In this document: piece after piece, positions 1 through 51,821 of the stretch
How positions within the stretch are numbered: the stretch's first letter is position 1
Layout: each line of letters opens with the position of its first letter
Sequence record: KC710998
Reading direction: 5' to 3' (one strand)
Source: Shigella phage pSf-1
Length of the DNA stretch: 51,821 nt
The notes under the pieces: generated by a model
Database searches by the model: none
What the model was told of the DNA's origin: nothing
Seen by the model: only the letters and a program-made list of their open reading frames with translations
Position numbers and translations under genes: made by a program

Positions 1-1208
1 TGTTCATTCCCGTCTACATAAATACCAGCCCCAGGAGCTAAGGAAATACTTTTCGCTCCTGAAAAAGCACCATTTTCATTAAACTGATAATACTGTGATA
101 ACCCATTATGAAATACTCCTATTGTATGCTTTCCTACGCCTACTTGAGTCTCAAAATAAGACTGAGAAGATCCAATATCTTCACCTTGTGTACTCTTTAG
201 TTTTGAATGGTATATACCTGCGTTTGCAGTAGATGCATTTTCCGTTTCATTTTCAACATTAAGACTAAAGAACTTTGGCGCATGTTTCTCGCCAAGTCCT
301 ATATTGTTTCTGATGCCATTTGCGTCAATAGCTCCAGTACCACCAGAAGAAATAGCTAAAGGCACAGTTTCAAATGCACCAGATCCAGAAATATCTCTCT
401 GAAAAACAAGAAGACCATCATTTCTGATAACAAGCCTATATTCTCTATTTCTAGAGTACAAGATAGTATGTACGTAATCCTGAAAAAATGAATCAATACT
501 AAGCGTCTGGCGAGCAGATTCAATGTCAGAAAGATCTTTAAGATTCTGATCCTTATGCAATAGATTTTCAGGATTTACCTGTTGCGCCCACTGGCGAGCT
601 TCATCACGCGCCAATACAGCCTGATCGCGAGCGCCAAAAGCCTCTTGTTTAATGGCTTCCGTTTCGATTATAGCTGAATCTTTAATCTGTTGCGTTTGCG
701 CCTTGATTGCGTCAGTGTCTGATTTAATCTGGTTTGTTTCAGCAACAGCAGAATCCTTTATCTGTTGAGTGTTGTTTTTCAGTTGTTCAGTAGCAGCGCG
801 ATCATTGGCCGTTTTCTCTGCATCACTTTTAACCTGATTAGCCAGATCTTGCAGCTGTTTTAGGTCAAAGTTTTTGAAAAATTCAATAGCTTCCTCGATC
901 TGAGTTTCTTTGCTTTGATAGTAACGCAGCGTTTCCGCAACATCTTGCGCTAGTCCGTCAACAGTGATTGAGTCATGCAGCAAAATAATGTAGTTGCTTC
1001 GCCCAATTTCAGCGCCGCCAGTTGTGATGGCGCGTATTTGTGTATCGCTGATAACTTCACTGATCACAGCCGCTTGGAATGGTGCATCAATGAAAAAGAT
1101 TGTTGCACCAGGGCGAATGAGCGTTAGTTGCTCTCGCCATTTTGTGTCGTATCCAGTGATATAACCTTGCGCGTCCATTGACGCTTGTCCGGTTCTGTAA
1201 ATCGCCAT
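1..1208 (-). CDS. tail fiber protein, N-terminal part (3' end runs off window start; probably continuous with 50899..51821)
   Basis: ATG at 1208..1206 preceded by GGGAGA RBS; minus-strand frame open to position 1 (MAIYRTGQASMDAQGYITGYDTKWREQLTLIRPGATIFFIDAP...); absent from ORF track because truncated by window edge. Confidence 0.55.
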   Translation of the reverse strand, partial: MAIYRTGQASMDAQGYITGYDTKWREQLTLIRPGATIFFIDAPFQAAVISEVISDTQIRAITTGGAEIGRSNYIILLHDSITVDGLAQDVAETLRYYQSKETQIEEAIEFFKNFDLKQLQDLANQVKSDAEKTANDRAATEQLKNNTQQIKDSAVAETNQIKSDTDAIKAQTQQIKDSAIIETEAIKQEAFGARDQAVLARDEARQWAQQVNPENLLHKDQNLKDLSDIESARQTLSIDSFFQDYVHTILYSRNREYRLVIRNDGLLVFQRDISGSGAFETVPLAISSGGTGAIDANGIRNNIGLGEKHAPKFFSLNVENETENASTANAGIYHSKLKSTQGEDIGSSQSYFETQVGVGKHTIGVFHNGLSQYYQFNENGAFSGAKSISLAPGAGIYVDGNE

Positions 1209-1264
1209 GCGTTTTCTCCCGTGTTGCATGTTAATGTCAATGCAGATAATAGCATTTGCTAAGG

Positions 1265-1289
1265 CAAAAAAAAACCCCGCAATGCGGGG
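1265..1289 (-). terminator. rho-independent terminator downstream of primase gene
   Basis: CCCCGC-aat-GCGGGG hairpin preceded on + strand by A9 (T-run on minus strand). Confidence 0.6.
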
Positions 1290-1307
1290 TAAAAGTAGCA
1301 GTGACAT

Positions 1308-2240
1308 TTAGAGAAGAGATTCAGGTTTGTAAACCTTTCTCTCTATCCCTTGCCTGTAATTATCATGAATCGGCATCATAATTTCAAGTCCTCTTTCCTC
1401 GGCAGCAATGATCGCGTCACGGTCTGTACTCTTACAGACAACTCGCATTCTTCTGTTGCCTTTATACCTGTAAGCTACAATCTCAATATTCGTTGCATCA
1501 AAGCAGGCCCAAACCTCTTGACCAGTTGCAAGGTGAATATGTTGCGCATCAATCCAGTCAACGCAAAGATAGATAGTCTTATCGGTGCTTCCTGTTCTAA
1601 CAACCGACCCCCGCGTGTAGTCCTTTGCGAGAAAAGACTGTTTACCTTCTTCATCAATGAAAAGCACATTGCACATTTCATCATCAACATCATCTGAATG
1701 CACAAGGTAACATGGTAACGCGTGAATGTATCGACCATCTTTTACGCCGCAATCATAATGACCATCTTCAGGCGGGTATATTCCTTCATATGTGCTTAAC
1801 GGCGTGCGATCAAATTTTAGTGTTTTTGACATAACGCGCTCGCAGCATTCATGGCTTGCCTGTTTCCCAAACGAATAACCAGAATCACGAGATACTCGCT
1901 TATTTGCCTTGATTCTATAGTCCTGCGGAACTTTTCCAAGAAAACGGCCCAAAATATTGATCACTTCGCTGTAAGGTTCTCCGGTTAGCTTCATGATCCA
2001 ACCAATTCCGGTATCATTACCGCACACGTTGCAGATCGCACCGCCATCGCCTTTTTTATCGCCAAGTTTATCCGTCCATCTGAAGCGATCCTTTCCGCCG
2101 CAGTGGGGGCAAGATTGATGCTTGCCGTTAAAAACTTCATTTGGAAGACCGCAAATACTTTGTAGCGCCTCACGCCACAATCCTTGCATATATGGGAGAA
2201 CATCTTCCTTTTGATAAACCATAAAGTTTTCGTTATTCAT
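1308..2240 (-). CDS. DNA primase (P4-type zinc-binding / toprim-like)
   Basis: CPHCGG...CNVCGND zinc-ribbon motif; start moved to internal ATG (MNNENFMVYQ) with GAGGTG RBS; track ORF 1308..2342. Confidence 0.6.
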   Translation of the reverse strand: MNNENFMVYQKEDVLPYMQGLWREALQSICGLPNEVFNGKHQSCPHCGGKDRFRWTDKLGDKKGDGGAICNVCGNDTGIGWIMKLTGEPYSEVINILGRFLGKVPQDYRIKANKRVSRDSGYSFGKQASHECCERVMSKTLKFDRTPLSTYEGIYPPEDGHYDCGVKDGRYIHALPCYLVHSDDVDDEMCNVLFIDEEGKQSFLAKDYTRGSVVRTGSTDKTIYLCVDWIDAQHIHLATGQEVWACFDATNIEIVAYRYKGNRRMRVVCKSTDRDAIIAAEERGLEIMMPIHDNYRQGIERKVYKPESLL

Positions 2241-2295
2241 ATGCACCTCAAACAAAAAAGCCTGACAGATGATAACATCATGCCAGGCATTGTTT

Positions 2296-2769
2296 TTAGC
2301 AATTAGTGCTTTCAGGTTTATACAGGAATCCGCCAGGTTCATAATCTGACATTCTTACCACTCGCAACATTTCACGCTTATCACATCTCTTTGTGAGCGG
2401 TTTTCCATTGGAATCAAATCGCAGATCTGGACGACAGAATGAAGCGCGATAGCCTTGACAGCCATACTTTTTGTAATCGTTATGCACCTTTTGAGCGCCA
2501 GCGGCTGAAATCATACCGCGAACTCGCCACTGATTTACAGTTTGCTGGCTAACGTTAAGACGTTTTGCCATTGCTGACACACTTCCGTAATACTCAATAA
2601 GGATGTCAAGTCGAGCTTTTAGTCCGGCTCGCACTTCATCTTTTAGTACATAGTATCCTGTCGGGCGCTTGCGCTTCTTCTTATCCTTCCCTCGTCGAGT
2701 TCCGTTGTTTCCATTAATTGTGCGCTTGTCAATCTTGCCAGTTGATACTGCGATTCGCTGTTCTTTCAT
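2296..2769 (-). CDS. HTH DNA-binding protein (Cro/YdaS-like regulator)
   Basis: helix-turn-helix segment SVSAMAKRLNVSQQTVNQWRVRG; basic N-terminus; divergent from helicase gene. Confidence 0.5.
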   Translation of the reverse strand: MKEQRIAVSTGKIDKRTINGNNGTRRGKDKKKRKRPTGYYVLKDEVRAGLKARLDILIEYYGSVSAMAKRLNVSQQTVNQWRVRGMISAAGAQKVHNDYKKYGCQGYRASFCRPDLRFDSNGKPLTKRCDKREMLRVVRMSDYEPGGFLYKPESTNC

Positions 2770-2783
2770 TATTCATTCTCCAA

Positions 2784-2826
2784 TAGCATTTTTTGTTAAA
2801 CGATGATTTAATGATTGTGTATTATA
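2784..2826 (+). promoter_or_regulatory. conserved promoter cassette (variant ATAGCATTTTTTGTTAAAC + 18 nt + TATTAT) upstream of helicase
   Basis: member of repeated motif family; spacing and -10-like hexamer conserved. Confidence 0.5.
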
Positions 2827-2858
2827 CACGCCAAATGGCATTACTCAAAGGTTTTAGA

Positions 2859-4541
2859 ATGATTCCAAACATTGAAAAGCAAATATCAGCACTTGGTGAA
2901 GCGGTAATTAAATCCATTCAGGAGCGATTCACTGTTGGCGATATTGTGCCTTACCCTTACCAGTGCGTTGCATACGCTGAGATCGCAAAGCGTATGAAAA
3001 ATTATGAGCATCCATTCTTTGTTAAAGCGTCCGTATCGGCTGGCAAAACATTGGTGTTTGCAATGGTTGCTCACCAGTGCCGGAAAATGGGCTTGAAAAT
3101 GATGGTCCTTGCTCGCCAGGCTGAGATTGTGGGTCAGGATTCTGAAGAGATAACAAATCTTGGTGTGCCGAACTCCATCTATTGTGCAGGACTGAAGACA
3201 AAAAGCGCATACTTTCCGATCGTTGTTGGTTCTGAGGGAACTGTAGTTAATGGACTGTTTAAAGCGCTTGGCGACTATGTTCCGCACGTTATCGGGATTG
3301 ACGAGTGTCACCAGGTGGATTGGGAAGACCTTGCCGACGCAATAGACAAAGACGAATCATTTTTGCAAATGACGACGAAGAAAGGCGAAAAAGTACCAAA
3401 TCCAGATTATGACATAACAAAGGGAAGCAGGAACAGAAATACAGAGTTCCTGATTGGTGAAGATGGCTTGCCAATGGAGGGAACAGGCCGCACACAATAC
3501 ACTGTCATTATCATGGAAATGATGCGACGTTGCAGGAAAGCATATGGCCATGAACTGCGCATATTTGGCATGACTGGATCGGAGTTTCGCGGCGTAGTCC
3601 CGATCCTGGTAGAAGACAAAAAACAAAAAGGATTCTGGCGTGAACAGGTTACTAATATTGACACCAACTACCTGATCAAATTCGGTTCTGTTGTGCCAAC
3701 AAATTTTGGCGACGTTGGCGATCTAGGGTATGACCTTTCAGAGTTTGAGGCATCCAGCGAGGATGGCGTTGCAGACTTTGACGCTAAAACGCTTCGTAGG
3801 ATGGAACAAAAAATTCATGAAGAAGCGACCATGACAAAGCGCATCATGGCAAAAGTTCACGAGATCTGTAAAAACCGCAACGGCGTACTTGTGACATGTG
3901 CAGGAGAAAGGCATTGCAAAGAGGCAGCGGCAGCGTTGCCACCTGGAACTACTTACAGGATCATTACTGGTAAGACTGGCGACAATCAGCGCAAGGAGTG
4001 GTTGAGGGAAGCATACGAAGGGAAGGTAAAATACATCTTCCAGGTTCAGGCGCTAACAACTGGCGTTAACGTTCCGTTTTGGGATACGTCGGTTATATTG
4101 CGTAAGATTGGATCTCTTACGTTGCTGATTCAGCTTTTAGGGCGCGGAATGCGACTACTTAAGAAGTGGCATAAGGAGCAAGGATTCCAGAAAGATGATC
4201 ATCTCGTCATGGATTTTTCAGGAACGATGGACGAGTTAGGGGAACTTTATTTTGATCCGATACTGGAACAGGCGCAACATCAGAAGCGATTCAGGAACGG
4301 TAAAGATCCGAAGCCTTGTCCTGTTTGCGGAACTCTTAATAGCTATTATGCTCGTCGTTGTATGCACGTAGACGAAAACGGCAACAGATGCGAGTGGTTC
4401 TTTAAATTCAGGACATGCGATGATCAGATTGACCCGCGCACTAAAAAGATTATTCATCGCGGTTGTGGAACGAAAAATGATATTGCGGCCAGGGTGTGCA
4501 GACATTGCGACATGTCATTGATTGACCTAACGAGAAGTTGA
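2859..4541 (+). CDS. SF2 (DEAD/DEAH-type) DNA helicase with C-terminal zinc ribbons
   Basis: Walker A VSAGKT, GIDECHQ (DExH box), C-terminal CPVCG...CRHC; start chosen at ATG 2859 downstream of promoter cassette (track ORF starts 2793). Confidence 0.7.
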   Translation: MIPNIEKQISALGEAVIKSIQERFTVGDIVPYPYQCVAYAEIAKRMKNYEHPFFVKASVSAGKTLVFAMVAHQCRKMGLKMMVLARQAEIVGQDSEEITNLGVPNSIYCAGLKTKSAYFPIVVGSEGTVVNGLFKALGDYVPHVIGIDECHQVDWEDLADAIDKDESFLQMTTKKGEKVPNPDYDITKGSRNRNTEFLIGEDGLPMEGTGRTQYTVIIMEMMRRCRKAYGHELRIFGMTGSEFRGVVPILVEDKKQKGFWREQVTNIDTNYLIKFGSVVPTNFGDVGDLGYDLSEFEASSEDGVADFDAKTLRRMEQKIHEEATMTKRIMAKVHEICKNRNGVLVTCAGERHCKEAAAALPPGTTYRIITGKTGDNQRKEWLREAYEGKVKYIFQVQALTTGVNVPFWDTSVILRKIGSLTLLIQLLGRGMRLLKKWHKEQGFQKDDHLVMDFSGTMDELGELYFDPILEQAQHQKRFRNGKDPKPCPVCGTLNSYYARRCMHVDENGNRCEWFFKFRTCDDQIDPRTKKIIHRGCGTKNDIAARVCRHCDMSLIDLTRS

Positions 4542-4903
4542 GCGGAAAGCACTACACAAAAAACGACTGGTTCAAGGTGCAATCTTTCTCGGTTGACATA
4601 ACGAAAAACCAGAAAGGGATAATATTTAATTATGAGCTTTCCGATGGCATGGACACTTTCAGGGCGAGAGAGATATTTTTCCCTGAATCTGAGAGCCAAA
4701 TTTGCCGCGCAAAATGGCGAAGCGTTGCTCTTAAGCACATACCAGATCGCCGCGTTGCTGGCATGGTGGCGAGCTATCGTAATGCACGAAAAATAATGCA
4801 ATATGTGAATCACATTATGCCGCCATCGCGTGTGACTCACCGCAAGACTAGCAAGGGTGAAGATAATTTGTACAAGAAGGACTTTAATTATGGCAATAAC
4901 TGA
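4538..4903 (+). CDS. hypothetical protein (TTG start overlapping helicase stop)
   Basis: ORF track; no recognisable motif; start uncertain. Confidence 0.3.
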   Translation: MSGKHYTKNDWFKVQSFSVDITKNQKGIIFNYELSDGMDTFRAREIFFPESESQICRAKWRSVALKHIPDRRVAGMVASYRNARKIMQYVNHIMPPSRVTHRKTSKGEDNLYKKDFNYGNN

Positions 4904-5309
4904 TAAAGGCGATTATCTGGAGTTTTACGAAAGAGATCCGACGGATACGCTAAAAGAGGAATCACACCAGATTGGGGCGTTTCAATGGTTAACTTATGCT
5001 CATCCTGAATTTCTTGCCTGGCATACGAAAAATGAGGGAGAAAAGGGTATCGCTACCGCAATGATGGATCAGCAAGCTGGACTCGTTAAGGGCGTAAGTG
5101 ATTTTATCATCCTGATTGGATTAAAAGGCCGTTACCCATTCGCGGCTATTGAGATGAAACGCGTCAATAAGTCTGGCAAGGGCAAGGCTTCACCAGTCAG
5201 CAAGGAGCAAAAAGCCTTCTTGCGCCGTGTGCGTGAGCTTGGCGGATTCGCTGCCGTAACATACGGATATAAGCAATTCATGATCGCGGTAGAATACATG
5301 ATGAAATAG
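4890..5309 (+). CDS. VRR-NUC domain nuclease (PD-(D/E)xK)
   Basis: KGVSDFIIL...IEMKR motif pattern typical of VRR-NUC; ATG 4890 with AAGGA RBS. Confidence 0.6.
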   Translation: MAITDKGDYLEFYERDPTDTLKEESHQIGAFQWLTYAHPEFLAWHTKNEGEKGIATAMMDQQAGLVKGVSDFIILIGLKGRYPFAAIEMKRVNKSGKGKASPVSKEQKAFLRRVRELGGFAAVTYGYKQFMIAVEYMMK

Positions 5310-5349
5310 CACTTTTTGTTAAAACAGGCGCGAAGGATTGCGCCATAAT
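5306..5349 (+). promoter_or_regulatory. conserved promoter cassette (ATAGCACTTTTTGTTAAAAC + hairpin spacer + CATAAT)
   Basis: motif begins at stop codon TAG of upstream gene; spacer GGCGCGAAGGATTGCGCC is an inverted repeat. Confidence 0.55.
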
Positions 5350-5383
5350 AACACCAGTTCAACAAGCAACAGGTAATTAAGAA

Positions 5384-6085
5384 ATGAGCAAAGAAACCGA
5401 AGTGACATTTGAACAAATAGAACGCGAAACATTCATTGGCAATGCTCTTGCTACTGGTGGTCATTACCAGGCTGTTAAACCAAATCAATATTTCAAAGTG
5501 ACTGGCAACCGCTATAACGGAAGCAATACGCCGGACGTTGTGCGCGATTTGTGGTCTACGCCGTCTGAGCTTGTCGAATGGATGGAAAGCGAATACGGTG
5601 ATTATGACATCGACGCGGCGGCAAGCAAAGAAAATGCTGTATGTGAAAAATTCTACAGCAAGGAAACAAATTGTTTAAAGCGTTGGTGGGGTAGTAATAA
5701 GCATATATGGCTGAATCCACCGTATAGCAATATTACGCCATTTGTTAAGAAGGCGATTGAGCAAATGGAGCACAACAATCAGATCGACATTCTGTTACCT
5801 TGCGACACATCAACAGGATGGTTTTATGAAGCGCAGCAGCGCGCAGCGGAAATCATCTGGATCACTGGCGAAGTTTACCAGGAGGATGGAACAGAATATT
5901 CCCGCACCGGACGCCTGGCGTTTACTTCCGCGCTAACAGGTAAACCAGTGCAGGGAAACAACAAAGGAAGCGTTATTTTCATCATGCGCGAACTTAAAGA
6001 AGGTGAGCAGCAGAAAACGCGATACGTTAAAATCAGCGACATTTGCCCTTCGGTGGCAGACCGTCGCGCACGGAAACGGAGCTAA
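5384..6085 (+). CDS. dam: DNA N6-adenine methyltransferase (phage Dam-like)
   Basis: NPPY catalytic motif (WLNPPYSN), size about 233 aa. Confidence 0.7.
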   Translation: MSKETEVTFEQIERETFIGNALATGGHYQAVKPNQYFKVTGNRYNGSNTPDVVRDLWSTPSELVEWMESEYGDYDIDAAASKENAVCEKFYSKETNCLKRWWGSNKHIWLNPPYSNITPFVKKAIEQMEHNNQIDILLPCDTSTGWFYEAQQRAAEIIWITGEVYQEDGTEYSRTGRLAFTSALTGKPVQGNNKGSVIFIMRELKEGEQQKTRYVKISDICPSVADRRARKRS

Positions 6086-6088
6086 AAC

Positions 6089-6329
6089 CATGCAAAAAGA
6101 AAGAAGCGTTTATTTAAATGAAACTGGCGAATGGTTGTTATTTCGCGCTATGGTTTGCGAAGCGATTGATAAAAACGAGTTCGTAAAACCGCTATTAGGT
6201 TGCGATCCGTGGGAGTTTACAAGCGCGCTTGATATGAGTTTTGAGGAAACAAGAAAACTACCGCTTGAAAAATGGCATGAGCAGATCGGTAAAGACTTGC
6301 AAGAGTTTTACGAATCCGCGTCAAAATAG
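6089..6329 (+). CDS. hypothetical protein
   Basis: ATG 6089 with GGAG RBS; ends in TAG that is part of next promoter motif. Confidence 0.45.
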
Positions 6330-6370
6330 CACTTTTTGTTAAAACGCCCGGCCTTGTGTCGGGCATAATT
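6326..6370 (+). promoter_or_regulatory. conserved promoter cassette
   Basis: ATAGCACTTTTTGTTAAAAC + GCCCGGCCTTGTGTCGGGC hairpin + ATAATT. Confidence 0.55.
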
Positions 6371-6401
6371 TTTTCATCAAAACGAACAAGAGGAAAATAA
6401 A

Positions 6402-6581
6402 ATGGTTGTTTACGATCCACGCGCTTTTAAAATTGCTCAAGAAGTTTCACGCGAATCTGTTGCTGGCGGTTCGGTTAACGGCTATCAGTTTGATTGGTCG
6501 GCAGCAATGACCCTGCTTAAGGTTGCATATGGTCACGCGCCAATTGAAACAGCGGAGGAATATTATAAGCATGAAGGTTGA
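6402..6581 (+). CDS. hypothetical small protein (59 aa, below ORF-track cutoff)
   Basis: ATG 6402 with AGAGGA RBS immediately after promoter cassette and CATCAAAACGAAC leader. Confidence 0.4.
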   Translation: MVVYDPRAFKIAQEVSRESVAGGSVNGYQFDWSAAMTLLKVAYGHAPIETAEEYYKHEG

Positions 6582-6813
6582 ACAAGGTAGGCAGGCCGTA
6601 TGGGATCACGCAAAGGAGTGCGGGATCTCTGAAGACATAGCCAGGATAGCAAAATATTTTGATATTGCTGACATAAGCATTATCAGCGGCGACAAAATGA
6701 CATTTCTCAATGAACGACCGCGCAAGATGCATCGCGTACCAGCAATACCAACAAAGATTGATTTCAAAGAGGCTATGGCGAAAATTCGCGAGCCGCGCAA
6801 ATACTACAAATGA
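6571..6813 (+). CDS. hypothetical protein
   Basis: ATG 6571 with GGAGG RBS; track ORF 6523..6813. Confidence 0.45.
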   Translation: MKVEQGRQAVWDHAKECGISEDIARIAKYFDIADISIISGDKMTFLNERPRKMHRVPAIPTKIDFKEAMAKIREPRKYYK

Positions 6814-6911
6814 GGATTATTATCATGTGGCGTTTGTTACTTTTGCCCTTACCTGTTATGATGGCGACCTCTATTGTATACGTTGTCATAATGAGATAAG
6901 GAGAATTTTTG

Positions 6912-8027
6912 ATGAAGCAAATCAAAATCACAGATGAACAATTTATCAATGAGCGCAAGCAGGGAAAGACATATAAGCAAATCGCTAATGAGTATGGTAT
7001 GAACGTTCGCAGCATTGAGCGACGCGCGGCACGATTAGCAAAGCAAGGTAAAGTTACAACCATAGGATCACCTGGTTTTGGTGTTACTGGAGAATCAAAG
7101 CTAATTGATAAAGATGGCAATGTGGTTATGACATGGATTAAGACAAGTAAGGACCGCGAACAGTTAGAAGCATTAATGCAGGCCGCTATGGATGCATTTA
7201 GCGAAGAAGTTCCTCGACTTGATCCACAGCCAGAATCACAAAAGGATTATAGCGAGACGTTATCACTGTATCCGATCTTTGACATGCACTTGGGCGCAAT
7301 GGCGCATAAGCATGAATGCGGCGAGAATTGGGATACAGCAACAGCAGAGCGCGCAATGAATAATTTCATTGATTATTCCATCCAGTGCGCGCCGGATAGT
7401 GAAAAAGCTGTTTTGCTGATTGGTGGTGATATGCTTCACAGCGACGGACTGGAAGCGGTGACACCTGCAAGCGGTCACGTATTAGATCAAGATAGTCGAT
7501 ACGCAAAACTTGTTTATGTTGCCATCCGGTCAGTGCGTCGAGCAATCACAAAGCTGTTATCAAAACACAAAAACGTCGAGATTCAGATTATTGAAGGAAA
7601 CCACGACCAAAGCGGCATGATCTGGTTGCGCGCAGCAATGGCGGCAGCATATGAGAATGAGCCACGAGTGCATGTTGATGTATCTCCGCGAGTAGTTCAT
7701 CACACACAGTATGGCAAAACATTCCTGGCATATCATCACGGGCACACTATACGCAAGCCTGAAACATTACTAATGATGTGCGCGGCAGACTGGCGCGAAG
7801 ACTTCGGAAATTCAAAAATGATGTATGCTCACGTAGGGCACTGGCATCATCAGACAGTAACTGAAACAAGCCTGGGCATTGTTGAAGTGCATAGCACTAT
7901 GGCGGCAAAAGATGCATATGCTGCGCGCGGTGGATGGCGTTCTCGTCGCCGCGCGGCTGTTATTGTTTACGATAAAGAATACGGAGAAGTGGGGCGATTT
8001 ATGCATTATCCAGAAATGGCTGATTGA
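6912..8027 (+). CDS. calcineurin-like metallophosphoesterase with N-terminal HTH domain
   Basis: phosphoesterase motifs DMHLG, GGDMLHSD, EGNHD, HGH, GHWHH; N-terminal HTH-like segment; AAGGAG RBS. Confidence 0.65.
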   Translation: MKQIKITDEQFINERKQGKTYKQIANEYGMNVRSIERRAARLAKQGKVTTIGSPGFGVTGESKLIDKDGNVVMTWIKTSKDREQLEALMQAAMDAFSEEVPRLDPQPESQKDYSETLSLYPIFDMHLGAMAHKHECGENWDTATAERAMNNFIDYSIQCAPDSEKAVLLIGGDMLHSDGLEAVTPASGHVLDQDSRYAKLVYVAIRSVRRAITKLLSKHKNVEIQIIEGNHDQSGMIWLRAAMAAAYENEPRVHVDVSPRVVHHTQYGKTFLAYHHGHTIRKPETLLMMCAADWREDFGNSKMMYAHVGHWHHQTVTETSLGIVEVHSTMAAKDAYAARGGWRSRRRAAVIVYDKEYGEVGRFMHYPEMAD

Positions 8028-8070
8028 ACTTTTAATCATTAAAATATAAATATAAATCATCAATTTAATT

Positions 8071-8101
8071 GGGCGTGGCATTTTGCTTCGCCCTTTTTTT
8101 A
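8071..8101 (+). terminator. rho-independent terminator
   Basis: imperfect GC hairpin (GGGCGTGGCA...TGCTTCGCCC) followed by T7. Confidence 0.5.
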
Positions 8102-8173
8102 TTCCTTTTTGTGAGTTCAATGGTTAGGATACAAACAATTAATTGTTGACTTTTATCTACAGGAGATCTAATC

Positions 8174-8389
8174 ATGAAAGATTTTTTAAACGCCGCAACT
8201 TCCGGTACTGGCGGCGCGTCAATCACTGGCGCGGTAACTGGTCAAACAACTATCGCAATAGCCAGCTTAGTTTTGATGGCTGCATTTGGTATGTGGGGCG
8301 CTTATCTTCGTTGGCGTGATAGCAAGGCGCTACGTGACGCTCTTGAATGCGGTGATATTAAGAAAGCTATTGAGATCAGAGGTAAATAA
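8174..8389 (+). CDS. holin (small, pinholin-like)
   Basis: 71 aa, hydrophobic core, charged C-terminus, directly upstream of and overlapping endolysin start. Confidence 0.55.
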
Positions 8390-8877
8390 TGAGTATAAAA
8401 CAAAGAGTGACCGCTGCGGCTTTTGGCGTTGCTCTTGCCCTTACTTCTCCGCTACTGGAGGAAATAGAAGGAGTAAAATATAAGCCGTACAAAGATATTG
8501 CTGGGATATGGACGGTTTGCGCCGGAATAACTGGACCTGACGTAATACAAGGCAAAACGTACACACAAAGAGAGTGTGATGCACTACTGGCAAAGCATAT
8601 CAAGATCGCAAAGGATGAAGTTGATAAGAGTGTAAAGGTTGACATTCCTGATACAATGCGCGCAGCAATGTATTCATTCACATACAATGCTGGAACTGGA
8701 GCTTTTAGAAATTCAACCATGCTTAAGCTGATTAATAGAGGTCGTTACATGGAAGCGTGTAATCAGTTATGGCGATGGACCAAGTACACCAATCCAAAAA
8801 CTGGAAAGAAAGAAACGTCTAAAGGACTGCGCAACCGCCGCGCGGTGGAATTTAAATATTGCATTAAGGATCTGTAA
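8389..8877 (+). CDS. SAR endolysin (T4-lysozyme-like muramidase)
   Basis: N-terminal weakly hydrophobic Ala/Gly-rich signal-anchor-release segment; catalytic E-x8-D-x5-T triad ([16 protein letters not shown]). Confidence 0.7.
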
Positions 8878-8879
8878 TT

Positions 8880-9296
8880 ATGCGAAAGTTATCACTAATC
8901 GCGATCGCTGTTATTTTGTCTGGATGTTCAAGCGTTACGCCACTGACCGGATTAATCGGTAGTAAGCCGGAAATCACCGCGCAGGCAGGAGCGGAGAACG
9001 TAAAGCAGACCGTAGGCCTGACAGCAAAACAGGACGCAAGCAACAAGCAGGATACAACCATTAAAGATTCGAAAGTTGACACGGTTGATACTTCCAGCAA
9101 AAAGGAGATCAAAACGTCAACCATTCAGGCAAACACCATCAAGGCTGATAAAATCCAGGTTGTGCAGGGTGAGCAAAGGAAGTGGTACGATCCTATAATC
9201 TATTGCGCTGCAATTTTCAGTGGTCTTTTGACTATGCTTTACTTTTCCTACCGCAAAGACAACAAAAAGGAGCTTAACGCCTCCTTTGTTTTATAG
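8880..9296 (+). CDS. unimolecular spanin (lipoprotein with C-terminal TMD)
   Basis: N-terminal lipobox LSGC and C-terminal transmembrane helix; position after endolysin. Confidence 0.6.
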   Translation: MRKLSLIAIAVILSGCSSVTPLTGLIGSKPEITAQAGAENVKQTVGLTAKQDASNKQDTTIKDSKVDTVDTSSKKEIKTSTIQANTIKADKIQVVQGEQRKWYDPIIYCAAIFSGLLTMLYFSYRKDNKKELNASFVL

Positions 9297-9512
9297 TGAA
9301 TCCATCAAATCTTGAAAGCTGTTTCCGCTATAATCATTCTCGACAAGAATGTAAGCACCTTTCTTCTTTATATCCCATAACATTTCATTGTATTCGTAAC
9401 GATTTATTTCAAACGTGCTGCCATCTTCTCTTGTCGCAGTTCCTTTGTCGTTGAAAACATCAAAAGTTACATTGATGATTTTTGTCTCTTTCTTTGTTAC
9501 TTTGATAGCCAT
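9291..9512 (-). CDS. hypothetical protein
   Basis: ATG with AGGA RBS downstream of minus-strand promoter cassette; track ORF 9291..9578. Confidence 0.4.
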   Translation of the reverse strand: MAIKVTKKETKIINVTFDVFNDKGTATREDGSTFEINRYEYNEMLWDIKKKGAYILVENDYSGNSFQDLMDSL

Positions 9513-9543
9513 TTTTAAAATCCTCATATTCGTTTCGATGAAA

Positions 9544-9588
9544 CAAATATACCGATACGAGATCGGGAGTTTTAACAAAAAGTGCTAT
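9544..9588 (-). promoter_or_regulatory. conserved promoter cassette (minus strand)
   Basis: reverse-complement motif GTTTTAACAAAAAGTGCTAT, 17 nt spacer with CCGAT/ATCGG inverted repeat, TATATT, CATCGAAACGAA leader. Confidence 0.55.
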
Positions 9589-9705
9589 TCAATACGCTTT
9601 ACAGTAACCAACAAAACGCCGTCCTCATCACACAAATTATGCTCTGATATATCAAACGCTCGCATGTCAGAATGAATGAGCGTTAACATTGCGTGCATGA
9701 AGTCG

Positions 9706-10113
9706 TCATGTGAGATTGAACTTACGGCGCAGAACTTCAATATTTTGTCTATTAGCATTTGACGTAAACAATTCTTCATCGCTCATTTCTCCGATCCTTA
9801 AAACATCCCTTACCCATTCGTTTTGCATACCTTCCAGACTGTAAAGTTCAAACGAGAAAGGTCGATTTGCAGACCCTTTCTTACACCAGAACTTTCCACC
9901 AACTCCATCAAGATAACCAGCGGTCATCATTCTTGCGCAAAACTCTTTTGAAACGGCGGTTGCAAACATTCTCGGCGTAAATCCTGCGGCCCTTGCGAGC
10001 CGCTCACATTCTCTATGCTGAAATATAAATTTTGCGATATGTTGACGTGTAAACCATTCGAATGACTCACACCAGCGATACAGATCCAAGATAAACAAAA
10101 TGTTACCTCCCAT
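9706..10113 (-). CDS. hypothetical protein
   Basis: ORF track; downstream of HNH gene in same operon. Confidence 0.35.
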   Translation of the reverse strand: MGGNILFILDLYRWCESFEWFTRQHIAKFIFQHRECERLARAAGFTPRMFATAVSKEFCARMMTAGYLDGVGGKFWCKKGSANRPFSFELYSLEGMQNEWVRDVLRIGEMSDEELFTSNANRQNIEVLRRKFNLT

Positions 10114-10615
10114 GATTGCAGTGATATTTTAGTTCGTTTTCTTTTGATCTTCTTGCGCAAGCCGCATCAAATATAGTTTTAAAATATCCAATACAAAATG
10201 TTTTTCCTAAAACTCCTATTTGTGCATAATACAGTCCATCTTTAGTTATTGTAACCCCAGTTAATCCAGTTTTGTTTCTTTTGTTTTTTGATAAGTTTTT
10301 TTGATTATCTTTCTTTCTAACAAGTCTTAGATTTTCTATCCTGTTGTCGTCGCGAATGTGGTTAATGTGATCAATCTCATATCCTTCTAGTATAGCGCCG
10401 TTATGCATTTCCCATATTATCCGATGCGCCAAAAATCTCCTTTTATTTATGTTTAATAATATATAACCAGATTCTAAATCCTTACATCCTGCAATCTTAC
10501 CAGAATATTGAGTGTTACATTTGCTCATTATTCTTTCGCATGAGAAGTGGCTTAATGGCCTGGTGCGCCATATAAGCGCACCATTTGAATATGTAAAATA
10601 ATCATGCCAATTCAT
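10103..10615 (-). CDS. HNH homing endonuclease with AP2-like DNA-binding domain
   Basis: HNH motif EIDHINHIRDDNRIENLRLV...N; AP2-like segment GVTITKDGLYYAQIGVLGKTFCIGYF; GGGGTAA RBS. Confidence 0.65.
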   Translation of the reverse strand: MNWHDYFTYSNGALIWRTRPLSHFSCERIMSKCNTQYSGKIAGCKDLESGYILLNINKRRFLAHRIIWEMHNGAILEGYEIDHINHIRDDNRIENLRLVRKKDNQKNLSKNKRNKTGLTGVTITKDGLYYAQIGVLGKTFCIGYFKTIFDAACARRSKENELKYHCNHGR

Positions 10616-10619
10616 AAAA

Positions 10620-12203
10620 TTACCCCAGCAATGTTGGATTTACGAAAACAACGCCATTAATCACGCAAATATAGTTTCTTTCCTCAAGCATCGGAAGCAG
10701 TTGCGTTTCCATTCGCTTCATTACTCCAGCCTGACCAACAAACGGCTTAACTTTTCGTGCTGCCTCATATATAGCGCGAACATTCAATATCCCCTTATTA
10801 GCCTTGCCGTGTCGAGTAATGATCTCGATTAGTTTACCCATTTCAGCATCATCACCAGCGTAGCCAGAAGCGTTGGCGGCGCTAATGTATGTTTTGCTCA
10901 ACTCGCTAAACATCAGTAGTGCTTCCTGAACGGTTTCAACCTCAATCTCTTTCGACTTTTGAGGGTATCCGCCAGGGTTAAACCAATTGCGGATAGTGTG
11001 CAAAACCGAAGCAATCCTGATCACCTGCTTATCCATTTTTCCAAGCGCACCGCGCAGCATTGTATGCGAATACTTTCCGCCATCGGCAAGGTGCGGTTCC
11101 ATTTCCTGACGAGCCATGTTAAGAACTCGCATTGCTGATTTGCTGATCTTAAGCTGGATGTTTGATTCACTCATGATGTTATGGATCAGCTTAAAATATT
11201 GACTTTTCAGTTCTCCATCAACAGGCTCATAAGTCGAATCACCGTTATCATCAACAAACTTTCGACGACCTAAAAATGATTCCTCACGCACAAGCAAATA
11301 ACGCTCACTTACACCGATACCGCGCGATCCTGCATCCATGATGGCATTGATTGTTTCATCCTGGGCAATTACCGCCATACAGCCAAGAGCTTTAAAACTC
11401 ATATTGTTGTCAGCGTTTGCACGAGCTATAGAAACATGACCGTGATCCCATGCTTTTAATACAAGTTCGCTGTTGGTTTTACGTTCACTATTGGCATATG
11501 TCAGACCTAAAAGGCTGTTAATACTCGTTGCCTCGTCTGAAATTACAGCAAAGTTACCCTGGCGATTATTGATTCTTGCAAGTCCTTCCGGCGTGGTGTC
11601 GGACACAGGGAAAACTATGTCACACATCTTTTCCAGTTTTTCTTCCAGATCTTCTTTCTCCTGGTACAGAGATTCCATATCAGCGCCGGAGCGCTCGCTT
11701 TTCATCTCTTTTGCAAGACCTGCCAACTTTGCCTGAATCTTTTTTCTTTCCTTCTTTCGCTGATCGTTAATTCTTTCCACTTCTGCAACCATTGGAGCAA
11801 GTGCCAAGCTGTTAACGGCAGATTTACCAGTTGATGGAGGCTGGCTTGTAACAACGTACAGAGCGGTTGGTTGATCCGTTCCGTGATACTCAACAGTGAA
11901 GCGTCCAAGCATTGCAGCAGACACGCATCCGATAAAATGCATATATGCCGATGATTCAGGGAACTGAACTGATCGAGCAATGTTGCGCGCCAACTTGCCA
12001 ACAATATCAACATCATTGCCAAGAGAAATTACAGGGTAGCGATCGTTTCCGTTATTAACATCATTAACCTCACCCCAAAAGCTGGACGATTGACGGTATC
12101 CGTTTGCCTGAATGGACACGCGCACCGGAGACAATCCTTGTGCATCAGCTAATTCGATAATTTGTTTTGGTGTTAGTTTGTTGGTTTCAAACGAAAAATT
12201 CAT
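10620..12203 (-). CDS. DUF3987-like P-loop ATPase (putative replicative primase-helicase-associated protein)
   Basis: Walker A-like PPSTGKS, Walker B-like AVISDEAT; start at MNFSFETNK (ATG 12203, AAAGGAG RBS) downstream of promoter cassette. Confidence 0.5.
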   Translation of the reverse strand: MNFSFETNKLTPKQIIELADAQGLSPVRVSIQANGYRQSSSFWGEVNDVNNGNDRYPVISLGNDVDIVGKLARNIARSVQFPESSAYMHFIGCVSAAMLGRFTVEYHGTDQPTALYVVTSQPPSTGKSAVNSLALAPMVAEVERINDQRKKERKKIQAKLAGLAKEMKSERSGADMESLYQEKEDLEEKLEKMCDIVFPVSDTTPEGLARINNRQGNFAVISDEATSINSLLGLTYANSERKTNSELVLKAWDHGHVSIARANADNNMSFKALGCMAVIAQDETINAIMDAGSRGIGVSERYLLVREESFLGRRKFVDDNGDSTYEPVDGELKSQYFKLIHNIMSESNIQLKISKSAMRVLNMARQEMEPHLADGGKYSHTMLRGALGKMDKQVIRIASVLHTIRNWFNPGGYPQKSKEIEVETVQEALLMFSELSKTYISAANASGYAGDDAEMGKLIEIITRHGKANKGILNVRAIYEAARKVKPFVGQAGVMKRMETQLLPMLEERNYICVINGVVFVNPTLLG

Positions 12204-12230
12204 TGGTGATAACTCCTTTTTGATGCGGCA

Positions 12231-12274
12231 ATAATACCGCACCAATGCTACCCGCATTTAACAAAAAATGCTAT
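12231..12274 (-). promoter_or_regulatory. conserved promoter cassette (minus strand, variant ATAGCATTTTTTGTTAAATG)
   Basis: motif + 19 nt spacer + TATTAT upstream of DUF3987 gene. Confidence 0.5.
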
Positions 12275-12487
12275 TTGATCCGCTCTATGCTAACTAAGAT
12301 TTTTTCTGGTTCCTTTGCACTATGGCAATGCGCGGTTACAGAATCAACAAAATCAAAGTAAAGTGATTTGTGATATGAGAATCCAATCAGCCACCCAACC
12401 ATCGTTTTCTTTATTGGCCTGACTATATCGCATGATTGAAGGTTTTTGTTGCTGAATGAGTCACCTTATAGCGATATTCAGCCTTGA

Positions 12488-12874
12488 TCACTTATACATA
12501 GCCTCAAACAAATGACAGCCACCAGCGGAAAATCCAACTTCTTCGCGGTACAGCGTCCAGCGGTCGCCAGCTTCATCAAACACATAACCAGCAACAGCGC
12601 CAAGTGCTCGGCCTTGCTCAATCTGGTAGCGCTTTCCTTCTTTGAAATGCTTTTTACAAGGGATCTTGTGATCTACAAAGGTGCATTTAATTGTTTTTGT
12701 CTTGATATGACGATAGTCAGACTCAACAGCGTTTTGCCACTTGCTACCCTTTGTAATGCTCTTTACCTGGAATTGTTCCAACTCGATCACATCATCGCTA
12801 CCAGCGATTTTTTCGTATACAACTTTATAACGACCGTTCATCAAAACGTTGGTTTTATTGCAGATAACTTTCAT
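12488..12874 (-). CDS. hypothetical protein
   Basis: ORF track; AAGGAG RBS; downstream of promoter cassette. Confidence 0.45.
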   Translation of the reverse strand: MKVICNKTNVLMNGRYKVVYEKIAGSDDVIELEQFQVKSITKGSKWQNAVESDYRHIKTKTIKCTFVDHKIPCKKHFKEGKRYQIEQGRALGAVAGYVFDEAGDRWTLYREEVGFSAGGCHLFEAMYK

Positions 12875-12904
12875 CGTTTATTTCTCCTTTCGTTTCGGTG
12901 AAGT

Positions 12905-12949
12905 GATTATGCCAGGTTTTGCACCTGGCGTTTTAACAAAAAGTGCTAT
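12905..12949 (-). promoter_or_regulatory. conserved promoter cassette (minus strand)
   Basis: 44-nt core identical to the plus-strand cassette at 17701..17744 (includes hairpin GCCAGGTGCAAAACCTGGC). Confidence 0.55.
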
Positions 12950-13655
12950 TTTGCGTTTGCTTCAAAGACGGCGCGAGCAAAACCGCGCGGTGTGAGGGAG
13001 CGGATCATCTTTGTGCGAGATGATTTTCCGCCAGTTTTGGCCCAACCAGGATTATCCTTGTCATCCTCTTTAGGAAGGATTGTTGCGCGCGGAGGAATAA
13101 CAAATCCGTTTCCAGTCCAAAGGCATGTTTTCTTAAAGTACCGATCCCGCGCCGGAATAATATCAGGGAAGTCGGGATGCTTATCATCTTCCGGCAGATA
13201 GCAGCATAATCGCACGGATGGAACGTATAATCAGGCTTACGCCATAACGTTGACAGCTTGCCTACAGGATTTTCGATCATGTAAGGAACGCCGAAATAAT
13301 CAGCGATATGCGCCGCGATTCTGCAAGTGTCGGCGGCCTCATCCTGGAACGCTGGATTCTCAAGGCGTTTTTTGGTCCAATGGCGAGATCCGCTATTTGC
13401 AAGGTCAGTGCACGGCGGAAATGCCATAATGAAATCAGGCTTGCCCCAATTTTCAAGTTTTGCGGTATATTTGAATAGCTCATCAATCCACACATTAACG
13501 TAAAAAATATTATCATGGATTATGCGCACTGATTGGTAGTCGCCATGATCTGCATCATCGTAATTAAAGCAAATGCATTTATATCCAGCATCAGCCCAAT
13601 CTTTAACGGCTTTACCAGATCCATCAAACAAAGAGAATATTAAACCTTTATACAT
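12946..13655 (-). CDS. C5-cytosine DNA methyltransferase-like protein, apparently frameshifted
   Basis: motif I LFDGSG, motif IV FPPCTDLANSG (PC dipeptide), motif VI ENPVG; coding continues in another frame (track ORFs 13005..13655 and 12946..13215). Confidence 0.45.
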
Positions 13656-13888
13656 TTCATCACCTCAAAACGGAAAGCATCTGGGCAGTTCGGATCAAAA
13701 TTGCAACCACAATCATTAACAATCATAGTTGGATCTGCAAATGCAGCGCCGCATTCATGGTCCATATCCATTTCACCCAACGCATCATCAAGCGTCCTGA
13801 TTTTATATGCGACTTCAAGCGCGGCCTCTTTATTCAGTCCGGCATCTTCTGCTTTTTGCAGTCGCTCAAAAAAACCGTCTTGACTCAT
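13640..13888 (-). CDS. hypothetical Cys-rich protein
   Basis: ORF track; Cys-containing CGCNFDPNCPD segment; overlaps start of methyltransferase-like gene. Confidence 0.4.
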   Translation of the reverse strand: MSQDGFFERLQKAEDAGLNKEAALEVAYKIRTLDDALGEMDMDHECGAAFADPTMIVNDCGCNFDPNCPDAFRFEVMKCIKV

Positions 13889-13998
13889 TTAATAAACTCC
13901 TTAACAACAGCAAGAATAATCACAAGCCCAGCAGTAAAAACAAGCAAACCGACAAGGCCAATCATAACACTAAATAAAACATCAAGCGTCTTAATCAT
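13885..13998 (-). CDS. small hydrophobic peptide (about 37 aa)
   Basis: ATG..TGA minus-strand ORF MIKTLDVLFSVMIGLVGLLVFTAGLVIILAVVKEFIK, single predicted TM helix; stop overlaps next start (ATGA). Confidence 0.3.
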   Translation of the reverse strand: MIKTLDVLFSVMIGLVGLLVFTAGLVIILAVVKEFIK

Positions 13999-14010
13999 TT
14001 ATTCACCATT

Positions 14011-14036
14011 GATAAAATGGGAGGCGGAAACCTCCC
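14011..14036 (-). terminator. putative terminator (minus strand)
   Basis: perfect GGGAGG/CCTCCC hairpin followed on minus strand by ATTTTATC. Confidence 0.4.
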
Positions 14037-14045
14037 ATTGGTTAA

Positions 14046-14273
14046 TCATACAGCCTTCCAGCTTTCAATAAACATGCTGTTTTCTTCCAGCAGTTTAATC
14101 AATTCTTCGCGCGTGTATTTGCGGATTTTACTACCTGGATGTGAGCCAACAACAAACACACCTTTACCACTCGTGATTGTTAACTGGTTGATTCCGCAAG
14201 ATTTATCCATCTTAATTGCGACGCGGTGATGTGCATCAACAGTGTTCATGATGTTAGTAACTTTAGCTTTCAT
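14046..14273 (-). CDS. hypothetical protein
   Basis: start at MKAKVTNIM with GAGGAT RBS; track ORF 14046..14336. Confidence 0.45.
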   Translation of the reverse strand: MKAKVTNIMNTVDAHHRVAIKMDKSCGINQLTITSGKGVFVVGSHPGSKIRKYTREELIKLLEENSMFIESWKAV

Positions 14274-14303
14274 TATGCAATCCTCATTATATTTGGTGTG
14301 ATA

Positions 14304-14346
14304 ACTATACCAGGTTTGAGAAATATTGTTTAGCAATTCGTGCTAT
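14304..14346 (-). promoter_or_regulatory. conserved promoter cassette (minus strand, variant ATAGCACGAATTGCTAAAC + TATAGT)
   Basis: same variant upstream half as cassettes at 19381 and 21896. Confidence 0.5.
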
Positions 14347-14447
14347 CAGTTGAAATAGCTATGGCGCTTTGCTCGCTTGCCTTCTCCGCCATAATGATCA
14401 TTTGCAACAGCTACCATCCAGGAATTATGGAATATTATTAGCTTCAT

Positions 14448-14729
14448 CTAATTAATGCCAACAACGTTAAAACTTACAGCTTTTGTTGCGCTAAATACAT
14501 ACGCTTCAACAGCATCACCAAATACACGAATTTTTCCATAGCCGTACTGCGCATTCATATTGCGCCAAACCGTCCTGTTAGAACAGAACGCGTTACCAGT
14601 CTTGATAAGATTATCCATCTCTTTTCTTAGGTCATGATAATCAAGCCAGAATCTATAGGCGCGTTGTTTAATGAGTTTCGCCTTGATTGCTTCGGCTGAG
14701 TTTTTAAAATCGCTGTTTTTGTATGCCAT
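14448..14729 (-). CDS. hypothetical protein
   Basis: ORF track; start overlaps stop of upstream gene (translational coupling). Confidence 0.45.
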   Translation of the reverse strand: MAYKNSDFKNSAEAIKAKLIKQRAYRFWLDYHDLRKEMDNLIKTGNAFCSNRTVWRNMNAQYGYGKIRVFGDAVEAYVFSATKAVSFNVVGIN

Positions 14730-14923
14730 TACACAACCTCCATAATAGTATTGAATCCACGCAGTTTGAAAGAGTTTCCATGTTTAACAACGTTCCATGT
14801 CAGGCCGGAGTGATACGCAACCATATCCTCAAGATCAATTGTGATGATAGCGCCTTTCTTAAAGATTCCTTTCTCGTGAGTGGTGTCACGCTGTACAACT
14901 TTAACATCAACTTGATTTTCCAT
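14729..14923 (-). CDS. hypothetical protein
   Basis: ORF track; GGA RBS in conserved leader. Confidence 0.45.
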   Translation of the reverse strand: MENQVDVKVVQRDTTHEKGIFKKGAIITIDLEDMVAYHSGLTWNVVKHGNSFKLRGFNTIMEVV

Positions 14924-14954
14924 TTTTAAATCCTCGTTCGTTGTCGATGCGCTT

Positions 14955-14998
14955 AATATACCAATCAGAGGCGCATCGGTTTTAACAAAAAGTGCTAT
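14955..14998 (-). promoter_or_regulatory. conserved promoter cassette (minus strand)
   Basis: motif + spacer, TATATT enclosed by 8-bp inverted repeat CGATGCGC/GCGCATCG. Confidence 0.55.
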
Positions 14999-15285
14999 TC
15001 AACAACAGATCCAGTTAAAGAGATAAGTGCTCTTGTGATCTTGTGTCTGCGATACTGACGCGCAACAACCGGAAGATTTTCACCGCTTTGATGACCGAAG
15101 CAGATCGGCAACTCACCCTCAAGAGAGCGGAAGCCGCCAAATTCAAGATCCCGCACTGGATTTGAGCGCCACGCTTCAATAAATCCGCGTTCGTCACGCG
15201 TGATATAGCGGTATATGTTAGGGAGGGGCAATTGTATCCCCTCAAAATCCACGGTATCGGTATAGCTGTAAAACTTAGAACTCAT
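14995..15285 (-). CDS. hypothetical protein
   Basis: start at MSSKFYSY overlapping stop of upstream small gene; track ORF 14995..15402. Confidence 0.4.
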   Translation of the reverse strand: MSSKFYSYTDTVDFEGIQLPLPNIYRYITRDERGFIEAWRSNPVRDLEFGGFRSLEGELPICFGHQSGENLPVVARQYRRHKITRALISLTGSVVE

Positions 15286-15427
15286 AATCAACAACTCCAA
15301 ACTCGTTGACGATTTGCGCCTTATAGAAGCCGCCATTTTTCGCAAGGTTGTAGCATGCCGCCACAGTTTCAAATTCGCGCACTTCCGGCTGGCTGTTTTC
15401 ATGTTCCCAGGTAATCAGAGTAACCAT
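15275..15427 (-). CDS. hypothetical small protein (50 aa)
   Basis: ATG after conserved leader CATCGACAACGAAAGCGAGGA; MVTLITWEHENSQPEVREFETVAACYNLAKNGGFYKAQIVNEFGVVDYEF. Confidence 0.4.
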   Translation of the reverse strand: MVTLITWEHENSQPEVREFETVAACYNLAKNGGFYKAQIVNEFGVVDYEF

Positions 15428-15460
15428 TTTCAAATCCTCGCTTTCGTTGTCGATGTGTGT

Positions 15461-15504
15461 AATGTACAGGAATACGAGGATTGAGTTTTAACAAAAAGTG
15501 CTAT
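15461..15504 (-). promoter_or_regulatory. conserved promoter cassette (minus strand)
   Basis: motif + 18 nt + TACATT + CATCGACAACGA leader. Confidence 0.55.
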
Positions 15505-15771
15505 TTAGTCCAGGAGTTCGATTTCGCGCTCGCCAGTTAACGGATCTTTGATCCAGAATCCGAGCGCCTCACCGTAAATACCGCCATAGAATCCAAGCGC
15601 CGACAGATCCTCACCTTTAACAAATACCAGATCCCCGCTACGGCTTACGTGAGATACGTTAACGATAACCGGAAAGGTGCGATCCTTAAATGCAGGCCGC
15701 ATGGCGTAACACCCGTTATTGAGCAAACGTGCTTTGCGCTTAACTGGAATAGGTGCATTGATTCGCGCCAT
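15505..15771 (-). CDS. hypothetical protein
   Basis: track ORF 15505..15810, start moved to MARINAPIP. Confidence 0.4.
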   Translation of the reverse strand: MARINAPIPVKRKARLLNNGCYAMRPAFKDRTFPVIVNVSHVSRSGDLVFVKGEDLSALGFYGGIYGEALGFWIKDPLTGEREIELLD

Positions 15772-15784
15772 CTTTATTTCTCCT

Positions 15785-16030
15785 TCATTGTTGATCGTGT
15801 TTAACGGCAATCAGAACACCACAGGACTCGTTAATGAATTTTGCCATTCGCTTATCATCACCAGCAGGGATTAGCGCATTACACTCGCGTTTGCTACTGA
15901 ATACCGTCACTTTATGGAATGATGCGAACGGCATCGACGGGAACTCTACTGTTTGCGTCAAGATCCGCAATCCCATCTTTTTGGCCCTTACCTGGGCCTC
16001 AGCGAGTTCAAAATCCACTTCATTAATCAT
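15785..16030 (-). CDS. hypothetical protein
   Basis: ORF track. Confidence 0.4.
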   Translation of the reverse strand: MINEVDFELAEAQVRAKKMGLRILTQTVEFPSMPFASFHKVTVFSSKRECNALIPAGDDKRMAKFINESCGVLIAVKHDQQ

Positions 16031-16299
16031 TTCTTGATCTCCTCGGCAATAAACTTCAGGACTTTGCGCAAAAACACTTCATTATTGATGGTCGCTGGCA
16101 ATTCCTCTTTCACTTCTTGCGGCAGGTAAACGTTGCCATGCCAGGTTAAGCAATCGTAGTTGATACGATAAGAGCAAAGCCACTCGCAATCGTTATCCGC
16201 TTCCCAAATGCAGAGTTGCAGAACATCGCCAAAATTCTCAACAGTCAGGTCCAGACCGTGACGCTTTGCAAAGTTGAAAGTGGTTTTGCTGATGTTCAT
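16027..16299 (-). CDS. hypothetical protein
   Basis: start MNISKTTF after conserved leader; track ORF 16027..16371. Confidence 0.45.
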   Translation of the reverse strand: MNISKTTFNFAKRHGLDLTVENFGDVLQLCIWEADNDCEWLCSYRINYDCLTWHGNVYLPQEVKEELPATINNEVFLRKVLKFIAEEIKK

Positions 16300-16337
16300 T
16301 TGCTTTCTCCTGATGGGTATCTCGTTTCGATGCGTGT

Positions 16338-16381
16338 AATGTACCCGATCAGGATGATTCAGTTTTAACAAAAAGTGCTAT
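16338..16381 (-). promoter_or_regulatory. conserved promoter cassette (minus strand)
   Basis: motif + 18 nt + TACATT + CATCGAAACGAG leader. Confidence 0.55.
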
Positions 16382-16974
16382 TTCTCAACTGGCGATTATT
16401 CCAACTATTCCATTAATCAGGAATAACAAGAATAACTCATTCGCGATCACCTGGATTGTGAGACTTTGAGTTTGGTCAATTTTAATCAAGTGATTAACTT
16501 TTTGTGTGGAGGGGATAGAGAAACGCGGCCCTCTTGCGTCCTTTCCGGCAATCCTGGCGCGCGCAATTGTTATCTTCTGTTATCGCTGTTATGCGTGTTA
16601 TTCCGGCGTGGAATCGCATAACAAAAAATAACAAGAAAAATCCATATAACATACTAAAAAATAAGGATTATTTATTTATATGTATCTATAAATTATTATC
16701 TGTTATGTGTGTTATGTGGGCGTATTGATACCAGATGTATTTTGGTGATTGTATGTGGTTGTGTGTTGGCTTGTATGTATATATGGGGTGGGGCGTATCC
16801 GCGCATTTTTAGATAACACGCAAAAACAACATTGATTTATAAGGAAAAGAACATGAATTTTGTTTCGTTCTTGAAACACAACATTGAAAAACTGCCAATA
16901 ACAATTAAAAACAGTTGACACGCCAGGAATGGTAAATGATAATGCAGCCACTGAATCACGAGGGGGGATAAAGC
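16382..16974. repeat. noncoding AT-rich island with TGTTAT/ATAACA iterons and TG-rich repeats (candidate origin or regulatory hub)
   Basis: four direct TGTTAT copies at 9-10 bp phasing (16568-16601), three ATAACA copies (16618-16651), TGTTATG x2 (16701-16715), GTGATTGT/TGTATGT repeats; no ORF of 60 aa or more. Confidence 0.6.
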
Positions 16975-17292
16975 ATGAGTGAGTCTGTGTTTACAAATGA
17001 GCTTCGCAAGGTTGCAATTGCTCTAGCCACTGGAGTACATGAATCTATCCAGATACCTGAAAGATGGGTAAGGCAGCACCTGGAGGGCAAGAAGTCAGCC
17101 AGCAACGCCGGATCATATCTGCGTCAGATTATGGGGCGCGTTCCAGAAGTGGCGGAGAAGGGGCGAGTTTCAGTATCAAAGAAACCTTACGGCCCTGATA
17201 GCGAATACTTCGGCGAAAATTACTTTGATGTGTCGATTGTTAATGCGCCGAATCGCAGGGTTTACAACAAGGCCGCGCTTGAGAAGCTGTAG
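16975..17292 (+). CDS. hypothetical protein (first gene of plus-strand early cluster)
   Basis: ATG with GAGGGGGGA RBS; a second frame stays open past the stop (possible indel). Confidence 0.45.
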   Translation: MSESVFTNELRKVAIALATGVHESIQIPERWVRQHLEGKKSASNAGSYLRQIMGRVPEVAEKGRVSVSKKPYGPDSEYFGENYFDVSIVNAPNRRVYNKAALEKL

Positions 17293-17445
17293 CGAAAGCA
17301 AAGCGCCAGGTTGCTGAGTCAATGCTTAAAGTCTCACCAAGCCTAGCGAACTACTCGCCAGATGAATATGAAACACTTGCTAAGGCGATCGCAGATTTTC
17401 ACGCGATCATTAAAGAAACATACCTTAACGATGAGGAACAATAAA

Positions 17446-17694
17446 ATGAGCAAACTTACGCTTGATGAACTGATGGAAAAAATTGATGAAGTGGGCTTTA
17501 ACAAGCTGGTTGATTTCCACTTGACCGCATGTGAAATCACCGCGCAGGAGTTTAGCGACATGCTATCTGATGCGAGCGAGATTTACACAAGCCTATGCGA
17601 AAGAGAAATCAAAGTCATTGAAATTGAGATGCCTGGAGATCCGGTATTCGCAAGGCTTGTGGCTGCATTCGATGAGGAGAATGTTGGACTCTGA
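17446..17694 (+). CDS. hypothetical protein
   Basis: ATG 17446 with GAGGAA RBS; track ORF 17362..17694. Confidence 0.45.
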   Translation: MSKLTLDELMEKIDEVGFNKLVDFHLTACEITAQEFSDMLSDASEIYTSLCEREIKVIEIEMPGDPVFARLVAAFDEENVGL

Positions 17695-17700
17695 CCGGAA

Positions 17701-17745
17701 ATAGCACTTTTTGTTAAAACGCCAGGTGCAAAACCTGGCATAATA
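17701..17745 (+). promoter_or_regulatory. conserved promoter cassette
   Basis: ATAGCACTTTTTGTTAAAAC + GCCAGGTGCAAAACCTGGC hairpin + ATAATA + CATCGAAACGAG leader. Confidence 0.55.
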
Positions 17746-17776
17746 ACCTCATCGAAACGAGATTGAGGAAAACAAA

Positions 17777-17962
17777 ATGGCACGTCGCATCACCAAAGAC
17801 CTTAAAGTCCTGAACAAAGAAAACGTAGTTAAAATCCTGGTTATCTGGGGATACAACGAAGAAACAGCAAAGCAGAAGGTAGAGGCAGGTTATGACATGG
17901 CTGTAAAAGCAATGCCAAACGACGACGCCAAAGGTATTGCAAACTATGTAGCTTTCTTTTAA
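17777..17962 (+). CDS. hypothetical protein
   Basis: ORF track; GAGGAA RBS. Confidence 0.45.
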   Translation: MARRITKDLKVLNKENVVKILVIWGYNEETAKQKVEAGYDMAVKAMPNDDAKGIANYVAFF

Positions 17963-17977
17963 TTAGCAGGTGAGTAA

Positions 17978-18163
17978 ATGAAAACGAAATTAGTCCATAA
18001 ATCAGAAATCAAGATCGGCGATACTGTGATTCACAACGGTGAGCTTAGAACGGTTGGCAAAGAGTCAATAAGCCACGATGAATTTATGGGGATCTTGTTG
18101 TTCGGTGACTCTTATCGTCTTGGTTACAAGATGGTTGAGCTTGTGGAAGAGGTAAAATTCTAA
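17978..18163 (+). CDS. hypothetical protein
   Basis: ORF track; AGGTGAG RBS. Confidence 0.45.
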   Translation: MKTKLVHKSEIKIGDTVIHNGELRTVGKESISHDEFMGILLFGDSYRLGYKMVELVEEVKF

Positions 18164-18208
18164 ATAGCACTTTTTGTTAAAACTCGAAAACGATAACCAG
18201 GCATAATA
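18164..18208 (+). promoter_or_regulatory. conserved promoter cassette
   Basis: motif + 19 nt + ATAATA. Confidence 0.55.
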
Positions 18209-18261
18209 AATCACATAGGGCGGCACGGCGTCGCCCAAAAAACCAATCAGGAGAAAGCACC

Positions 18262-19155
18262 ATGTTAAAACTTGCTGACATTAAATTCCCGATCACTTTC
18301 GAATCTCGTGGCGTTGGTCATTACATTTTTACCGATGAGAAAACATGCCATAACGTTTGGTTGCACAGCGATAAGCCAAGCCCATCAACAATGGAGATTC
18401 AGCACTTCATTGATGCGCATAATCAGCACTACAACTCAATCCGTGACTACGGCTACGCAATGCCAGGCTACACATGCTTGCACTACAAGCCATATAAGGG
18501 CCAGGTGTTACCAGTGCGCTCACCGGAACGCGCAGAGATTCCGATGGTCAATATGAAAACCTGCGACTACAAAAAGCTGTGGTGCTTAAGTCTGGAAAAT
18601 ATCAAGTATCCGATCACGTTCCACACGACTGGTAAGTCAACGATTCGCTACACATCGCGCGACAATGGCGTTTATAGCGATGGTACGAAATCAGAGTTGA
18701 AAGTTGATTTCTTTGTCAATGGTCACAACAAATTCAATCCGCACAACGAAGAGGATAAAGTGTATTACGTGGAAGACATTACAAAACACTTGTTTGGAGA
18801 AACTCCATTCGGCGGCGGGAAGACGGCAATTCAGAAAATCATTGGCGAGGAGATCCATAAAGCGGCTGTCGAAATGAAAGCGCCTGGAGGCTGGCGTATT
18901 GACAAGAGCGCCTTTGCCTATCAAGAAATCGTAACGCAGGGCGCGATTGAAGATATGCCAGTTAAAGCCACGCTAAAAGGAGTCCGGCTTGATGACGGCA
19001 GTTGGTATGAATTAACGGCTACACCAAAGACGATCGAAATTCATGATGATGTTGTTATCCTTCTGCTTCACTACGGCGGCACTAAAAACCGGACTGTTGC
19101 AGGTGAGATCAGCATCAAGCGCGGAACGATGGTTAAGTGGAAGGTGAAGATTTGA
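18262..19155 (+). CDS. hypothetical protein with internal tandem duplication
   Basis: two similar segments (ADIKFPITFESRGVGHY... and ENIKYPITFHTTGKSTI...); AGGAGA RBS. Confidence 0.5.
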   Translation: MLKLADIKFPITFESRGVGHYIFTDEKTCHNVWLHSDKPSPSTMEIQHFIDAHNQHYNSIRDYGYAMPGYTCLHYKPYKGQVLPVRSPERAEIPMVNMKTCDYKKLWCLSLENIKYPITFHTTGKSTIRYTSRDNGVYSDGTKSELKVDFFVNGHNKFNPHNEEDKVYYVEDITKHLFGETPFGGGKTAIQKIIGEEIHKAAVEMKAPGGWRIDKSAFAYQEIVTQGAIEDMPVKATLKGVRLDDGSWYELTATPKTIEIHDDVVILLLHYGGTKNRTVAGEISIKRGTMVKWKVKI

Positions 19156-19231
19156 GTTTGTTCACTGCGGCGCACGTCGCCGCATGGATCGGATTGTTTG
19201 CCTACCTGTTTAGCTTTTATTGAGGTGAGAG

Positions 19232-19384
19232 ATGGCTACCTGGATTTTGCTGATTCTTATGATTGATGGCGGCGTTGACCATATCGAAATGAATAGCCAG
19301 CAATCTTGCATTGAGGCACGAGAGCAGATCAAGAACAACAACAGGTTTTATGCGTACACTCACACGCTATGTATTAAGAAATAG
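19232..19384 (+). CDS. small membrane protein (50 aa)
   Basis: MATWILLILMIDGG... hydrophobic N-terminus; GAGGTGAGAG RBS; stop TAG lies in next promoter motif. Confidence 0.35.
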   Translation: MATWILLILMIDGGVDHIEMNSQQSCIEAREQIKNNNRFYAYTHTLCIKK

Positions 19385-19423
19385 CACGAATTGTTAAAAC
19401 TCAAATGTGGGGCCAGGTATAAT
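19381..19423 (+). promoter_or_regulatory. conserved promoter cassette (variant ATAGCACGAATTGTTAAAAC + TATAAT)
   Basis: TATAAT lies in loop of GGCC...GGCC inverted repeat. Confidence 0.55.
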
Positions 19424-19453
19424 GGCCTCACTTTCAACGAAGGGGATAAAACG

Positions 19454-19684
19454 ATGTACGTTAACAAGAAGATGAAATGCGTTTCCGTTGGCTATGGTTT
19501 CACTGGCATGTTCAAGCCTGGCGAAATCTATATGGCGCAAAAGTTGAAATCATCAACCGGATCTTTTTACGTCAGCAACAGCAAAGGGCATCGCATGTTC
19601 CTGAACGGTGGTGAAGGCACTAAGGTTATGGCGCACGCTATGGTGATTGCTGAATTTGAGGAAGTGAAAGATGGAAACAAATAA
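19454..19684 (+). CDS. hypothetical protein
   Basis: ATG 19454 with AAGGGGA RBS; track ORF 19391..19684. Confidence 0.45.
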   Translation: MYVNKKMKCVSVGYGFTGMFKPGEIYMAQKLKSSTGSFYVSNSKGHRMFLNGGEGTKVMAHAMVIAEFEEVKDGNK

Positions 19685-19892
19685 GCGCGTTAAGCACAAG
19701 TTTATTGATAATCATGGCGATGCACTTGAGGTATATAAGTTCGGCGATCGCGTGTTTATTGATGGCACGTTTGAAGGTGGGCGCAGGCCGGATTTTAGAT
19801 CGATACTCACCATTGACCAGGTGCGCAAGCTGGCGGATAAGTTAAATGATCTGGCAGATGAAATCGAATACAAGCAAATTCATTTTAATTGA
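19671..19892 (+). CDS. hypothetical protein
   Basis: ORF track; GAGGAAG RBS. Confidence 0.45.
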   Translation: METNKRVKHKFIDNHGDALEVYKFGDRVFIDGTFEGGRRPDFRSILTIDQVRKLADKLNDLADEIEYKQIHFN

Positions 19893-19903
19893 TAGGTTTG
19901 ATA

Positions 19904-20443
19904 ATGAAAAAATACGAATTTGAACTTTGGGGCAGCAAATACCATTTTTCCACTAGCAAGCCGATTGTTATCGTTGACCTGGACGGAACGTTATCAGACG
20001 GAACGCATCGCTTGCACCTGCTTCCGACAGAAGATTTGCACCTTACAGAAAGCTGGGCTGAGTTCAATAAGGCGGCTGTTGGCGATTCGCCGATTAAGAG
20101 CACTGTTGCAGTGGTTAACGGTTTGTGGATGTCAGGATTTGCCATCGTTATCCTGACTGGACGCAGCGATGAAGTTGCGATGGATACATGTAAATGGATT
20201 GGCGAGAATGGCATCAAATACGACGCGTTAATCATGCGCCGCAAGGAAGACAACCGCAAAGATACGATCATCAAAGAAGAAGTATTGCGAGCTATCGGAC
20301 TGGAAAACATTGTGTGCGCCTTTGATGATTCGCCTAACGTGGTTAAGCACTTCCGCAGCCTGGGAATCACAACCTATCAGGTCACGGAATACGACAAGCC
20401 ACATAATCATATCCAATCGCATGGCGTGGAGGAATTGAAATGA
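19904..20443 (+). CDS. HAD-superfamily phosphatase (polynucleotide 3'-phosphatase-like)
   Basis: HAD motif I IVDLDGTL (DxDGT); size about 180 aa. Confidence 0.55.
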   Translation: MKKYEFELWGSKYHFSTSKPIVIVDLDGTLSDGTHRLHLLPTEDLHLTESWAEFNKAAVGDSPIKSTVAVVNGLWMSGFAIVILTGRSDEVAMDTCKWIGENGIKYDALIMRRKEDNRKDTIIKEEVLRAIGLENIVCAFDDSPNVVKHFRSLGITTYQVTEYDKPHNHIQSHGVEELK

Positions 20444-20601
20444 CCTGGTTACTTTTAATCTTTGTCACAAGTTACAACTCCGCCGCTATTGAATCGCAAG
20501 AGTTCCACGGCGAATCAAGGTGTCAGGAAGCACGAAAACAAGTTGTTCTCCACATGTCAGATAGTGGGAAAGATGTAACAGCGCTATGCGTTCGTAAGTA
20601 G
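20440..20601 (+). CDS. small protein with N-terminal hydrophobic segment (53 aa)
   Basis: ATGA overlap with phosphatase stop; stop TAG lies in next promoter motif. Confidence 0.3.
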   Translation: MTWLLLIFVTSYNSAAIESQEFHGESRCQEARKQVVLHMSDSGKDVTALCVRK

Positions 20602-20641
20602 CACTTTTTGCAAAAATAGATTGTCGGGCTTGCGGTATAGT
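20598..20641 (+). promoter_or_regulatory. conserved promoter cassette (variant GTAGCACTTTTTGCAAAAAT + TATAGT)
   Basis: TATAGT in loop of GGGCTT/AAGCCC inverted repeat; CCATCGACAACAAACGAGGA leader. Confidence 0.5.
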
Positions 20642-20672
20642 AAGCCCATCGACAACAAACGAGGATTAAATC

Positions 20673-20783
20673 ATGGCTAACAAGATCGAGTTTTTTAAAG
20701 CGGTAGACAAGATTGATGCGCGCCAAGTTTCTTTGCTATCCAGTCAATTGACGGTGAGGATATGGCATACAACGTTATCATAG
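20673..20783 (+). CDS. hypothetical small protein (36 aa; may be fused with next ORF if an indel is present)
   Basis: ATG with GAGGA RBS after cassette. Confidence 0.3.
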   Translation: MANKIEFFKAVDKIDARQVSLLSSQLTVRIWHTTLS

Positions 20784-20932
20784 AAAAGAATCGCAGCGTA
20801 AACGAGCTTATCATGCTTGTGGTTAAGTTCGGGAAATGTGGGTGGCTTGATTCTGGAGTAGAGCCGCGCCGCCGCGACATGCAAGATCCAGTTCTGCTTT
20901 ACACGCTTGTAATTGAAGGAGGCAGCAAATGA
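20762..20932 (+). CDS. hypothetical small protein (56 aa)
   Basis: ATG with GGTGAGG RBS; below track cutoff. Confidence 0.3.
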   Translation: MAYNVIIEKNRSVNELIMLVVKFGKCGWLDSGVEPRRRDMQDPVLLYTLVIEGGSK

Positions 20933-21114
20933 TTTGGTTACTTGTATTTTTAGTTGTTTTCCTTTATATTTCAGGCTTATTCATCTTCCGCGCGCTGGTG
21001 AAAACATGCGATTGCACGGATAAAGATCAGCCTCTTGTTCTGATGTTCTGGTTTGTGTGGTTTTGGGTGGCGCTTTACCAGATTGTACGGGATAAAAGCG
21101 GATTCAAGTGGTGA
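20929..21114 (+). CDS. small integral membrane protein (two predicted TM helices)
   Basis: MIWLLVFLVVFLYISGLFIF...WFVWFWVALYQIV; ATGA coupling. Confidence 0.45.
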   Translation: MIWLLVFLVVFLYISGLFIFRALVKTCDCTDKDQPLVLMFWFVWFWVALYQIVRDKSGFKW

Positions 21115-21308
21115 TTCTTACTATAGCGCATTCACGCAGTGCGCTATGTTGAGATAACAACATGAGATCATGAAGATGCGAAACTTCGAAAAAATCGTAT
21201 CCAAAAAGAAGCGATACAGCTACCACGAGCACCAAGAGATGAATCAACGCTATCGCAATAAGCGCCAGCGCAAAGGTAAACATTCCAGTAAACATGGAGA
21301 AAATCAAT

Positions 21309-21899
21309 ATGAAACGCGACATTATCATTCTTAACGGGCCGCCAGGAGTTGGCAAAGATACGCTTGCGGCATACTTAACGGGCCATCGTTACGCAGCGGT
21401 TAAAGCGTCATTTAAACAGCCTATGTTCGATATTGCATTCTCCATGCTTGGCGTTTACCGATATGACGAGTTCATTGATCTGTATAACGACCGCGAGCAG
21501 AAAGAAAAGCCTCAAGCAATCTTGCAAGGTAAGTCGCCGCGACAATTCATGATCTGGATTAGTGAAGAAGTCATGAAGCCAGCTTTTGGCAAGCAATATT
21601 TCGGAAATCGCATGGTTGAGCAAGTACACGAGATGTACAGAGATTTGGCTGTTGTAATTAGTGATGGCGGATTCCCTGAAGAAATCAAGCCGCTCGTTAA
21701 GGCAGGCCATGAGGTGCACATTTGCCGACTGCATCGCGAAGGCTTCACGTTTGATGGCGATTCACGAAACTATATTGACCTGAGCGGATACCATCACCGA
21801 GTCAATCATTACGACTTCACAATGATTGATGGCGAGCCAGAAAAGACTGTTGAAGAGATCATCAAAACGGTGCAGTGGAAACACACAAAGATTGAATAG
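21309..21899 (+). CDS. P-loop nucleotide/polynucleotide kinase
   Basis: Walker A GPPGVGKDT near N-terminus; start ATG 21309 with GGAG RBS (track ORF from 21294). Confidence 0.55.
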   Translation: MKRDIIILNGPPGVGKDTLAAYLTGHRYAAVKASFKQPMFDIAFSMLGVYRYDEFIDLYNDREQKEKPQAILQGKSPRQFMIWISEEVMKPAFGKQYFGNRMVEQVHEMYRDLAVVISDGGFPEEIKPLVKAGHEVHICRLHREGFTFDGDSRNYIDLSGYHHRVNHYDFTMIDGEPEKTVEEIIKTVQWKHTKIE

Positions 21900-21939
21900 C
21901 ACGAATTGCTAAAAGCGGGGCGCAATGCCTCGCTATAAT
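21896..21939 (+). promoter_or_regulatory. conserved promoter cassette (variant ATAGCACGAATTGCTAAAAG + TATAAT)
   Basis: TAG of kinase stop codon inside motif. Confidence 0.55.
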
Positions 21940-21969
21940 GCAAACACCAATCAACGAGAGGAAATCATC

Positions 21970-22371
21970 ATGGTAGAGTTAAACGACATTCGCGTTGGAA
22001 CAAGATTTCGCGTAACCTGGGCAGATGAAAATTGCGGCGTTAGTAAGGGGCAGGTTGTTACGGTGGATAGTATTTATCGCGGATACAGCAAAGACTTTCG
22101 CCGACCACGCATCAAGAATGGCTATATCATTACTCGACGTTTTGGCTTTGAGTGTTATTGCGTAGTGGCTACTCAAGGAGTTTTGATTGAGCTTCAGCGA
22201 ATCAGCGATCATCGCGGCTGTCATGTTAAGACAATGAAAGCACCATTTCAGCGAGCGCGATACGATGCGCGACGGATGCGCCGACTTGCTCGAAATGCGT
22301 TCAAGTTCAAAAAGCCTGGCAGTGATTTTTACGGCATGTACAAAAGGATTGCGCGAAATGCTGGGAAATAA
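21970..22371 (+). CDS. hypothetical protein (basic C-terminus)
   Basis: ATG 21970 with GAGAGG RBS; track ORF 21925..22371. Confidence 0.45.
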   Translation: MVELNDIRVGTRFRVTWADENCGVSKGQVVTVDSIYRGYSKDFRRPRIKNGYIITRRFGFECYCVVATQGVLIELQRISDHRGCHVKTMKAPFQRARYDARRMRRLARNAFKFKKPGSDFYGMYKRIARNAGK

Positions 22372-22470
22372 CAACAACGCAACCAATCCAAAGCCGCCAT
22401 TTGATTTTCATGAAATCATGATTGTGTTATTCTTGATTCTCTTAGTTGTTTATTCAGTGAGGGCCGCAAT

Positions 22471-22734
22471 ATGGTTTTTAATGCACTAAAACGAATCTTT
22501 AAACCTGAATACCGGATCGTTGCTTGCACAGAATGCAAGATTTATTATCTGCAACGCCGCCGCGTTATTAGTGGGGATTGGGAATATCTGACGGATGATG
22601 CTTTCGGATTTTGGGCTATGGAGTTCAATAGCTACAGCGAAGCGCGTGAGTACGCTAAAAAGTTGCACAAGTTCCGACCTTACAAACTGCGTTTGCTGGT
22701 TGTCAAAAAATGCGACGTGTGGGATCACGTATGA
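22471..22734 (+). CDS. hypothetical protein
   Basis: ORF track. Confidence 0.4.
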   Translation: MVFNALKRIFKPEYRIVACTECKIYYLQRRRVISGDWEYLTDDAFGFWAMEFNSYSEAREYAKKLHKFRPYKLRLLVVKKCDVWDHV

Positions 22735-22907
22735 AAAGAGTAATTATAACTTTTATTGCACTTATCGCTGGTTCTCACTTGGCTTATGGGTATAGCGGCA
22801 TTGTTGAGTCAATCGGCGGAATGATTATCTTCCTGGCTGGCGCATATTACGGCTATGGCGATGGATTTAAAAATGGCAAGCGTTACATCCTGACCGGGAA
22901 GAAATAA
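22731..22907 (+). CDS. small membrane protein (58 aa)
   Basis: MKRVIITFIALIAGSHLAYG...GMIIFLAGAYYGYG. Confidence 0.4.
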   Translation: MKRVIITFIALIAGSHLAYGYSGIVESIGGMIIFLAGAYYGYGDGFKNGKRYILTGKK

Positions 22908-22950
22908 TTTTTAACCGCGCCGCTTCGGTGGCGCTAAAAGGAGGAAACAA

Positions 22951-23238
22951 ATGGCTAAAAGCAATCGTAAAATGTTGATTAACGCATTCGAAAAGGCGGC
23001 GCTTGAGCGTGGTTGGAATGACTCATTTCACACGGCAAACTGTATCCGCCGTTACGGATTCAAGAATTGCCGCTCATGGGCGCGTGAAATGGCTTCATGG
23101 TATGATCTTGATGCGCATTACCTTGATATGGATTGCGCCCTGGTTGAAATGATTGAGCAGGCCGCATTAGAGGATCGACCATTAACGCAATCTGATTTTG
23201 ACGATTTTGTTCGCGATGAAATCTATTACATGAGCTAA
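22951..23238 (+). CDS. hypothetical protein
   Basis: AAGGAGGAAA RBS preceded by UUCG-loop hairpin. Confidence 0.45.
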   Translation: MAKSNRKMLINAFEKAALERGWNDSFHTANCIRRYGFKNCRSWAREMASWYDLDAHYLDMDCALVEMIEQAALEDRPLTQSDFDDFVRDEIYYMS

Positions 23239-23280
23239 TAGCACTTTTTGTTAAAACTTCCGCGAGGGCATTTGTTAAAG
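23238..23280 (+). promoter_or_regulatory. conserved promoter cassette (with TAAAGT -10-like)
   Basis: motif overlaps TAA stop/TAG; CATTGAAGCGAAACAGAGGA leader. Confidence 0.5.
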
Positions 23281-23313
23281 TGTCCTCATTGAAGCGAAAC
23301 AGAGGAAATCAAA

Positions 23314-23526
23314 ATGAAAATTCGAATCACCAGGGTTGACATTGACCGCAACGACGGAAGCATTACCCTTGAGCAATGCGGGTTCAAAGTTGGTGACATT
23401 GTAGAGGTTGACGGATTCTTTCGTGATGGTTCTTACTGCGTGTTAGCAATCCGCAACACGGAAGAAATTCGAATCGGTGATAACATCGGCGTAAACCATG
23501 ACGAATGCGAGGTAGTAGAGGAATGA
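23314..23526 (+). CDS. hypothetical protein
   Basis: ORF track; AGAGGAAA RBS. Confidence 0.45.
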   Translation: MKIRITRVDIDRNDGSITLEQCGFKVGDIVEVDGFFRDGSYCVLAIRNTEEIRIGDNIGVNHDECEVVEE

Positions 23527-23771
23527 TCACGATTAACCTTTCAGAAGAGCAAGCAAAGAAACTCCTGCATGCTGTAGGTTCTCGTGCACTTTGCGGATCA
23601 ACTGATGAAATGATGATTGATCATGAGGTTGCAAGAGAGCTTTTTACTCAGCTTGAGCAAAAATTCTCACCACGTCCGACCGACGCGGCAGAAACTGCAA
23701 AATGGCTTGCTGAGAATGGATACACGGCTTTAAAAGTTCACAACTGGAAGCGAAAAAACGAAGCGTTGTAG
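23523..23771 (+). CDS. hypothetical protein
   Basis: ATG 23523 with GAGGAATG; track ORF 23505..23771. Confidence 0.4.
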   Translation: MITINLSEEQAKKLLHAVGSRALCGSTDEMMIDHEVARELFTQLEQKFSPRPTDAAETAKWLAENGYTALKVHNWKRKNEAL

Positions 23772-23856
23772 AATGCTGGATTTTAATTAAAACTGAATGC
23801 CTAATACAGCGAACAGGACGCATTTTGACGAGGCATTTTTTATGTAAGGTGATTCA

Positions 23857-23985
23857 ATGGATAACTACATAAAACCGTCGCAGTGGTGCGCAAAGAAGCA
23901 AGAGGAAGCATTAGAGCGTGGCGACACTGAAACAGCAATGCACTATTTCGAAATGTACAACTTGTGGAAGGGTAGAGGTCTGTAA
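23857..23985 (+). CDS. hypothetical small protein (42 aa)
   Basis: AGGTGA RBS; MDNYIKPSQWCAKKQEEALERGDTETAMHYFEMYNLWKGRGL. Confidence 0.3.
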   Translation: MDNYIKPSQWCAKKQEEALERGDTETAMHYFEMYNLWKGRGL

Positions 23986-24215
23986 TGTTTGGAATGAGCG
24001 AGGCACAATTCAACGCTGCAAAACGCCAGGCTAAGAAGTGCGGCGAGGCAATGAAGGCTGATGTTGAAAAGCGCGGGAAGTATGTTGATGAAGTTATGAA
24101 GGGCATTATTGCCGAACATTATCAGCCAGTTGCGCCAATGCTGACAATTACCCAATTCATCTGGTTGTGTGGTTATCTTCGTGGTAGATGGGGAAGCGCA
24201 TTTGACCGCGAATGA
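23985..24215 (+). CDS. hypothetical protein
   Basis: ORF track; ATGTTTGG overlapping previous stop. Confidence 0.4.
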   Translation: MFGMSEAQFNAAKRQAKKCGEAMKADVEKRGKYVDEVMKGIIAEHYQPVAPMLTITQFIWLCGYLRGRWGSAFDRE

Positions 24216-24244
24216 TTGACAACGATTTCCTGATTGGTTAGCAT
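24216..24244 (+). promoter_or_regulatory. sigma70-type promoter (TTGACA-17 nt-TAGCAT)
   Basis: perfect -35 hexamer, 17-bp spacer, 4/6 match -10; followed by about 110 nt structured leader. Confidence 0.45.
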
Positions 24245-24361
24245 ATTCAGCGTTTACATAAGAGCGGCATTAGTGCCGAACGGGTGGCGCGGTTGCCACG
24301 AAACAACGGCGATATGCAGGTTTTTACCGTAAGACGTATTGCCTTTTTTATAGGTGTATAT

Positions 24362-24595
24362 ATGGAAAAGTACAAATTAACTTTCATGTTTAATAACATG
24401 GTGATGAATCCCTTAAATGGTTACGCTTGCAATAGCTTTTCTGTTACCGTGAATGCGGATGAAATTGAGGATGATGGTAAATTTATCCTAATAGGTGATT
24501 ACATTTATCCTATTCACAATATCAATTGCATCAAACGCGAGATCGTAAAAGATGAAATACAAGGTAAGGTTGACGATCAGGCGAATGGGGCGTAA
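24362..24595 (+). CDS. hypothetical protein
   Basis: ATG 24362 with AGGTG RBS; track ORF 24284..24595. Confidence 0.4.
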   Translation: MEKYKLTFMFNNMVMNPLNGYACNSFSVTVNADEIEDDGKFILIGDYIYPIHNINCIKREIVKDEIQGKVDDQANGA

Positions 24596-24737
24596 TTGCT
24601 CGTCATGTAGACAGAGTTTTGAATGTGAGGTTGAGGCGCGCGGAGAGCTTGAGGCGGCAGCAAGAGCAAAAGAGTTGTCCGGCGCTAATCAAGACACTCA
24701 CCAGTTTTCAATAGATCTTGTAAGGAAAATATCATGA
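24552..24737 (+). CDS. hypothetical Cys-containing protein
   Basis: ORF track; overlaps previous ORF, start uncertain. Confidence 0.3.
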   Translation: MKYKVRLTIRRMGRNCSSCRQSFECEVEARGELEAAARAKELSGANQDTHQFSIDLVRKIS

Positions 24738-24973
24738 GTTCTGTAATTATTGGTTTGGTTGCTTTAATCATTGGTGTTCTAATCGGCTTTGTCGCTGTAT
24801 CTTTCGTTGTGGCTGTTGGTGTTCGCTATAAGTCAAAAAAAGGTGAATTTGCTTTAGCGTTTTGGGATGAAGAGCAGAAAGTTTGGCAGGTTCGCGGTCA
24901 CTATTTATCAATCGGTGGCAGGATTCACAGCACTATGAAAACAAATCCAGAAAAAGTAAAATACAAGTATTGA
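24734..24973 (+). CDS. small membrane protein
   Basis: N-terminal TM helix VIIGLVALIIGVLIGFVAVSFVVAVGV; AAGGA RBS. Confidence 0.45.
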   Translation: MSSVIIGLVALIIGVLIGFVAVSFVVAVGVRYKSKKGEFALAFWDEEQKVWQVRGHYLSIGGRIHSTMKTNPEKVKYKY

Positions 24974-24980
24974 CCAACTA

Positions 24981-25002
24981 CCCGCCAAATGGCGGGTTTT
25001 TT
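24981..25002 (+). terminator. rho-independent terminator followed by TATAAT promoter-like element
   Basis: CCCGCC-aaat-GGCGGG + T6; TATAAT at about 25020. Confidence 0.55.
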
Positions 25003-25053
25003 ATTGCCTGCAATTTGTCTATAATGAGGCTTTGTTATAAAGGAGGGCGCATT

Positions 25054-25574
25054 ATGGCTAAAAACGTTGAGCCAGCAGTAAAGGCTTGCAATTTTAAAAA
25101 ACTATATAATAAGCAATATGGCGATATAGCAAAAATGACAAAGGCGCACAAGTACACGCCGGAACAGGTATTTGATCTGGCTGTTCGTTACTTTACGTGG
25201 GCTGAGGAAAACCATATACAGGCTGCGGAAACGGCATCCTTTCAGGGTGACGTATACGAAAGCAAGATTCACAAGCCGCGCGTGTTCACCTTAAACGGAT
25301 TCCGATTATTCGCTGGCCTTTCTGCCTCCGTACTTGAAAAATGGCGACGCGAGCAGGATTTAGCGATGTTATGGACTTTATCGACGGCGTTGTTTACGAG
25401 CAAAAATTCCAGCTTGCCGCAAACAATATTGTTAACGCCGGATTCATTGGTAAGGAGATCGGCATTGAAAAGCCAGCCACCGTTACCATTGAGAATAACA
25501 CAAGCGCCAGCGTTGACGCTGTAACGGCGGAGGAAGTCAAAGAGGCGGTAATTGACATTCTGGAGAAGATATAA
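25054..25574 (+). CDS. terminase small subunit (apparent frameshift near 25357)
   Basis: N-terminal part ...KPRVFTLNGFRLFAGLSASVLEKWRREQ in one frame, C-terminal part GFSDVMDFIDGVVYEQKFQLAANNIVNAGFIGKEIGIEKP in another (track ORFs 24883..25524 and 25341..25574); AAGGAGGG RBS. Confidence 0.55.
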
Positions 25575-27142
25575 TGCTGATTTGGGAAGACTTAACAGCG
25601 GCGCAAAAGCGCGCCGTTAAGGAAATGAGCGAATATTCATTCGAAAAGATGATCCGCATTTGGTTTCAACTTCTCCAGGGGCAAAGGTTCTTGGGAAACT
25701 GGCATTTCAGTTACCTATGCAGCGAAGTTGAAAAAATCATCAAAGGCGAGTCACAGAATGTAATTTTCAACATAACGCCAGGCAGTGGTAAAACAGAGAT
25801 ATTCTCGATCCACATGTCACCTTATGCGTCATTGAAAAGTAAGAAGGTGCGAAATCTTAATCTTTCGTTTAGTGATGGCCTTGTCCAGCAGAATAGCAAC
25901 CGCATCAAAGAGATTATTGGTTCTCCAGAATGGCAGGAGCTATGGCCTGGAAAGCTGGCAAAGGCGAGCGCAAAGGATTTGATTGTAACAGATGGCGGCA
26001 AGGTTAAATTACAAGTCAACTCGCGTTCTATTGGTGGTCAGGTTACTGGTCTGCGTGGCGGATACATGGACGATGGATTTACTGGTATGCTGGTTCTTGA
26101 TGATCCAGACAAACCGGATGACATGCTTTCTAAGGTGAAGCGCGAAGCCGGACACATGCGCCTAAAGAACACGGTGCGATCGCGTCGAATGAAAGACACT
26201 ACGCCAATTGTGATGGTTCAGCAACGTCTACACGTCAATGATTCAACGTGGTTCATGACAAACGGCGGTATGGGCGGCATCCAGTTTAAGGTGGTAAGTA
26301 TTCCGGCGCTCGTTACTAAGGAATACCGCGAAACGCTTCCTGATTGGTTAAAGCCTGAGTTTGATCGCGATGTTTTGTCCAGTAAGCCAGTGATGATTGA
26401 TGGTGTTGCTCATTATTCGTTCTGGCCTGCTAAGGAAAGCGCGGAGGAATTACTTGCACTTCGAAATGCTGATCCGTACACGTTCGCCAGTCAGTATCAG
26501 CAACAGCCTGTTGCGCTTGGTGGTAACGTGTTTAAAACAGAGTGGTTCCAGTATTACGGCAGCAGCGAGAAATGCACGCTACCAAAACCGGATCGCTTTG
26601 AATATACATTTATCACGGTTGATACCGCGCAGAAAACAGGTGAGCTTAACGACTACTCCGTGATCTGTTATTGGGGGATGTATAAAGATCGTGTCTACTT
26701 CATTGATGGCGTTCGCGGAAAATGGGAAGCACCGGACCTTGAGACGAATTTTGTTGCATTCGTTAATCAGTGCTGGAAGCGCAATAAAGAATGCGGAACG
26801 TTGCGAAGGATTCATGTTGAAGATAAATCATCTGGCACTGGCTTGATTCAGAGTGCAGCGAAAAAAATCATGATCAAGATCAATCCCGTTCAGCGCGATA
26901 AAGACAAGGTTACGCGAGCAATGGACGCAGCGCCAGTAATGCGCGCCGGACGCGTAGCACTTCCAGAATCCCATCCTATGCTGGCTGAGATACTAGCTGA
27001 AGTTGCGGCGTTTACATTCGATGATAGCCATCCTCATGATGATATTGTTGATAACATCATTGATGCGGTTAACATTGAAATGAACATGGCAGATGATCCG
27101 GTTGGAAGAATGAAAAAATTGGCAGGTTTGCGGAACAAATAG
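25574..27142 (+). CDS. terminase large subunit
   Basis: Walker A ITPGSGKTE, 522 aa, follows TerS. Confidence 0.7.
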   Translation: MLIWEDLTAAQKRAVKEMSEYSFEKMIRIWFQLLQGQRFLGNWHFSYLCSEVEKIIKGESQNVIFNITPGSGKTEIFSIHMSPYASLKSKKVRNLNLSFSDGLVQQNSNRIKEIIGSPEWQELWPGKLAKASAKDLIVTDGGKVKLQVNSRSIGGQVTGLRGGYMDDGFTGMLVLDDPDKPDDMLSKVKREAGHMRLKNTVRSRRMKDTTPIVMVQQRLHVNDSTWFMTNGGMGGIQFKVVSIPALVTKEYRETLPDWLKPEFDRDVLSSKPVMIDGVAHYSFWPAKESAEELLALRNADPYTFASQYQQQPVALGGNVFKTEWFQYYGSSEKCTLPKPDRFEYTFITVDTAQKTGELNDYSVICYWGMYKDRVYFIDGVRGKWEAPDLETNFVAFVNQCWKRNKECGTLRRIHVEDKSSGTGLIQSAAKKIMIKINPVQRDKDKVTRAMDAAPVMRAGRVALPESHPMLAEILAEVAAFTFDDSHPHDDIVDNIIDAVNIEMNMADDPVGRMKKLAGLRNK

Positions 27143-27172
27143 CACGAATCGACAAACCAATATATAATCAAA

Positions 27173-27195
27173 GGCTGGAAAATCCAGCCTTTTTT
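27173..27195 (+). terminator. hairpin + T-run between terminase and portal genes
   Basis: GGCTGGA-aaa-TCCAGCC + T6; preceded by ATAGCACGAAT...TATAAT partial cassette. Confidence 0.4.
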
Positions 27196-27210
27196 ATTGG
27201 AGGAAAGATA

Positions 27211-28490
27211 ATGAGTAAATCACGAATCGTTAAGGCTGATGGCTATAACGAGATCTTTAAAGGCGAGAATTGCAAATCGCGAGTAGAGCAACCATTCTAC
27301 ATGCAATCAATGCCATACAAGACACTTGCTGACTTTTACGAAAAAGACGGCCTGGCAAAAAGGGTTATTGACGTAGTACCAGAGGAAATGGTTTCCCCTG
27401 GCTTCACGGTTGACGGCGTGGCAGACGAGGCAGCATTCCGTTCTTTGTGGGATGAGAAGCGATTGAATGCAAAAATTATTGATGCGCTTTGCTGGTCGCG
27501 TTTGTTTGGTGGATCTGCAATCATTGCTCTTGTTCAGGATGGGCGAGCGCTCAAATCACCTGTAAAGCCTGGTGCCATGTTGGAGGATGTGCGAGTTTAC
27601 GATCGCTATCAGATTCGCGTTGAAGCGCGCGAAACTAATCCACGCAAGGTTCGCTATGGTGAGCCAGTGCTTTACACTGTAACGCCAGGCGGAGACTTGC
27701 CGGAATACCAGGTACACTACACGCGAGTTTGCATTATCGACGGTGAGCGGATACCTAACGCAAAGCGACGCAGCAATGATGGCTGGGGTGAGTCAGTTCT
27801 TAACAAGCGACTTGTTGAGGCTATTGTTGATTATAACTATTGTGAAACATTGGCAACGCAATTATTGCGGCGGAAGCAACAGGCGGTATGGAAGGCTAAA
27901 GGACTCGCTGACTTGTGCGATGATGAAGAAGGTGTTAGCGCGGCACGTCTGAGGCTTGCGCAGGTTGACGATGAGGCGGCGTAGGCAGGGCCATTGGTAT
28001 TGATGCTGAGGATGAGGAATATGATGTTCTTAACTCTGACATTAGCGGCGTTGATTCTTTTCTGGAAAAGAAAATGGATCGCATCGTTTCCCTTTCAGGT
28101 ATTCATGAAATCATCCTGAAAAATAAAAACGTTGGCGGAGTTAGCGCAAGCCAAAACACGGCGCTTGAAACATTCTATAAGCTGATTGAACGAAAACGCG
28201 TTGAGGATTACAAGCCTATTCTTGAATTTCTATTGCCGTTCATCATTAGTGAGCAGGAGTGGAGTATTGAGTTTTCACCTTTGAGCGTACCTAGCGATAA
28301 AGATCAGGCTGAAATTCTGAATAAGAATATCGACTCAATCAGCAAGGCTATTGATGGTCAGTTCCTTGATGTTGAAGAAGCGCGCGACACGTTGCGAGCA
28401 ATCGCCCCAAGCGTTAAACTAAAGGACACTAATAAAATCAAGCTGCCGGAGCCAACTGAGCCGGAGCCAGGCACGCAGGGGAATGAGTAA
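27211..28490 (+). CDS. portal protein (apparent frameshift near 27970-27985)
   Basis: two adjacent track ORFs (27211..27984, 28074..28490); second frame is open back to about 27975, so one indel joins them; position between TerL and head morphogenesis gene. Confidence 0.5.
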
Positions 28491-29254
28491 TGAAAGTGAA
28501 AGGCGTTGTTAAACAATGGCGTTTTCCTGAAGCAAGCGAGCGGCAATTTAGCCGCTCAATTCAGGAGGCAATTAGAGATCTGGTAGTTCTCATGCGTAAT
28601 AGGACAAAAGCGATGAAGTTTGACGCAACCGATAATGAGATCAACAGCGCAGAAGATGAAATTAACAGCCTGGCAACTGACCTTATAGCTGGCATTGTTT
28701 CCACTCTTCCTGCAATCGCGTTGACCATTTATAAATTCAATGCGAAGCAGTTTATCAATGTTGCCAAGTCAACTGGCGGAAAGGATAATACGGCGGTAAT
28801 TGTTTTGATCGCGGTTGGCGCTAACGCTAACGAGGATTGGTATCAGACGCTCTACGGTCAATGGCACGGGCTTACAGAATCATCGCTAAGGAAGTTATTC
28901 ACAAACATTGTTTCTGATTGGTCAACAAACATTCGTAATGCAAACTTTCGCGGAAGCAATGATAAACAGGTTAATGATCTTGCAGAAAAGAGATTTGCTG
29001 TTTATAGCTCTTGGGGTAAAACGAGATCAGAAAACATTATCGGCGCGTGGAATAGTCGCCTGATGCGCCAGCGCCTTTATGATGCTAAGGTAACTCATTA
29101 TTTCTGGCATGGAATGTTAGATGACAGAGAGCGCTTGCAGCATGTGTTATGGGAAGGTAAAAGAATAGCGCTTAATGCAATTCATGATTTCCCTGGTGAG
29201 CCGTGGGGTTGCCGTTGCTGGGCGATTCCAGATTGGAATAATAAAGGAGAGTAA
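28490..29254 (+). CDS. head morphogenesis protein (Mu F / SPP1 gp7-like)
   Basis: C-terminal motif FPGEPWGCRCWAIP. Confidence 0.55.
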   Translation: MKVKGVVKQWRFPEASERQFSRSIQEAIRDLVVLMRNRTKAMKFDATDNEINSAEDEINSLATDLIAGIVSTLPAIALTIYKFNAKQFINVAKSTGGKDNTAVIVLIAVGANANEDWYQTLYGQWHGLTESSLRKLFTNIVSDWSTNIRNANFRGSNDKQVNDLAEKRFAVYSSWGKTRSENIIGAWNSRLMRQRLYDAKVTHYFWHGMLDDRERLQHVLWEGKRIALNAIHDFPGEPWGCRCWAIPDWNNKGE

Positions 29255-29257
29255 TTA

Positions 29258-30370
29258 ATGAAGGCAAAACAAAGATTTGATAGCGTCCAGGTTAAGGCGC
29301 ATTTTGATGATAATGGCTTTTTAGTGGATCGCCCAATTGTGGCGCGAATTGGTTTGCAGGAGTACCGCACACCGTATGGAATCAGGCGAGAGTTCCGACC
29401 AGCGTCAGAAGTGTTTAAGGCTGATTCGCTTGCTACGTTCGCAGGCAAGCCGATCACTATCGGTCACGTCACAGTGACGCCAGATAATGCGGATCAGGTT
29501 GTTGTTGGTTCATGCGCTGGCGCTGGTGTTCCAAATGGGATTGGCGTTGAAGTTCCGTTAAGCATTTATTCAAAGCGAGCAATTGAGAGCGCAAAAAAGA
29601 AAGACACGGCGGAAATTTCAGTTGGTTACACATCAATTGATATTGATAAACCAGGTTGGGGCAATAATAAAACTGGCGATTACTTGTTTGAGGAAGACAT
29701 TAAGGAAGACTGGAAGCCTGATTCTCCTGATTGGGTTAAATTTGACGCCATTCAGACGAATATCCGTGTTAATCACATTGCGCTCGTCTTTCGTGGTCGT
29801 GCTGGCATTGCCAAATTAAATCTTGATAGTGAACAGGATTTTCCGTATAGTGACGAGGTTCTAAATGACAAAGGAGATGAGGAAATGACAGTAAAAATTA
29901 AACTTGATGGCGCGGTAGAATTTGATGTTCCAAAGGCCGTTGCTGATCATATTGAGGCGTTAAAGGCAGATGCAAAAGCTGCAACCGAAAAAGCTGATGG
30001 CCTTGAGGCCGAGCGCGACGCCCTGAAAACTAAAGTCGATGGCATTCCGGCGCAGATTGCAGAAGCTGTTAAGAAGGCAAAGACTGACGCAGAAGAACAC
30101 GCCAAGCTGGTTGCAGATGCAACTGAAATTGGCATCAAGTGTGACGGCCTGGACGCTAAAGCGATCAAAGTTGCTTACGTCAAAGAAGTCACTGGCGCTG
30201 ATATTTCAGAAAAAGCCGATGCATATATTGAAACAGCTTTTGACCTTGCGAAGCAGTCTGATAAAATGGCGGCGCAGCGTAAATCTGTTAAGGGCGATTC
30301 TTTCGAGTCTGGCAAGAATGAAAAAACCGACTCCCTTGATCCGACTGCGCGTTTGAAAAAACTTAAATAA
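29258..30370 (+). CDS. scaffolding protein / prohead protease-like
   Basis: C-terminal Ala/Lys/Glu/Asp-rich predicted coiled coil; position before capsid genes. Confidence 0.45.
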   Translation: MKAKQRFDSVQVKAHFDDNGFLVDRPIVARIGLQEYRTPYGIRREFRPASEVFKADSLATFAGKPITIGHVTVTPDNADQVVVGSCAGAGVPNGIGVEVPLSIYSKRAIESAKKKDTAEISVGYTSIDIDKPGWGNNKTGDYLFEEDIKEDWKPDSPDWVKFDAIQTNIRVNHIALVFRGRAGIAKLNLDSEQDFPYSDEVLNDKGDEEMTVKIKLDGAVEFDVPKAVADHIEALKADAKAATEKADGLEAERDALKTKVDGIPAQIAEAVKKAKTDAEEHAKLVADATEIGIKCDGLDAKAIKVAYVKEVTGADISEKADAYIETAFDLAKQSDKMAAQRKSVKGDSFESGKNEKTDSLDPTARLKKLK

Positions 30371-30382
30371 GGAGAAATAAAT

Positions 30383-30895
30383 ATGGCTACAATTGGAGCA
30401 AGTTATTTTGCTGTAATGTCTCGTGCGTTACCTGGTCAGGTTTCTGACACTTCAGCTTATAATATTGATGGCGCTTGTGTTCTTGAGAATGCGGCAGGCA
30501 ATCAGAACAAAAACATTTTTGTTGGTGTTGCAGTCCAGCATGGCGGCGTTGACGCGATGGGTAATAAACTGATTAAGCCTATGGCGGCAAGCGGCAAGGC
30601 TTACGGCGTTGCAATTCGATCCCACTTCCAGACGACTTCGGCTGACGGTCGAATGATTTATGAGTCTGGCGGCGGAATCAACGTAATGACTGAGGGGCGT
30701 GTTTGGATGTTGGCTAAAGACGCTTCCGCGCCAACGTTCGGCACTACAATCAAACTGTCTGATGATGGTCAGGTTGATACCGCGTCTGGTACTATCGAAA
30801 CCAACTGGATCGCGACTGGTGATTTCACCAAGTTTCAAGACTTGAAGCTGGTAGAGGTTCAGGTGCAAAAAGTTCCGGCAGTTTCAGCAGTTTAA
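30383..30895 (+). CDS. capsid-associated structural protein (paralog 1)
   Basis: AAGGAGAAA RBS; shares GVAV...G.VW.L...AP..G pattern with ORF 30985..31374. Confidence 0.4.
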   Translation: MATIGASYFAVMSRALPGQVSDTSAYNIDGACVLENAAGNQNKNIFVGVAVQHGGVDAMGNKLIKPMAASGKAYGVAIRSHFQTTSADGRMIYESGGGINVMTEGRVWMLAKDASAPTFGTTIKLSDDGQVDTASGTIETNWIATGDFTKFQDLKLVEVQVQKVPAVSAV

Positions 30896-30902
30896 TAAAT
30901 AT

Positions 30903-30924
30903 GGCGCTCACTGAGCGCCTTTTT
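30903..30924 (+). terminator. rho-independent terminator
   Basis: palindrome GGCGCTCA-c-TGAGCGCC + T5. Confidence 0.6.
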
Positions 30925-30984
30925 TATATTTGGGGTTATCATGAGTGATTATTCAGTCATTGTTGGCGCTGAGTCGCAGGGTGC

Positions 30985-31374
30985 ATGGTCGATTCTTCAA
31001 TAATGGTGATTAACGGATCTTTCGTGTGCGGAGATGAATTTATTGAGCCAGGTAAGATTGTGCGACTATCACATATAACAAATGGATACAAAATAGCAAG
31101 TGTTAATGGGGATCTCGTTATTGGTGTGGCAGTAAGGCCGCCGTACTCGTGCATATATGAGGAGGGTGATCCCGTTAGTGTAGTTAGTAGAGGTAGTGTG
31201 TGGTGCTTAACTTCTGAGAGCGAAGCGCCAGAATACGGAGATAAGGTGTTTGTAACGCAAGATGGTGATGCGTCATACAGTGAAGGCGACTTACTGAGCG
31301 GTTGGATCTTTACTGGCGAACATGTAAAGGTTGATCATGATTCATATATTGTCGGGGTAAGCATTAGCGCATAA
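30985..31374 (+). CDS. capsid-associated structural protein (paralog 2)
   Basis: ORF track; similarity pattern to 30383..30895. Confidence 0.4.
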   Translation: MVDSSIMVINGSFVCGDEFIEPGKIVRLSHITNGYKIASVNGDLVIGVAVRPPYSCIYEEGDPVSVVSRGSVWCLTSESEAPEYGDKVFVTQDGDASYSEGDLLSGWIFTGEHVKVDHDSYIVGVSISA

Positions 31375-31392
31375 CACAAAATTATGTTGCAC

Positions 31393-31411
31393 GTTTAACA
31401 AAAAATGCTAT
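31393..31411 (-). promoter_or_regulatory. orphan copy of conserved motif in reverse orientation upstream of capsid gene
   Basis: GTTTAACAAAAAATGCTAT on + strand; no minus-strand gene downstream. Confidence 0.4.
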
Positions 31412-31457
31412 CATTGGGGCGTTACATACTAACAGCCTTTATATATGGAGGAAGAAA

Positions 31458-32432
31458 ATGGAAAAAGAAAAATTTGATCAGCTAGATGCGGATATTGTTT
31501 CTAGCCATCTGGCTACTCGCGGCGTTAAGGGTGATGCTTCTGATATGGGTATCTGGACGGCGCAAGAGCTTCACAAGATCCGCTCAACTGCTTACGAGAA
31601 AGAGTATCCGGCAGGTTCGGCGCTTCGTGTATTCCCTGTAACTAATGAGCTTTCTGATACTGATAAGACTTTTGAATATCAGATGTTTGACAAGGTTGGT
31701 TACGCAAAAATTATCGCTGATTACACCGACGACCTACCGACCGTTGACGCGCTGATGTCCAGCGAATTTGGTAAAGTGTTCCGCCTGGGTAACGCGTTCT
31801 TGATCTCCATTGACGAAATCAAGGCTGGTCAGCGTACTGGCAAGAGCCTTTCCACTCGCAAGGCAAACGCAGCGCAAAACGCGCATGATCAGGAAGTTAA
31901 CCGCTTGGTGTTTAAGGGTTCAAAACCGCATAAGATTCTTTCGGTGTTCGAACATCCTAACCTGACAAAGATCGTGTCTTCTGGCTGGTTAAGTAGTGAT
32001 GAAAACACCAAGTTCCCGCAGGCTGCATCTGATGAACTGGAAAAGGCTATTGAAACCATTCAGACCATCACCAATGGTCAGCACCGAGCAACCAACATCC
32101 TGATTCCTCCGTCTATGCGCAAGGTTCTTTCCGTTCGAATGGAAAACACCACTGAAAGTTATCTGGAATACTTCCAGAAACAAAACAGCGGAATCACCAT
32201 TGACTCAATCGCAGAGCTTGAGGATATTGATGGCACAGGAACGAAAGGTTGCCTGGTATATGAGAAAGACCCGATGAACATGTCGATCGAAATTCCAGAA
32301 GCATTTAACATGCTTCCGGCGCAACCAAAAGATCTGCATTTCAAAGTTCCGTGTACTTCAAAATGTACTGGCTTGACGATTTACCGTCCGTTTACGCTAG
32401 TGCTTATTACTGGCTTGAAAAAATCAGGTTAA
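31458..32432 (+). CDS. major capsid protein
   Basis: 324 aa, GGAGGAAGAAA RBS, position in head module; followed by strong terminator. Confidence 0.5.
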   Translation: MEKEKFDQLDADIVSSHLATRGVKGDASDMGIWTAQELHKIRSTAYEKEYPAGSALRVFPVTNELSDTDKTFEYQMFDKVGYAKIIADYTDDLPTVDALMSSEFGKVFRLGNAFLISIDEIKAGQRTGKSLSTRKANAAQNAHDQEVNRLVFKGSKPHKILSVFEHPNLTKIVSSGWLSSDENTKFPQAASDELEKAIETIQTITNGQHRATNILIPPSMRKVLSVRMENTTESYLEYFQKQNSGITIDSIAELEDIDGTGTKGCLVYEKDPMNMSIEIPEAFNMLPAQPKDLHFKVPCTSKCTGLTIYRPFTLVLITGLKKSG

Positions 32433-32445
32433 TCGTATAACATTT

Positions 32446-32474
32446 GGGAATCCTTAACTGGATTCCCTTTTTTT
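32446..32474 (+). terminator. rho-independent terminator
   Basis: GGGAATCC-ttaact-GGATTCCC + T7. Confidence 0.65.
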
Positions 32475-32489
32475 ATTGGAGGTTATGAA

Positions 32490-32762
32490 ATGGCTAAAGA
32501 AAAAACTGTAACGCTAAAGGTTTCCGGCGTGTGCCTTATCATTGTTGATGGTGAGCATTATCATCCAGGCAAAGAGTTTGACGTAGAAGAATCAAAATTG
32601 AAAACAAGCGCGTTTGAATATCTAATTGCAAAAGGCGATCTGGAGGTTAAAGACAACTCCGCATTGAACGAAGAAATCAAACAGAGCGCAGCAAGCAAAC
32701 GTAAAAAAGATCCGCGAGAGGGCAAGAGCAAAGCCGAACTTGAAGACGGCGGCATCTATTAA
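32490..32762 (+). CDS. hypothetical head-module protein
   Basis: ORF track; GGAGG RBS. Confidence 0.4.
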
Positions 32763-32809
32763 TAAAGAGGGCGCTTATAGCGCCCTTTGTCATATCTGGA
32801 GGAAACACA

Positions 32810-33226
32810 ATGGTTGATGAATTTTTCACTGACGCAGAAATCACGCAGCAAATCGTGAAATTAGCGCCACCGATGAAACAGATTGATCCAGATTTAATGG
32901 TGGCATGGATTGATCTGGCAAAGGAATTTGTTTGCAAGAAGCGGTTTAAAGAATCATATCCTAAAGCGGTTGCTCTTTATACGTTGCACCTTATGACGCT
33001 TGACGGAGCTATGAAGCAAGAGGGGGAAAGCGTAGAGAGTTACTCACGGCGCGTGGCGTCATTTTCCCTGACTGGTGAATTTAGCCAGACATTTGATCGC
33101 GTGTCCGGCGATTCAAGCGGAAAAGAGATTAGACAAACTCCGTGGGGCAAAATGTATGAGACGTTAAATAGAAAAAAAGGCGGTGGATTTGGCCTTGTGA
33201 CTGGATTTCGGAGGCGCTGCAAATGA
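32810..33226 (+). CDS. putative head-tail connector/adaptor protein
   Basis: position and size; GGAGGAAA RBS. Confidence 0.35.
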
Positions 33227-33594
33227 ACTATAACGAGATCGCAAGAATGGCAACCGAAGGAATTAACTTCTTTAGTGATGGCAACGGTGAGTTTAAGTGC
33301 ATAACGCAGCGCGGAAGCGTTGAAATCATCGGAGGCGAAGAAGTAGAAAAGCCAGAGATTAGTGTAATGATTAAGGGTTTAATTAGATCCCCAAAAGTCC
33401 GAGAGGTTGACGGCGAGACAATACGAGTAACCGATAAGTTGGGAGTTTTTAACAATAAAGTTGAAATTAAGAACGGGTATCATATTGATGTTGATGGTGA
33501 ATTATATGTTGTAGTTGAAGCAAGACCAATCAGACAAACCAATGTCACAGTTGCTTATCGGCCTATTTTGAGAAGGATTTCCGTGCATGGCTAA
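33223..33594 (+). CDS. putative head-tail joining protein
   Basis: position; overlapping start/stop coupling. Confidence 0.3.
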
Positions 33595-34030
33595 AAACTA
33601 CACGATAAGGGAATTTCACGGCAACATTGATGCGTGGATAAACGCCGTTGATAGTGGACTAAAAGATTGCGTGGAGTTGTTCGCCGAAAAAGTACACACA
33701 GATTTGGTTAAGCGTTCTCCGGTAGATACTGGTCGTTACCGTGGAAACTGGCAGGTAACAGCAAATAAGCCGCCATTGTATGCGCTTAACCAGTACGATA
33801 AGCACGGCGACAAAACGATCGCGGAAGGCAAGCGCGCCATATACGCGATTTTACGAGGTGGCGGAGCAGTAAGAGCCATTTATTTTTCCAACATGCTTAT
33901 TTATGCCAACGCGCTTGAGTACGGTCATTCAAAACAAGCGCCAGCGGGTGTTCTTGGGATTGTAGCGGTTAAGTTGAGATCTTATATGGCTGAAGCAATA
34001 AAAGAGTCGAGGGCTAAAAATGCACTATGA
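33587..34030 (+). CDS. HK97 gp10-like tail completion protein
   Basis: TGRYRGNW and SNMLIYANALEYGHSKQAPAG pattern. Confidence 0.5.
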   Translation: MAKNYTIREFHGNIDAWINAVDSGLKDCVELFAEKVHTDLVKRSPVDTGRYRGNWQVTANKPPLYALNQYDKHGDKTIAEGKRAIYAILRGGGAVRAIYFSNMLIYANALEYGHSKQAPAGVLGIVAVKLRSYMAEAIKESRAKNAL

Positions 34031-34418
34031 ATTAATGCTATCTGCGCGTAAGGCGCTGGCGACTGAATACGAAACCAGATTCATGATCGCTTATGAAAAC
34101 GTAGAGTTTACGCCACCTGGTGACGGTTCGCCGTGGTTGAAGTTTGACTATGCCGAAGTTGACACAGAATACTTGTCATTGGATCGCAAGTGCGTTTCTT
34201 ATATCGGAATGATTCAGGTTGGTATTGTGTTTCCACCAGGTTACGGAACTGACAGGCCGCGCGTTCTCGCTAAAGAGATTGCGCAATTCTTTTACGATGG
34301 TAAAATGCTGGAGCATGGTTATATATATGAGGGTGCAAGAGTTCACAAGCCGCTCAAGAGTGAAAGCGGTTGGATTCTCCCAATAAGGTTTTATGTTCGA
34401 ATTGAAACAAAGGAGTAA
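34020..34418 (+). CDS. putative tail terminator protein
   Basis: position immediately upstream of major tail gene. Confidence 0.35.
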   Translation: MHYELMLSARKALATEYETRFMIAYENVEFTPPGDGSPWLKFDYAEVDTEYLSLDRKCVSYIGMIQVGIVFPPGYGTDRPRVLAKEIAQFFYDGKMLEHGYIYEGARVHKPLKSESGWILPIRFYVRIETKE

Positions 34419-34423
34419 AAATT

Positions 34424-35086
34424 ATGCATTTACCAAATGGATCGCAAATTTTCGTTGAGAGCAATCGCGGAAGCGCTATTGATGCAACGGCAGTATCAAA
34501 CGCTAAAGATCCTGTATTCACCGTTGCATCTGGCGGAACTGCGTACAAGAAAGGTGATTATGTTATCATCACTGCGTCTTCTTGGGGTAAGCTGATTGAT
34601 CGTGTTATGCGTGTAAAGACTGACGGTGAAGAAACAAGCGTGACTCTTGAAGGCGTAGATACTACTGATCAGAACGTTTTCCCGTCTGGCGGTACTGCAT
34701 CTTTTGCCAAAATTGATGCATGGACTGAGATCCCTTGCGTTCAGGATTTGTCGCAGGACGGCGGCGAACAGCAATACTACACTTATCAGTGTTTGTCAGA
34801 CGATCAGGAACAGCAGTTACCTACCTATAAGAGCGCCGTTTCTCTTACCTACACTTTTGCGCACGAATACGATAACGCGATCTATCCGCTATTGCGTTCA
34901 GCAGATGAATCGGGCGAAGTAACCGCGCTTCGTATGTATGTACCAAAAGCAAAAGAGATGCGTTGCTGGGCTGGTGTACTTTCATTTAACGAGATCCCAC
35001 AAACGACCGTTAACGAAATGGAAACCGTTTCCCTGTCTGTATCCCTGAAAGGTCGATTCACCTTCCTACCTTCTCAAGTAGCATAA
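34424..35086 (+). CDS. major tail protein
   Basis: 220 aa; position upstream of G/T chaperone and tape measure; followed by terminator. Confidence 0.5.
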   Translation: MHLPNGSQIFVESNRGSAIDATAVSNAKDPVFTVASGGTAYKKGDYVIITASSWGKLIDRVMRVKTDGEETSVTLEGVDTTDQNVFPSGGTASFAKIDAWTEIPCVQDLSQDGGEQQYYTYQCLSDDQEQQLPTYKSAVSLTYTFAHEYDNAIYPLLRSADESGEVTALRMYVPKAKEMRCWAGVLSFNEIPQTTVNEMETVSLSVSLKGRFTFLPSQVA

Positions 35087-35092
35087 TCACAA

Positions 35093-35114
35093 GGGGCGTT
35101 GCGCCCCTTTTTTT
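35093..35114 (+). terminator. rho-independent terminator
   Basis: GGGGCG-ttg-CGCCCC + T7. Confidence 0.65.
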
Positions 35115-35152
35115 GTTACTGTACAATCAAGCTACACGATTCATAATCAATT

Positions 35153-35173
35153 CTTTTAACAAAAAGTGCTATC
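35153..35173 (-). promoter_or_regulatory. orphan copy of conserved motif in reverse orientation upstream of tail chaperone gene
   Basis: CTTTTAACAAAAAGTGCTATC on + strand, 13 nt before ATG 35186. Confidence 0.4.
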
Positions 35174-35185
35174 AAGGGGAAAGAA

Positions 35186-35503
35186 ATGTCAAAAATGAAA
35201 TTGACGATTGGGCCGCTTCCTGACTTTAAATTACCAGTGAAATTTGCAATGCCTAACGGAGAAGATCAAACAATTATCTTCACAGTTCGCCACCGCAAAA
35301 CAAGTGAGATTCACGAGCGCTACACGTCAGATACTCCAATGAGCGATGTTGAAATGATCACCTTCCTTGCTTCCGGTTGGAATCTTGATGATGAATTTAA
35401 CGAAGAAAATATTAAACAGCTTCTTGATTACTACCCAGCGACAGCAATCGGATTAACTAGCGCATACATGAAAGCGCTTGCGGGGCAGCGAGTAAAAAAC
35501 TAA
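35186..35503 (+). CDS. tail assembly chaperone G-like
   Basis: 105 aa, AAGGGGAAAG RBS; ends at slippery heptamer. Confidence 0.55.
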   Translation: MSKMKLTIGPLPDFKLPVKFAMPNGEDQTIIFTVRHRKTSEIHERYTSDTPMSDVEMITFLASGWNLDDEFNEENIKQLLDYYPATAIGLTSAYMKALAGQRVKN

Positions 35504-35814
35504 AAAGGGCGGTTTACCTGTTTTATCAGAAACCGCCGACAGATGCAGAGCTTGAGGCCGTTGGCCTTACAAGGGCAGACTATGAAGGAGAAGATCCGCC
35601 AGAGGTTATATTTGATGAAAGCATGATGCAATCATGGGATATATTTTGCGCAATGCAAACGCAATGGAGATGTTCTGGCGGTGGCGCTTACGGGTTTGAT
35701 TATAATGTCTTGCCTATGCTTTTTGAGATTTACAAGGTTGAGGATCGCGAGATGGCGCTAAACGACTTGCGAATCATGGAGCAAAAAGCACTTGAAATGA
35801 TGCATTCAAAATAA
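35186..35814 (+). CDS. tail assembly chaperone GT-like fusion (programmed -1 frameshift product)
   Basis: -1 frame is open from slippery site A_AAA_AAC (35494..35500) through ORF 35623..35814. Confidence 0.5.
35494..35500 (+). promoter_or_regulatory. -1 ribosomal frameshift slippery heptamer A AAA AAC
   Basis: XXXYYYZ heptamer immediately before G stop codon. Confidence 0.5.
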
Positions 35815-35853
35815 GCGCCTACGGGCGCTTTTTTATTACCTGGAGGATTAATA

Positions 35854-38526
35854 ATGTCAGAACAATACGCAGGCTTGACGCTTGGGGTTGACGTTTCTCA
35901 ACTCAACAATGCTGTAAAGTCTTTGCAGCAATTCAAGAAGGCAAACGACGACGCAAAGGGAAGCGTTGAGAGTTTTGTTGATTCAGAGGTTGTTGCAAGA
36001 CAAAGAGCCAAACAACTGGCTGAGGAATTGGCAAAGCAGAAGCAAGAATTTAAAGCAATTCAGTCGGCAATAGATCCGACAGCAAGCAAAATGGATAAGT
36101 TGCGCCAGGCGGCAACACAGCTTGATGCGCTTTGGAAAAAAGGAATTGTGCCGGATGATACATTCTTTGAGTTAGGATCAATTCTTGAGACGCAGCAAAA
36201 CAAACTGATCGCAACTAAAAAGGCGCTAACTGAAGAAGGCCGCGCGGCGCTTGAGGAAGCAAAAAACAAGGCAAGGGCAGAGGCTGAGGCAAGAAAGTTT
36301 ATTGCGGCATTGCAGGCGCAAGCTGACGCAGCGGAAAAAACAAAATCAGAGCTTGTCGAAATGAGAGCCGCACAACTTGGAGTTAGTGCAGAGGCAGCGC
36401 CATTTATTGCAAAAATGAAGGAGCAGGAAAAACAAGCCTCAAAACTTGGCGTTTCTATGGGGCAGTACAAGCAAGCAATGGCGCAATTGCCAATGCAGAT
36501 CACTGACGTTGTTACTTCTCTTGCTTCAGGTATGCCAGTATGGATGATCGCAATCCAGCAGGGTGGGCAAATCAAGGACTCATTCGGCGGTGTTGCTAAT
36601 ACGTTTAAAGCGCTAATGACATTTGTCACGCCTTTAAGTGTAGGAATGACGGCGCTGACTGGTGCTCTTGGTTATGCTGCATATAATGCATACAAAGCAA
36701 ATGCACAATTGAAGGAGATCACAAAAACCGTTCAGGAGGCAACAGGTCTTTCCGGTGAGTTTGCAGAGCGGATCGCAACTGGAATCCAAGCGCTATCTGA
36801 CAAGACAGGAGAGAGCGCCGACAATCTGGCAAAGGCATACATAAGCACTAAGGATGGAGCAACCGAGGCCATACAAAAACTCGTCGATGTTGGATTTACC
36901 TATGACGAAGCAAAGGCAAAAGTAAACGAATACAAAAACGCATCAAGTTTTGTAAGTCTTAACAATGAAATTGCTGATCACAAAAACAAGGTTCTTGAGC
37001 TTGGCGATTCATGGTATGCGGTCTTAAAAGCAAAACGTGATTATGCTTCACCGTCCGGCGGGCTGTTGGGGAAAGAGCTTGGTTATGTGAATCCAATGCT
37101 GCAATTTGCGAAGAACACCTATGAGGATATAGGAAAGATTGTAAAAGATGCGAATAAGGATATGGCGGAACGAGCAGCACGCATCGACAGAGAAAACCTT
37201 TCCTTAAACAGAGTTCGAGCGGCGCAAGAGGCTTTAAACAAAGCCATAGAGGATCAGAAGAACGTAGCAAGGACAGCAGACGAAGAGTTGAAAAAGCGCG
37301 CGGCTGAGAACGTGGAGTTCAGGCGAAAAGAGCTTGAAGAGGCGAAGAAGGCGCAGCAGCAAAAGGAAAAAGTTGGTGGAGTTGTAAAAGCACCAACAGA
37401 GCAGCTTGATAAGGAGCTATATGTTCTCAAGGCGCAACTTGAAACGCTGAAAGAGCACCGAACTGTAAATGATGTTATTTCACGCCAGAGGCAATCTTTG
37501 TGGAGCATTGAAAAGCAGATCCAGATCCTGGAGGAAGCGCAAAGCAAACGCAAGCTGACAAAGGCTGAACAGGCGTTACTAAACGAGCAAAAAGCAGTTA
37601 TTGCTATGGCAAAAGAAAAGGCCGAGATAGGCGATCAGATTGTTTTGCAACAAAGAAAGAACAAGCAATACCAGGAAGGGCTTAAATTCATTCAGCAAAC
37701 ATCAGATGCTATTGACGCTATGAACTTGCGACAGTCTGGAGCTACAGATCTGCAAATCCAGCGAGAGCTTGAGTTGAAGAAGTTGCGAACTGATTATGTT
37801 GCTGGCGGCGGTAGTATCGACGATGAAATTTATCAGCAGATGGAAGCAAAGCTGAAAGAGTATTACGCAACTGAGGATCAACTTAGAAATAACTGGATTG
37901 CAGGAGCAAAAAACGCATGGGAGGTTTACGGACAAGATGCAATGGATATGTACGGAAACGTGCAAGATATTGCAAGCGAGGCGCTCAACGGTCTAACCAA
38001 CCAAATGGCTACATTCCTTGCAACAGGCAAGGCAAACTTTAAGAGCTTCGCAACGTCAATCATCCAAATGATTATCCAGATGATCACGAAGATGGTTATC
38101 TTTAATGCCATATCTGGTGCGATTGGAGGTGACACTTGGACGATTGGAAGCCTTCTTAAAAATGTTGGATTTGCAACTGGTGGATACACTGGCGACGGCG
38201 GGAAGTATGAGCCAGCAGGTGTTGTTCATAAAGGCGAGTTTGTCATGACGAAGGAGGCCACGAAGCGGATCGGAGTTGGAAACCTTTACAAAATGATGCG
38301 CGGTTATGCAAATGGCGGCGTTGTTGGCGGCACTTCATACACTGGCGGCGGCGTTTCATCAGGAGCAACAAACCTTAATATTGGTGGGATTAGCGTTGAT
38401 ATTAACAACGGAAACGATCCGAAGGGGTTAGAGACTGGCGTAAAAATGATTTTCACTGATATGATTAAGCGTTCCTGTACGCAGGGTGGGGAAGTTTACG
38501 AATTTGTTATGTCTAAGCGGGGGTGA
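35854..38526 (+). CDS. tape measure protein
   Basis: 890 aa, Ala/Lys/Glu-rich predicted coiled coil, Gly-rich C-terminal region, position after G/T. Confidence 0.75.
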
Positions 38527-38879
38527 TAGTGAAACTTGAGCAATTCAAATGGTGCACGCAAACGCAAGGAGGCGGCGGCACTATGACCACATCAAATAAC
38601 GACAGGGAAATCTCATTTGGTAATGGTTACACGCAGGTTGCTTCAGGAGGGTTTAACACGGTACGCAGGGAGTTTTCCATTGTCTATGTTGGCAATGATT
38701 ACAGAGACGTTGTTGACTTCCTGAATGGACACAGGCTGAAGCCGTTTTTATGGTTTATGCCTGACGGTCAACCTGGTCTATTCAGGGTAAAATCTGGTAG
38801 CGTTGGATTAACTCCAATATCAGCAACCGTTCAGGAAGTGAAAGCAACATTTACTGAGCAATTTACATCAATGCAATAA
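38523..38879 (+). CDS. minor tail protein (lambda M-like)
   Basis: 118 aa directly after tape measure. Confidence 0.5.
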
Positions 38880-38882
38880 TTC

Positions 38883-38907
38883 AAGCCGCCTTTGTGCGGC
38901 TTTTTTA
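38883..38907 (+). terminator. rho-independent terminator
   Basis: AAGCCGC-ctttgt-GCGGCTT + T6. Confidence 0.55.
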
Positions 38908-38940
38908 TTGATGATACAATGCACGAAAGGAGGTGCAATT

Positions 38941-39702
38941 ATGGCTAATGAAACAACAGGTCGCGCGGATCTTGAAAATTGTCTGCAAAGCCTTTACCCT
39001 GGCGAGATTATCACGCTAATTGAGATTGACGGCACAAAGTTTGGCGCAAACATTTACCGCATACACAATGAGAACATCTCATACACTGCGGAAGAATTAT
39101 TGCAGGCGCGAGAAACTGGAGTTCTTCCGCCGAAAGAGATTACATTCCGTGGCGAGGTTTACGGCGCGCGCCCGTTTGGAATATCTGGAATCAACTTCAC
39201 AAGCAACGGAAAGGCTGATAAGCCACAATTGATACTATCAAACCTTGATAGCCAGGTGAGCGCGATGATTCGCAACTTTAACGGCATGATGCAAGCTAAG
39301 GTTACAATCTGGATCACGCCAGCGGAATTAATGGGGAAAGATGGCAGCATTAAAGATGGAGCCTCAAGAAAGCTGGTTTACTACATTGAGCGCCCAAGCC
39401 ATTACAATAGAATGATGGCGAAATTTGACCTGACATCGCCTTATGATATGGATGGAATAATGATTCCTCCGCGAATAACTCAAAGCGTTTGTTATTGGGC
39501 GCAGCGTGGATGGTATCGAAGCGGAAAAGGTTGCGGATACAATGGATCGCGAATGTTTGACAAAGACAACAATCCTGTAACAGATCCATCTCAAGACTTT
39601 TGCGCAGGAACTGTAACAGCGTGCAAACTTCGTTTTGGTGCAGATCAGCAGCTTGATTTTGGCGGTGCACCAGTAGCAAGCCTGTTAAGGAGAAATCAGT
39701 GA
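38941..39702 (+). CDS. minor tail protein (lambda L-like)
   Basis: start ATG 38941 with AGGAGGTG RBS (track ORF from 38908); position. Confidence 0.55.
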   Translation: MANETTGRADLENCLQSLYPGEIITLIEIDGTKFGANIYRIHNENISYTAEELLQARETGVLPPKEITFRGEVYGARPFGISGINFTSNGKADKPQLILSNLDSQVSAMIRNFNGMMQAKVTIWITPAELMGKDGSIKDGASRKLVYYIERPSHYNRMMAKFDLTSPYDMDGIMIPPRITQSVCYWAQRGWYRSGKGCGYNGSRMFDKDNNPVTDPSQDFCAGTVTACKLRFGADQQLDFGGAPVASLLRRNQ

Positions 39703-40433
39703 TGATTAGTGCAAAAATAAAACTTGAAATAATGCAGCACGTAAAAGATGAATACCCGCGCGAGGCGTGCGGGGTTATCACTCAAAAATCACGCGTGCAA
39801 AAATACCACCGCATAACCAACGTGCATGATGATCCTGAAAATCATTTTGAGATGGACGCAATTGAATATGTTGAAGCGTGTGAAAGTGGCGAGCTTATTG
39901 CTGTTGTGCATAGCCACACTGGAGACGGGGCAAGTACAATTCCAAGCTCCCATGATACATGCATGTGTGATGAAATGGGTGTTTCATGGGTTATTGTGTC
40001 ATGGCCCGAAGGTGATATGAGAATAATTGAGCCTGAATCTCGTCCTCTGATTGGTCGCCCGTGGTCGCTTGGGGCGTATGATTGCTGGGGGCTTATTATG
40101 GCATGGCATAAGCAACATGGCGTTATCCTGAATGATTTCAGGAAACCATATGAATGGTGGAAGCATGAGCACGGCGAAAATCTTTACCAGGAAAATTATC
40201 TGAAAGAGGGTTTTGTTGAAACAGGAGAGCCGCCAAAACCTGGTGATATGGTTATCTTTCAGCTTTCCGCGCCAGTGTGGAATCATGCAGGCATTTATCT
40301 TGGGAACAATCAGTTGCTTCATCATGCCTTTGGTAAGTTGTCGAGGGTTGATTTGTATTCTGGATGGTATCAGGAACATGCAAAAATGGTTTGTAGACAT
40401 AAGGATCTGAAATATGACTTTGAAGGTAATTAA
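39702..40433 (+). CDS. tail assembly protein K-like (JAB/MPN + NlpC/P60)
   Basis: JAMM motif HSHTGDGASTIPSSHD; NlpC/P60-type Cys in YDCWGLI. Confidence 0.7.
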   Translation: MISAKIKLEIMQHVKDEYPREACGVITQKSRVQKYHRITNVHDDPENHFEMDAIEYVEACESGELIAVVHSHTGDGASTIPSSHDTCMCDEMGVSWVIVSWPEGDMRIIEPESRPLIGRPWSLGAYDCWGLIMAWHKQHGVILNDFRKPYEWWKHEHGENLYQENYLKEGFVETGEPPKPGDMVIFQLSAPVWNHAGIYLGNNQLLHHAFGKLSRVDLYSGWYQEHAKMVCRHKDLKYDFEGN

Positions 40434-41010
40434 ATTATCTGGATCTTTAGGCCGAAGATTTGGAGTATTTCATAAGATGGCTGTTGATTCATACCCAGAG
40501 GCAATACGCGCACTATCTTCGCAGGTGGAAGGATTCAAGGACTACATGCAAAGCGAAGTAGGATCGCGAATGCGTTACGCTGTATTTGTTGACGGTAAGA
40601 ATGTAGGACAGCACGATGAAAAAGCGTGGCAATGTGCAAAGGAAGTGAGGATTATTCCAATCCCAACAGGTTCAAAGTCTGGCGGGTTGTTTCAGGTTGT
40701 TCTTGGCGCGGTTATTATGGCGACTGCATTTTTCACTGGCGGCTCTTCACTTGCGTTAATGGGTGCTTTTGCATCGTCTGCTTTTATGATGGGTGGAGCA
40801 ATGGTACTTGGCGGAGTAATGCAAATGATCTCACCGCAGCAAGGAGGATCAAGATTGTCATCCCAATCAGCAGAAAACAAGCCGTCTTATGCTTTCGGTG
40901 GCGCTGTTAACACAACGGCAGCAGGATACCCAATACCATTGCCATATGGTCAAAGGACCGTCGGCGGAGCTATCTGGTCGGCTGGGAGTTATGCAGAAGA
41001 TAAGGCTTAA
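40414..41010 (+). CDS. tail assembly protein I-like
   Basis: position; Gly/Ala-rich hydrophobic C-terminal half. Confidence 0.5.
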   Translation: MTLKVIKLSGSLGRRFGVFHKMAVDSYPEAIRALSSQVEGFKDYMQSEVGSRMRYAVFVDGKNVGQHDEKAWQCAKEVRIIPIPTGSKSGGLFQVVLGAVIMATAFFTGGSSLALMGAFASSAFMMGGAMVLGGVMQMISPQQGGSRLSSQSAENKPSYAFGGAVNTTAAGYPIPLPYGQRTVGGAIWSAGSYAEDKA

Positions 41011-41019
41011 TATAAAAGA

Positions 41020-41046
41020 GTCGCGCGTTGCGCGGCTTTTTTTTTG
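41020..41046 (+). terminator. rho-independent terminator
   Basis: GTCGCGC-gtt-GCGCGGC + T9. Confidence 0.6.
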
Positions 41047-41090
41047 CCCGTATAATTCAACAAATCAAATAGCACAAAAGGTGAAAAAGC

Positions 41091-44000
41091 ATGGCTGAAA
41101 ATATGATAACGGGCAGTAAGGGTGGATCATCAAAACCTTATGTGCCAAAAGAGATGGAAGATAACCTGATCTCAATCAACAAAATCAAAATCCTTCTTGC
41201 CGTTTCCGATGGTGAGTGCGATCCAGATTTCACGCTTCGCGATCTGTATCTCGATGATGTTCCGGTAATTGCAGACGACGGAACTGTTAACTACCAGGGT
41301 GTGAAAGCTGAATTTCGACCTGGAACGCAGACGCAAGATTACATCCAGGGGTTTACTGACACATCAAGCGAAGTGACGCTGGCGCGTGACATTACTACAT
41401 CAAATCCTTATGTAATTTCTGTAACCAACAAAACATTATCGGCTATCAGAATCAAAATGCTAATGCCAACAGGCATCAAGCAAGAGGATAACGGCGATCT
41501 TGTCGGCGTTAAGGTTACTTATGCTGTTGATATGGCTGTTGACGGAGACTCTTACAAAGAAGTATTGCTAGACACCATCGAAGGTAAAACGCGTTCCGGT
41601 TACGACAGAAGCCGAAGGATTGACCTTCCGGCATTTAATGATCGCGTATTGCTTAGGGTTAGAAGGGTTACGGCAGACAGCGCATCATCTCGCGTTACTG
41701 ATCTGATTAAGCTACAAAGTTACGCTGAGGTTATTGATGCAAAATTCCGTTATCCTCTGACTGGTCTTGTATACGTTGAATTTGACAGTGAGTTGTTCCC
41801 TAACCAGATCCCTAACATTTCAATCAAGAAGAAATGGAAGCTGATTAACGTTCCGAGTAACTACGATCCTGTTTTGAGAGAGTATCACGGTTCATGGGAT
41901 GGTACTTTCAAGAAAGCGTGGTCGAACAATCCGGCGTGGGTTCTTTATGACATTATCACAAACCAGCGATACGGATTAGATCAGCGAGAACTTGGTGTGC
42001 AGGTTGACAAATGGAGTCTTTACGAAGCGGCACAATACTGCGATCAGAAAGTGCCGGATGGAAAAGGCGGTACAGAGCCGCGTTATCTATGCGACGTTGT
42101 GATTCAAAGCCAGATTGAGGCTTATCAGCTTATTCGTGATATTTGCTCAATCTTCCGAGGCATGAGCTTTTGGAATGGCGAGAGCTTGTCAATCGTCATT
42201 GATAAGCCGCGCGATCCGTCGTACATCTTCACCAATGACAACGTTGTTGATGGTGATTTTCAGTACACAACAGCAAGCGAAAAGAGCATGTACACGCAGT
42301 GCAACGTGACGTTTGACGACGAACAAAACATGTATCAACAGGACGTAGAGGGCGTATTCGACACAGAGGCCGCATTGCGCTTTGGATACAATCCGACAAG
42401 CATAACAGCGATCGGATGTACACGCAGGAGTGAGGCTAATCGGCGCGGTCGATGGATACTAAAAACCAACTTGCGCAGCACTACGGTAAACTTTGCTACT
42501 GGACTGGAAGGCATGATCCCATCAATAGGTGATGTGATTGCTATTGCTGACAACTTTCACAGCAGCAACCTGAAGTTAAACCTGTCAGGGCGCGTGATGG
42601 AAGTTTCCGGCTTGCAGGTATTCGTTCCGTTTAAGATTGATGCTAGACCAGGTGATTTCATTATCATCAACAAGCCGGACGGTAAGCCAGTTAAGCGCAC
42701 AATCTCAAAGGTAAGCGGTGACGGAAAAACCATTGAGCTAAACATTGGGTTTGGGTTTGAAGTTAAACCTGACACGGTTTTTGCAATCGACCGCACTGAT
42801 ATTGCGTTGCAGCAATACGTTGTAACGAGTATCGGCAAAGGTGATGATGATGATGAATTTACATACTCCATCACGGCTGTTGAATATGACCCGAACAAAT
42901 ACGACGAGATTGATTACGGAGTAAACATTGACGACAGGCCAACTTCAATTGTCCAGCCTGACACAATGGCAGCACCGGAAAACGTGCAAATATCCTCATA
43001 CTCGCGAATTGTCCAGGGGGCAAGCGTTGAAACAATGGTTGTGTCGTGGGATAAAGTACCTTACGCATCGCTGTATGAAATGCAATGGCGAAAAGGTGAT
43101 GGCAACTGGCTGAATACACCACAGACCGCAAACAAAGAAATTGAGGTTGAAGGTATTTATTCAGGAAACTACCAGGTAAGGGTTAGATCTGTTTCTGCTT
43201 CCGGTTCCACATCGCCGTGGTCCAGAATTGTGACAGCTTCACTGACTGGTAAGGTAGGAGAGCCAGGTGCGCCAGTTAACTTAACTGCATCCGACAATGA
43301 GGTGTTTGGCATTCGTGTAAAATGGGGCATGCCTGAAGGGAGTGGAGACACTGCATACATTGAGCTTCATCAGTCGCCAGATGGAACAGCGGAAAACTCA
43401 AGCCTATTAACGCTGATCCCATACCCACAATATGAATACTGGCACGGGACGCTTCCGGCTGGTCATGTTGTCTGGTATAGGATTCGAAGCGTTGACAGAA
43501 TCGGCAACGTTTCCAGCTGGACTGATTTTGTTAGAGGCATGGCTTCAGATGATGTTGAGGCTGTTTTAGGCGATATTCTTGATAAGATTTTTGATACCGA
43601 AGCAGGAAAGGATCTGAAAGAGAATGCCATTGATAGCGCAAACAAAATCAAGGATCAGGCACAAAGCATCATTCAAAACGCATTGGCGAATGATACGGAC
43701 GTTAGGATTATGAGGAAGGAGAACGGAAAACGCAAAGCCGAGTTTAGACAATCAATCCAATTGATCGCAAGTGAAACTGAAGCGCGCGTTACCGCAATGA
43801 CGCAACTTAAGGCTGAATTTGACGATGAAATAACTAGCGAAGTAACGAGACTCGATCAGGCAATTGCAACAGAATCGGAAACGCGAGCAACAGCCATTGA
43901 GGAATTGAAATCACAGATTGGTGATGATATTCAGGGGCAATTAACGCGGGTTGAGGAAGCGATTGCAAACGAAACAGAGGCGCGCGTTTCGGCTGATACA

Positions 44001-44543
44001 GCATTAACAGCGAAGTTTGGAGATGTTGAATCAGCGCTTACAGAAAAACTTGATTCATGGGCTGGCGTTAATGGAGTTGGAGCACAGTACGCAATGAAAT
44101 TGGGATTGACCTACAACGGGCAGAAGTACAGCGCCGGAATGGTCATGCAGTTATCAAACAGCGCTCAAGGTTTGATTTCACAAATCCTTTTTGATGCTGG
44201 CAGATTTGCTATCATGACGAGTTCTACCGGAGGTTCGTATACATTGCCTTTTGTGGTCGAAAATAACCAAGTTTTCATCAATAGCTTGTTAGTTAAGGAT
44301 GGATCAATAAACAATGCGAAGATTGGAAACTTTATTCAGTCAAATAATTGGGATGGTAACAATGGTTGGCACATAAATAAAAATGGCGATGCGTATCTAA
44401 TGAACGCAACAGTTAGAGGTTCACTTTACGCATCAAACGGAAATTTTTCTTTTAATGGTACTAACAATACAGTTGTTATAAATAACAATGGTATAACTGT
44501 AAACCTTCCTAATGGCGGTCGCGTTGTTGTTGGTGTTTGGTAA
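41091..44543 (+). CDS. tail tip / host-specificity protein (lambda J-like)
   Basis: 1150 aa; N-terminus GSKGGSSKPYVPKEMEDNLISINKIKILLAVSDGE resembles J family start; GGTGAAAAAG RBS. Confidence 0.7.
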   Translation: MAENMITGSKGGSSKPYVPKEMEDNLISINKIKILLAVSDGECDPDFTLRDLYLDDVPVIADDGTVNYQGVKAEFRPGTQTQDYIQGFTDTSSEVTLARDITTSNPYVISVTNKTLSAIRIKMLMPTGIKQEDNGDLVGVKVTYAVDMAVDGDSYKEVLLDTIEGKTRSGYDRSRRIDLPAFNDRVLLRVRRVTADSASSRVTDLIKLQSYAEVIDAKFRYPLTGLVYVEFDSELFPNQIPNISIKKKWKLINVPSNYDPVLREYHGSWDGTFKKAWSNNPAWVLYDIITNQRYGLDQRELGVQVDKWSLYEAAQYCDQKVPDGKGGTEPRYLCDVVIQSQIEAYQLIRDICSIFRGMSFWNGESLSIVIDKPRDPSYIFTNDNVVDGDFQYTTASEKSMYTQCNVTFDDEQNMYQQDVEGVFDTEAALRFGYNPTSITAIGCTRRSEANRRGRWILKTNLRSTTVNFATGLEGMIPSIGDVIAIADNFHSSNLKLNLSGRVMEVSGLQVFVPFKIDARPGDFIIINKPDGKPVKRTISKVSGDGKTIELNIGFGFEVKPDTVFAIDRTDIALQQYVVTSIGKGDDDDEFTYSITAVEYDPNKYDEIDYGVNIDDRPTSIVQPDTMAAPENVQISSYSRIVQGASVETMVVSWDKVPYASLYEMQWRKGDGNWLNTPQTANKEIEVEGIYSGNYQVRVRSVSASGSTSPWSRIVTASLTGKVGEPGAPVNLTASDNEVFGIRVKWGMPEGSGDTAYIELHQSPDGTAENSSLLTLIPYPQYEYWHGTLPAGHVVWYRIRSVDRIGNVSSWTDFVRGMASDDVEAVLGDILDKIFDTEAGKDLKENAIDSANKIKDQAQSIIQNALANDTDVRIMRKENGKRKAEFRQSIQLIASETEARVTAMTQLKAEFDDEITSEVTRLDQAIATESETRATAIEELKSQIGDDIQGQLTRVEEAIANETEARVSADTALTAKFGDVESALTEKLDSWAGVNGVGAQYAMKLGLTYNGQKYSAGMVMQLSNSAQGLISQILFDAGRFAIMTSSTGGSYTLPFVVENNQVFINSLLVKDGSINNAKIGNFIQSNNWDGNNGWHINKNGDAYLMNATVRGSLYASNGNFSFNGTNNTVVINNNGITVNLPNGGRVVVGVW

Positions 44544-44547
44544 TGCA

Positions 44548-44572
44548 AAGGGGGCTTTTGCCCCCTTTTTTA
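44548..44572. terminator. bidirectional rho-independent terminator between convergent genes
   Basis: GGGGGC-tttt-GCCCCC flanked by A-run and T-run. Confidence 0.65.
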
Positions 44573-45535
44573 ATACATATTTGGAGTGAATGGTATAGGC
44601 ATTGAAATATTTATATTAAATGGAAATTGAGCGCCGCTCTGAGTAGAATAGTTACCTACCCTTGTTCCTGGGGTACTTCTTACGTTGCCACCACTCATGC
44701 ATACGCCCTTGTATCGAATGTTATTATATCCACCCGTAACTCTACATATTGTACCTGTTCTCAGTATTGGGAAAAATCCACCGCACCACTGCCAACCATC
44801 ATTTATCGCCATAGTCCCGCCAAGAACAAAAGGACGTCTAACGCTTGAGAAAACTATCTGACCAGCAGGATTGCTCATAGTGATTCCTGGTCCTGGAGGT
44901 GGTGGAGTGTTATTAAATATTACGAGTTGCACGTATACGCTCGCGCCAACGTCATCAATTCCGTTATAGTTTGCATCTCTGCACCATATCGTGTTGCCGT
45001 CAGATTCCAGAGTTACGTTTGGGTTATCCCACATTCCGAAAGGAACACCCTGGACTGGCAACTGAGCCTGACCGTTAACCTGGATTCCTCCAACAAATGC
45101 CGCGCTCATTAACCTGGCGTTGTTCGGTATTGATGCAAAGTCCGTTGAGTCGCTAACAAGTATCCCCTGATTACCCGCCTGAGCGGGGAGTATTTCGTAG
45201 CAGTTGCCGTAAAACCTCATTCTCCTTCCCCTGCTCCCGTTAAAATTACCTACCGTTATTCGACCAGTTGCGTCATTTACCTTTTGAAAGCTGGTTAAAT
45301 AATAAACTTCCGGTATGTAATCCATATCGTCGATATAAACGGCTTGAGATGGAAGGCAAAAAGCCGTTGATCCTGGACTCATTTGCAAACCAAAATCAAA
45401 TACTGATCCAGATGAATCAACTCCGTCGGCTTGTATAGGTCCACACCATGATGGGGCGCGAAGTCCCGATGTTATCTCCATTGCCGGACGACCGTCATTT
45501 AGGTTTATATATATTCCCTGCCCCATAATTACCAC
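44570..45535 (-). CDS. putative receptor-binding protein (inference from context)
   Basis: 321 aa, Gly/Asn/Ser-rich; co-oriented with and directly downstream of lipoprotein gene; convergent with J. Confidence 0.35.
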   Translation of the reverse strand: MVIMGQGIYINLNDGRPAMEITSGLRAPSWCGPIQADGVDSSGSVFDFGLQMSPGSTAFCLPSQAVYIDDMDYIPEVYYLTSFQKVNDATGRITVGNFNGSRGRRMRFYGNCYEILPAQAGNQGILVSDSTDFASIPNNARLMSAAFVGGIQVNGQAQLPVQGVPFGMWDNPNVTLESDGNTIWCRDANYNGIDDVGASVYVQLVIFNNTPPPPGPGITMSNPAGQIVFSSVRRPFVLGGTMAINDGWQWCGGFFPILRTGTICRVTGGYNNIRYKGVCMSGGNVRSTPGTRVGNYSTQSGAQFPFNINISMPIPFTPNMY

Positions 45536-45759
45536 TCTTTAGTTTTGATTGATACCTTGCCGCTAAAGTTGCCCTGGACGTCATCGGATGACAGACCTTT
45601 GAATCGCATATCTATTTCGCCAGCCGGAATCTTCTGACCATCAACTAATCGCACCATGCAAGATCCGTAAGTGTAAGTAACACAGTCGCCATTTTTAAGA
45701 TTCTGAGCACAACCAGTCAGGGCAACGGCTGCAATCAAAACGGCGATTAACTCTTTCAT
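45529..45759 (-). CDS. small lipoprotein, Llp/Cor-like superinfection-exclusion candidate
   Basis: signal peptide + lipobox LTGC at residues 14-17; 76 aa; AAGGAG RBS. Confidence 0.5.
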   Translation of the reverse strand: MKELIAVLIAAVALTGCAQNLKNGDCVTYTYGSCMVRLVDGQKIPAGEIDMRFKGLSSDDVQGNFSGKVSIKTKEW

Positions 45760-45790
45760 CTTGGTATCTCCTTCGTTGTTGTTGGTTGCA

Positions 45791-45834
45791 ACTATACACG
45801 ATCTTGCGGTTGGCGTTTAGCAAAAAGTGCTATT
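45791..45834 (-). promoter_or_regulatory. conserved promoter cassette (minus strand, variant ATAGCACTTTTTGCTAAAC + TATAGT)
   Basis: motif + 18 nt + TATAGT + CAACAACAACGAAGGAG leader. Confidence 0.55.
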
Positions 45835-46259
45835 CTTGTTCTTTTTGTTATCCGGTGTTCTCAAATCTGCGGAGTCTTAAATTTAGCTCAAAAAGCGAAC
45901 AACAATAGAGCGCAATACATACAGATAATATATATACATACATATAAATCAATAAGTTAGTAGTATATATATTCATGTTTGTTCTTTATTGTTATCTATG
46001 TTTTGTGTGATTTTGTGTGTCTGGTGATTTTTCTGTGATTGTGCATGTGTCATTGGTTATGTGTGTCTATATATCTATATCCGGCGCAAATTGAGGAACA
46101 AGAGAACAAAAGATAACAAGGATATTTATCAATCACTTACATGTAAGTTTTGTTATCTAAGTTGGCTATAACGTTGTTAGAACAGAAAAAACAAAATAAC
46201 TATTGACTAAACGCATCAAATAGCTACAATGCAGACATACCAACCAATGAGGGCAAATC
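45835..46259. repeat. noncoding AT-rich island with TGTTATC/GATAACA iterons, TATA-repeats and GTGATT/GTGTG repeats
   Basis: copies of TGTTATC at about 45845, 45990, 46151; GATAACA at 46113; TATATATACATACATATAAAT tract; no ORF of 60 aa or more. Confidence 0.6.
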
Positions 46260-47321
46260 ATGAATAAGTTTATGGCGTACACCAGCGAAGAAATGAGCAA
46301 TGAGCTTTATCACGATCCAGAAGCGTGGACGGCTGATTATGTTAGTGGATCAAGCCTTGCAGAGATTTACAGCACATGCCCGGCGGCGTGGAAGTTCAAG
46401 CCGCGCGACGACAAGAGCAAGGCGCTAGTTTTCGGTACGCAGTCGCATACCAACTTTGAAAGCAAGGAGCTTTTCGAAAAAACATATCGCCGTGCGCCAG
46501 CGCCAGAAGACTTTAAGGATCTGATAACCAGCCAAACGGCGCTTGCTGCAAAGCTAAAATCATTTGGCCTGAAAGGTACAACAGGAAAGACTTACCCTGA
46601 ACTTATAAAAATGTTGGTTGACTGCGGAGAAGACCTTAACGTCATGTGGTTAATCGACATGATCGCAGAAAGTCAGGCCAGGGCTGACGGCGTGCAGCTA
46701 ATCGAATCTAAAGATTACGATGCGTGCGTGGCAATGCGCCAGGTTCTGGAATCAATACCTGAACATAACGCATGTATGAATAGCAAGACAGCACAACGTG
46801 AATTATCGTTGTTCGGTGAAATCAACGGCGTAAAAGTCAAAGTGCGATGCGATCACGTTGACGTAACGAAGAACGTAACAGCAACTTTGATTGATGGTTA
46901 CGATGAAAAAGGACAGCCGATTTGCCGCGATATTATTTATCCAGAGGCGATTGTGATCACTGACTACAAAACAACGATGAGCGCTAATCCGGCTGAGTTT
47001 ATGCGCCTGGCCTACAATCACGGCTATTATCTGAAAATGGCGTTGCAATGTGATTTATTCAGGAAAGCGTATCCAGAAGAAAAGCGACCTATAGTTGTGC
47101 GCCTGTTAGCGCAAGAGAAGAAAGAGCCTTACTTGCCGTTAGCTTTCCGCATGAACAGCGAGCAATTGAAGATCGGGCGCATTCAGTACATGAGCGTAAT
47201 TAACCAGTTTGCCATGTGCCAGCAACATGACGTTTGGCCTTCGTATTCAAACGGTGAGCCGGAGGTTTGCCTTGATACTCCTGATTGGGTGCGACGCCAG
47301 TTTAAGCAATATCTTATTTAA
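46260..47321 (+). CDS. PD-(D/E)xK family exonuclease (recombination exonuclease candidate)
   Basis: ITDYKTT motif (RecB/Cas4-like nuclease motif); upstream of Erf and SSB. Confidence 0.5.
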   Translation: MNKFMAYTSEEMSNELYHDPEAWTADYVSGSSLAEIYSTCPAAWKFKPRDDKSKALVFGTQSHTNFESKELFEKTYRRAPAPEDFKDLITSQTALAAKLKSFGLKGTTGKTYPELIKMLVDCGEDLNVMWLIDMIAESQARADGVQLIESKDYDACVAMRQVLESIPEHNACMNSKTAQRELSLFGEINGVKVKVRCDHVDVTKNVTATLIDGYDEKGQPICRDIIYPEAIVITDYKTTMSANPAEFMRLAYNHGYYLKMALQCDLFRKAYPEEKRPIVVRLLAQEKKEPYLPLAFRMNSEQLKIGRIQYMSVINQFAMCQQHDVWPSYSNGEPEVCLDTPDWVRRQFKQYLI

Positions 47322-47402
47322 ACAGCACAAATAGCTAAACAAATGAAAAATGCGGTGTTATAATTCACCGCATAAGTTAACAGCAAGAGTAAGGAAATAA
47401 AC

Positions 47403-47681
47403 ATGGAAAACAAACAAGTGTCAGAGGTGGCAGTTCATATCAATAATTTTGCAACTGGCATGGCTATGTTGCTTCGTGATTTTGTAGCGCCGCTTGATCC
47501 AACGGCAGGCGCAGAAGAGATGGAGTACATCAGAAAAGTAATTGATGCAGTCGATAACGTCGTACTTGTTGCAACAATGAGCGAAGACAACGAGGAAGCA
47601 ATCAAGGCGGTAAAAGAAAGTTCTGATCGCATGATGGAAAATCTGATTAAATTACACACCAAAGAAGAAACAAAACATTAA
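47403..47681 (+). CDS. hypothetical protein
   Basis: ORF track; AAGGAAATAAAC RBS. Confidence 0.4.
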   Translation: MENKQVSEVAVHINNFATGMAMLLRDFVAPLDPTAGAEEMEYIRKVIDAVDNVVLVATMSEDNEEAIKAVKESSDRMMENLIKLHTKEETKH

Positions 47682-47726
47682 CAGCAATAAGGCGGCTAAA
47701 GCCGCCATTAATTACGGGAATTAATC

Positions 47727-48383
47727 ATGAAACTATCAGAGCAATTCGACAAGGTTTTACCAGCACTGCATAAGGCGCGCAGTTTGTTTGTAAAGGTTAA
47801 GAAGGATAAGCAAAATACACACTTAAAAAACCGTTACGCGACACTTGATTCCGTTCTTGATGCAATCACTCCAGCACTCAACGATAACGAGCTAATGTTG
47901 ATGCAGGATATGATTGAAAGCGAACAACCTAACAGAATCAAGGTTGAGACAACAGTTCTTCATGTTTCCGGTCAGTGGGTTAAATTCTATGCTGAATTAC
48001 CAATAGTTAAAAACGATCCTCAAGGTGTCGGATCTGCATTCACATACGCGCGTCGTTATGCAGCCGCCGCAGCATTTGGCTTAAGCCAGGCAGACGATGA
48101 CGCACAGATTGCCGTTAAATCTGCAAACGACTGGAAGCGTGACATTGAGAAATGCGAAAGCGTAAACGAATTGCAAGAAGTGCTTAAATCAGCATGGAAG
48201 GCAAGCGATCCGGCAAGCAAGCAGGTAATTAAAGAGCATTACGAAAAACGCAAGGCAGAGCTTGAGATCGGAAAAGCACGAGGATTTAATCCAGCGCAAC
48301 CAAAGCAAAATCTTGCATCACCAGAAGTTGACACAAAAAACGACGAGCAAGTAAAATCACAAAGTATCACTGATTTTGAATAA
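47727..48383 (+). CDS. erf: Erf-like single-strand annealing protein
   Basis: size and composition; context exonuclease-Erf-SSB. Confidence 0.5.
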
Positions 48384-48390
48384 TTGACAT

Positions 48391-48412
48391 GGGGCGCTTG
48401 CGCCCCTTTCTT
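48391..48412 (+). terminator. putative terminator
   Basis: GGGGCG-cttg-CGCCCC followed by TTTCTT. Confidence 0.45.
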
Positions 48413-48427
48413 ACAGGAGTATAAAAC

Positions 48428-48880
48428 ATGCATATTATTACTGGTGAGATCCGAAAAGAGCCGCGAGTAAAGCAAATGCCTAACGGCAGCACACTTTATG
48501 TGGTTGAACTTTCAGAGCGATACAAAGATAAAGATGGAAACTGGCAATATACAAACTACAGTTTCTTTTTTAATGCTAAAACAGAAGGACTTAAGGGTTG
48601 GTATGATGAGGCGTTCCAGGTTGGCAAGGTTATTTCTGTATCTTGCGACACGCTGCGCATTGAAACGCGTGAATATAACGGAAAGATGTATTCAAGTTTA
48701 ATGCCAGGAGGATTTGCAAATCTTATCTTCAGTCAGCGCGGGGAAAGTCAGCAACAATATCAGCAGCGAACGCAAGGGGGATGGGGCCAACCACAACAAC
48801 AGAATCAACCGCAACAACCGCAACAGCCAAGACAAAGCAATCAACCTCCTATGGACTTTGACGACGACATTCCTTTCTGA
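48428..48880 (+). CDS. ssb: single-stranded DNA-binding protein
   Basis: C-terminal acidic tail DFDDDIPF identical to canonical SSB tip; Gln/Pro/Gly-rich linker. Confidence 0.8.
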   Translation: MHIITGEIRKEPRVKQMPNGSTLYVVELSERYKDKDGNWQYTNYSFFFNAKTEGLKGWYDEAFQVGKVISVSCDTLRIETREYNGKMYSSLMPGGFANLIFSQRGESQQQYQQRTQGGWGQPQQQNQPQQPQQPRQSNQPPMDFDDDIPF

Positions 48881-48885
48881 TCAAC

Positions 48886-48908
48886 AAAGGGGCATTACGC
48901 CCCTTTTT
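48886..48908 (+). terminator. rho-independent terminator
   Basis: GGGGC-attac-GCCCC + T5. Confidence 0.55.
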
Positions 48909-49152
48909 CACTTTCAGCCATCCCAAGCACGGCAATAACCTTAACAGCAATTCGCTTTGCAAGTTCAGTTTGATGAGCGTTAAGTTTTCCAGTGGTCATT
49001 ATTGACAACATTCCGCTCATACTTCCAAGCCCGTTAAAATCTGACATTGCCGATTTCATGATTGATATTGGTGAGTGACCTTCATCAGCTATTGTGTGCG
49101 CTCTCTCTGACAAGTCTTTAACTACCTGATCAATTCCTTCACTTTTCGTCAT
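48895..49152 (-). CDS. hypothetical protein
   Basis: ORF track. Confidence 0.35.
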   Translation of the reverse strand: MTKSEGIDQVVKDLSERAHTIADEGHSPISIMKSAMSDFNGLGSMSGMLSIMTTGKLNAHQTELAKRIAVKVIAVLGMAESEKGA

Positions 49153-49630
49153 TTGCTTTTCCTTCAGGAGTTGATTGCTGTTCTGGCATTACAGGCCACG
49201 GGCTAATTGATTCCCTTTCTGCTACTGCCTTTTCAGGTTCAATTCCTAAAAACTTTCCTACAAACTCACCAACAAAATTTGAGCTATCGCTTACATAAAC
49301 ATGCATCCTGTCTAGATCTGCAACAGTAACGCTATTTGGTGCGATCATGATCCTCTGTTGGTGAAAACCGATATACATCACATTAGCCGGACGCTCAAGA
49401 GTTCCCATATTTGGCGCAATTACGCCCATTATCCAACAATAATGAATGTTGCCATCAAGAGGTTCACATCCTGCGTTAAGCCAGTTTACTTTCTGGTGTG
49501 GGAATGCCATTGATGAATCAGTAGCATCACGCCGTAACGACCATTTAACGCCGCCAATCTCAATGATTTGTTTCGGCCTCATTCCGTTGAATTGAGTCAC
49601 GCCAGCGCCATTTTGATTAATGTTTTGCAT
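49139..49630 (-). CDS. hypothetical protein
   Basis: ORF track. Confidence 0.4.
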   Translation of the reverse strand: MQNINQNGAGVTQFNGMRPKQIIEIGGVKWSLRRDATDSSMAFPHQKVNWLNAGCEPLDGNIHYCWIMGVIAPNMGTLERPANVMYIGFHQQRIMIAPNSVTVADLDRMHVYVSDSSNFVGEFVGKFLGIEPEKAVAERESISPWPVMPEQQSTPEGKANDEK

Positions 49631-49644
49631 ATCGGTTAACCTTT

Positions 49645-49968
49645 TTACATTGATTTCATTTTACGCAATGCGCAGATACAAGCGGCAGCAAGATCGGTTA
49701 ATTCTTTCTCTATGCCATGATGCGAGCCGTCTGCCTTTTCGGTCATTAGCTCTTTGTATTCCATTTCTACAATCAACATTAAGCCGCCTGGCTTGTCAAT
49801 GTGCGCGTCCCAGGTCTTAGGATAGTGCTTAGTTCTTTCCATAACACTTCCCATAACTGAATCATGTTTGCTATCTCGCTCATAATCATCATCATGATCA
49901 TCACTCCCTATTGAAACTCGCGGCAAATGAATGCGCGGTATTTTATAGCCAGCATAACGGATCTTCAT
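49645..49968 (-). CDS. hypothetical protein
   Basis: ORF track. Confidence 0.4.
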   Translation of the reverse strand: MKIRYAGYKIPRIHLPRVSIGSDDHDDDYERDSKHDSVMGSVMERTKHYPKTWDAHIDKPGGLMLIVEMEYKELMTEKADGSHHGIEKELTDLAAACICALRKMKSM

Positions 49969-50017
49969 TATCTCGCCCTCTTGATGAAAAGCGCCCCGAA
50001 AGGCGCTTGATTTATTA

Positions 50018-50719
50018 TCAGCCGCAACAGCCAGTAGGCGGAGTCTGAGGAGTAGGCAACTTGAAGTTTACCAATTGCTCTACCTGGTTGATTTTGCAAT
50101 TCAGTGCGGCGGTCTGGTTTGCCTGAGAAAGAGCAAAACGAGCCTCCTGCAACTGAGCTTTCATATCGCAAATCAGAACAGCCTGAGAATCAGCGAACTG
50201 TTGACGAATCAGATCTCGCGTTGCGTTACCTTGTCGCTCAATGTTCAGGTTAGTCTCGCAGCAACATCTCTCCGCTGCAATCTGTGCCTGATAGGAACGC
50301 TCAAGAGCATTAACATCAGCAGCATTAATTGCAGCAACCGTCTGGTTAGTACCGCTAACAATCGCGGTATTCAGTCCGGCGAAACCTTGCACCGATGCAA
50401 GCAGGTTTTGCGTATTCTGGCTGGTAATGCCGTTAAAGGTTGATGCGGCGGAGCGCTCAACGGTAAGGTTTGTGGAGTTTTGGCCTTGCAGAGTTTGCAG
50501 CCCCAGGTTGTTTACGCCTGTCTGGATGTTGTTAATACCATCAAGAACAGCGTTAGCACCGACAGCAACAGCAGCACCATCACCACCATAACCGCCGCGA
50601 CCATTAAAGCCGTTACCAAACCATGACCCAATCAGGCCACCAACAGCACCGCCAAGACCAGCCGCGCCAGCTTCGCCACCAAAACCACCACCAGTAGGGA
50701 GTAAAGTCATATCTGACAT
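50018..50719 (-). CDS. glycine-rich protein with Cys cluster (function unknown)
   Basis: N-terminal GGGFGGEAGAAGLGGAVGG...GRGGYGG low-complexity region, internal CCC and C-terminal GCCG; AGAGGAA RBS. Confidence 0.45.
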   Translation of the reverse strand: MSDMTLLPTGGGFGGEAGAAGLGGAVGGLIGSWFGNGFNGRGGYGGDGAAVAVGANAVLDGINNIQTGVNNLGLQTLQGQNSTNLTVERSAASTFNGITSQNTQNLLASVQGFAGLNTAIVSGTNQTVAAINAADVNALERSYQAQIAAERCCCETNLNIERQGNATRDLIRQQFADSQAVLICDMKAQLQEARFALSQANQTAALNCKINQVEQLVNFKLPTPQTPPTGCCG

Positions 50720-50854
50720 AGTAAATTCCTCTTTGACGTTAAAAAAATTAAAAAAAAGTTTGCAACATTTATGTTACGACAAAGAGTATGCGCCCAATTA
50801 CCATGAATAGATATAAAATATTTGTAAGCAATATGTAAGCAACTAGCATAAAGA

Positions 50855-50883
50855 CGAAAAAAAGCGCAGCATGAGCCGCGCTT
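50855..50883 (-). terminator. rho-independent terminator downstream of tail fiber gene
   Basis: AAGCGC...GCGCTT hairpin, followed on minus strand by T-run. Confidence 0.55.
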
Positions 50884-50898
50884 GAGTTAAAAATATTG

Positions 50899-51821
50899 TT
50901 ATTTATTGAGCAGTGCAGCAACAGCCGCCTTTAATTCGTCTATCTCCTTTTGCTGGTTTTCGATCATTCCTCCCATGTAAACCATAGCGCAAGCCATATC
51001 AGCCATGATCACGTTGTTGTCAAGAGCAAGCGTATCATCTGCTTTGTCAACCACAATTTGACGATCTACATATTCTTCACCTTCATCATTAACGCCTATA
51101 ACATCTGCAAAAATGTCCCCGCCAGGTATTAGCTTTACATATTCAGGATCTATTTTTAGCAGATCCTGAGCTATCATCCCAAATCGCTGAATGTTGCTTC
51201 CATTGTATTTAAACATTGTCGGAAGCCACTGCATAACGCGATCATAGCTTTCCTTTCCATCTGTATAAATTATATCGTGCTTCAAATCTCTGTCAGAGTT
51301 AGCGGCCTTTTGAAAAATGAAATTTCCACTTGATGACCATGTGGTTATATCGTTTGAGGCTGGCTGAAACTGGAAGTTACAGAAAAAATTACCATCACCA
51401 CGAAGTCTTAATGAGCAAAAAGGCCAAGCATTATTTCCCTGTGGGATAAGACCCCAAGTTGCACGAATTGGATAACCACCAGTTGATTGTGTACCCCATG
51501 AAAGGCCAGGCGCCCATCCACCGTCATTGTTAGGGATAATCTCGCCCCAAACAAGAGCATTACCCCAATAGTTAGGATCATCCATCCATTTGTTGGGTTT
51601 TGCCAGTGTATTGAGCAGAATGCGTTCTGCCGTCAGGGTAAAACTTGTGCATATAGCTTTGCACACCATGTTTATACAGTTCAATCCCAAACGACTCAAT
51701 TTGTGCAGCACCGCCTCTGATCAAACCAGCGATAGCGTAATCGCTATACCAGTTGTAACGACTTACACCAGTCCATGAGTTCATTGGTGGATTCATGATT
51801 GAATATAGTTGTGACGGATTG
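50899..51821 (-). CDS. tail fiber protein, C-terminal part with S74-type intramolecular chaperone domain (frame disrupted near 51580-51715)
   Basis: SDRDLKHDIIYTDG... autoproteolytic chaperone-like motif in ORF 50899..51711; upstream ORF 51578..51796 is in frame with the minus-strand ORF at 1..1208 if window ends are joined. Confidence 0.5.

Follow-up and report, generated by a model that had tools for sequence, protein, structure and literature searches.

A conserved -10-like hexamer set against a terminator hairpin at the terL–portal junction of a Hanrivervirus-like phage

The window analysed here is the whole 51,821-nt stretch of Shigella phage pSf-1 DNA (sequence record KC710998), and the locus of interest within it is the 68-nt gap that separates the large terminase gene, terL, from the portal gene. 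Between positions 25500 and 29500 the window shares 97–98% identity with the Hanrivervirus coliphages vojen, KarlJaspers and G29-2, and it is a Hanrivervirus-like member of the Drexlerviridae, subfamily Tempevirinae, a T1-like coliphage. The 121 bases round the junction recur with at least 90% identity in 63 public phage records. A preliminary description of the locus had placed it between terminase and portal genes, which domain searches bore out, with Terminase_6C upstream and Phage_portal_3 downstream; the terL product is also annotated as "terminase large subunit" in phages that are 97% identical. The portal reading frame is broken in the window into two parts (27211–27984 and 28074–28490), one G having been lost. 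The TATAAT, the hairpin with its T-run and the portal RBS listed in the same description are all present in the sequence, and the features of the junction are as follows.

25574–27142, plus strand: terL, large terminase gene, from the list of open reading frames (Pfam Terminase_6C, E 1.3e-11)
27137–27158, plus strand: decayed copy of a 21-nt repeat, aaATAGCACgaaTCGaCAAAC, as compared with the consensus aaATAGCACnnnTTGnTAAAA
27140–27142, plus strand: terL stop codon TAG, inside the repeat motif
27163–27168, plus strand: TATAAT, a consensus sigma-70 -10 hexamer by sequence
27170–27192, plus strand: terminator hairpin AAAGGCTGGA-aaa-TCCAGCCTTT, from the fold, a terminator scan and covariation in the family
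27173–27179 and 27183–27189, plus strand: hairpin core, GGCTGGA and TCCAGCC, with the loop aaa between
27174–27177, plus strand: candidate transcription start window, predicted at 6–9 nt past the -10, in the 5' arm of the hairpin
27190–27198, plus strand: T-run of the terminator, TTTTTTATT, by sequence and terminator scan
27199–27204, plus strand: portal RBS, GGAGGA
27211–27213, plus strand: portal start codon, ATG
27211–28490, plus strand: portal gene (Phage_portal_3), from the list of open reading frames and domain search

The hairpin has a core of 7 bp, five of them G-C pairs, which A-U pairs lengthen to 10 pairs (27170–27192) around a 3-nt loop, and the U-tract follows directly 3' of the stem; both stem and tract are as expected of an intrinsic terminator, and a terminator scan also called the two together. 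Its fold of -14.2 kcal/mol compares with -4.4 ± 2.6 kcal/mol for shuffled sequences (z -3.8), none of the 200 shuffles being equally stable, and the whole intergenic region folds with a z of -4.75. When 27143–27210 was folded as a single sequence one structure dominated, with no competing helix. A search of 26900–27400 against Rfam at permissive thresholds returned only sub-threshold sRNA matches, the best being sroD (24 bits, cut-off 50); these matches were driven by the terminator shape. Separately, the unit made up of the T-run, ATT and the RBS was found again by a repeat finder at 30917 and 32466. A bidirectional terminator, with TATAAT serving as the U-tract of the minus strand, was considered and rejected, the minus-strand tail GATTATATAT being poor and no convincing minus-strand gene having been found nearby.

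The junction was compared with that of 49 relatives from IMG/VR (TerL identity 46–100%) and of a further six genomes, taken from GenBank and belonging to other genera; a hairpin is kept in all of them. The sequence of the stem varies widely, with GGCTGGA/TCCAGCC, GGGCCA/TGGCCC, GGCTAGG/CCTAGCC, AGCCCC/GGGGCT and GTGGGCC/GGCCCAC among the forms seen, and GGGCTGTCA/TGACGGCCC in T1-like phages. A structure-anchored alignment of 18 distinct junction types, which is biased towards structure by being built on each sequence's own fold, had 98% of cells paired, with 8 of the 11 pairs changed on both sides and a covariation score that no shuffle reached. RNAalifold applied to a plain MAFFT alignment returned no pairs, because stems of differing sequence are misaligned there. 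The T-run is kept in all lineages except Webervirus and the relative L036. Webervirus has the hexamer and the hairpin without the T-run, and therefore the hairpin is not a terminator everywhere; L036 lacks both the T-run and the upstream hexamer, and has CATTAT just past the hairpin, which is the conventional order. On the evidence of its fold and its conservation, the hairpin with its T-run would be a good intrinsic terminator that is conserved family-wide.

The view that a terminator is unexpected within a packaging operon did not survive this comparison, since terminators recur throughout the late genes of the window and of T1 alike, and the one at issue is already public. The G29-2 record (MK373798) annotates the same hairpin as an ARNOLD terminator, and terminator T30 of phage TLS, given in PMC11447400 as ggctggaatattccggcc plus a T-run (-11.8 kcal/mol) before the portal protein Gp31, lies at the same junction. 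The T1 record has no terminator annotated at its terL–portal junction, and the literature searched yielded neither a transcriptome nor RNA 5' or 3' end mapping for a T1-like phage.

The most informative part of the junction is the TATAAT. It matches the -10 consensus at six of six positions, including the A2 and T6 expected of a sigma-70 -10, although one TATAAT alone carries no significance, and its weight comes from conservation in the relatives. Across the 18 distinct junction types the hexamer reads TATAAT, TACAAT, TATCAT, TAAAAT, CATAAT or TATGAT, such that A2, A5 and T6 are invariant, whereas the five bases 5' of it carry only 0.04–0.72 bits of information. The most compact gaps retain it, as in TGA-cg-TATAAT-GGGCC and TAA-ta-CATAAT-GTGGG, where hardly any other bases are left to separate the stop codon from the stem. 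In L007, L017 and L029, in which HNH homing-endonuclease genes have been inserted after terL, the insertion lies upstream of the module and the module still adjoins the portal gene.

Abutting hexamers were then counted at 77 late-region loci, an abutting hexamer being one with at least five of six matches, with A2 and T6 required, that ends 0–6 nt before the stem core; only distinct terminator-bearing junction types were counted and, since these types are related by descent, the counts below are descriptive and represent neither independent events nor probabilities.

Portal junction: abutting hexamer in 23/23 types
Major capsid junction: abutting hexamer in 10/10 types
Seven other late junctions, pooled: abutting hexamer in 33/187 types (0–36% at each)
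Control windows 20–32 nt upstream: abutting hexamer in 0

The remainder of a promoter is weak in the window. The -35 position, 17 nt upstream, is occupied by TAGCAC (27140–27145), with two of six matches to TTGACA, and the best -35 candidate over spacings of 16–18 nt has three of six; TATAAT is not preceded by the TG of an extended -10, and a two-hexamer consensus scan called no promoter at the junction. Webervirus, at the same site, has a full promoter, TTGAAA-17-CATAAT. Two other roles for -10-like sequence at the junction were tried and rejected. GACAAT or GATAAT in the hairpin loop of some lineages, at the distance (+38) that is canonical for the repeat, might be taken for a second -10, but A2 and T6 are lost in others (GTAAAT, CCTGAC). 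A sigma-dependent pause at a -10-like element, boosting termination, would be expected about 10 nt past the element, which would put it at the upper end of the 5' arm rather than in the U-tract.

On balance, it seems probable that two late transcription units meet in the gap, with terS–terL transcripts stopping there and transcription of the portal and head genes restarting. Promoter activity, the position of the start, escape from termination and the binding of a regulator are all predictions in this scheme. The hairpin and T-run would end transcripts that come through terS and terL, and would probably protect their 3' end, while the TATAAT set against the stem would be a -10 element recognised by host sigma-70, the -35 being weak, and would restart transcription of the portal and head genes. 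The parts of the unit boundary would overlap within the 68 nt, thereby saving space. The portal is a 12-copy structural protein, and terminase is needed in small amounts whereas portal and head proteins are needed in quantity. A terminator alone would presumably leave portal scarcer than TerL, a difficulty that a restart promoter would resolve. The suggestion that the element is an attenuator setting the TerL-to-portal stoichiometry stands, then, as far as a conserved intrinsic terminator goes; a terminator alone would shift the ratio in the wrong direction, and the hexamer held against the stem points instead to a restart promoter.

The rival to be taken most seriously is that the junction is a partial intrinsic terminator and nothing more, which lessens read-through from terL to portal or gives a stabler 3' end to the terL mRNA, the TATAAT being no promoter and owing its conservation to something else. 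The strength of the terminator features, the weak -35 and the failure of the scan to call a promoter all accord with this, as does the occurrence of AT-rich hexamers before up to 36% of the terminator-bearing types at each of the seven other late junctions. Strict in-silico criteria likewise gave few promoters in TLS, where, according to PMC11447400, the authors' rules accepted only three sigma-70 promoters genome-wide. Against it stand the presence of the hexamer in every portal junction type, the invariance of the A2 and T6 that sigma-70 requires while neighbouring bases drift, its retention in the smallest gaps, the near-consensus -35 at 17 nt in Webervirus and the wrong stoichiometry that would probably result. 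It is accordingly regarded as unlikely, if still deserving of attention.

If the restart promoter is real, the position of its start becomes important. A sigma-70 start usually lies 6–9 nt after the -10, and the hexamer is separated from the stem core by only 0–4 nt across the portal junction types (5 nt for the best hexamer in Rtp); therefore, the predicted start falls in the 5' arm of the hairpin. For starts at nucleotides 6, 7, 8 and 9 the residual hairpin in the window is calculated at -8.2, -4.4, -2.2 and -1.5 kcal/mol respectively, as compared with -14.4 kcal/mol for the full stem. Similarly, in 17 of the 18 junction types an RNA starting at nucleotide 7 keeps 4.5 kcal/mol of stability or less (-4.5 kcal/mol at most), against -10 to -16 kcal/mol for the full stem. 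RNA begun at the promoter would thus lack the complete stem, and these values suggest that it would largely escape the terminator that stops RNA arriving from upstream. Two cases run counter to this: a start at G27174 gives a 6-bp hairpin of -8.2 kcal/mol beside the U-run, which may itself suffice for termination or behave as a 5' stem-loop, and the best hexamer in Rtp, TATGAT, at 5 nt from the stem, leaves most of the stem intact.

These cases bear on a second rival, in which the promoter is real and the hairpin is a 5'-terminal stem-loop that shields the portal mRNA from 5'-end-dependent decay; a 5' stabilising stem-loop was among the options in the preliminary description. Such stem-loops do stabilise E. 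coli mRNAs, ompA being an example, and the 6-bp stem left by a start at G27174 would be at the very 5' end, with PHB07 and Rtp being similar. This proposal is not favoured, and is considered improbable, since a hexamer at 0–4 nt is too near for the whole stem to be transcribed. In no lineage does it lie 6 nt or more from the stem, and in L027, L029/50EP and Webervirus the stem follows directly after the hexamer, so that a transcript could include no more than 0–1 nt of the 5' arm; were the stem a stabiliser, a larger gap would be expected in some lineages at least.

Processing, as opposed to initiation, would make UAUAAU beside the stem-loop an RNase E-type site at which the late transcript is cut into terminase and head mRNAs, with the hairpin guarding one of the ends. 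Known RNase E sites do comprise a single-stranded AU-rich segment next to a stable stem, and Webervirus keeps its hairpin without a T-run, yet such sites tolerate loose AU-rich sequence, where the junction has a specific hexamer that varies only as sigma-70 tolerates, and the full T-run of most lineages is not needed for processing; we think this very improbable. Least credible of all is that the inverted repeat, which is perfect over 7 bp and overlaps the predicted start, acts as DNA, in the form of a cruciform or an operator for a dimeric protein, as the stem sequences are wholly different between lineages while pairing is kept, which fits RNA structure rather than a protein recognition sequence, and a T-run behind the stem is characteristic of intrinsic terminators.

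The remaining component of the junction, which lies upstream of the putative restart promoter's hexamer, is related to a 21-nt direct repeat of the Drexlerviridae, aaATAGCACnnnTTGnTAAAA. PMC11447400 describes 18 intergenic copies in TLS (DR1–DR18), about 76 nt before start codons, and divides them into A, T and G subgroups; it reports the repeat in T1, Rtp and Rogue1 as well, and assigns it no function. The repeat is a near-palindrome, TAGCA-N5-TG(C/T)TA. In the window the motif ATAGCACGAATCGACAAACC is found at 27139–27158, so that the partial motif of the preliminary description exists, although it overlaps the stop codon and does not lie after it. The window contains the 11-mer ATAGCACGAAT four times (0.07 expected), in each case but this one as part of a full cassette, and a repeat finder grouped 27134–27156 with the full copies at 83% identity. 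As in the published repeat, the window copy has the conserved 5' core ATAGCAC (27139–27145) and a GAA spacer; it starts at 27137, has the same orientation as transcription, and is 74 nt upstream of the portal ATG (27211). Its conserved 3' blocks are altered, TTG to TCG and TAAAA to CAAAC, both being unaltered at this site in sister lineages. The left half-site TAGCA is intact in the copy at 27139, while the right half-site TGCTA has become CGACA. The right half is CGACA or CGATA, not TGCTA, in the window and its closest relatives.

In contrast, relatives with 76–96% TerL identity have the G-subgroup repeat, ATAGCACGAATTGCTAAAAG, in perfect form at this position (L007–L026, L028, L044 and L049, with L029 having a variant). 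A number of lineages lack the repeat at this junction, T1-like phages, TLS itself, TLS-like PHB07 and Webervirus among them. Rtp has, after its terL stop, a complete canonical cassette from which an additional gene, rtp22, is driven. The canonical unit, of which the window has about 18 copies on both strands, consists of ATAGCACTTTTTGTTAAAAC, 17–18 nt, a -10-like hexamer, a CATCGA(A/C)AACGA box, an RBS and a start codon. At the junction only 4 nt separate the motif from TATAAT, in place of 17–18, and the hairpin and T-run replace the UTR box; as had been pointed out, the hairpin lies downstream of the -10, unlike the arrangement in canonical cassettes. The junction element is not a canonical cassette, its spacing being wrong and its 3' half decayed, and the earlier suggestion of a decayed cassette is upheld insofar as sister lineages have the full repeat where the window has CGACA. 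Comparison among lineages suggests that the repeat is a lineage-specific accessory of the junction that is eroding in the lineage of the window. A separate 9-nt direct repeat, CACGAATCG, at 27143 and 27221, was discounted, as about 20 such pairs are expected by chance in 52 kb (our own estimate) and lineages further removed, L008–L016 among them, lack it.

In canonical cassettes, as read from the sequences, the centre of the 21-nt repeat lies near -42 of the predicted start. In the sister lineages the intact repeat would instead sit in the spacer of the promoter, with its centre near -28, a position from which a regulator bound to it could control the restart; the right half-site is the part lost in the lineage of the window. 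Taken further, the restart model gives an origin-selective terminator, at which polymerases from upstream are stopped while those loaded at the embedded -10 pass, with the restart gated by a phage helix-turn-helix regulator where the repeat is intact; the Cro-like protein encoded at 2296–2769 on the minus strand of the window would be a candidate for binding to the repeat. This extension is put forward tentatively, as a possibility that we would not yet call likely.

The junction fits an intrinsic terminator, a sigma-70 -10, the Drexlerviridae direct repeat and a T1 transcripton boundary, and does not fit a two-hexamer consensus promoter. T1 has been described as being built of transcriptons (Roberts et al. 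2004, as summarised in PMC11447400), and these are likewise late modules cut by Rho-independent terminators, with host-type promoters. Two further module boundaries in the window, one ahead of the minor tail gene (38908) and one ahead of the 1150-aa tail gene (start at 41091), have a conserved -10 just after the T-run in 28/28 and 23/23 junction types respectively; here too a -10-only promoter lies no more than about 15 nt from a terminator. The -10s at the two tail junctions are conserved, and therefore the pairing of terminator and promoter at module boundaries appears to be a rule of the family, matching the T1 transcriptons. The order differs, however: at the tail genes the -10 comes after the T-run and the hairpin would never be in the transcript, whereas the two junctions with the -10 ahead of the hairpin are those of the portal and major capsid genes.

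Placing the initiation and termination signals of neighbouring units together, and coupling them, is reported as widespread in bacteria in a 2026 preprint (in the portion of bioRxiv 10.64898/2026.08.19.745784 available), and the paired signals here are similar, albeit in a phage late operon. Leader attenuators of the trp and pyrBI type also have a terminator hairpin just before a coding region; unlike them, the junction has no leader peptide, and its predicted start is inside the stem as opposed to upstream of it. The sources for T30 of TLS and for the G29-2 hairpin, which concern the same junction and hairpin, give a terminator only, and the parts of the sources on T1-like terminators that were available mention neither a conserved -10 against the stem nor a start inside it. 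In most respects the junction is ordinary: it divides two late transcription units, is for the most part already published, and has a terminator of the sort expected in this family; both the terminator and the 21-nt repeat are already public, and the new point is the TATAAT conserved against the stem.

For the Drexlerviridae, which are common in collections of coliphages and Klebsiella phages and whose transcription is almost unmapped, the junction offers a concrete unit boundary, with starts predicted at 27174–27177 and stops at 27192–27198, and it would explain differing expression of the adjacent terminase and portal/head genes. The 21-nt repeat is now seen at several positions relative to -10s, which bears on whether it serves an activator, a repressor or both. 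If escape from termination is real, the element would combine terminator and promoter in one compact part some 50 nt long; and if the origin-selective reading is true, those ~50 nt would constitute a switch that uncouples terminase expression from that of the head genes, in a design that recurs before the major capsid gene.

A -10 element followed by a hairpin, the order seen between terL and the portal gene, occurs a second time in the window, ahead of the gene for the major capsid protein (ATG at 31458).

Features of the window referred to in the text
31387-31440: second junction with -10 then hairpin, upstream of the major capsid gene
38885-38925 and 41020-41090: terminator-then-promoter junctions with a conserved -10
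27143-27151 and 27221-27229: 9-nt direct repeat CACGAATCG, in the decayed motif and in portal codons 4-6, respectively
2296-2769, minus strand: 157-aa ORF with sub-threshold Cro/YdaS-type helix-turn-helix matches
17747-17775; 14935-14960, minus strand: examples of the CATCGA(A/C)AACGA box
5306, 6326, 12930 (minus), 17701 and 21896; also 2293 (minus), 12255 (minus), 19381 and 20598: cassettes listed for hairpins or inverted repeats

The capsid junction starts with TTGCAC and a 16-nt spacer in which the 21-nt repeat is present in inverted form; TATCAT (31409-31414) and then a weakened hairpin come next, and this second hexamer adjoins the stem in all ten of its junction types (distinct terminator-bearing sequences related by descent). 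Phage T1 has a matching layout, with an annotated promoter (15062-15089) preceding a terminator (15095-15121), as does TLS, with direct repeat DR7 and terminator T35. At the terL-portal junction of Webervirus, a group of Klebsiella phages (L054, L057 and L098-L136), a near-consensus promoter, TTGAAA-17-CATAAT, is located within the end of terL, and CATAAT is followed directly by the hairpin GTGGGCC-N4-GGCCCAC, which lacks a T-run; hexamer and hairpin therefore stay paired even in a group whose hairpin does not qualify as a canonical terminator.

The two terminator-then-promoter junctions, whose order is the conventional one, have the conserved -10 situated 6-14 nt past the T-run, a position that is kept family-wide (28/28 junction types at 38885-38925 and 23/23 at 41020-41090). 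The latter junction, in which TATAAT occupies 41051-41056 and the gene starts at 41091, additionally carries between these two points a repeat-like sequence, AAATAGCACAAAAGG (41067-41087), the counterpart of TLS repeat DR8.

The terL-portal gap is also a hotspot for insertions. Three relatives carry an HNH_3 homing endonuclease gene within it, which in L007 (4070-4576) and L017 either overlaps the stop codon of terL or starts 1-2 nt past it, and in L029 starts approximately 60 nt past it, and in each case the terminal TAG or TAGC of the inserted gene falls within the repeat. The same gap in phage Rtp (8500-8856) accommodates an extra gene, rtp22, which has a canonical cassette to itself. One copy of the 9-nt sequence CACGAATCG lies in the decayed motif; the repeat is missing from more distant lineages, such as L008-L016, and the frequency of such a pair is close to that expected by chance for a 52-kb window.

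The portal gene itself (27211-28490) is split into two ORFs, of 257 and 138 aa, because one G is absent from a G-run at 27970-27980, where the window reads GAGGCGG whereas all nine close relatives in which the site was found have GAGGGCGG; each of these nine has an intact portal gene of 1281 nt. The missing G probably reflects an error in sequencing or assembly, or else the genome is defective.

The product of the 2296-2769 ORF is a candidate for binding TAGCA-N5-TGCTA, the repeat. This ORF, with a repeat cassette on either side, is situated between genes that probably encode primase and helicase, and its sub-threshold matches include P22_Cro (E 1.4e-5). Going by position, the Rtp gene that probably corresponds to it is rtp52, which is similar to T1 gp23 and annotated as a putative transcriptional regulator.

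Among the canonical cassettes, the CATCGA(A/C)AACGA box is conserved in most, some 8 nt past the -10 and upstream of the RBS, and no mention of it was found in the available portion of the TLS paper (PMC11447400). In the 17701 cassette, CCTCA flanking the box is able to pair with the RBS sequence TGAGG. In 5 of the 18 cassettes the 18 nt that separate the repeat from the -10 are taken up by a strong hairpin, of -11 to -14 kcal/mol; several others have the -10 in a loop, bracketed by an inverted repeat, and at 2293 (minus) a T-run comes after the hairpin that brackets the -10. Interleaving of hairpins and promoter elements seems to be common practice throughout this genome.

Follow-up and report, generated by a model that had tools for sequence, protein, structure and literature searches.

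Portal gene of Shigella phage pSf-1 as deposited

The sequence record of Shigella phage pSf-1 (KC710998) was analyzed over its full length of 51,821 nucleotides (i.e., the window), to which all positions given here refer. The portal gene adjoins TerL (25574..27142) and is followed by the gene for a head morphogenesis protein (28490..29254) and by a gene whose product is called either 'prohead protease' or 'capsid and scaffold' in related phages (29258..30370). The gene order of the head module around the portal is annotated in the same way in these relatives. The portal of pSf-1 itself is annotated as two separate genes, and the following features were identified at this locus.

27211..28490, + strand: whole portal gene, PF06381 (Phage_portal_3), 1280 nt in the pSf-1 record vs. 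1281 nt in all relatives
27211..27984, + strand: N-terminal portal fragment, 257 aa, AGI61445.1/YP_008059784.1, annotated as 'virion structural protein'
27973..27980, + strand: lesion site of the portal, GAGGCGGC in pSf-1 vs. GAGGGCGGC (or GAGGGTGG) in relatives
27975..28490, + strand: C-terminal portal part, 171 codons in the -1 frame plus the TAA stop codon at 28488-28490
28074..28490, + strand: annotated second portal ORF, 138 aa, AGI61446.1/YP_008059785.1, annotated as 'hypothetical protein pSf1_0063'

The first ORF ends with ...LAQVDDEAA and a TAG at 27982-27984, and the last two residues (i.e., AA) and the TAG of this 257-aa ORF are out-of-frame products of a deletion. The -1 frame has a TGA at 27972-27974, is open from 27975 and reads GGVGRAIGIDAEDEEYDVLNSDISGVDSFLEKKMDRIV..., and the two portal frames share only 10 nt (27975-27984). 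The record annotates the C-terminal part only from the in-frame ATG at 28074. That the first ORF ends with LAQVDDEAA and that the next frame is open to about 27975 had already been stated in the initial annotation of this DNA, and both were seen again in the ORFs and their translation. Exact protein look-ups with the 257-aa and 138-aa products returned one contig each, with a length of 51,821 nt.

Portals of related phages and the restored pSf-1 portal

Phage pSf-1 is the type species of Hanrivervirus, a T1-like genus in the subfamily Tempevirinae of the family Drexlerviridae. The portal region of pSf-1 showed 96-97% nucleotide identity to those of many Hanrivervirus phages of Escherichia, Shigella, and Salmonella. 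The portal at the syntenic position of vojen, phiE31-2, G29-2, slyngel, and herni is a single 1281-nt CDS (426 aa) annotated as portal, and the order TerS-TerL-portal-head morphogenesis protein-protease/scaffold-major capsid protein is common to the Hanrivervirus relatives of pSf-1. The other Hanrivervirus portals (i.e., those of vojen, slyngel, herni, G29-2, Henu8, and others) were 98-99% identical in amino acid sequence to that of pSf-1 both before and after the break, and they have the same neighbors and, except for one base, the same length; they contain GAGGGCGGC (or GAGGGTGG) within one 1281-nt ORF, whereas pSf-1 contains GAGGCGGC. When the portals of the relatives were used as tblastn queries, their residues 256-426 aligned to 27975..28487 with 98.8% identity.

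Alignment with the relatives revealed that a single G is missing from a GGG run at about 27975-27977 in the pSf-1 record. The codons read GAY GAG GGC GGC GTA GGC in the relatives and GAT GAG GCG GCG TAG GC in pSf-1. Without this G, the portal frame runs into the TAG three codons on, and the other 171 codons are left in the -1 frame. The initial annotation had suggested that a single-nucleotide indel at 27976-27986 splits a portal of about 425 aa, and had proposed an alignment with the portals of related phages as a check. In this alignment the portals of the relatives are all single genes with one extra G, and insertion of one G into the pSf-1 sequence yields a protein of 426 aa, in agreement with the suggested indel. 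The interval suggested for the indel overlaps the true site but stretches further downstream than the site does.

The fused portal of 426 aa, obtained by joining the translations of 27211..27975 and 27975..28487, matched positions 3-356 of the 357 positions of the PF06381 profile (formerly DUF1073) with 240.4 bits (cut-off 33.8; E 3.1e-71). Separately, the N-terminal piece matched profile positions 3-215 (E 3.9e-41) and the C-terminal piece positions 261-356 (E 1.6e-18). Given that the two pieces match consecutive parts of one Pfam profile, they are not a chance pair. The fused portal also matched phrog_146 'portal protein' (E 4.1e-121) and, over residues 4-422, the solved single-chain portals 9JLF and 9L01 (E about 1e-180). 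Members of this family were expected to be one polypeptide of about 420-450 aa. The portal as deposited (257 + 138 aa) is not, whereas the portal with the G restored is, and the record rather than the phage is considered responsible for this discrepancy. The pSf-1 portal is an ordinary member of PF06381, closest to the portals of the other hanriverviruses and of T1, and very probably an ordinary single gene, with the one-base deletion in the record as its only departure.

The single-gene arrangement extends far beyond Hanrivervirus. A tblastn search with the fused portal found a homologue in 846 phage records, and the alignment covered at least 80% of the query in one place in 836 of them. All 60 homologue rows sampled evenly from 99.5% down to 41% identity were single-piece alignments. 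A protein-seeded search of IMG/VR retrieved 59 loci, and the complete ones, except L052 and L064, had one ORF of 418-455 aa that spans the junction. The contig of L052 is 47,112 nt long, as is the e4/1c record. The junction segment RLRLAQVD(D/N)xxGVGxAIGIDA was kept at almost all identity levels among the IMG/VR loci. No portal split at the pSf-1 position was found among the 846 phage records or the 59 IMG/VR loci. Likewise, a degenerate 30-nt pattern for the pSf-1 junction allele, which does match the pSf-1 sequence itself, had no match in IMG/VR, the JGI metagenome contigs, or the GTDB representative genomes. As a positive control, the same 30-nt pattern with one G added matched 12 of the 66 retrieved loci (L001-L066), including six from IMG/VR. 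The initial annotation had held that homologous portals with two natural genes would refute its reading, but the homologues are single genes in every set examined here, and such intact ORFs speak for an error in the record.

One further candidate for a split portal, a 4510-nt ENA metagenome contig found by shared protein clusters, encodes portal pieces of 202 aa and 192 aa. It was rejected as a second case of the break, as its own break is at another place and its 192-aa piece spans the junction intact (DDEGGVG). The locus L064 (IMGVR_UViG_2706796530_000001, 41,085 nt; match at about 1426..1677) is T1-like, and its portal ORF is interrupted early, with 83 aa around the match; it may be another low-quality genome. 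It should also be noted that some 20 GenBank entries without annotation, which bear the name 'Campylobacter phage' (host Campylobacter jejuni), had 93-97% nucleotide identity to pSf-1, and that the portals of four of them (MG065636.1, MG065681.1, MG065665.1, and MG065638.1) were 94.5-99.5% identical in protein sequence. The host label on these records looks doubtful.

The break can be placed on a solved portal structure. The structure 9L01 is the connector of phage T1, whose single-chain portal gp52 assembles as a dodecamer and has crown, wing, stem, and clip domains (Viruses 2025, PMC11945409). The clip consists of residues 216-274 and is the interface with the adaptor, and the stem segments consist of residues 193-215 and 275-290 (PMC11945409). 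The 427-aa chain of T1 gp52 aligned with the fused pSf-1 portal over residues 5-422 (E 5.9e-179), and the interruption of the deposited gene by a one-base deletion was the only distinction between them. With the alignment offset of 6, the break corresponds to T1 residues 249/250 in the clip, and the first residue of the annotated second ORF corresponds to T1 residue 283 in the stem. Even taken together, the two annotated products would therefore be predicted to omit half of the clip and part of the stem. By homology to the solved portals, the pSf-1 portal probably has the same four domains as T1 gp52 and assembles into a ring of 12 subunits at the unique vertex of the capsid.

Other one-base lesions in the pSf-1 record

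In a whole-genome comparison with vojen, slyngel, and herni, a 1-nt indel was considered private if it was absent from all three of these phages. Judged in this way against other species of the genus that are 94-97% identical, the pSf-1 record contained 11 private 1-nt indels (10 deletions and 1 insertion), while 5, 0, and 2 were found in the three relatives. According to the vojen annotation, those of vojen are intergenic or located at the very ends of genes. Of the genes that encode 170 aa or more and are unbroken in vojen, slyngel, and herni alike, those for the helicase, the methylase, TerS, and the portal are frame-broken in pSf-1. The lesions in these four genes are as follows.

2793..4903, + strand: DNA helicase, read as ORFs 2793..4541 and 4538..4903; one C lost (GACCCTAA to GACCTAA) at about 4526-4528
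12946..13655, - strand: DNA methylase, read as ORFs 13005..13655 and 12946..13215; one base lost at about 13200-13203
25054..25574, + strand: small terminase (TerS); one C of GAGCCAGG lost at about 25354-25355, giving GAGCAGG
about 27977, + strand: portal; GGG to GG

In all four lesions, a run of two or three Gs or Cs is shortened by one base. For TerS, the frame from 25054 stops at 25522-25524 and the true C-terminal portion is encoded by the frame that is open from 25338 to 25574, while the relatives have one 522-nt CDS. The initial annotation had described the lesion of TerS as of the same kind as that of the portal, and the one C missing at about 25354-25355 bears this out. The helicase is the replicative helicase and is about 680-700 aa in the relatives, and the change in pSf-1 is from CCC to CC. 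The lesion of the methylase, a cytosine methylase, is a change from AGCCAGC to AGCAGC on the + strand (i.e., CC to C), and in the relatives the 'putative site specific DNA methylase' has 234-236 aa.

Further one-base deletions of G or C were found at about 12435, 17287, 20720, 30978, 9272, 9552, and 18533. Small hypothetical genes broken by such deletions encode products of 73 aa (at about 12435), 86 aa (at about 20720), and 156 aa (at about 17287, seen against vojen). The deletion at 30978 lies 7 nt upstream of an ATG at 30985, and the longer N-terminal reading in the annotation of some relatives is lost with it (435 nt vs. 390 nt). A GCC/GGC context is common to many of the deletion sites. 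The relatives have CCAGG at the deletion sites 25355, 30978, and 12431, and the site at 12917 adjoins one. A systematic error at Dcm sites (CCWGG) was considered and rejected, as the portal, helicase, and other sites are without such a motif.

In addition to the private indels, an A run at about 2260 (about 2255-2302) varies in length among the relatives and sets the frame of the primase, which is 344 aa in pSf-1 and vojen and 311 aa in the annotation of slyngel and herni. This difference may be a real polymorphism or may reflect uncertainty about the start site.

Record error, real mutation, and recoding as explanations

The deletion in the portal gene is unique to the pSf-1 record, the portals of the relatives are intact, and other conserved genes of the same record are broken as well, several of which are expected to be essential. 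We consider it very probable (about 93%) that the split of the portal is a sequencing or assembly error in the deposited record that consists of one missing G. Judged from these comparisons, the cause is almost certainly technical rather than a real mutation. The error would be the under-calling of a short G/C run, one of about ten private one-base deletions, and in the real phage the portal would be synthesized as one polypeptide, 12 copies of which build the ring at the packaging vertex. pSf-1 was isolated and propagated as a lytic phage with clear plaques and normal virions, and later papers cite plaques of 4.5 mm and a head of 73 nm from its original description. Given that pSf-1 makes plaques and virions, its portal, TerS, and helicase must function. 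The lesions in the helicase and methylase genes, beside those in the portal and TerS genes, are most economically explained by a technical cause that affects the whole record.

A systematic fault in base calling or assembly accounts better than mutation for the bias toward deletions and for their restriction to short G/C runs. The pattern is not, however, the classic one of pyrosequencing or ion-semiconductor sequencing, in which errors occur mostly in longer runs; the runs affected in pSf-1 are very short, with 2-3 bases. For another phage, described in a later paper, the pSf-1 group used Sanger and Ion PGM sequencing, from which nothing certain follows for pSf-1.

Alternatively, the deletion could be real, with the sequenced DNA derived from a defective or pseudogenised genome in which the portal is truly broken. 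The pSf-1 sequence as deposited does bear the lesion, and frameshifts in portal genes occur in other records. The portal CDS of phage e4/1c (NC_024210.1; 2764..3930), which belongs to the genus Rogunavirus of Drexlerviridae, is also annotated with 'premature truncation due to reading frameshift', and the portal of the IMG/VR locus L064 is interrupted too. The breaks in e4/1c and L064 are, however, at positions other than that of the pSf-1 break. In e4/1c, a phage of another genus, the truncation is near the C-terminus, and its lesion, being at a different position, is independent of that in pSf-1. A real deletion would also mean that the portal, TerS, and helicase are all lost in one genome, which is at odds with the lytic growth, plaques, and virions of pSf-1. 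The junction allele was missing from IMG/VR, the JGI metagenomes, and the GTDB genomes. T1-like Drexlerviridae are virulent. This, together with the lack of matches in 5,426 complete E. coli genomes, argues that pSf-1 is not a decaying prophage. A real deletion is therefore improbable.

Both portal pieces retain strong Pfam matches, and the second piece has an in-frame ATG at 28074, as would be expected if the pSf-1 portal were a naturally split gene whose two polypeptides assemble together. The two annotated ORFs, however, drop residues 256-288 of the fused protein, including the conserved GVGxAIGIDA, and the alignment to T1 gp52 leaves such a pair without the clip and stem portions mentioned above. 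None of the homologues in the 846 phage records and 59 IMG/VR loci is split there, and the split in pSf-1 is a change of frame within a conserved run of codons rather than a stop-start junction. A naturally split portal is thus very improbable.

The full-length portal could also be produced by programmed -1 ribosomal frameshifting or other recoding at GAG GCG GCG UAG. The downstream portal frame is shifted by -1 from the upstream frame and overlaps it, and -1 frameshifting is used elsewhere in the genome. The 105-aa ORF of the tail assembly chaperone ends with ...GTA AAA AAC TAA, which contains A_AAA_AAC in register at 35494-35500, and beyond this slippery site about 110 further codons are open in the -1 frame. 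This heptamer is expected to be a programmed frameshift site of the lambda G/GT type. In that type, an ORF is overlapped by a second one in the -1 frame, as at the pSf-1 portal, but the portal site lacks both a slippery heptamer and an RNA structure downstream of it and is conserved in no relative. Any shift at the portal is confined to the 10 nt of 27975-27984 (GGCGGCGTAG), and no slippery heptamer of the form X_XXY_YYZ was found in this overlap. The predicted folding energy of the downstream RNA (27985-28064, 80 nt) was -16.8 kcal/mol, compared to a mean of -16.89 kcal/mol for shuffled sequences (z = 0.03). No two-frame arrangement of the portal was found in the relatives, all of which have a single frame, and recoding is needless in these phages with portals that are 98-99% identical. 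Three other lesions in unrelated sequence contexts would each need separate recoding. Moreover, inefficient recoding is of no advantage for a structural protein that each virion needs in 12 copies, and it was seen in none of the homologues. Recoding at the portal is thus hardly credible. Equally far-fetched is a combination of the two, in which the deletion is real and the full-length portal is made by non-canonical recoding within GAG GCG GCG UAG, and likewise for TerS and the helicase. If recoding were true, it would imply an unusual tolerance of, or a mechanism for, frame correction during infection.

Under the preferred reading of an error in the record, the split portal carries little biological weight, and its value lies in data hygiene and as a warning for annotation. 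The RefSeq record of pSf-1, the type species, needs correction at four or more coding positions. The split portal, TerS, helicase, and methylase genes inflate the gene count of pSf-1, for which about 94 proteins are implied by the figures of a comparative paper, compared to 80-83 annotated features in close relatives. Fragments of these four proteins can mislead core-gene analyses and homology-based annotation, and in scans for recoding or pseudogenes the frameshifts of the pSf-1 record are best treated as errors until the phage is resequenced. An analogous mislabelling has arisen from e4/1c, whose 'truncated' portal name now stands on the full-length portal of another phage. The name 'truncated putative portal protein' of e4/1c was copied to the portal of phiE31-2 (PP988008.1; CDS 3212..4492), which has the full length of 1281 nt, and it was also copied into a note of the slyngel record.

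Follow-up and report, generated by a model that had tools for sequence, protein, structure and literature searches.

Reversed operator copies are probably conserved parts of the late capsid and tail-chaperone promoters of T1-like phages, through which an early-gene regulator may hold the late genes back

Phage factors that redirect the host RNA polymerase between temporal classes of genes include p4 of phi29, Mor and C of Mu, and MotA of T4, and in phi29 the same protein activates one class of promoters and represses another. The CI protein of lambda, acting at OR, activates PRM from a site at about -42 and represses the back-to-back promoter PR, and it is autoregulated; the C-proteins of restriction-modification systems show a related behaviour. 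The stoperators of mycobacteriophage L5 are asymmetric 13-mers that lie inside transcription units and are bound by the immunity repressor of this temperate phage. The T1-like phages form a virulent family.

A 21-nt "direct repeat" (DR) was described in phage TLS in 2024 and was assigned no function (German et al., PMC11447400). Its consensus, aaATAGCACnnnTTGnTAAAA, has about 20 intergenic copies per genome. All of the repeats were described as lying along transcription, and a stoperator, an enhancer and an UP element were left open as possible functions (PMC11447400). The same authors reported neither an RNA polymerase nor a sigma factor encoded by the phage; of sigma-70 consensus promoters they reported just three, including one ahead of the gene for the regulator considered below (PMC11447400).

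The same motif is found in Shigella phage pSf-1. Its sequence record KC710998, analysed here at its full length of 51,821 nt (the window), represents the whole genome of a T1-like coliphage, Hanrivervirus-like and within the Drexlerviridae. In the window ATAGCAC-N3-TTGyTAA has 14 exact copies and about eight variants. Counted as the 17-mer TTAACAAAAANTGCTAT over the whole window, 14 exact copies and three with one to three mismatches stand against 1.39 expected, a total of 17 that was reached in 0/100 shuffles; a wider pattern, ATAGCA[CT]NNNTTGNTAA, brings in variants of the 17-mer with a GAA centre. Some 22 copies result, 20 of which run along local transcription (ATAGCAC...TAA) and are each followed by a -10, a ribosome-binding site (RBS) and an ATG; only two are reversed. 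The forward copies and their degenerate relations are listed here, identified by motif search and spacing unless the wider pattern is named.

2296..2312, minus strand: degenerate copy (1 mismatch) where the regulator gene ends, ahead of the primase gene (wider pattern)
5306..5322, plus strand: canonical promoter unit copy
6326..6342, plus strand: canonical promoter unit copy
9572..9588, minus strand: canonical promoter unit copy
12258..12274, minus strand: canonical promoter unit copy
12933..12949, minus strand: canonical promoter unit copy
14330..14346, minus strand: canonical copy, GAA (fully palindromic) variant (wider pattern)
14982..14998, minus strand: canonical promoter unit copy
15488..15504, minus strand: canonical promoter unit copy
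16365..16381, minus strand: canonical promoter unit copy
17701..17717, plus strand: canonical promoter unit copy
18164..18180, plus strand: canonical promoter unit copy
19381..19397, plus strand: canonical copy, GAA variant (wider pattern)
20598..20614, plus strand: canonical copy, 2 mismatches (wider pattern)
21896..21912, plus strand: canonical copy, GAA variant (wider pattern)
23238..23254, plus strand: canonical promoter unit copy
27139..27155, plus strand: decayed copy ATAGCACGAATCGACAA in the terminase/portal gap (wider pattern)
45817..45833, minus strand: canonical copy preceding the Cor-like lipoprotein gene
47322..47338, plus strand: degenerate canonical copy with 2 mismatches and a TATAAT after it (wider pattern)

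The forward unit has a fixed layout in which the -10 lies 21 nt after the 17-mer and is followed by a leader starting ATCGAAACGA, the RBS and the ATG; a unit was counted as canonical when TAnnnT or CATAAT stood exactly 21 nt past the 17-mer. The core of the motif is a dyad, TAGCA-N5-TG(C/T)TA, whose mirrored positions are complementary in 93-100% of cases across 41 units from three genera, as would be expected of the site for a dimeric helix-turn-helix protein. Its G/C-containing half-sites, TAGCA and TGCTA, are invariant, and the A/T-rich centre varies freely between TTT, GAA and AAA, the T-centre variants containing a T5/A5 tract. The dyad centre lies 30 nt ahead of the first base of the -10, at about -42 of the predicted start, and the -35 position reads AAAACn, leaving no usable -35. 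Judged by sequence, the forward units have the class II geometry of the lambda PRM/OR2 type, with a dyad near -41.5 and a poor -35, relative to predicted starts. A strong hairpin is found in 14/41 units. The decayed copy at 27139..27155 overlaps the -35 region of a TATAAT and a strong hairpin then follows; relatives carry a perfect palindrome at that site.

Both reversed copies, correctly located by a sequence-only reading of this DNA, match the 17-nt core of the TLS consensus exactly on the minus strand, within the flanks GATAGCAT...TAAAC (copy 1) and GATAGCAC...TAAAAG (copy 2). In the TLS family the repeats characteristically point along transcription, about 76 nt ahead of a start codon; both copies depart from this, being reversed to the plus-strand genes that flank them. 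Phage T1 has the two reversed copies too, and carries one more in the tail-fibre gene leader. The first copy, GTTTAACAAAAAATGCTAT at 31393-31411, lies 46 nt ahead of the major capsid ATG (31458), among these features:

31387..31392, plus strand: -35 TTGCAC of the predicted capsid promoter, P_MCP (offset conserved in relatives)
31395..31411, minus strand: reversed operator copy 1, ATAGCATTTTTTGTTAA (motif search, conserved position)
31406..31414, plus strand: extended -10 TGcTATCAT of P_MCP (conserved in relatives)
31416..31446, plus strand: weak hairpin and T-rich run, equivalent to the TLS terminator T35 (fold; TLS table)
31458..32432, plus strand: major capsid protein gene (open reading frame)

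P_MCP reads TTGCAC-16-TGcTATCAT, with copy 1 filling the spacer and its half-site supplying the TGCTAT (TG plus TAT) of the extended -10. Among 55 unique relatives the flanks diverge and the promoter elements stay: the TTG of the -35 is at the same offset in nearly all (TTGCAC, TTGACG, TTGAAC or TTGACC), the TG is present in 55/55, and the -10 is TATCAT, TATTCT, TATATT or TATTAT. On this comparison of sequences P_MCP is a conserved, predicted sigma-70 promoter, with -35 and -10 16-18 nt apart and the operator in its core. A promoter scanner calls it in the relatives L034 and L050 (TTGACG-16-TATCAT/TATTCT with TG) as the sole match in 400 nt. The hexamers of the relatives score 9-10/12 with TG and that of the window 8/12; the -35 hexamers of the window, TTGCAC here and TTGCGC at the chaperone gene, are weak at 3/6 each, and a simple promoter scanner run on the window called neither P_MCP nor the chaperone promoter. 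The predicted start, about 31421, falls inside the 5' arm of the hairpin at 31416..31446, whose -6.8 kcal/mol is not significant against shuffles; in most non-Klebsiella relatives this hairpin begins 3-4 nt past the -10.

Copy 1 keeps its position and orientation in about 72/75 related loci, 60-78 nt ahead of the capsid ATG, across genera and down to 52% capsid protein identity (52-57% between genera), and the site has changed between bona fide T-centre and GAA-centre operator variants from lineage to lineage. Copy 2 occurs in T1 and 18 other loci. The sequence-only reading had called the two copies orphans, a label that is wrong because both are conserved across genera in position and orientation; it was right that no minus-strand gene lies downstream of either, in that we found no credible minus-strand open reading frame there. 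It had overlooked that both reversed copies are embedded in predicted sigma-70 promoters that read on the plus strand towards late genes.

The second copy, CTTTTAACAAAAAGTGCTATC at 35153-35173, stands just after a terminator, as had been noted, and ends 12 nt short of the tail assembly chaperone ATG (35186):

35091..35116 (stem-loop 35091-35109), plus strand: intrinsic terminator downstream of the major tail protein gene, with a T-run and the palindromic stem GGGGCG/CGCCCC
35099..35104, plus strand: -35-like TTGCGC within loop and 3' arm of the terminator, with TACAAT 17 nt further on
35122..35127, plus strand: -10 TACAAT of the predicted chaperone promoter, P_TAC, predicted start about 35134
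35129..35134, minus strand: -10 TAGCTT, 21 nt from the 17-mer, predicted leftward start about 35122 (relatives)
35156..35172, minus strand: reversed operator copy 2, ATAGCACTTTTTGTTAA (motif search, relatives)
35186..35503, plus strand: tail assembly chaperone gene (Pfam Phage_TAC_4, E 2e-31)

A plus-strand -10-like hexamer follows the terminator in all related loci, whether the operator is present or absent (TAnAAT, CATAAT or TAATAT types, and TTTAAT in one version), and the -35 is TTGCGC or TTGTGC at the same spacing, a conservation confounded with that of the hairpin itself. Copy 2 would then lie at about +22 to +38 of P_TAC. On the minus strand a TAnnnT stands exactly 21 nt from the 17-mer in 18/18 sequence versions, which have 12 different hexamers all keeping T1, A2 and T6. 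This canonical spacing is found in 16/16 operator-bearing versions (plus T1) against 0/13 operator-lacking ones, a contrast that does not count independent events, as the phages with the operator may all belong to a single clade. In the chaperone leader, conservation of the plus-strand T(-1)A(+1) could also reflect a start site instead of a minus-strand -10. Among relatives, copy 2 is gained or missing together with its surroundings, as a block of about 27 nt, and TLS-like phages lack it. Webervirus keeps the capsid promoter with the operator decayed there, and the two cases together imply that neither site is indispensable.

A candidate for the protein that binds these sites is encoded near the left end of the window:

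2296..2769, minus strand: candidate binder, a 157-aa Cro-like helix-turn-helix regulator (sequence and fold matches)
2783..2799, plus strand: operator common to the regulator and helicase genes
2820..2826, both strands: overlapping -10s, TATTAT (plus, helicase) and TATAAT (minus, regulator)

The regulator matches PHROG 2856 and, in the PDB, the Cro proteins 5w8y (E 2e-5) and 3bd1 (E 3e-4); its Pfam matches fall slightly under the curated cut-offs. In Foldseek searches its AlphaFold2 model (pLDDT 85) matched 3bd1 with TM 0.75, probability 1.0 and an E of only 6e-3, and N15 Cro with TM 0.71, probability 0.99 and an E of only 0.16 (TM target-normalised). As modelled, it has an all-alpha Cro-like fold with a helix-turn-helix. 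Outside T1-like contigs of about 50 kb it is essentially absent, and regulator and operator co-occur as far out as Vibrio phage Vc1. The operator at 2783..2799 is centred at about -42 of the helicase promoter and, for the regulator, occupies about +16 to +32 of the leader; the regulator ATG lies 13 nt beyond it, a layout like that of the chaperone gene; the regulator promoter is TTGAGT-16-TATAAT, and the whole module is conserved in T1, TAH8 and TLS (P57). Since protein and motif are distributed together and the operator stands in the regulator's own leader, this protein (2296-2769), specific to the T1-like family, is the likely dimeric binder of the 17-mer.

We infer the start sites, the identity of the binder and the sign of regulation from what the sequences show, namely the layout of the sites, their dyad, their spacings and how far they are conserved; the literature that we searched holds no transcription-start, binding-assay or expression data for a T1-like phage. 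We give a probability of roughly 0.55 to the reading in which the 17-mer is a dyad operator for a dimeric protein that turns the early units on and hinders the late capsid and chaperone promoters. The forward units, with the operator at about -42, would be activator-dependent (class II) promoters driving early and middle genes. In the reversed copies the same operator would stand at points from which the bound protein hinders the host RNA polymerase at late sigma-70 promoters. A protein bound to copy 1 would occlude the capsid promoter at its 16-nt spacer, and one protein could thus turn the early units on and shut the capsid promoter at the same time; the orientation of this copy would be fixed because the half-site TGCTAT also serves as the extended -10. 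Copy 2 and its minus-strand TAnnnT would make up a full regulator-dependent leftward promoter, back-to-back with P_TAC and directed into the palindromic terminator, and the regulator may act there by competition or as a roadblock. The mirror-image arrangement at the regulator's own gene would imply autoregulation. Of the proposals in the sequence-only reading, orientation-independent binding sites suit a dyad core best.

The main idea of that reading had been antisense promoters that damp late expression. Were the reversed copies genes for antisense RNAs, leftward transcripts would pair with capsid-region and tail mRNAs and lower late expression, an explanation that we think unlikely. Copy 2 has the complete minus-strand unit, and the RNA predicted from about 35122 would have its complement in the 3' end of the major tail protein mRNA and would adopt the fold of the terminator hairpin (-15.9 kcal/mol, z = -3.35). 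The comparison supports such a promoter at copy 2 only; at copy 1 the window has TATGCG at the canonical spacing, and T1 has TATACA, neither of them TAnnnT or CATAAT. Even at copy 2 the unit leads through GATTGTACAGTAAC into the terminator hairpin instead of the conserved leader, RBS and ATG (copy 1 also lacks that leader). The product would be no more than about 35 nt long, a stub closed by a hairpin whose U-tract is weak (UUGUGAUUAU), poor especially in T1. An Rfam search matched no family, and conservation downstream on the minus strand is limited to the terminator itself. An action on RNA, in which a 5' UTR motif controls how well the capsid and chaperone mRNAs are translated or how stable they are, fits the place of copy 2 within the predicted leader, close to the RBS as in the regulator gene; we rate it as highly improbable, given that copy 1 lies inside the core promoter and, like the roughly 20 forward copies, upstream of its own predicted start, that the UTR folds no better than shuffles (z = +0.55) and that dyad symmetry suggests recognition of double-stranded DNA.

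Quite improbable, too, is an explanation that dispenses with a phage protein and takes the motif as an A/T-rich UP-like or curved element, or a host-factor site, that tunes the host polymerase and was reused in late promoters. We know of no E. coli factor with such a consensus. The T5/A5 tract of the T-centre variants would suit an UP element, which the TLS authors had raised (PMC11447400), but it is the half-sites that are invariant and the A/T centre that varies, and an UP element acts neither in the spacer, where the capsid copy lies, nor downstream of the start, as at the chaperone gene. There is also little likelihood that the reversed copies are functionless scars of shuffling between repeats at module boundaries, of the kind known as PeSLs in T4-like phages: the units do stand at gene boundaries, a third of them with stem-loops, and copy 2 comes and goes as a block, yet both copies are exact 17-mers and copy 1 has kept its place at 52-57% protein identity while the adjacent bases diverged. 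A stoperator of the L5 type was rejected, as the core is a dyad and not asymmetric and the phage family is virulent; the annotation of the close relative KarlJaspers includes neither an integrase nor an immunity cassette.

The preferred reading, with the late promoters hindered by the regulator, has a consequence of its own. With a polarity of early-on and late-off, the relief of the late promoters must come from elsewhere, for example from autorepression or titration, and a repressor made after infection cannot account for their silence at time zero. We regard as doubtful, though conceivable, the wider proposal that this single Cro-like protein runs the T1-like early-to-late switch, activating about 20 promoters from -42, shutting the capsid promoter from its spacer and the tail promoter by a back-to-back decoy promoter directed into a terminator, until a fall in occupancy by autorepression and titration frees the late genes and ends the early ones. 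If this were true, titration would be provided by the roughly 20 sites on each newly replicated genome.

Of the systems described at the outset, phi29 p4, Mor and C and MotA share with the T1-like case a small phage protein, repeated sites at or near -35/-42 and promoters without a -35; their folds and motifs are different, and the polarity proposed here is early-on and late-off. Like the L5 stoperators, the T1-like operators are many dispersed sites, probably for a single protein, in short intergenic gaps, and those in leaders (regulator, chaperone and T1 tail-fibre genes) have one fixed orientation to transcription; unlike them, they have a dyad core, lie mostly upstream of predicted starts and belong to a virulent phage. 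The PeSL composites of T4-like phages are likewise repeated intergenic promoter units, with a stem-loop between upstream element and -10, and promoters and terminators overlap in both (PMC4122927), whereas a strong hairpin is present in only 14/41 T1-like units. With lambda CI and OR there is a likeness, here of geometry alone, in the proposed Cro/CI-type helix-turn-helix dimer, the dyad operators of about 17 bp and the weak -35; by analogy, one T1-like site may activate a promoter from about -42 while blocking a divergent sigma-70 promoter, with autoregulation. Unlike lambda, the T1-like phage is virulent and has no immunity region, about 20 dispersed single operators take the place of the tripartite cluster, and the regulator has extra N- and C-terminal segments. 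TLS itself differs from pSf-1 in having no counterpart of copy 2; its DR7 (15044..15024, minus strand, beside T35) is the positional homologue of copy 1 and is reversed too. The reversal of DR7, the dyad, the fixed spacing to the -10 and the embedding of operators in late promoters are absent from the TLS paper.

The window, as the complete 51.8-kb genome of a T1-like coliphage, is 97% identical in its structural region to the Escherichia phages phiE31-2, Fulano1, Henu8 and KarlJaspers (Drexlerviridae, Tempevirinae, Hanrivervirus). The repeat TTAACAAAAANTGCTAT occurs there in 14 exact matches and in three with 1-3 mismatches, against an expected 1.39, and none of 100 shuffles reached 17; a looser pattern with the central triplet free, ATAGCA[CT]NNNTTGNTAA, adds copies with a GAA centre and a few degenerate ones. 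When all of the copies in the window are read in the orientation ATAGCAC...TAA, 20 of them lead into a -10 hexamer and a short leader, and then into the RBS and ATG of a same-strand gene. Only the 17-mers at 31395-31411 (copy 1) and 35156-35172 (copy 2) were oriented against the local genes. Both reversed sequences lie exactly where the sequence-only reading had placed them, and the intrinsic terminator that it saw ahead of copy 2 is also present (35091-35109 plus a T-run). A scan of the whole window against Rfam gave no match. The features on which the argument depends are as follows.

Features of the predicted late promoters and of the regulator gene in the window
31387-31392, plus strand: predicted capsid promoter -35, TTGCAC, with a 16-nt spacer to the -10
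31395-31411, minus strand: copy 1, inside the predicted capsid promoter
31409-31414, plus strand: predicted capsid promoter -10, TATCAT, with TG at 31406-31407; an A-rich tract lies upstream
31458-32432, plus strand: major capsid protein gene, downstream of copy 1
35099-35104, plus strand: -35-like TTGCGC in the terminator loop, 17 nt upstream of the -10, its conservation confounded by that of the hairpin itself
35122-35127, plus strand: predicted chaperone promoter -10, TACAAT (TAAAAT, TAGAAT, TAATAT or CATAAT in nearly all others)
35156-35172, minus strand: copy 2, at about +22 to +38 of the chaperone promoter, whose predicted start is at about 35134
35186-35503, plus strand: tail assembly chaperone gene (Pfam Phage_TAC_4, E 2e-31), downstream of copy 2
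2799..2783, minus strand: operator that follows the predicted regulator promoter (TTGAGT-16-TATAAT, minus strand) and precedes the RBS, with the ATG 13 nt past the operator
2820-2825, plus strand: helicase promoter -10, TATTAT, overlapping the regulator -10 on the opposite strand

In its common form the repeat is part of a promoter unit whose leader, counted from the predicted start, is about 25 nt long. We compared 41 such units from the window, T1 and the Klebsiella Webervirus TAH8. They begin with the stop codon of the upstream gene, followed by aaATAGCAC-N3-TTGyTAAAAC, by 21 nt that are fixed in length and variable in sequence, and by a -10 of the form TAnnnT or CATAAT, usually with a G just before it; six nucleotides past the -10 comes A-TCGAAACGAA, then a GAGGA-type RBS and the ATG. 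The conserved core is a dyad, TAGCA-N5-TG(C/T)TA: 93-100% of units have complementary bases at mirrored positions, and in the GAA variant ATAGCACGAATTGCTAA the palindrome is perfect. Its centre lies 30 nt ahead of the first base of the -10, at about -42 from the predicted start, and the -35 position reads AAAACn. Class II activator-dependent promoters have the same geometry, lambda PRM with CI at OR2 being one example.

Two further features of the units were observed. The leader A-UCGAAACGAA is conserved at predicted transcript starts, before the RBS (for example at 6372-6385 and, on the minus strand, 12886-12900), and CAACGAAACGAA is the commonest 12-mer in the segment of Vibrio phage Vc1. 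A GC-rich hairpin (MFE <= -6 kcal/mol) occupies the 21-nt gap between operator and -10 in 14 of the 41 canonical units of the window, T1 and TAH8 (examples are 5323-5345, 6343-6365, 12910-12932, 17718-17740 and 21913-21935), with gap folding averaging -5.7 kcal/mol versus -2.4 kcal/mol for shuffles. In some cases the T-rich -10 doubles as the tail of the hairpin and, as promoter/terminator composites, the hairpin-bearing units recall the PeSLs of T4-like phages.

Several other assignments of the motif were tried and rejected. Taking TTGTTA as a sigma-70 -35 leaves a spacer of 22 nt to the -10, which is too long, and a sigma-54 promoter (TGGCAC-N5-TTGC) is ruled out by an AG in the motif where GG is needed and by blocks that are 2 bp too close. 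The ...GTGCTAT ending prompted the idea of a T7-like phage-polymerase promoter; we reject it because the units have ordinary -10 hexamers, because TLS has neither a phage RNA polymerase nor a sigma factor (PMC11447400) and because none is found in the annotation of KarlJaspers. A distant variant in Klebsiella phages, TT[AT]GCACCGTTTGGTAA, is actually coding sequence, the start of the major tail protein gene.

For copy 1, we collected 77 loci that contain a capsid homologue (98% to 52% identity) and aligned the 130 nt before the ATG. A reversed copy is present 60-78 nt before the capsid ATG in about 72 of 75 loci, and all such copies sit within a predicted plus-strand sigma-70 promoter. The 55 unique sequences all have the TG; their -35 is TTGCAC, TTGACG, TTGAAC or TTGACC, and their -10 is TATCAT, TATTCT, TATATT or TATTAT. 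A simple promoter scanner made no call for the two late promoters of the window, whose -35 hexamers score just 3/6; in two relatives (loci L034 and L050) it returned exactly the capsid promoter as the sole hit in 400 nt. The half-site TGCTAT provides the TG as well as the initial TAT of the -10, and the orientation of copy 1 is forced because the other half-site is unable to supply them. The predicted spacer gives no promoter-related cause for conservation, yet the putative operator is retained in it, with T-centre and GAA-centre variants switched between lineages; in Webervirus the site has decayed to ATATCACGAATCGTTAA and the promoter has been retained.

Two other explanations for copy 1 were considered. 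The sequence-only reading had suggested that the reversed copies could be antisense promoters, but at the canonical minus-strand spacing from copy 1 the hexamer is TATGCG in the window and TATACA in T1; neither is a TAnnnT -10, so the idea fails at this site. A site between -35 and -10 with a terminator downstream is the arrangement of a Q-like antiterminator, and a weak hairpin with a T-run does follow the capsid -10, by 2 nt in the window and by 3-4 nt in most relatives. A hairpin so near to the -10 places the predicted start within its 5' arm and the candidate protein is Cro-like, making a Q-like mode of action unlikely. Folding of the capsid-leader hairpin and of the chaperone leader revealed nothing significant.

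At copy 2, the 130 nt before the chaperone ATG were aligned for the same loci as the capsid set, plus T1, and in every phage aligned the terminator is followed by a conserved -10-like hexamer before the chaperone gene. T1 and 18 other loci carry the operator, which TLS-like phages, the Klebsiella phages and some others lack; the distance from -10 to ATG is 57-68 nt with it versus 30-34 nt without it. On the minus strand, all 18 operator-bearing sequence versions have TAnnnT at a distance of exactly 21 nt from the 17-mer. The hexamers are of twelve kinds (including TAGCTT, TATCAT, TAGCAT, TAGAGT, TAGGAT, TAAGAT and TACAGT), and the intervening sequence varies where its length never does. The plus-strand counterpart of this hexamer, A(-5) T(-1) A(+1), is found in 16 of 16 operator-bearing versions and T1 versus 0 of 13 that lack the operator, although the operator-bearing phages may be one clade, and T(-1)A(+1) might also be conserved for its role as the plus-strand start site. 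The fixed spacing and the operator-linked pattern point to copy 2 as a full canonical unit that faces left and stands back-to-back with the chaperone promoter, both promoters being predicted. The predicted transcript of the leftward unit would start at about 35122 and run straight into the palindromic terminator, the hairpin of which on that transcript has a folding energy of -15.9 kcal/mol (z = -3.35) and a weak U-tract. A plus-strand promoter using TGCTATCAA in copy 2 is ruled out by a missing final T and by a lack of room for an RBS. The scanner also reported a second plus-strand promoter-like site just before copy 2 (35120-35147, TGTACA-16-CATAAT), which is lineage-specific and not conserved by relatives.

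The sole transcription factor annotated in KarlJaspers is a homologue of the 157-aa product of window 2296-2769 (minus strand), which has a match to PHROG 2856, "transcriptional regulator" (E 3e-78). Over residues 54-91 it aligns with Xylella prophage Cro proteins (5w8y, 3bd1), its AlphaFold2 model has a pLDDT of 85, and Foldseek matched the helix-turn-helix domain to Xfaso1 Cro (TM 0.75) and N15 Cro (TM 0.71), with weak E-values. The 118 homologues are essentially confined to T1-like contigs of about 50 kb, and a relative with 54% identity in Vibrio phage Vc1 has the same operator and leader alongside. This protein is the candidate binder: the dyad, an operator in the leader of its own gene and its distribution together with the motif are all consistent with such a role. 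Disorder is predicted for a near-invariant basic segment at the N-terminal end (residues 14-35, DKRxxNGNNGTRRGKDKKxRKR), and the model has a confidently folded C-terminal extension past the Cro-like domain; possible roles for the two are a DNA-contacting arm and a module for polymerase contact or dimerisation.

The regulator and chaperone genes have the same promoter-operator-RBS-ATG layout. On the plus strand, the operator at 2783-2799 is the -42 site of the predicted helicase promoter, an arrangement that is kept in T1, TAH8 and TLS (P57 and DR11). A reversed copy also goes with a third late gene, that of the lateral tail fibre. T1 (L002) carries this operator intact at 34902-34918 in the tail-fibre gene leader, downstream of TTGCAA-17-TAAAAT, and the homologous window site, 1249-1262, is an operator remnant with a centre 3 bp shorter (plus strand ATAGCATTTGCTAA) upstream of the minus-strand gene. 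The tail fibre ORF runs from its ATG at 1208 off the window start, and the window ends (1-1208, minus strand; 51821) seemingly reflect a circular permutation opened within this gene. A copy between terminase and portal (27139-27215 region) has decayed here, with 2 mismatches, whereas most relatives have a perfect palindrome. The copy overlaps the -35 position that belongs to a TATAAT, and directly after this TATAAT comes a strong hairpin (-18.2 kcal/mol); the predicted start would lie in the 5' arm of that hairpin, as it does at the capsid promoter.

The repeat itself has already been described. German et al. (2024; PMC11447400) reported a 21-nt direct repeat, aaATAGCACnnnTTGnTAAAA, in phage TLS, with 21 copies, 18 of which are intergenic, pointing the same way as transcription and about 76 nt before start codons, and noted it too in T1, Rtp and Rogue1. 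They suggested that it may serve as stoperators, enhancer sites or UP elements, and considered its function an unanswered question (PMC11447400). Their Supplementary Table S1 lists DR7 at 15044..15024 on the minus strand (atatagcattttttgttaaac), directly before the plus-strand terminator T35 in the late region (PMC11447400). Homologous in position to copy 1, DR7 is likewise reversed, a point on which the paper is silent; as a minus-strand repeat inside a plus-strand late region, adjoining T35, it contradicts the statement that all TLS repeats follow transcription (PMC11447400). Neither transcript maps nor studies of a regulator came up in our literature search on T1-like phages; a 2026 preprint that names Drexlerviridae has no bearing on the question. 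Four readings appear to be new: the dyad, the fixed geometry of the promoters, the reversed copies built into late promoters and the decoy-like leftward unit.

The anatomy, the spacings and their conservation are seen in the sequences, and the start sites, the binding protein and the direction of its effect are predictions. We infer from this anatomy a circuit in which one dimeric protein would bind all copies of the 17-mer. Bound at -42, it would activate promoters that have no -35; bound in the capsid promoter spacer, it would exclude RNA polymerase; bound in the chaperone leader, it would either stand in the way of elongation or draw polymerase to the opposing leftward promoter. The predicted -10s of the leftward and chaperone promoters are 1 bp apart, so the two would not be occupied together. 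Binding at its own gene would provide autoregulation, and relief of the late promoters through autorepression and titration on replicated genomes is speculation.

T1 belongs to the classic T phages, and members of the Drexlerviridae are now isolated widely, including for phage therapy of Klebsiella and E. coli. These phages time their gene expression with the host polymerase alone, and reading the repeat as an operator addresses how this may be done: it suggests a concrete circuit, with an activating position in early units and a blocking one in the capsid and tail promoters, and makes a stated open question about T1-like phages experimentally approachable. If the operator reading is true, the units would be compact, portable regulated promoters for phage engineering. 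The system is not that of the L5 stoperators, because its core is a dyad, most of its copies are upstream of starts and the phage is virulent. As proposed, it would work in the manner of lambda CI at OR, the C-proteins of restriction-modification systems, phi29 p4 and Mu Mor/C.

What the first reader, a model, noticed from the sequence alone, without database searches (positions are those of the whole stretch)
35186..35814. Programmed -1 frameshift joining tail chaperones G and T
The G-like ORF ends in ...CAG CGA GTA AAA AAC TAA. The heptamer A AAA AAC (35494-35500) is a canonical slippery site, and the -1 frame is open from there into ORF 35623..35814, giving a GT-like fusion. This matches the conserved G/GT arrangement upstream of tape measure genes in long-tailed phages.
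Basis: partly seen in the sequence, partly recalled or inferred. Interest (0 to 1): 0.45.

Follow-up and report, generated by a model that had tools for sequence, protein, structure and literature searches.

The report
Tail chaperone G/GT programmed -1 frameshift
This T1-like coliphage has the usual tail-assembly chaperone gene pair, in which a few ribosomes slip back one base at A_AAA_AAC just before the stop codon to make a longer fusion protein; the call is correct, but the feature is ordinary and already annotated in sister phages.

Summary

**The site.** The window is a Drexlerviridae (Hanrivervirus) phage. ORF 35186..35503 is a Phage_TAC_4 tail assembly chaperone. It ends GTA AAA AAC TAA, so the heptamer A_AAA_AAC (35494-35500) abuts the stop codon. 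The -1 frame is open from 35461 to 35814 and has no start codon before 35623. It encodes a DUF1799 domain whose homology begins at the slip site. The predicted products are G (105 aa) and GT (209 aa). The pair lies between the major tail protein gene and the tape measure gene.

**Comparative evidence.**
- Of 104 distinct related junctions, 89 carry a canonical heptamer (AAAAAAC, GGGAAAC or TTTAAAC) directly against the stop.
- Synonymous positions inside the heptamer never vary.
- The codon periodicity of substitutions switches from frame 0 to frame -1 at the junction.

**Downstream hairpin.** A hairpin (35508-35537, 7-nt spacer) is the most stable segment of the gene pair and is favoured by synonymous codon choice. 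Several lineages have lost it, and covariation does not support it.

**Novelty.** The orthologous frameshift is already annotated in phages TLS, LL5 and Sushi. Records of this genus list two separate ORFs instead. No experiment exists for this family. Already known; low interest.

The parts
34424..35086 (+). Major tail (tube) protein gene; upstream context of the G/GT pair
   Evidence: Pfam Phage_tail_3 E 3e-64; annotated as major tail protein in vojen and Henu8
35091..35109 (+). Intrinsic-terminator-like hairpin plus T run, between the major tail gene and G
   Evidence: 8-bp stem with 6 GC pairs, followed by TTTTTGTT; a terminator is annotated at the same place in T1 and Sushi
35186..35503 (+). 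G: tail assembly (tape measure) chaperone, 105 aa, 12.0 kDa; the product of standard translation
   Evidence: ORF; Phage_TAC_4 104 bits against a cut-off of 21; SD-like AAGGGG 5 nt from the ATG; the exact protein occurs on 287 contigs, named tape measure chaperone or TfmS
35494..35500 (+). Slippery heptamer A_AAA_AAC (X_XXY_YYZ in the G frame)
   Evidence: It is invariant in 52 alignable relatives, including its three synonymous positions (0 bits, against 1.3-1.9 bits at the five preceding third positions). A canonical heptamer abuts the stop in 89 of 104 distinct junctions.
35501..35503 (+). 0-frame stop TAA directly after the heptamer. Its T and first A, together with the preceding C (35500), form the invariant -1 frame Leu codon CTA.
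   Evidence: The position of the stop is conserved while its identity varies among TAA, TGA and TAG. Leu106 is invariant in alignment A1.
35508..35537 (+). Candidate stimulatory hairpin (GGCGGUUU / AAACCGCC plus a 3-bp inner stem), 7 nt after the heptamer
   Evidence: MFE fold -15.7 kcal/mol. It is the most stable 45-nt window of the G-T pair (-15.1, against -5.5 +/- 2.8). Only 0.13% of synonymous-codon resamples are as stable. It is not conserved in all lineages.
35500..35814 (+). T segment: the -1 frame extension (104 codons plus stop), encoding a DUF1799 domain. It is translated only as the C-terminal half of GT (209 aa, 24.1 kDa).
   Evidence: Translation; DUF1799 49 bits against a cut-off of 26; homology from T residue 1; periodicity in the -1 frame; masses
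35813..35830 (+). Intrinsic-terminator-like hairpin plus T run, between T and the tape measure gene
   Evidence: a terminator is annotated at the same place in T1 and Sushi
35854..38526 (+). Tape measure protein gene; downstream context and the presumed client of G/GT
   Evidence: TMP_2 E 8e-35 and Tape_meas_lam_C E 6.5e-22; GGAGG 6 nt from the ATG

Best explanation
This is the G/GT-type programmed -1 ribosomal frameshift of a long-tailed phage.

**Mechanism.** Most ribosomes translating 35186..35503 terminate at TAA and release the 105-aa chaperone G. A small fraction slip back one base. This happens when tRNA-Lys and tRNA-Asn occupy AAA AAC (35495-35500) and re-pair with AAA AAA (35494-35499). 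Those ribosomes then read CTA AAA AGG ... and produce the 209-aa fusion GT, with predicted junction ...GQRVKN-LKRAVY....

**Function, by analogy.** In lambda, the shared G part binds the tape measure protein. The T part (here a DUF1799 domain) recruits the major tail protein. A large excess of G over GT is needed for correct tail assembly.

**Possible modulators.** The stop codon right after the heptamer, and in this lineage the hairpin 7 nt downstream, plausibly slow the ribosome on the slippery site.

**What is shown and what is inferred.**
- Shown here: the anatomy, the homology of both halves, conservation of the signal, and the frame switch in the substitution pattern.
- Inferred: that slippage is ribosomal and tandem, its efficiency (probably a few percent), the roles of the stop and the hairpin, and the binding partners.
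For: **1. Context and families.** The order is major tail protein, G (Phage_TAC_4), T (DUF1799), tape measure protein.

**2. The region 35500-35622 is coding in the -1 frame but cannot be initiated.**
- No start codon lies in that frame before 35623.
- No Shine-Dalgarno sequence sits at functional spacing from 35623.
- Even so, DUF1799, tblastn and PHROG 17368 homology run through this region.
- Across 52 alignable relatives the most variable codon position is frame-0 position 3 upstream of the site (1.59 bits, against 0.73 and 0.52). Downstream it is -1-frame position 3 (1.13 bits, against 0.33 and 0.43).

**3. Conservation of the signal.**
- 89 of 104 distinct junctions have X_XXY_YYZ directly against the stop: AAAAAAC 72, GGGAAAC 13, TTTAAAC 2, GGGAAAT 1, AAAAAAA 1. 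They come from Drexlerviridae, Dhillonvirus, Pseudomonas and Ralstonia phages and proteobacterial prophages, down to about 28-30% protein identity.
- The codon before the heptamer changes its amino acid (GTA, GCA, ACA, GAA, CTA; or CTG, CGG, CAG, AAG) but always keeps the required third base.
- In Dhillonvirus EE09 the -1 frame opens only 7 nt before the stop. The shift must therefore occur on the heptamer.

**4.** The protein alignment is ungapped across the junction, with N105 nearly invariant and L106 invariant.

**5.** The same shift is annotated as a joined CDS in TLS (tfmS), LL5 and Sushi. It is also mentioned for the T1-like phage Solomon (PMC8407766).

**6. Hairpin support:**

**7.** In E. 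coli A_AAA_AAC is much less shift-prone than A_AAA_AAG (PMC5009743). That fits the low GT:G ratio lambda needs (about 1:30; same review).
Against: - No experimental detection of GT exists for this phage or, as far as I could find, for any T1-like phage.
- The exact 209-aa fusion is absent from a collection of 15 billion proteins.
- Thirteen of the 104 junctions lack a canonical heptamer, for example Webervirus GCA AAA GTY TAA and others with GCA AAG GTC TAA. Tandem slippage is therefore not the only solution in the family.
- The hairpin is abolished by synonymous changes in some close relatives (L008-L010) and weakened in L014. It shows no covariation beyond slid controls, and RNAalifold finds no consensus.
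- Dinucleotide shuffles of the 67-nt segment give z of only -1.2.
- No Rfam frameshift element matches.
Confidence: 0.9

Rival explanations
1. The frame change is the same, but the mechanism is single-tRNA P-site slippage at a 'shifty stop'. After normal decoding of AAC, tRNA-Asn sits in the P site with TAA in the A site. Slow termination lets it slip from AAC to AAA, and CTA is read next. The product (..VKN-LKR..) is identical to that of tandem slippage.
For: The stop codon directly abuts the heptamer in 89 of 104 distinct junctions, and its identity varies (TAA, TGA, TAG) while its position does not. Stop codons 3' of slippery runs are known to promote shifting ('shifty stops', Weiss et al. 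1987; from my own knowledge, not checked here).
Against: - Full X_XXY_YYZ conservation, including the first X and the XXY codon (G_GGA_AAC, T_TTA_AAC), is what two-tRNA slippage requires. A P-site-only shift of tRNA-Asn does not explain it.
- Two prophage loci keep AAAAAAC with one sense codon before the stop (L156, L161).
- The position of the stop may instead be a by-product of the invariant -1 frame Leu codon CT(A/G), which overlaps it.
Confidence: 0.2
2. T is an independent small gene (63 aa, 35623..35814) with its own initiation, as annotated in Henu8, JLBYU09 and T1. There is no fusion.
For: Many GenBank records annotate it this way. The 63-aa protein is in public collections. The 63-aa ORF alone still matches DUF1799 (E 2e-12, profile positions 20-80 of 80).
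Against: - The 41 codons upstream of the ATG are conserved at protein level and evolve with -1 frame periodicity.
- The DUF1799 and PHROG profiles extend upstream of the ATG.
- The Met is not conserved in distant relatives (DEQTAQSW, WPENLPAV).
- Annotated T starts differ from record to record.
- The only SD-like element is 15 nt away.
- This reading does not explain the invariant synonymous sites in the heptamer.
Confidence: 0.04
3. The fusion arises by transcriptional slippage. RNA polymerase adds one extra A in the A6 run (35494-35499), giving an mRNA in which G and T are in frame (junction ..VKK-LKR..).
For: The site is a homopolymeric A run. Database records of relatives differ in run length (A5 in Shigella phage 2019SD1 and Citrobacter phage HCF1; A8 against A7 in Photorhabdus prophages), which shows the run is error-prone at some level.
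Against: - Homologous junctions use G_GGA_AAC and T_TTA_AAC, which have no run longer than 3 but fit tandem tRNA re-pairing exactly.
- Z = C is conserved (87 of 89), which polymerase slippage does not need.
- A6 is shorter than the runs of roughly 8-9 usually needed for productive slippage by bacterial RNA polymerase (general knowledge).
- The run-length variants sit in an 'UNVERIFIED_ASMBLY' record or in a locus with a broken G gene, so they look like sequencing errors or decay.
Confidence: 0.04

Closest known systems
tfmA/tfmS of phage TLS (AY308796), gp45/gp44 of phage LL5 (NC_047985), CPT_Sushi14/15 of Klebsiella phage Sushi (KT001920): annotated tape measure chaperone frameshift products in Drexlerviridae
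   Same: These are orthologous genes in the same position. TLS and LL5 have the identical junction GTA AAA AAC TAA and a T part 87.5% identical to the window's. Their records carry a joined CDS for the fusion.
   Different: - Hanrivervirus records, including the closest relatives vojen, Henu8 and JLBYU09, annotate G alone or G plus a 63-aa ORF.
- Sushi (Webervirus) lacks the canonical heptamer (GCA AAA GTT TAA).
- All these annotations are computational.
Bacteriophage lambda G/GT (Levin, Hendrix & Casjens 1993; Xu, Hendrix & Duda 2004, 2013, 2014, as summarised in PMC5009743)
   Same: Two overlapping ORFs lie between the major tail gene and the tape measure gene. A -1 shift occurs on an X_XXA_AAZ heptamer at the very end of G. 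The long product is made at low level. This is the presumed functional model: G binds the tape measure protein, and T binds the tail tube protein.
   Different: - Lambda uses G_GGA_AAG.
- From my recollection of Levin et al. 1993 (not checked here), lambda needs no stimulatory structure.
- The proteins here belong to other sequence families (Phage_TAC_4 and DUF1799); no match to any other T-domain family appeared even at E up to 10.
- Here Z is C, the stop abuts the heptamer, and a hairpin follows it.
Acinetobacter phage vB_AbaS_Loki gp12/gp13 (PMC5313236)
   Same: [quoted passage not shown]
   Different: The phage group and host are different. The prediction there is also purely computational. 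I did not compare the protein sequences.
E. coli dnaX -1 frameshift (A_AAA_AAG, upstream SD, downstream hairpin)
   Same: It is a -1 shift on an A-rich heptamer read by tRNA-Lys, with a downstream hairpin at a short spacer.
   Different: - dnaX uses Z = G, which is far more shift-prone in E. coli than Z = C (PMC5009743), and reaches high efficiency.
- No conserved upstream SD-like element exists here. The GGG at 35483-35485 is a freely varying Gly codon in relatives.

Membership tests
Conserved G/GT-type tail assembly chaperone frameshift of long-tailed phages (Xu, Hendrix & Duda 2004) | Two ORFs located between the major tail protein gene and the tape measure protein gene | tested here: met
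   34424..35086 is Phage_tail_3. 35186..35503 and the -1 frame through 35814 follow it. 35854..38526 is TMP_2 + Tape_meas_lam_C.
Conserved G/GT-type tail assembly chaperone frameshift of long-tailed phages (Xu, Hendrix & Duda 2004) | The downstream ORF overlaps the end of the upstream ORF in another frame and lacks its own conserved start and ribosome binding site | tested here: met
   The -1 frame is open from 35461. The first start codon is at 35623. The SD-like element is 15 nt away. The Met is not conserved.
Conserved G/GT-type tail assembly chaperone frameshift of long-tailed phages (Xu, Hendrix & Duda 2004) | [quoted passage not shown] | tested here: met
   A_AAA_AAC at 35494-35500. A canonical heptamer abuts the stop in 89 of 104 distinct junctions. 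Synonymous sites in the heptamer are invariant.
Conserved G/GT-type tail assembly chaperone frameshift of long-tailed phages (Xu, Hendrix & Duda 2004) | The fusion protein is made at a low, fixed ratio to the short protein and is required for tail assembly; neither protein is in the virion | not testable with these tools
   This needs protein detection and genetics. I found no such data for T1-like phages in the library.
Pfam Phage_TAC_4 (PF08748), tail assembly chaperone | Score above the curated gathering threshold over the full profile | tested here: met
   104.2 bits against 21.1; residues 1-104 on profile positions 1-123 of 124
Pfam DUF1799 (PF08809) | Score above the curated gathering threshold | tested here: met
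   49.1 bits against 26; T residues 22-101 on profile positions 2-80 of 80. The match starts 20 codons upstream of ATG 35623.
Lambda gpG / gpT sequence families | Detectable sequence similarity to the lambda-type G and T Pfam families | tested here: not met
   Only Phage_TAC_4 and DUF1799 were reported. For the T part nothing else meaningful appeared even at E up to 10. It works like lambda G/GT but is not a detectable sequence member. Fold-level relatedness was not tested.
dnaX-type three-element -1 frameshift signal | A_AAA_AAG heptamer, plus an upstream internal Shine-Dalgarno sequence, plus a downstream hairpin | tested here: not met
   Z is C, not G. There is no conserved upstream SD (third-position entropy 1.9 bits at the GGG codon). 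A hairpin is present in this lineage only.

The most novel reading that the evidence does not exclude
Across the whole Phage_TAC_4/DUF1799 chaperone family, the signal may be a distinct compact class: X_XXA_AAC fused to the 0-frame stop codon, which overlaps an invariant -1 frame Leu codon. Competition between release factor and slippage, tuned by an optional hairpin and by the deliberately weak Z = C, would then set the G:GT ratio. On this reading the stop codon is a mechanistic part of the frameshift signal and not merely the end of G.
Probability: 0.25. Interest if true: 0.35.

Novelty: already known. Interest (0 to 1): 0.15.

Why it matters
The value is mainly for annotation. Records of this genus (Hanrivervirus), and of T1 itself, list G plus a small 'hypothetical' ORF, or mislabel both as 'tail length tape measure protein'. 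The real second product is almost certainly a 209-aa GT fusion.

The family-wide survey adds a modest point. The heptamer is nearly always X_XXA_AAC placed directly against the stop codon, even at about 30% protein identity. That gives a clean natural series for studying how a weak bacterial slippery site, a stop codon and an optional hairpin set a low frameshift ratio. It also gives a simple rule for automated annotation of this chaperone family.

Tried and rejected
- **Covariation test of the hairpin on 41 Drexlerviridae sequences.** 80% of cells pair and 12 cells show double changes, but slid controls give 11. RNAalifold finds no consensus structure. The hairpin is therefore not proven by covariation and is not family-wide.
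- **Rfam scan of 35300-35900 at E up to 10.** Only chance-level hits appeared and no frameshift element.
- **PDB sequence search with the fusion.** Nothing relevant.
- **Upstream SD-like stimulator (GGGG at 35482-35485).** Rejected, because that Gly codon varies freely in relatives.
- **A second shift site in the 14-codon overlap (G_GGG at 35482-35485).** Rejected for the same reason, and because EE09 restricts the shift to the heptamer.
- **Phage-encoded tRNAs that might influence slippage.** None in the window.
- **Exact look-up of the fusion protein, in both KN-L and KK-L versions.** Neither is in the public collection.
- **Structure prediction and the large homology searches.** Not run, because the Pfam and PHROG matches and 160 related loci already settled the question.

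Full report
**What the window is.** The region around the finding is 98.6% identical to Escherichia phage vojen and 96-98% identical to many other Hanrivervirus phages (Drexlerviridae, Tempevirinae; T1-like virulent coliphages). The local gene order is:
- tail terminator (34020..34418, Phage_tail_terminator_5)
- major tail protein (34424..35086, Phage_tail_3)
- the two ORFs of the finding
- tape measure protein (35854..38526, TMP_2 + Tape_meas_lam_C)
- a lambda-M-like minor tail protein (38523..38879)

**Checking the observation.**
- ORF 35186..35503 encodes 105 aa and ends CAG CGA GTA AAA AAC TAA.
- In that frame the heptamer 35494-35500 reads A_AAA_AAC, a canonical X_XXY_YYZ site. The stop TAA (35501-35503) follows with no intervening codon.
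- The -1 frame has a TAG at 35458-35460. It is then open to the TAA at 35812-35814.
- The first ATG, GTG or TTG in that frame is at 35623.

A heptamer by itself is weak evidence. I count 48 in-frame X_XXY_YYZ heptamers in about 15,300 codons of the window, nine of them AAAAAAC. Only two of the 48 lead to a -1 extension longer than 100 codons. At the 9.1% stop frequency observed in -1 frames, 104 open codons has a probability of about 5e-5.

**What the two halves are.**
- G matches Pfam Phage_TAC_4 end to end (104 bits against a threshold of 21).
- The -1 frame part matches DUF1799 (49 bits against 26). That match begins at T residue 22, which is 20 codons upstream of the ATG at 35623.
- In PHROGs, family 17368 is a single 213-position profile. 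G aligns to positions 1-107 and the -1 part to 109-211, so the family was built from fused proteins joined exactly at this point.
- No solved structure is detectably related by sequence.

**The -1 stretch between the stop and ATG 35623 is translated.**
- tblastn with the T part matches relatives from T residue 1, immediately after the slip site, and always in the -1 frame relative to G.
- In 52 relatives that align without gaps, the most variable codon position upstream of the heptamer is position 3 of frame 0 (mean entropy 1.59 bits, against 0.73 and 0.52). In the 120 nt after the stop it is position 3 of the -1 frame (1.13 bits, against 0.33 and 0.43).
- This stretch cannot be reached by initiation. 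It contains no start codon.
- The only SD-like element before ATG 35623 is a GAGG 15 nt away. The neighbouring genes have strong SD sequences 5-8 nt from their starts.
- The Met at 35623 is not conserved in more distant homologues. Database annotators place the start of the 'T ORF' at different positions in different phages.

**Conservation of the signal.** I collected 162 loci from annotated phage records, IMG/VR contigs and bacterial genomes (prophages). They give 104 distinct junctions with G and T in a -1 relationship. Their slip sites fall into these classes:

| Site class | Distinct junctions |
|---|---|
| AAAAAAC directly abutting the 0-frame stop | 72 |
| GGGAAAC directly abutting the stop | 13 |
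| TTTAAAC directly abutting the stop | 2 |
| GGGAAAT directly abutting the stop | 1 |
| AAAAAAA directly abutting the stop | 1 |
| AAAAAAC one codon before the stop | 2 |
| No canonical heptamer | 13 |

- So 89 of 104 have a canonical heptamer directly against the stop.
- Twelve of the 13 without one have an A_AAA or A_AAG tetramer one codon before the last sense codon. Examples are Webervirus GCA AAA GTY TAA and another group with GCA AAG GTC TAA. The thirteenth, L126, reads GGG AAA ATC TAG.
- The amino acid before Lys-Asn changes (Val, Ala, Thr, Glu, Leu), but its codon always ends in A. Before GGA AAC it always ends in G.
- Within Drexlerviridae the three synonymous positions inside the heptamer have zero entropy. 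The five preceding third positions have 1.3-1.9 bits.
- In Dhillonvirus EE09 the -1 frame opens only 7 nt before the stop, which pins the shift to the heptamer itself.
- The protein alignment of 11 diverse fusions is ungapped through the junction, with Asn105 nearly invariant and Leu106 invariant.
- The variants G_GGA_AAC and T_TTA_AAC argue for tandem tRNA re-pairing on the ribosome and against polymerase stuttering on an A run.

**Seven loci did not fit.** They represent five contigs.
- One is Shigella phage 2019SD1, which has an A5 run. It is flagged UNVERIFIED_ASMBLY, and its G is annotated as a 122-aa read-through.
- One is Citrobacter phage HCF1, also with an A5 run and with a further frame break upstream.
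- Two more contigs (L027/L078 and L099) have frame breaks inside G or T.
- One is a Photorhabdus australis prophage with an A8 run that fuses G and T in frame, but its G N-terminus is interrupted by stops.

I read these as homopolymer sequencing errors or decaying prophages.

**Downstream structure.** Seven nucleotides after the heptamer lies a hairpin, 35508-35537. It has an 8-bp stem GGCGGUUU / AAACCGCC plus three inner pairs, with MFE -15.7 kcal/mol for the 67-nt segment.

Evidence for the hairpin:
- The 45-nt window starting 4 nt after the stop codon's first base is the most stable 45-nt window in the whole G-T pair (-15.1, against a mean of -5.5 and SD 2.8).
- When the 16 codons are resampled with synonymous codons drawn from this phage's structural-gene usage, only 0.13% of sequences fold as stably.
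- Across the 104 distinct loci, the corresponding window falls in the lowest decile of its own gene pair in 52% of cases (median percentile 0.075). This includes very different sequences, such as GGUGGGGGCAC / GUGCCCCCACC in Stenotrophomonas prophages.

Evidence against it:
- Close relatives L008-L010 destroy the stem by synonymous changes, and L014 weakens it. Several other lineages also have no structure.
- Double changes in the proposed pairs are no more frequent than in slid controls.
- RNAalifold finds no consensus.
- A dinucleotide shuffle gives z of only -1.2.
- Rfam has no match.

My reading is that a hairpin is a frequent, lineage-specific modulator and is probably functional in this phage. 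It is not an obligatory part of the signal. From my own recollection (Levin et al. 1993, not checked here), lambda needs no such structure.

**Mechanism.** The best-supported explanation is a -1 programmed ribosomal frameshift.
- tRNA-Lys on AAA (35495-35497) and tRNA-Asn on AAC (35498-35500) re-pair with AAA AAA (35494-35499). Decoding then continues with CTA (35500-35502).
- The products are G (105 aa, 12.0 kDa) and GT (209 aa, 24.1 kDa), with junction ..VKN-LKR...
- In E. coli A_AAA_AAC is much less shift-prone than A_AAA_AAG (review PMC5009743). The near-universal Z = C in this family is therefore consistent with selection for a low ratio. In lambda, G:GT is about 30:1 and that ratio is critical (same review).
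- The stop codon directly after the site may add a pause ('shifty stop'). Alternatively, its position may simply follow from the invariant -1 frame Leu codon that overlaps it. I cannot separate these two readings by computation.
- The functional roles are inferred from lambda (PMC5009743) and were not tested here: G binding the tape measure protein, the T domain recruiting the tail tube protein, and both being absent from virions.

**Comparison with what is known.**
- The same frameshift is already annotated as a joined CDS in phage TLS (tfmS, note 'non-experimental evidence'), phage LL5 ('tapemeasure chaperone protein frameshift product') and Klebsiella phage Sushi.
- It is mentioned for the T1-like phage Solomon (PMC8407766).
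- T1 itself, and the Hanrivervirus records closest to the window, annotate separate ORFs.
- The exact 209-aa fusion is absent from the large protein collection. The 105-aa G and the 63-aa ORF are present.
- The proteins belong to Phage_TAC_4 and DUF1799, not to the lambda G and T families. The system therefore works like lambda G/GT without being a detectable sequence member of it.

**Verdict.** The feature is an ordinary, already recognised one, and its interest is low. The useful by-products are three:
- a corrected annotation for this genus
- the family-wide rule 'X_XXA_AAC directly against the stop'
- a testable question about whether the stop and the hairpin tune the ratio

Noticed in passing
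window 35091-35109 and 35813-35830 (+ strand): The G-T pair is bracketed by two intrinsic-terminator-like hairpins with T runs. One follows the major tail gene and the other sits just before the tape measure gene. T1 and Sushi annotate terminators at the same places. They probably step transcription down, so that the tube protein is made in excess over the chaperones, and the chaperones in excess over the tape measure protein. This would be a second layer of stoichiometry control beside the frameshift.
   Followed up: partly
window 33172-33178 (+ strand): A second in-frame heptamer, A_AAA_AAA, lies 15 codons before the stop of ORF 32810..33226. Its -1 frame stays open into the next gene (33223..33594), which would give a 138-codon extension. 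The two genes overlap by ATGA, and 15 open codons are not unlikely by chance (about 0.24). Conservation in relatives was not checked.
   Followed up: no
L007/L045 (Shigella phage 2019SD1) 1808-1815; L040 (Citrobacter phage HCF1): Two database relatives have A5 instead of A6 in the slippery run. That puts T in the +1 frame and extends G to 122 aa in 2019SD1. That record is flagged UNVERIFIED_ASMBLY, so these are probably homopolymer sequencing errors.
   Followed up: partly
L122 (Photorhabdus australis DSM 17609 prophage) about 836-850: Here the run is A8, against A7 in P. cinerea and P. temperata. G and T are therefore fused in a single frame (..FREKKLIAVARALY..). The N-terminal part of G is interrupted by stop codons. 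It looks like a decaying prophage or an assembly error, not a natural fusion without a frameshift.
   Followed up: partly
L035, L112-L119 (Webervirus); L103-L108, L121; L039; L126: Thirteen distinct junctions of the same chaperone family lack a canonical heptamer. Twelve have only A_AAA or A_AAG one codon before the last sense codon (GCA AAA GTY TAA, GCA AAG GTC TAA, GCA AAG CCC TAA, CAA AAG CAC TAA); the thirteenth, L126, reads GGG AAA ATC TAG. The GCA AAG GTC and GCA AAG CCC groups also lack a downstream hairpin. These lineages presumably use single tRNA-Lys slippage.
   Followed up: partly
phage collection hits H36, H42, H48, H68: About 20 records named 'Campylobacter phage', and one named 'Streptococcus phage MBBL140', carry this E. 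coli T1-like gene pair at 67-77% nucleotide identity. T1-like phages are notorious laboratory contaminants, so the host labels look doubtful.
   Followed up: no
L001 (RefSeq NC_049824, vojen) features; PHROGs 569, 680 and 17368: The annotation is noisy.
- RefSeq and PHROG labels call the chaperone G and the T ORF 'tail length tape measure protein'.
- The 123-aa homologue of window ORF 33223..33594 is labelled 'ribonucleoside-triphosphate reductase', which is implausible for a small protein in the head-tail joining module.
   Followed up: no
window 38908 (+ strand): The mechanically listed TTG start of the lambda-L-like gene (38908..39702) has no SD (best duplex -1.7 kcal/mol). The real start is probably the ATG a few codons downstream (..MANETTG..).
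   Followed up: no

Follow-up and report, generated by a model that had tools for sequence, protein, structure and literature searches.

A predicted LptD-type receptor specificity cassette beside the tail-tip gene of Shigella phage pSf-1

Genes for receptor-binding proteins (RBPs) are located 3' of gpJ together with genes for cognate exclusion proteins, in an arrangement published earlier, and the alleles at these loci match the terminal receptor (PMC8594841). Four unrelated RBP families have been confirmed, for FhuA, BtuB, LptD and YncD, and RBP families map one-to-one to receptors at >30% identity (bioRxiv 10.64898/2026.04.02.716166). The C-terminal tip of GpJ is also associated with specificity (bioRxiv 10.64898/2026.04.02.716166).

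The system directed at LptD has been described in structural terms. The RBP of phage Oekolampad, which is LptD-dependent by experiment, was solved inserted in laterally open LptDE (Dunbar et al., PMC12685063). A solved structure also shows Rtp45 of phage Rtp on the periplasmic face of LptDE, and Rtp45 works as an exclusion factor; its hairpin displaces the LptD loop EL4 by up to 20 Å and thereby sterically blocks RBP binding (PMC12685063). Resistance maps to EL4, EL5 and EL11 (PMC12685063). The need of phage vB_EcoS_OzMSK (OzMSK) for LptD was shown with LptD loop deletions (Black et al., PMC13035648), and the Tunavirus SH6 was given as predicted LptD-dependent (PMC13035648).

Phage pSf-1 is a T1-like siphophage of the genus Hanrivervirus (Drexlerviridae). 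In the window (the whole stretch of pSf-1 DNA analysed, 51,821 nt), two minus-strand open reading frames were found between a J-like tail-tip gene (41091-44543, plus strand) and an exonuclease VIII gene (46260-47321, plus strand). The sequence-only reading had placed such a pair at 44570-45759, which proved correct, and had proposed that it encodes an RBP and a superinfection-exclusion lipoprotein. Both homology and fold supported this proposal (9rpt_C for the RBP; PF24052 and 9rps_D for the lipoprotein), and we regard it as close to certain. We interpreted the whole locus, with a high degree of confidence, as an LptD-type terminal-receptor specificity cassette, composed of an LptD-binding RBP and an LptD-blocking lipoprotein. 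The features are collected in Table 1. Gene structure, family membership, fold and cassette boundaries were established by this analysis.

Table 1. Features of the pSf-1 locus between the tail-tip gene and the promoter-like element (positions in the window)
Feature	Position	Strand	Remarks
J-like tail-tip gene, last 64 codons	44350..44543	+	Receptor-type-specific tip
Hairpin terminator in the gap where the J and RBP genes converge	44547..44568	.	9-bp GC-rich stem, 4-nt loop
RBP gene, 318 aa, DUF6453	44570..45526	-	Predicted LptD binder; identical to AGI61466.1
Lipoprotein precursor gene, 76 aa, Rtp45/SE_Oeko family	45529..45759	-	Identical to AGI61467.1
Signal-peptide coding part of lipoprotein gene	45707..45759	-	Phage backbone; right-hand homology arm of the exchangeable cassette
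Shine-Dalgarno sequence AAGGAG of lipoprotein gene	45768..45773	-	8 nt 5' of ATG 45759; read off the sequence
Promoter-like cassette	45791..45834	-	18-mer ATAGCACTTTTTGCTAAA (45833-45816) and -10-like TATAGT (45796-45791)

The longest reading of the second frame, from GTG 45535 to 44570, was 321 aa, the length claimed before. The frame itself was thus right, but not its start. The ATG at 45526, which gives 318 aa, corresponds to residue 1 of the solved homologue and to the start in the public annotation, and the GTG was rejected in its favor. The stop codon TAA of the lipoprotein gene and the ATG of the RBP gene were spaced by 2 nt, which is compatible with translational coupling of the two genes. 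Comparison with pSf-2 gave a pS of 0.44 and a pN of 0.013 for the RBP gene (pN/pS 0.03, strong purifying selection). The pN/pS of the lipoprotein gene was 0.32, with 7 of the 13 substitutions in the signal peptide. Judged by these ratios, both genes are expressed and constrained.

The 318-aa protein is a full-length member of the LptD-binding RBP family of small siphophages. It matched the Pfam model PF20051/DUF6453, still labeled 'unknown function', with 426 bits (cut-off 25; E=1e-127) over residues 7-298, covering profile positions 1-291 of 291. Rtp44 scored 379.5 bits on the same model. A PDB sequence search aligned the protein end to end (residues 1-318 against 1-321, E=2.4e-66) with 9rpt_C, the Oekolampad 'tail fiber protein' in the cryo-EM structure of Shigella flexneri LptDE.

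At full coverage, the identity was 97% to pSf-2 gp21, 69% to OzMSK_038, 42% to the Oekolampad RBP and 41% to Rtp44. RBP families have been delimited by >30% identity over >99% coverage (bioRxiv 10.64898/2026.04.02.716166), and the pSf-1 protein lay above both limits against OzMSK_038, the Oekolampad RBP and Rtp44. At the only interface residue compared, Gln299 of the Oekolampad RBP, the pSf-1 protein also has a Gln. The protein had been called Gly/Asn-rich; these were indeed its two commonest residues (12.9% and 8.2%), but the enrichment was mild.

Structure prediction, which had been suggested as a check, was in agreement. The AlphaFold2 model built with 41 homologues was all-beta (mean pLDDT 85, pTM 0.83) and had the all-beta double-sandwich fold of the solved Oekolampad RBP. 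Foldseek against the PDB returned 9rpt_C as the sole significant match (E=7.7e-21, probability 1.00, target-normalized TM 0.90); the runner-up had an E of 0.33. Confidence was low in residues 1-20 and 111-140 (pLDDT 57-63). These stretches largely overlapped residues 1-25 and 111-139, which held 11 of the 26 invariant RBP columns. This would fit a conserved base that becomes ordered only once on the tail. The solved Oekolampad RBP is likewise poorly ordered in its tail-proximal part (PMC12685063).

The 76-aa product begins MKELIAVLIAAVALTGC and has the signal peptide and the LTGC lipobox attributed to it in the sequence-only reading. The signal peptide spans residues 1-16 and the lipobox L14-T15-G16-C17, with a predicted lipidated Cys17 followed by the rest of a 60-aa mature part that starts at this residue. 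The Sec/SPII signal, MKELIAVLIAAVA-LTGC-A, has a residue other than Asp at +2, and LPAM_1 matched residues 1-18.

The product scored 82.1 bits on PF24052 (cut-off 27), a model on which Rtp45 scored 128 bits and OzMSK_039 129.8 bits. It also matched phrog_4281 (E=4e-34; Rtp45, 1e-32) and PDB 9rps_D, which is Rtp45 on LptDE (E=1.3e-7). Its Cys26 and Cys34 aligned with the disulfide Cys30-Cys38 of Rtp45 (the disulfide itself is predicted). In an alignment of six such lipoproteins, the invariant positions were the lipobox Cys, both disulfide Cys, P45-A46-G47, D50, R52 and the C-terminal E-W, and the hairpin motif PAGE(I/V)D.R(F/Y) was conserved. Identity was 83% to the pSf-2 protein, 67% to Oekolampad bas18_0026 and 34% to Rtp45. 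The pSf-1 lipoprotein belongs to the Oekolampad-like subgroup and not to that of Rtp45 and OzMSK. These matches predict a superinfection-exclusion lipoprotein of the Rtp45 family. AlphaFold is reported to have modeled Rtp45 and its complex with LptDE wrongly, and its models of such lipoproteins are unreliable (PMC12685063).

To define the limits of the locus, pSf-1 was aligned with its relatives. The backbone DNA was 94-97% identical to that of slyngel, vojen, egaa, JakobBernoulli (Bas07) and ESh4. Against Bas07, slyngel and vojen, which are FhuA-type Hanrivervirus with about 95% nucleotide identity, homology ended at 44349 and restarted at 45707, at the same bases in 3/3 comparisons. The restart is at codon 18 of the lipoprotein gene, one residue past the lipobox Cys17. 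The replaced segment of 1,357 bp takes in the final 64 codons of J, the whole RBP gene and all of the lipoprotein gene from codon 18 onward. The signal peptide, the Shine-Dalgarno sequence and the promoter-like cassette lie outside it and are part of the backbone.

In the same slot, Bas07, slyngel and vojen have two genes on the plus strand, of phrog_557 and phrog_425, and a Cor gene on the minus strand. This is the content of the FhuA/Cor cassette described for T1-like phages, and Bas07 uses FhuA.

The exchanged J tip, ending in ...VRGSLYASNGNFSFNGTNNTVVINNNGITVNLPNGGRVVVGVW, was common to LptD-type phages of five genera and different in the FhuA-type siblings. Six LptD-type phages, from five genera, had its pattern, VRG.LYA..G.F.F.G..TV.I...G..V.LP.GGRV.VG, and the FhuA-type siblings lacked it. 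The J tip thus co-segregated with the RBP type, and it is presumably where the separate RBP docks.

Inside the cassette, the nearest DNA relatives were Tunavirus; pSf-2 was 83-94% identical in nucleotides inside, as opposed to about 60% outside. With ESh4, of the same genus as pSf-1, the identity of about 95% fell to 73-87% over the RBP and lipoprotein genes. Since the Tunavirus relatives have a backbone of a different genus, the cassette is mosaic in pSf-1. The layout, with J forward and the RBP and lipoprotein genes reversed, was also that of pSf-2, ESh4, Rtp, OzMSK and Oekolampad.

Two further readings are rather unlikely. In the first, the cassette is a plug-in unit with fixed homology arms; the J shaft on one side and, on the other, the conserved signal peptide together with its promoter would be the recombination arms, and these would move the J tip, the RBP and the mature lipoprotein as a single unit between genera. 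A plug-in layout, if true, could be put to direct use in receptor re-targeting. In the second, the RBP clade of Tunavirus and pSf-1 contacts LptD in another way than Oekolampad does, or has a different receptor.

The J stop (44543) and the convergent stop (44570) leave a gap of 26 nt, which was occupied by a hairpin with a free energy of -17.5 kcal/mol on the plus strand and -17.9 on the minus strand (z-scores -2.4 and -3.2). A bidirectional terminator shared with J had been described here. The hairpin is in place and is followed by T6 on the plus strand, but its tail on the minus strand is only TTTG, and because of this it is the weaker terminator in that direction. We infer that minus-strand transcription would end at this hairpin, and that the lipoprotein and RBP genes would be co-transcribed.

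The cassette at 45791-45834, to which the sequence-only reading had assigned the transcription of the pair, turned out to be a real repeated element. Its 18-mer, ATAGCAYTTTTTGYTAAA, occurred 15 times in the window versus 0 expected, and every copy was located about 20 nt 5' of a -10-like hexamer and 45-60 nt 5' of a Shine-Dalgarno sequence and ATG. The same motif was found at the same position 5' of the lipoprotein gene in Bas07, slyngel, vojen and ESh4. A simple sigma-70 consensus scan called no promoter at this element, because the spacing from TTGCTA to TATAGT is 21 nt, and a sigma-70 consensus promoter was set aside. In view of this lack of a call, we infer the promoter function from the over-representation of the repeat and its constant layout, which make the element a probable phage-specific promoter or operator.

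Which receptor the cassette serves was considered next to these results. FhuA, BtuB and LptD had been named as candidates; the family and fold evidence supported LptD and not FhuA or BtuB. The receptor of pSf-1 is very probably LptD, as predicted from homologues that are 41-69% identical. The locus of SH6 matched that of pSf-1 at 86.5% nucleotide identity, and that of pSf-2 did likewise.

One alternative keeps the two families and changes the receptor. In the DUF6453 clade of Tunavirus and pSf-1, the tip loops might have turned to a different outer-membrane protein of Shigella or E. coli, and the lipoprotein might have co-evolved so that it blocks this protein. Members whose LptD binding was solved or verified indirectly share only 41-42% identity with the clade, and changes of specificity are known to have a hot spot at this locus (PMC8594841). 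On the other hand, all tested family members use LptD, and the published families correspond one-to-one with receptors above 30% identity. The OzMSK protein, at 69% identity, comes from an LptD-dependent phage. The lipoprotein retains the Rtp45/SE_Oeko core that fits the periplasmic face of LptD, and the J tip is of the LptD type. We consider such a shift improbable.

A second alternative is that the pair is homologous to pb5/Llp of T5 or to Cor of T1 and phi80, and is aimed at a TonB-dependent transporter (FhuA or BtuB). The gene logic is the same, an RBP adjoining a small lipoprotein, and phrog_1119, the profile of Cor (T1, phi80 and N15), did match the pSf-1 lipoprotein weakly (E=5e-5). However, the match was confined to residues 1-32, the signal peptide. 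The control, Bas07_0026, a true Cor outside PF24052, matched the same profile over residues 1-74 (E=7.6e-28). The Cor profile therefore separates a full-length Cor from a match to the signal peptide only, and the pSf-1 lipoprotein is not a Cor. The signal peptide of Bas07 Cor, MKKLIAVLIATVTLTGCA, was almost the same as that of the pSf-1 lipoprotein, and the mature parts of the two gave no alignment.

The papers on these systems cite 8A8C and 8A60 as solved entries for pb5 and Llp. No pb5 or Llp chain appeared in the fold search or when PDB sequences were searched with E up to 1 and 10. The FhuA-type siblings, moreover, hold a completely different three-gene cassette in this slot. Homology of the lipoprotein to Cor or Llp was rejected on these grounds (PHROGs, Pfam, PDB and the Bas07 Cor control), and this alternative as a whole is extremely unlikely. 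The likeness to T5 and T1-like pairs drawn in the sequence-only reading holds for function, which is analogous, but not for ancestry.

A third alternative follows the RefSeq name of its relatives ('membrane protein') and the category of its PHROG (phrog_1265, moron/host takeover), and takes the 318-aa protein for a host-directed 'membrane protein' or moron outside the virion. This has hardly any probability left, as the protein lacks a signal peptide and any hydrophobic segment (highest Kyte-Doolittle mean over 19 residues, 0.92), its all-beta fold is that of a solved soluble RBP, and a homologue binds LptDE from the cell exterior. The label 'membrane protein' is misleading because of this lack of a hydrophobic segment.

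For the LptD-type cassette, LptDE binding and the exclusion mechanism were demonstrated in homologues. One mRNA with two coupled genes would arise by leftward transcription, for which the repeated promoter cassette of the backbone is the probable start. The signal peptide of the lipoprotein would be cleaved after LTG, and Cys17 then lipidated. Lipoproteins with Ala at +2 are sent to the outer membrane by the established Lol rule. Because the +2 residue here is Ala, the Lol pathway should place the pSf-1 lipoprotein in the inner leaflet of the outer membrane.

There, by homology with Rtp45, the 60-residue mature part would bind the LptD barrel from the periplasm and push its beta-hairpin up the lumen, where the hairpin would force extracellular loop 4 out of place. 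Virions of pSf-1 and of other LptD-targeting phages would then find no binding site on the infected cell or its debris. In the virion, the RBP would be attached by non-covalent docking of its conserved base on the C-terminal tip of J, which is type-specific. The tip loops of the RBP would enter the LptDE translocon in its laterally open state, which would result in irreversible adsorption. The need of pSf-1 for LptD, the timing of expression and the docking of the RBP on J are presumed in this scheme.

The type of system, both protein families and their structures on LptDE are already published, and so is the prediction for near-identical alleles; no new mechanism was revealed by the pSf-1 locus. 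The additions made here are small, namely the receptor prediction for pSf-1 and the exact breakpoints of the cassette. Neither is documented in the searchable literature, in which we found no receptor assignment for pSf-1; a single paper includes pSf-1 in its list but names no receptor. Functional names can now be proposed for two genes whose public names are 'membrane protein' (AGI61466.1) and 'hypothetical protein' (the lipoprotein). The predicted terminal receptor is the essential LptD channel. This prediction would be useful in the design of phage cocktails, in anticipating resistance (LptD EL4 and EL11 mutations) and in the annotation of DUF6453.

Among the known systems, Oekolampad (Bas18; PDB 9rpt, 9rpw and 9rqi; PMC12685063) resembled pSf-1 in the layout of the locus after J, in the RBP fold and in a related J tip. 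Its lipoprotein bas18_0026 and RBP bas18_0025 were 67% and 42% identical to the pSf-1 counterparts. It differs in genus (Dhillonvirus versus Hanrivervirus), and the RBP sequence is otherwise diverged. Rtp44 and Rtp45 of phage Rtp (PDB 9rps) belong to the same two Pfam and PHROG families and share the gene order and J tip with pSf-1, but the identity is only 41% for the RBP and 34% for the lipoprotein, and the lipoprotein subgroups differ.

OzMSK_038, at the same position, is the closest RBP homologue (69%) with an experimental receptor assignment (PMC13035648). Its lipoprotein partner, on the other hand, is of the Rtp45 type and about 30% identical to that of pSf-1. A similar RBP is thus combined with another lipoprotein subtype, and this indicated that RBP and lipoprotein subtypes have been reassorted between phages.

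The pairs pb5/Llp of T5 and Cor of T1 follow the same strategy, in which a separate tail-tip RBP is accompanied by a small lipoprotein of the outer membrane, and the lipoprotein inactivates the receptor from the periplasmic side. They differ from the pSf-1 pair in their receptor, FhuA, and share no homology with it in sequence or fold. The mode of action also differs between the known lipoproteins: it is steric displacement of LptD loops for Rtp45, and long-range allostery on FhuA for Llp (PMC12685063).

The Tunavirus phages pSf-2 (gp21/gp20), SH6, Shfl1 and the Sfin phages, whose backbone is of a different genus, are also among the closest known systems, and pSf-2 is the nearest relative of the cassette in DNA. 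In the Hanrivervirus siblings of pSf-1, the slot is taken by the Cor cassette, with the promoter and signal peptide that the pSf-1 lipoprotein also has.

The 18-mer ATAGCAYTTTTTGYTAAA occurred 15 times in the window, where none would be expected by chance, and its sites spanned positions 2783-45833. In the copies inspected, a -10-like hexamer lay about 20 nt downstream of the 18-mer, and a Shine-Dalgarno sequence with an ATG followed 45-60 nt downstream. The distance from the TTGYTA element of the motif to the -10 was 21-22 nt. This exceeds the spacing of a normal -35 box, and the motif could therefore represent a phage-specific promoter class or the site of a regulator. The motif ahead of the gene for the exclusion lipoprotein (the 76-aa Rtp45/SE_Oeko-family precursor) was also found in four other Hanriverviruses, irrespective of which receptor-type-specific cassette of the receptor-binding protein (RBP) they carried.

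A variant of the motif, TAGCACGAATTGCTA, formed a perfect inverted repeat. At both of its sites a -10-like hexamer and then a gene start were found downstream. These sites could be operators for a phage regulator.

Two copies of the motif pointed leftward within the plus-strand structural block. The one at 35155-35172 was situated between a 220-aa ORF and the following gene, 13 nt ahead of the ATG of the latter (35186), and faced a terminator hairpin at approximately 35084-35106. This copy could be the source of a short antisense transcript, or an operator for the plus-strand gene.

Coordinates of motif copies and promoter-like or low-complexity elements
Feature	Position	Strand	Remark
18-mer ATAGCAYTTTTTGYTAAA, example site	5306-5323	+	
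18-mer ATAGCAYTTTTTGYTAAA, example site	17701-17718	+	
18-mer ATAGCAYTTTTTGYTAAA, example site	45816-45833	-	
18-mer motif, leftward copy	35155-35172	-	within plus-strand structural block
18-mer motif, leftward copy	31394-31411	-	within plus-strand structural block
Inverted-repeat variant TAGCACGAATTGCTA	14331-14345	identical on both strands	
Inverted-repeat variant TAGCACGAATTGCTA	21897-21911	identical on both strands	
Promoter-like site TTGACT-16-TACAAT	46203-46230	+	within non-coding 45835-46259
Low-complexity TATG/TATA stretch	around 45900-45950		within non-coding 45835-46259

The stretch of about 425 bp (45835-46259) that separates the promoter-like element ahead of the exclusion-lipoprotein gene from the exonuclease VIII gene was AT-rich and non-coding. 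Its conservation in sibling phages was approximately 93%.

In a search of the phage collection, about 20 records labeled 'Campylobacter phage' (host Campylobacter jejuni) matched the T1-like enterobacterial backbone and the RBP locus. Such entries probably carry a wrongly assigned host or stem from a contaminating phage.

Comparison with three sibling phages of the FhuA/Cor type (Bas07, slyngel and vojen) placed the exchange breakpoints at 44349 and 45707, identical to the base against all three. The first fell 64 codons short of the end of the tail-tip gene J, and the second one codon past the lipobox cysteine of the exclusion lipoprotein. In Hanrivervirus, a single signal peptide and promoter are thus common to the Cor-type and Rtp45-type lipoproteins.

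The RBP and lipoprotein genes did not show the same degree of relatedness to other phages. In OzMSK (23794-25001, compared with 44570-45759 of the window), the RBP was 69% identical, but the lipoprotein was of the Rtp45 type and about 30% identical. With Oekolampad, on the other hand, the lipoprotein was 67% identical and the RBP only 42%. The RBP and lipoprotein subtypes are therefore reassorted between phages, and the gene pair is not always passed on as one.
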